Shown here in pieces: positions 1-7,925 of a DNA stretch of 7,925 bases. This DNA comes from Selaginella moellendorffii (taxonomy: Eukaryota; Plantae; Lycopodiophyta): the NCBI RefSeq assembly GCF_000143415.4, contig NW_003314646.1, positions 1 through 7,925 on the forward strand. Reading direction: 5' to 3'. The translations under genes were made by a program, and so were the position numbers. The notes below the pieces were generated by a model. It saw only the letters and a program-made list of their open reading frames with translations. It was not told the DNA's origin and did no database searches. How positions within the stretch are numbered: the first letter of the stretch is position 1; each line of letters starts with the position of its first letter.

Positions 1-326
1 TCCGGAGAGATGCGGGGCTGCTGCTCCGGAGCCTTTTGTTCCTCGCTACCCGAGTTTTTGATCTGGAAAAGAGAAGCAGCGAGCATCAATTTCTAGAGAC
101 TAGCCACCGGACGCTTTGTTTGCAAAAACGTACCTTTCTCGCTCCAACAGCGCCTTTGATAGAACCTATCCAACGAAAGAGCGCTCGGTTTAAGACCTTC
201 GAGCTACCACGAGGAAAAAAAAGAGTTTGTCCTCTTACCTCGAGAGGACGAAGAATGCGAACGATGGCTGTAAGACTTGGCACCGCCGTTTGGAGGTGAC
301 ACCTCTGGAACCTCGCGGATCTCCAT
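1..326 (-). CDS. 5' part of a spliced host gene of unknown product: exon1 326-239, exon2 165-134, exon3 62-<1 (MEIREVPEVSPPNGGAKSYSHRSHSSSSRGSIKGAVGARKIKNSGSEEQKAPEQQPRISP...)
   Basis: On the minus strand there are two canonical GT-AG introns: 238-166 (GAG|GTAAGA ... TTGGATAG|, 73 nt) and 133-63 (AAG|GTACGT ... TCTTTTCCAG|, 71 nt). Splicing both keeps the frame open from the ATG at 326, which directly follows an in-frame TGA, to the window edge. No recognisable domain. Confidence 0.65.
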
Positions 327-746
327 TCACCAGTAGCGCTCCTCATCTCTTGGCGAGCGACAAGATCAAGAGCTCCTCAGATCCAATTCCAACCATCTAT
401 CTGGATTGGAATTATCCAGCGCTAGCTAGAGGAGCTAAGCCACTACCACACAAAGGGGAAAGAAAGATGGAGAAAGGTCTCTCTTTTCTCCTCTCGGCTC
501 TTCTCTCATCCTGGCCAGTCGCTGTCCACTTATCCTTGACTTTGGTTGATCAGATATGATCATCTCCCCCTAGGCATGAGAAACCAATCCTTTTTACTCT
601 CTGGCTCGCAAATCCCACCCAGTAGAGCAGCACGACAAATCCAGTGACCCAATTGCTTGCTCGATCGGCCCAGCCCGGCAAGAATGTGTCCTGCGCGCGC
701 CAGCGAATGCCCACGAAACAAAAAGCTGCAAGAGAGAAAAGAGGGA

Positions 747-750
<4 letters not shown>

Positions 751-776
<26 letters not shown>
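751..776. repeat. (GA)13 microsatellite, (CT)n on the minus strand; probably in the 5' leader/promoter of the left-edge gene
   Basis: Perfect GA dinucleotide run inside a purine-rich tract (about 730-805). CT/GA tracts are common in plant 5' UTRs and core promoters. Confidence 0.9.
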
Positions 777-781
<5 letters not shown>

Positions 782-1632
782 CTCGGCGCGCAGAAGAAAG
801 AAAGCAATCCAATTTCTGGACGCGCGCTTTCCAGCCTGACCGGACAGAGGAGTTGCTACTCTCTTGCTGCCTGGGGGGATTTGGACACTCCCCACACGCA
901 AAGATCACAAATGCCCCCACGAAGAAAATGATCGTCGTTTGCGCGTTAAGAGAGATTTGGAGAGTGTGATAGTGACCAACTTTGGTCGTAAAAGAGAGCA
1001 AAGTAAAAGAGCGACCTTTGCTTTGCTTTGTTGCTTTGGATGGTGATGTGATCAATGACAGAATAAGAGAAATTGTTGCCTTTATGCCTGTGATCTTTTT
1101 CTTTTCTCCCTTTAAGACTTTAACGCTTGAGAGATCTAAACGAAGAACATGATCCTAGATCTAGCTGGTTATTAAAATTCCGAAATGTTTTTCCTTCTCC
1201 CCTCCAGAAAAAGAGAAAGAAATTTGCTTTGCTTTCATGTCTGCTGGCGAGCAGGCGCCATAAGCTGCGGCATTAATGAAGAGCTTCTTTTGTGATAACC
1301 AAGAACAGCTAGCTAGCACAGGCACACACTCTACTGTGCTTTGATTGTGGTGGTGGTAACCTTCCTAATCGATGTAATGCGCGATTCACTTCACGATGTA
1401 AGAGACGAGCACGAACGAAGGAACACGAGAAAGAAGCTGGACGATGATGTTTGCCTGCGTTGGTTCTTAAAAATCTGGAAAAGCGCTGGGCTTGTCTTCA
1501 CCTCATTGGATTTTCCACTGTCGATGTCTCAAACAAATGCTTTGCTTATGCCTGAAAGTGACACAAGCCACCTATGAGCAAACTTCCCAAGAGCAGGAAA
1601 CCAACAAACCTTCGCTGTGGATCCATTTCCAT

Positions 1633-1638
1633 TTTATT
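1633..1638 (-). terminator. Candidate poly(A) signal AATAAA, possibly the original signal of the lipase gene
   Basis: TTTATT on + reads AATAAA on -, 4 bp outside the left TSD. In the reconstructed empty site it would lie about 85 nt after the lipase stop codon. Confidence 0.4.
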
Positions 1639-1642
1639 CGAA

Positions 1643-1647
1643 CACCT
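1643..1647. repeat. Target-site duplication CACCT (left copy)
   Basis: CACCT immediately precedes the LTR start TG at 1648 and is identical to 7684-7688. Confidence 0.95.
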
Positions 1648-2076
1648 TGAAGCTCGAAAGGAAAACCCCAAGCCCCAACACTACTAGTCTAGAATCCAAG
1701 GATCTTTCCACTTGGAAAGTAGCACACACTGCTTTGCCAAAAGGTAGGATGGTTTGCATTGAATGGATGTGAGTATATAAACACAAGGAAGGGTTGCGAC
1801 CCTTGAGTTGAGGATCAGTGATGTGTCCAAAAGAGGCATCCCTTGGAACCTTGTGTCAACAAAGTAAGGGATGTGACTTATGGATCACTGAGGTGGCGGA
1901 GACTCAGTGACCCTTGGTGGAGATTGATGAAGTGTCGAAGGGGTGCCACCTAAGGATGGTCTAAACCCAAGGTTTAGCCCTAACCCAAGGATTAGTACTA
2001 ACCTTAAGCCCAAACTCACCACTTAGGCTCAACCTTAGCCCAAGCTAAGTATTTAGGCCATTTTTGGGGTGCGACA
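1648..2076 (-). repeat. 3' LTR (429 bp)
   Basis: Direct repeat of 7264-7683 (TGAAGCTCG...GGTGCGACA on +). By eye it differs only by A1832/G7439 and a 9-bp segment near 1797-1805. Adjacent to the PPT. Confidence 0.97.
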
Positions 2077-2400
2077 TCACCCCCCCTCCAATAGTGCTAC
2101 ATCCCGGAGCACTCTCCTCCTCACTCCCTTGAGATGGATAAAATGTCTCCGGCGGGTAGTACTTCCGTAGGCGAGACCCGTTCACGCGAGTAGAAAGAGA
2201 AGTTCCTTCCATATCCTTGAGTTGCACCGAGCCGTTTGGAAACACAGCTTCCACTCGATATGGTCCAATCCAGCGAACTCGAAGTTTGCCAGGTCGCTTC
2301 CAATACTTACTCTCGTAGAGAAGTACTAGGTCACCCTCGTTGAAGAGCTTGAGACGAAGGAATCGGTCATACCATGCCTTCCTTCTTTTCTGGATAGCTT
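2045..2400 (-). pseudogene. Integrase C-terminal remnant (GPY/F module); HHCC and DDE core missing
   Basis: AIQKRRKAWYD..FNEGDLVLLY..PGKLRVRWIGPYRVEAVFPNGSVQL..VNGSRLRKYY is a typical gypsy integrase tail. The stop codon (2047-2045) lies inside the 3' LTR. Confidence 0.9.
2080..2089 (-). other. Polypurine tract (GGAGGGGGGG)
   Basis: Purine run on the minus strand, 3 nt upstream of the TG start of the 3' LTR. Confidence 0.9.
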
Positions 2401-4302
2401 CCCGTTCTTCTTTGGCACCACCACAATGGGAGAGACCCACTCGCTCCCCTCCACCTCCTCAATGAAGCCGGCAGCTTGAAGTTTGTCGATGTCCTCCTTC
2501 ACTACCTTTGCATAGCGCGGGTTGAGGCGGTAGGCTCGCTGGCGACGAGGAATAGCACCGTCAACCAGGCAAATTCGATGTTGAGCGATTTCGGAATCCA
2601 CGCCTTTCAGCTCGTCGTAGCTCCACGCAAAGATGTCGCGGAACTCGAGGAAGAGCTGATGGAAGAGTTCTCTGGCATCTGGTGAAAGCTGAGCTCCCAC
2701 CTGCAGTTCCCTCCTCTCAGAATTTCCATTGAACTCAACGAGAAGGGGAACACAGAGTGGGGAAGTGAGGAAATCAGGTTCAGAAGGAGAGGAGTTCACC
2801 TCTATCCCAGCTGGAACCTCTCTGATCTTCAACTCGGCTTCACGACTGTGGAAAAAACGAGCTGGAAAGTTGTCGAGTTCAGGGTCGTACTCCACCGACT
2901 GGAGTCTTGAAACCTCCACAGCGTTGCACTCCACAACGAGAGGCACATCCTCCACCAGGTCCTCAACTTTCTGGAGCAACTCCTGACCGAGAAACAGATG
3001 TTCCTCGGCTTCCTCCAGCTTGTCCAGTTGCAGCACCAGGAACCGGGTGGTGACCAGAAACTCTCCCACGATCAGAGCAACTGTAGGGATAAATCCACGA
3101 ACCTGGTGGTAAACTCCAGGAAGTATCTCCAACATCAGGCCTGGAAAGCCGAACTCCTGCACATCATACTCCTCGGCCACCGCAGCAGTCATGAAGCAGG
3201 TCTGCACCTCATGTAAAACCTGAGCTCGGAGGGTCCCCACATCCACCAAGCGAACGTCCACCACTTGAGCCGAAGGCAATGTGATCACTTGGAGCATGTA
3301 GCAAGGGGGATCAAGCTCTCCTCTTCGAAAAAGGTACAGCCTGCCCCGCTGTCCGAATTCATCTGTTGTGACCACAGTCTCGTGCAAGTAGTTCATCTCA
3401 GCATTAGTAGTCCTCAGCCAATCTGATCCAAGGACAACAGCAATGTCTCCTGGTCGCTTAATCACCAACAGGTTCACGATGAAGCGTTGGTTGCCGAGGA
3501 AGAGAAAAACATCCTCCACCTTGCCGTAAATGGGAAAAACGTCCCCATCAGCACATACGGCCACTTGGTCCTGCTCAGTGATGGTGATCCGCAGCCGAGC
3601 TGCTACAGCAAAGTCAATGGTGATGAAGCTCTGCAGCGCTCCAGGATCCACCAACGTCAAACAATCGAGGCCCTTCACATACCCCATGGTAAACAGTGAA
3701 GCATCCAGCGCAGGATCTCCCCGAACGTTAGGAGGAAAAGGAAGTATCTCCGCTTGGATCATAAGGAAAGGAACCTGGGAAGAAGCTCCCAGCCGCTGAA
3801 GAAGATCTTGACTGCTCACCGTTGAGTGGTGATCGGATATGACCAGCTGCAGCTCTTCATCAGCTCCATTCTCAGAAACGTTCTCCTCAGCCACGAGCTG
3901 CTGGAGCTCCACACCGGGCATCTCCTCTTCCGACACCTCCTCTTGAAACACATCCTCCTCAGTGGATTCAGATGTAGTATCGGAGTCTCCATCTTCTGGT
4001 TCCACAGCTACTGGTTTTTCCCGCTTATATCCCGGCCTGACATGCACTTGGATTGGAATTCGGAAGTTCCCATCCCCGATGGTCAGCACCCCCGTTCCCC
4101 AGTTATGCTCAGCTGATGCTTGAAGCAGCCAGGGCCGGCCCAGCAACAACGGGTAGTTGAGACCTGCTCCCTCCTTCATTTTGAGGACCACGAAATCAAT
4201 GAAGAAGTTTACTCCTGCGATCCAGGTTTTCACACCCGAAACAAGTCCCACGGGCTGAACTCTCCGTTGATCGGCCATCCGGACAGCAAAATGAACTGGC
4301 AC
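2395..4302 (-). pseudogene. pol: pol fragment: C-half of protease 1, acidic linker, protease-like domains 2 and 3, N-terminal start of reverse transcriptase (truncated)
   Basis: MADQRRVQPVG..FVVL..LLLGRPWL (PR1 C-half); LVDPGALQSFIT..ADG..YGKV..VVLGSDWL (PR2); VRGFIPTV..FLV..LFLGQELL (PR3-like); FAWSYDELKG..HRI..YRLNP..IDKLQAAGFIEEV..WVSPIVVVPKKNGKL (RT start). Homology ends abruptly before the expected R.CVD.R motif and there is no YxDD. Confidence 0.92.
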
Positions 4303-5996
4303 AGGCGTGGAAGCTCAAACCTTCTCCACGTTTCCAGCGGCATGATGTTTACACCGCTTCCTCCATCGAGCGTGCAACCACGTATGAGTTCCCCCTGAAT
4401 CTCCACATCCACGCAAGGAGAACTCATATCCGCTATGACAGGCCAGGCAGAGTTCACCACCGCCTCTTTGTGTGCCTGCATGGCTGTGGAAATAGCCTTC
4501 CTCAAACCCGGTGCCAAAGCTAGAAGCTGAGCAAAACTGATACTCGGCTTCTGATTCTTTAAATCAGCGAGAACGTCGTACGGTGGGGGCTGCAAGTTCG
4601 GCACACGCTTGTATCTGCGCCCCTTCTTCCTTGATAGCCCGGCCTCGGGATCTCTCACGCCTTCCTCAGCACTTGCCTTGCCACACTCCATCCTTCGCTC
4701 ACCAGTCGCTTGCTGCAGATGCCCTGTTTGTGAGCCGATGGCACTCTTTAGCGCCGTTCCACCAAGTGCCGTGGCGCTTCCTTCCAGGGCCTTGGCGGAT
4801 GAACCCGCATCCGCTGCCGCCTTTACCTCCGCGCCCCTTCGCTGCTCGGCCACCACATCCCTAATTCCAAAATTAGGGTTCCTGAGTAATTCTGAATTCT
4901 TCGCGTGTGCTGGCGGCGTTGATTCGAATGCACGGTGCAGCGCTGGTTTGTTCTCCATTCCCACTTCCTGCTCCTTGAGGCGCCTCCGGAACCTGCGTAC
5001 AATCGCCTCTGGATCATCCACGTACTCCCCTGGAGCACAAGATTGAACGCCTCCTGCATTCTGCTGCTGCTGCACTACTTGTGAGCGTGTGGCCACGTTC
5101 AGGCAAGGGCGATCGGCTTCCATCTCCCCAGCTCCAAGGTGAATTCCTCCCGATTGCTCCATACTTTGTTTTCCCCTTAATTCAAAATTCGATTTTTGAA
5201 AATTAGGGCTCCCGCCAATCTGGGCATTCCCTGTGATGGTTGTAACTCGGCTGCTATCCCCTCGTCGAAGCTGGTGCTGATTCTTTTGCTGCTGCAGCTG
5301 CCTGTATTCCTCCTCTGGTTCAACATCAGTGTAGACATCTGCTGCATATCTTCCCTCAGCTGTTTGTTGTGCGTTGAACACGCTTGGCTGCAGCATTTGC
5401 CCAGTGGGATCAATTGCATAAGCTTGGGCATTTGCTGTGTAGTGCTCATTCCAGCTGATCGGCTGAACGAAAACAGCCTGAGAGTCAACCACGTTCTTGG
5501 CTCTGGTTTTCTGAAGCTTGTGAGGGCAGTTTGCTTGCTCGTGAAGCCCCTGAGTTTGGCAAATGCCACAAATTGGTTGATAACCAATTTGCTTTCGCGG
5601 ATGCGGGCAATTTGGAGAAATATGGCCCACTTCTCCACAGTTGTAGCATGTCACAGGACCTCTCCTTGGTGGTGCTCGACCCCTTCCTCCTCCTGTAACC
5701 CCCGCAGCATAAACTGGGACCATCTCACCCGTATAAACTGGAGCATAAGTAACCGGTGGAGAGTACGGTTGAGGAAGCATGTGGAGTTGTTGCTGCTGAG
5801 GCATTCCTCCTGGTGTAGCATGGATGTAAGCTGCTTGAACCTGATTCCCCGGCTTATAGTGGCAATCTTCTGATCTATGATTCGCTCGCTTGCAATGCTT
5901 GCAACGAGGTATAGCATCTTGCGGGCATTCGTTGGGATAATGCCCGTAACTTCGGCAACGAACACACCAAATGTTGTCCCTGGTCTTCTGCTGTCG
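4303..5996 (-). pseudogene. gag-pol middle part: four zinc knuckles, spacer, N-half of aspartic protease 1 (LDGGSGVNIM)
   Basis: In frame with gag after a single TGA. Knuckles at 5966-5925, 5903-5862, 5648-5607 and 5570-5526. Pre-protease motif PYDVLADL..ISFAQLLALAP. Catalytic Asp codon at 4367-4365. Confidence 0.9.
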
Positions 5997-7145
5997 TCAT
6001 GGGCTTTGGACTCCCTTAATCCAATTGAGCTGGAGGTCCGACATCTTCTGAGTAAGGGTTTCCACCAAACTTTCTTGTGCTTTCTTCACTTCGGCTTGTA
6101 CTTCAGCTTTCACATCCGGAACCGGTGATTGTTGATAAATGCCATAAGGCATTTGCTGCTGCATCATGGGAGAAGGAACTTGACCAGGTACTGTTGAGTA
6201 TGCCATCTTCGTATAGTCCATAGTTCCCATTCCCGCAGGTGCAACTCCTCCGTGGAGTCCACTTGTTGAATACATGGCTGGATTCGTTGTAGCCATGTTG
6301 GCCATAGGATTGGCCGATGAACTCCCCGAGCTCATCATTTGACGATTCACTCCAAGATGGGCTTGTTCCCAATTCCCAGCAAAAGCTATTGCGGTATTCA
6401 AGTCCGCTGGGCTTTGGCACTTCACGTGAATCTTCAAAGGGAGGGGAAGACCTCCCACAAAGTATCTCACTTGCTCTTCTGCCGTAGGTTGTGGAGTTCT
6501 CTTGAGCAAGAGACCTTTGAATCGCAAGGTATAACTTTGTAAGCTCTCTCCGGGCAACATTTGGAAATCATAGAGGCTATCCATGATCCATTGATTGAAT
6601 CCAACAGGTCGAAACGCTGTTAGGAACGCTGCTCGCAACGCTACCCAATCAGCTCCTGCCGGAATAGTGGTCATCCACTCCGCCGCCACTCCAAGAAGGG
6701 TAGCAGGAAATAGCTTCCTCCTTTCCACGGCTCCAGCTTCATCATTTGCTGTAGTGGTGTTCTCAAATGCCATCACGTGAGCGTCTGGATCTCCAACTCC
6801 CGTGAAGGTAGAGTATTTCATCTTTGTTGTCGCGGTTGCCATTGCTTGTGGTGGTTGTTGTTGTTGTTGCTGACCTTGTCCTTGTGCTTGTGGTGGTGAT
6901 GGTGGTGGTGTAGGAGGTGATATCACAACCTCCTCTTGCTCTTCTTCTTCTTCTTCTTGTTCTTCTCTAGATGATCCAACCGGAGATGTCTCTCGGCTTG
7001 GTCTTGGGCTTGTCTCCGGAGTGGGTGTAGGGCCTTGTCTCCTACGATACCTCTCCTCCCGGAATAACCTTTGTGCTTCTCTTCTCTCGGCTTCTTGTTG
7101 TCTCTCCTCAAGCAATTTCTGGTACTCGTACTGCGAACGGCGCAT
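5997..7145 (-). CDS. gag: Gag capsid-like protein (retrotransposon gag domain), ending at an in-frame TGA
   Basis: First ATG at 7145. The segment FTGVGDPDAHVMAFE..LFPATLLGVAAEW..WVALRAAFLTAF..QMLPGESLQSYTLRF..YFVGGL is a typical retrotransposon gag core with an MHR-like stretch. The N-terminus is low-complexity. Confidence 0.92.
   Translation of the reverse strand: MRRSQYEYQKLLEERQQEAERREAQRLFREERYRRRQGPTPTPETSPRPSRETSPVGSSREEQEEEEEEQEEVVISPPTPPPSPPQAQGQGQQQQQQPPQAMATATTKMKYSTFTGVGDPDAHVMAFENTTTANDEAGAVERRKLFPATLLGVAAEWMTTIPAGADWVALRAAFLTAFRPVGFNQWIMDSLYDFQMLPGESLQSYTLRFKGLLLKRTPQPTAEEQVRYFVGGLPLPLKIHVKCQSPADLNTAIAFAGNWEQAHLGVNRQMMSSGSSSANPMANMATTNPAMYSTSGLHGGVAPAGMGTMDYTKMAYSTVPGQVPSPMMQQQMPYGIYQQSPVPDVKAEVQAEVKKAQESLVETLTQKMSDLQLNWIKGVQSP
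6845..6968. repeat. Trinucleotide runs (TTG, TGG, TTC) encoding poly-Q, poly-P and poly-E in the Gag N-terminus
   Basis: Visible directly; translates as EEQEEEEEEQEE..PPTPPPSPP..QQQQQQ. Confidence 0.85.
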
Positions 7146-7241
7146 ACACACCCCTCCTTTAGTGAAGTCGCCGAGCTGTGTTCGGCTACCGAGCTGTCTT
7201 CGGATTCTTCACTCCATCGGCAGAGCAGCAATGTGCATACT

Positions 7242-7259
7242 TTCCCGGGCAGTGCACCA
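7242..7259 (-). other. Primer-binding site TGGTGCACTGCCCGGGAA, tRNA-Gly-like
   Basis: Starts with TGG, 4 nt inside the 5' LTR boundary. It matches 15/18 to the complement of the plant tRNA-Gly(GCC) 3' end as I recall it (TTCCCGGCTGGTGCACCA). The tRNA assignment is not verified. Confidence 0.8.
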
Positions 7260-7263
7260 GAAA

Positions 7264-7683
7264 TGAAGCTCGAAAGGAAAACCCCAAGCCCCAACACTAC
7301 TAGTCTAGAATCCAAGGATCTTTCCACTTGGAAAGTAGCACACACTGCTTTGCCAAAAGGTAGGATGGTTTGCATTGAATGGATGTGAGTATATAAACAC
7401 AAGGAAGGGTTGAGTTGAGGATCAGTGATGTGTCCAAAGGAGGCATCCCTTGGAACCTTGTGTCAACAAAGTAAGGGATGTGACTTATGGATCACTGAGG
7501 TGGCGGAGACTCAGTGACCCTTGGTGGAGATTGATGAAGTGTCGAAGGGGTGCCACCTAAGGATGGTCTAAACCCAAGGTTTAGCCCTAACCCAAGGATT
7601 AGTACTAACCTTAAGCCCAAACTCACCACTTAGGCTCAACCTTAGCCCAAGCTAAGTATTTAGGCCATTTTTGGGGTGCGACA
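7264..7683 (-). repeat. 5' LTR (420 bp)
   Basis: Direct repeat of 1648-2076, adjacent to the PBS, reading TGTCG...CTTCA on the minus strand. Confidence 0.97.
7390..7397 (-). promoter_or_regulatory. Candidate LTR TATA box (TTTATATA on the minus strand)
   Basis: The only TATA-like motif in the LTR, about 125 bp from the U5 end. Function is inferred from position. Confidence 0.45.
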
Positions 7684-7688
7684 CACCT
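7684..7688. repeat. Target-site duplication CACCT (right copy)
   Basis: Follows the LTR end ...GCGACA at 7683 and is identical to 1643-1647. Confidence 0.95.
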
Positions 7689-7763
7689 GCCGAAACACCA
7701 GCCGGGATTCAGGAAAGAAAGGAAAACAATAGAGTATCACCACCTTTTGGCATTCCTGCCAAG

Positions 7764-7925
7764 CTATTTCGTGTCGAGCATCGCTGGTCCGAGCCTCACG
7801 GAATTGACGTAGTTCACTGGACTGTGAGCAGAAACGCCGGGGAAGAACAGACCAACGAGCCGCAGCACCGTCGACGAGCTGGACTCCCGATAGTTGTCAC
7901 CATACCGGAAGTGGAGAACAAAGCT
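7764..7925 (-). CDS. 3' end of a class-3 triacylglycerol lipase gene (OBL1/oil-body-lipase-like)
   Basis: Not in the ORF track. Minus-strand translation is SFVLHFRYGDNYRESSSSTVLRLVGLFFPGVSAHSPVNYVNSVRLGPAMLDTK*. The pattern G..Y.E.....R..GL..PG.S.H....YVNSVRLG matches the C-terminus of plant OBL1-type lipases as I recall it, including the probable catalytic His. Confidence 0.85.
   Translation of the reverse strand, partial: SFVLHFRYGDNYRESSSSTVLRLVGLFFPGVSAHSPVNYVNSVRLGPAMLDTK

Follow-up and report, generated by a model that had tools for sequence, protein, structure and literature searches.

A Ty3/gypsy lineage of Selaginella moellendorffii with three retropepsin-like domains in one polyprotein

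The stretch of DNA analysed here (the window; Selaginella moellendorffii contig NW_003314646.1, positions 1–7,925 of the forward strand, assembly GCF_000143415.4) carries a Ty3/gypsy retrotransposon whose polyprotein, as we conclude with good confidence, comprises three genuine retropepsin-like domains (PR1, PR2 and PR3) in a conserved architecture, the copy in the window being a defective derivative. Profile, Pfam and hhalign evidence, weaker for PR3 than for the others, placed all three on the minus strand where the initial annotation had located them. From sequence comparison, the three-domain layout appears to be an architecture of the lineage and not an accident of this copy, as in a strongly diverged related family of the same species (P0002) PR1 and an acidic linker are followed, without a change of frame, by a degenerate and then a D-P-G-A domain. 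The literature searched, including the REXdb paper that defines Selaginella lineages (PMC6317226), contained no description of a multi-protease pol, and it is plausible that the architecture has gone undescribed.

A deletion copy and its siblings

A complete LTR retrotransposon occupies positions 1648–7683 of the window on the minus strand, flanked by a 5-bp TSD (CACCT at 1643–1647, with the identical five bases at 7684–7688). Its 3′ LTR (1648–2076, minus strand; TG..CA ends) and 5′ LTR (7264–7683, minus strand) are near-identical, and their alignment revealed one 9-base indel and one substitution. The PBS (TGGTGCACTGCC.. on the minus strand, from ~7259 downward) lies just inside the 5′ LTR and the PPT (GGAGGGGGGG) immediately before the other LTR, such that all hallmarks of an LTR retrotransposon (TG..CA LTR ends, TSD, PBS and PPT) are present. 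Gag (capsid; 5997–7151, minus strand; Retrotrans_gag 9e-6) ends at an in-frame TGA (5999–5997), directly after which two further CCHC knuckles are encoded in the nucleocapsid region (5601–5996, minus strand; zf-CCHC 5.7e-7). At the other end of the coding region, the N-terminal part of a reverse transcriptase (RT; 2396–2715, minus strand), 52% identical to residues 831–987 of P0002 (BLASTP 6e-46), abuts an SH3-like C-terminal integrase remnant (2048–2395, minus strand; ORF 2440–2045; weak SH3_Tf2-1 match) that ends without a chromodomain.

This abutment marks an internal deletion, with its junction at 2395/2396 (minus strand): sibling contigs, assembled from public reads, depart from the window at 2396 and continue as the RT motif R-V-C-V-D-Y-R-K-L-N, and P0002 likewise continues past the equivalent point. 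Missing from the window copy are the RT core, RNase H and most of the integrase. Two further defects are the stop codon in gag, which is a sense codon in the sibling copies, and a one-base frameshift that splits PR1 across two ORFs (N-terminal half in 5804–4230, C-terminal half in 4302–2326, break at 4308/4309). The sibling copies are free of all three defects. PR1 had initially been described in a single frame, which is not the case in the window copy, and the broken, internally deleted state of this copy had been overlooked. Three sibling contigs carry one extra base at 4308/4309, keeping PR1 in frame and reading on into RT; PR1 is likewise uninterrupted in the related family P0002, which together with these contigs ruled out programmed frameshifting at the break. 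Over the whole stretch from PR1 to PR3 the sibling copies are free of frameshifts, one of them having a stop in PR3. Among these copies, PR2 showed four synonymous versus one non-synonymous change, and PR3 two synonymous versus three non-synonymous changes, the stop in one copy included. The window element is thus a young copy that deletion has left non-autonomous, and its Ty3/gypsy family lacks a chromodomain.

The three protease-like domains

A custom profile of 29 retropepsin domains, with 2000 shuffles as controls, scored PR1 (4057–4412, minus strand) at 45.5 bits when the break was read as X, the best shuffle reaching 6.0. The Asp of L-D-G-G-S-G (4367–4365) aligned on the catalytic D of the profile, and the C-terminal motif reads L-L-L-G-R-P-W-L. 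PR1 is much better conserved than the other two domains, being 57–65% identical to its uninterrupted counterpart in P0002 (local score 486, z 97). The intact P0002 PR1 reached gag-asp_proteas at 5e-4, below the Pfam cut-off. Both families have D-G-G-S in place of the canonical D-[ST]-G. An acidic, serine-rich linker and spacer (3703–4056, minus strand), evident from the translation, joins PR1 to PR2, and an acidic linker is equally placed in P0002.

PR2 (3349–3702, minus strand) is a complete retropepsin domain. It exceeded the Pfam gathering cut-offs of Asp_protease_2 (7.7e-6, 27.0 bits; cut-off 24.3) and RVP_2 (3.3e-5, 24.1 bits; cut-off 20.3) and scored 108 bits against the custom profile. 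Its AF2 model (pLDDT >90) found its best structural match in the Ddi1 RVP domain (Z 16.0, rmsd 2.2 over 118 residues), with retroviral proteases at Z 8.3–10.8 (EIAV protease, Z 10.8). The Asp of V-D-P-G-A lies at 3648–3646 and the C-terminal motif is V-V-L-G-S-D-W-L; relative to the canonical D-[ST]-G-A the Asp is kept and Pro replaces Thr/Ser, as is also the case in the D-P-G-A domain of P0002 (PRb). These two domains are only ~33% identical (local score 155, z 32), and despite this low overall identity V-D-P-G-A-L and A-V-C-A-D-G are the same in both families. None of the three domains of the window family has a canonical D-[ST]-G, the variants being D-G-G, D-P-G, and D-V-G or none; D-P-G and D-G-G also occur in unrelated retroelement proteases of our alignment (P0016 and P0007).

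PR3 (2959–3303, minus strand; well-supported core 2959–3198) is probably a degenerate, retropepsin-derived domain. It scored 15.0 bits against the custom profile, the best of 2000 shuffles reaching 8.2, and hhalign matched it with 62.7% probability (E 7e-5) alone or 96.5% (E 1e-9) when paired with its putative counterpart, the degenerate domain of P0002 (PRa; S_PRa in this comparison). The ten best language-model neighbours with a family assignment were all retropepsins, at a weak 0.84, and L-F-L-G-Q-E-L-L stands at the position of the I-L-G motif. In the Pfam and HMM checks initially suggested, PR2 passed the cut-offs and PR3 had no Pfam match. Whether PR3 lacks a catalytic Asp, as first noted, depends on the alignment: profile and pairwise alignment with P0002 bore this out, with no Asp and the loop lost, whereas a 33-sequence MAFFT alignment put L-V-D-V-G-T (Asp 3243–3241) at D-x-G, followed by a nine-residue insert. 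AlphaFold modelling, also proposed at the outset, folded PR2 as described above and left PR3 unfolded when the alignment covered PR2 only (pLDDT <55, low-confidence helices). Guided by a retropepsin alignment, residues 41–120 of PR3 reached pLDDT 76–91 and a TM of ~0.5–0.6 to Ddi1, a circular result because the supplied alignment was made of retropepsins.

Database searches added little to this picture. With residues 190–460 of the 658-aa ORF, phmmer matches were confined to the PR2 part; the top match P0001 (29 stretches) and P0018 were dismissed as false positives, being Calx-beta/Ig-repeat proteins, and the two-protease matches P0003, P0005 and P0011, which look like gene models spanning nested or tandem copies of an element, were set aside as precedents. 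No match came from word-based protein searches, whether the query was residues 315–560 of the same ORF or the PR1 part of ORF 5804–4230; the 658-aa ORF had no identical record, and no homologue of PR3 was found among 1.84 billion representatives or by word-based protein search. BLASTP between PR2 and PR3 detected no significant similarity. No retropepsin emerged when the PDB was searched by sequence with PR2 or a PR3/PRa profile, so that even PR2, whose fold is clear, was missed.

Conservation and origin of the architecture

The full-length P0002 locus L001, with LTRs 96–99% identical to each other, has a single frame of 1601 codons that encodes gag, a knuckle, three profile matches (41.8, 14.9 and 84 bits), RT, RNase H and integrase, the enzymatic domains running in the order protease, RT, RNase H, integrase. 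In its protease-like domains the P0002 family is 33–65% identical to the window family. The last two of these domains stand in opposite order in the two families: in P0002, PR1 is followed by the degenerate and then by the D-P-G-A domain. Positional orthology of the second and third domains was accordingly rejected, as window PR2 matches the third domain of P0002 by sequence and not the second. In both families and in either order, the D-P-G-A and degenerate domains are always neighbours, ~40–60 residues apart. PR3 and the degenerate domain of P0002, the latter found independently (gag-asp_proteas 6e-3, sub-threshold), align to one and the same part of the profile (positions 35/36 to 112/117); compared directly, they gave BLAST E 4.3 and z 4.0, which is not significant for orthology. 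One precedes the D-P-G-A domain and the other follows it, so they may have arisen independently.

Selection was gauged from one pair of copies, L001 and L002, one of them decayed. In this pair dN/dS was 0.30 for PR1, 0.22 for the degenerate domain and 0.20 for RT, with an excess of synonymous changes over the neutral expectation in PR1 (p ~0.003) and the degenerate domain (p ~0.002). The D-P-G-A domain of the P0002 family departed from the low values of its neighbours (dN/dS 1.03; 7 synonymous and 23 non-synonymous changes in one pair) and does not show constraint. The proposal that the extra domains are old and maintained nonetheless held up: a second family with three domains in frame, the ratios of 0.30 and 0.22, and sibling copies free of frameshifts suggest that the three-domain architecture is probably both.

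As to where the extra domains came from, comparisons among 33 retropepsin domains pointed in more than one direction. Both PR1s were the next-best matches of the P0002 D-P-G-A domain after its own window counterpart, with PR1 reciprocating (BLAST E 3e-7), and PR1 was the best match of the P0002 degenerate domain; window PR2 ranked PR1 30th of 33. In a tree of 34 domains, PR1 grouped with the plant protease P0020 (D-L-G-A, G-R-x-F-L type; support 89/90), apart from PR2 and PRb, but deep nodes were unresolved and the PR3 and PRa branches very long, such that the tree does not discriminate between duplication and capture.

Three alternatives to a maintained set of three protease-derived domains deserve consideration. 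PR2 and PR3 could be neutral baggage, the product of an internal duplication or a recombination event in the course of reverse transcription, tolerated as a spacer alongside a single working protease. The strong degeneration of PR3, the stop in one sibling, a dN/dS of ~1 in the P0002 D-P-G-A domain and the unlike domain order of the two families would all fit. Frames that stay open across three domains in families so diverged in PR2, a degenerate P0002 domain with a dN/dS as low as that of RT, and two PR2 motifs that are identical between families argue against it, and we regard it as somewhat unlikely. That there are two proteases only, PR3 being an unrelated spacer before RT with a retropepsin likeness due to chance or composition, strikes us as very unlikely. 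A profile score above that of every shuffle, the hhalign E-values of PR3 alone and paired, the profile positions shared with the P0002 degenerate domain and the uniformly retropepsin language-model neighbours all speak for a relationship; on the side of a spacer stand the lack of a Pfam match, of homologues and of significant similarity to PR2, and the low-confidence helices predicted without a guiding alignment.

Alternatively, the polyprotein might be a chimera: one gypsy lineage would have supplied PR1 along with gag/nucleocapsid, and another RT together with PR2 and perhaps PR3, after a template switch between RNAs packaged together; the proteases would then not be mutual duplicates. The clustering of PR1 with P0020 away from PR2/PRb, its low rank for window PR2, and Pfam's recognition of PR2 and hardly of PR1 are in line with such an event. 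Set against this are the reciprocated matches between the P0002 D-P-G-A domain and the PR1s, the unresolved deep nodes of the tree and a comparison set that was chosen by similarity to PR2. We consider a chimera unlikely. The account preferred here, of a defective copy from a lineage whose architecture includes three retropepsin-derived domains, is probably correct.

Possible roles and relation to known systems

Retroviral-type proteases are obligate homodimers, and the meeting of two polyproteins is thought to time particle maturation. The working processing protease of the lineage would be PR1, because it directly follows the nucleocapsid, is the best conserved domain and has the same Asp and G-R-P-W-L in the two families; like retropepsins in general, it would pair with its counterpart on a second polyprotein. 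Later internal duplications would have produced PR2 and the degenerate domain. Tentatively, these two might fold against each other within one chain as a retropepsin-like pair in which no more than one Asp is well placed, an arrangement for which their constant adjacency is an indirect argument. Such a pair could conceivably form a non-catalytic or weakly catalytic module, for instance an intrinsic partner or brake in the activation of the protease, or else a structural spacer. A natural single-chain pseudo-dimer in an active lineage, formed by PR2 on the degenerate domain or by PR1 on PR2 across the linker, seems doubtful. If it existed, protease activation could be controlled within one polyprotein chain and not via Gag-Pol dimerisation, and the lineage would be a present-day counterpart of the duplication and fusion by which retropepsin-like monomers are proposed to have given rise to pepsins with two lobes.

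For the long-standing idea that pepsins owe their two lobes to a retropepsin-like unit that was duplicated and fused, the lineage provides a natural system. A chain with three protease-derived domains, of which two are invariably neighbours and none has D-[ST]-G, also raises the questions of how processing is controlled and whether the non-canonical active-site loops (D-G-G, D-P-G) work. Multi-protease layouts can be missed in transposon libraries, since Pfam-based annotation detects only one of the three protease-like domains in full-length L001.

Compared with the retropepsin of Ty3/gypsy elements (Metaviridae; clan AA), the Selaginella domains share the fold and profile of PR2, the profile of PR1, a motif of the I-L-G-x-D-W-L type and the position between nucleocapsid and RT. 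They differ in number (three per chain versus one), in lacking D-[ST]-G and in the acidic linker of ~70–130 residues that follows PR1 in the Selaginella families. Within Ty3/gypsy, REXdb describes Selgy as a non-chromovirus lineage specific to S. moellendorffii, with a single PROT domain in each element and without mention of multiple proteases (PMC6317226). The window family probably belongs to Selgy, for which it is a candidate by host, absence of a chromodomain and compactness, being a short element whose polyprotein fills nearly the whole internal region.

Outside retroelements, the Ddi1 RVP domain was the best structural match of PR2 and of the alignment-guided, and hence circular, model of PR3; Ddi1 is a cellular protein with a single RVP that homodimerises, a D-[ST]-G-A motif, and ubiquitin-like and UBA domains, whereas the domains described here reside inside a retrotransposon polyprotein. 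Pepsin-like (A1) proteases and an engineered covalent-dimer HIV-1 protease (PDB 3ka2) have two catalytic Asp and proven lobe packing, in contrast to the adjacent Selaginella pair with its at most one well-placed Asp and putative packing. Both systems carry two retropepsin-type lobes per chain, and 3ka2 and several pepsins were indeed among the structural matches of PR2.

Structure and integrity of the window element

A single complete LTR retrotransposon, on the minus strand, occupies positions 1648–7683 of the window. Its LTRs (1648–2076 and 7264–7683), with TG..CA ends, are identical except for one substitution and a 9-base indel; the extra 9 bases (at about 1794–1802) are present in the 3′ LTR and missing from the 5′ LTR. 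A 5-bp target-site duplication (CACCT) flanks the LTRs on both sides, and a primer-binding site and a polypurine tract occupy the expected sites. On the minus strand, gag (7151–5997; Retrotrans_gag) is followed by a nucleocapsid (NC) with CCHC knuckles, a long spacer, PR1 (4412–4057), an acidic linker, PR2 (3702–3349), PR3 (about 3303–2959), the N-terminal roughly 110 residues of the reverse transcriptase (RT) and, abutting the latter, the C-terminal SH3-like end of the integrase, without a chromodomain. In type this is an ordinary Ty3/gypsy element, and it probably belongs to ‘Selgy’, a Selaginella-specific non-chromovirus lineage described with one PROT domain per element (PMC6317226).

Logan contigs from four public runs, aligned to positions 2100–7250, were at least 99% identical to the window and also differed from each other, implying more than one sibling copy. 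These contigs carry one additional base at 4308/4309 that places the entire PR1 in a single frame (the break in the window copy was read as placeholder residue X throughout our analyses), have a sense codon in place of the gag TGA, and diverge from the window at 2396, continuing into the RT motif R-V-C-V-D-Y-R-K-L-N. No further indels relative to the contigs were seen from 2396 to 6639. The defects are thus private to the window copy, a young deletion derivative of a family that includes full-length members with an unbroken gag-NC-PR1-PR2-PR3-RT frame.

The in-frame TGA (5997–5999, minus strand) closes the window's gag upstream of the zinc knuckles, with the next ORF in gag's frame. L001, a locus of a diverged related family, likewise has a single in-frame stop (9686–9688) a few codons off the same place; the two stops may reflect either stop-codon readthrough or two independent defects. 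An internal deletion at the junction 2395/2396 has removed the RT core and RNase H together with most of the integrase from a copy with near-identical LTRs and an intact target-site duplication; this copy may stem from an already deleted RNA mobilised in trans, or the loss may have followed insertion.

Three tandem retropepsin-like domains

PR1 and PR2 are retropepsin domains with certainty. PR2 exceeds the Pfam curated cut-offs for Asp_protease_2 and RVP_2, and its fold was predicted by AF2 with a pLDDT >90, the model resembling the Ddi1 RVP domain (Z 16.0) and retroviral proteases (Z 8.3–10.8). Against a custom profile of 29 retropepsin domains from an exhaustive phmmer search, PR1 scored 45.5 bits, its Asp aligning to the profile's catalytic Asp, and PR3 scored 15.0 bits over profile positions 36–112, i.e. 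the segment downstream of the active-site loop through the I-L-G motif; the top scores among 2000 shuffles were 6.0 and 8.2, respectively. In hhalign comparisons with the 29-sequence alignment, PR3 reached 62.7% (E 7e-5) alone and 96.5% (E 1e-9) together with the related family's degenerate domain. Its protein-language-model neighbours were retropepsin clusters throughout, with a weak score (0.84). PR3 had no Pfam match and was not folded by AF2 without a guiding alignment; guided by a retropepsin alignment (a circular test), residues 41–120 attained pLDDT 76–91 in a model like Ddi1 and HIV protease. We consider PR3 probably a decayed retropepsin domain. The three tandem domains proposed in the initial annotation are borne out, with corrections concerning the PR1 frame and the PR3 Asp; a six-frame scan revealed no fourth retropepsin domain.

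Compared with canonical D-[ST]-G, the active-site motifs of PR1 (D-G-G-S) and PR2 (D-P-G-A) both lack the Thr/Ser; they are unchanged in the related family, and variants of both kinds are found in the retropepsin alignment in two unrelated retroelement proteases (P0016 and P0007). PR3 had been thought to lack the catalytic Asp, a point on which the alignments disagree: by profile and by pairwise alignment with the relative the loop is lost and no Asp is present, whereas a 33-sequence MAFFT alignment places L-V-D-V-G-T on the active site, followed by a 9-residue insert. Absence of the PR3 catalytic Asp is therefore possible.

A related family, domain origin and selection

Among 1.84 billion representatives, P0002, listed in Selaginella moellendorffii as an ‘uncharacterized protein’, is nearest to the window, with 75% identity in the knuckles, 57–65% in PR1, 33% in PR2 and 52% at the N-terminus of RT. 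At its locus, L001, lies an 8-kb element (LTRs 96–99% identical) whose single 1601-codon frame (9689–14491) encodes NC, PR1, a degenerate retropepsin-like domain (14.9 bits by profile; Pfam gag-asp_proteas 6e-3), a D-P-G-A domain (84 bits by profile), RT, RNase H and the integrase start. Of the three protease-like domains in this frame, Pfam reported the D-P-G-A domain alone, which may explain why the layout went unnoticed; domain-based transposon annotation would list such an element as a normal single-protease one. Window PR2 is the sequence counterpart of the relative's third domain (z 32), so the order of the degenerate and D-P-G-A domains is reversed: degenerate first in the relative, D-P-G-A first in the window. 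PR3 shows weak likeness to the relative's degenerate domain (z 4.0; BLAST E 4.3), and the two may represent one relocated domain or independent decays.

Comparison of 33 domains favours internal duplication as the putative source of the extra domains, because, after its counterpart in the window, the relative's D-P-G-A domain has both PR1s as next-best matches, PR1 reciprocates this match, and PR1 is also the top match of the relative's degenerate domain. A chimeric origin of the proteases would also be allowed by the domain tree, where PR1 groups with a plant protease of the D-L-G-A type and deep nodes are unresolved. Four proteins from other plants with two retropepsin stretches each (P0003, P0005, P0011 and P0020) look like gene models across tandem or nested copies, not tandem-protease polyproteins; in P0003, the stretches are near-identical repeats of one element segment.

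A rough per-domain Nei-Gojobori comparison of L001 with L002, a decayed second copy (89% identical), is indicative only (one copy pair, one dead, 29–36 changes per domain) and yielded dN/dS values of 0.30 for PR1, 0.58 for the acidic linker, 0.22 for the degenerate domain, 1.39 for the linker joining it to the D-P-G-A domain, 1.03 for the latter, 0.53 for the spacer upstream of RT, and 0.20 for RT. In this pair, synonymous changes exceeded the neutral 25% in PR1 (p about 0.003) and the degenerate domain (p about 0.002), with no such excess in the D-P-G-A domain. Within the window family, differences are too few to judge (synonymous vs. non-synonymous: 4 vs. 1 in PR2; 2 vs. 3 in PR3, one a stop in a single copy). 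The earlier suggestion of old and maintained domains is supported by the three-domain frame of a second family and by the low ratios of PR1 and the degenerate domain. L002 (7716–13383) contains about ten frameshifting gaps and several stops, and part of it, amid GRAS and ABC1 genes, is annotated by NCBI as a gene (P0032, LOC112348815).

Putative roles and comparison with known elements

PR1 would most likely be the processing enzyme, presumably acting as an intermolecular dimer, given its canonical position and by far strongest conservation. The D-P-G-A and degenerate domains are neighbours in both families, in either order. As the termini of both subunits adjoin in retropepsin dimers, this constant adjacency fits a single-chain arrangement in which the two lobes would pack together. 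Having at most one good Asp, such a pair would be non-catalytic or weakly catalytic.

The literature searched yielded no account of LTR retrotransposons with multiple proteases, which is not proof of absence. Each of the three domains is an ordinary clan-AA retropepsin derivative. What sets the element apart from known Ty3/gypsy elements and clan-AA proteases is its domain number, its conserved acidic linker and its non-canonical active-site loops.
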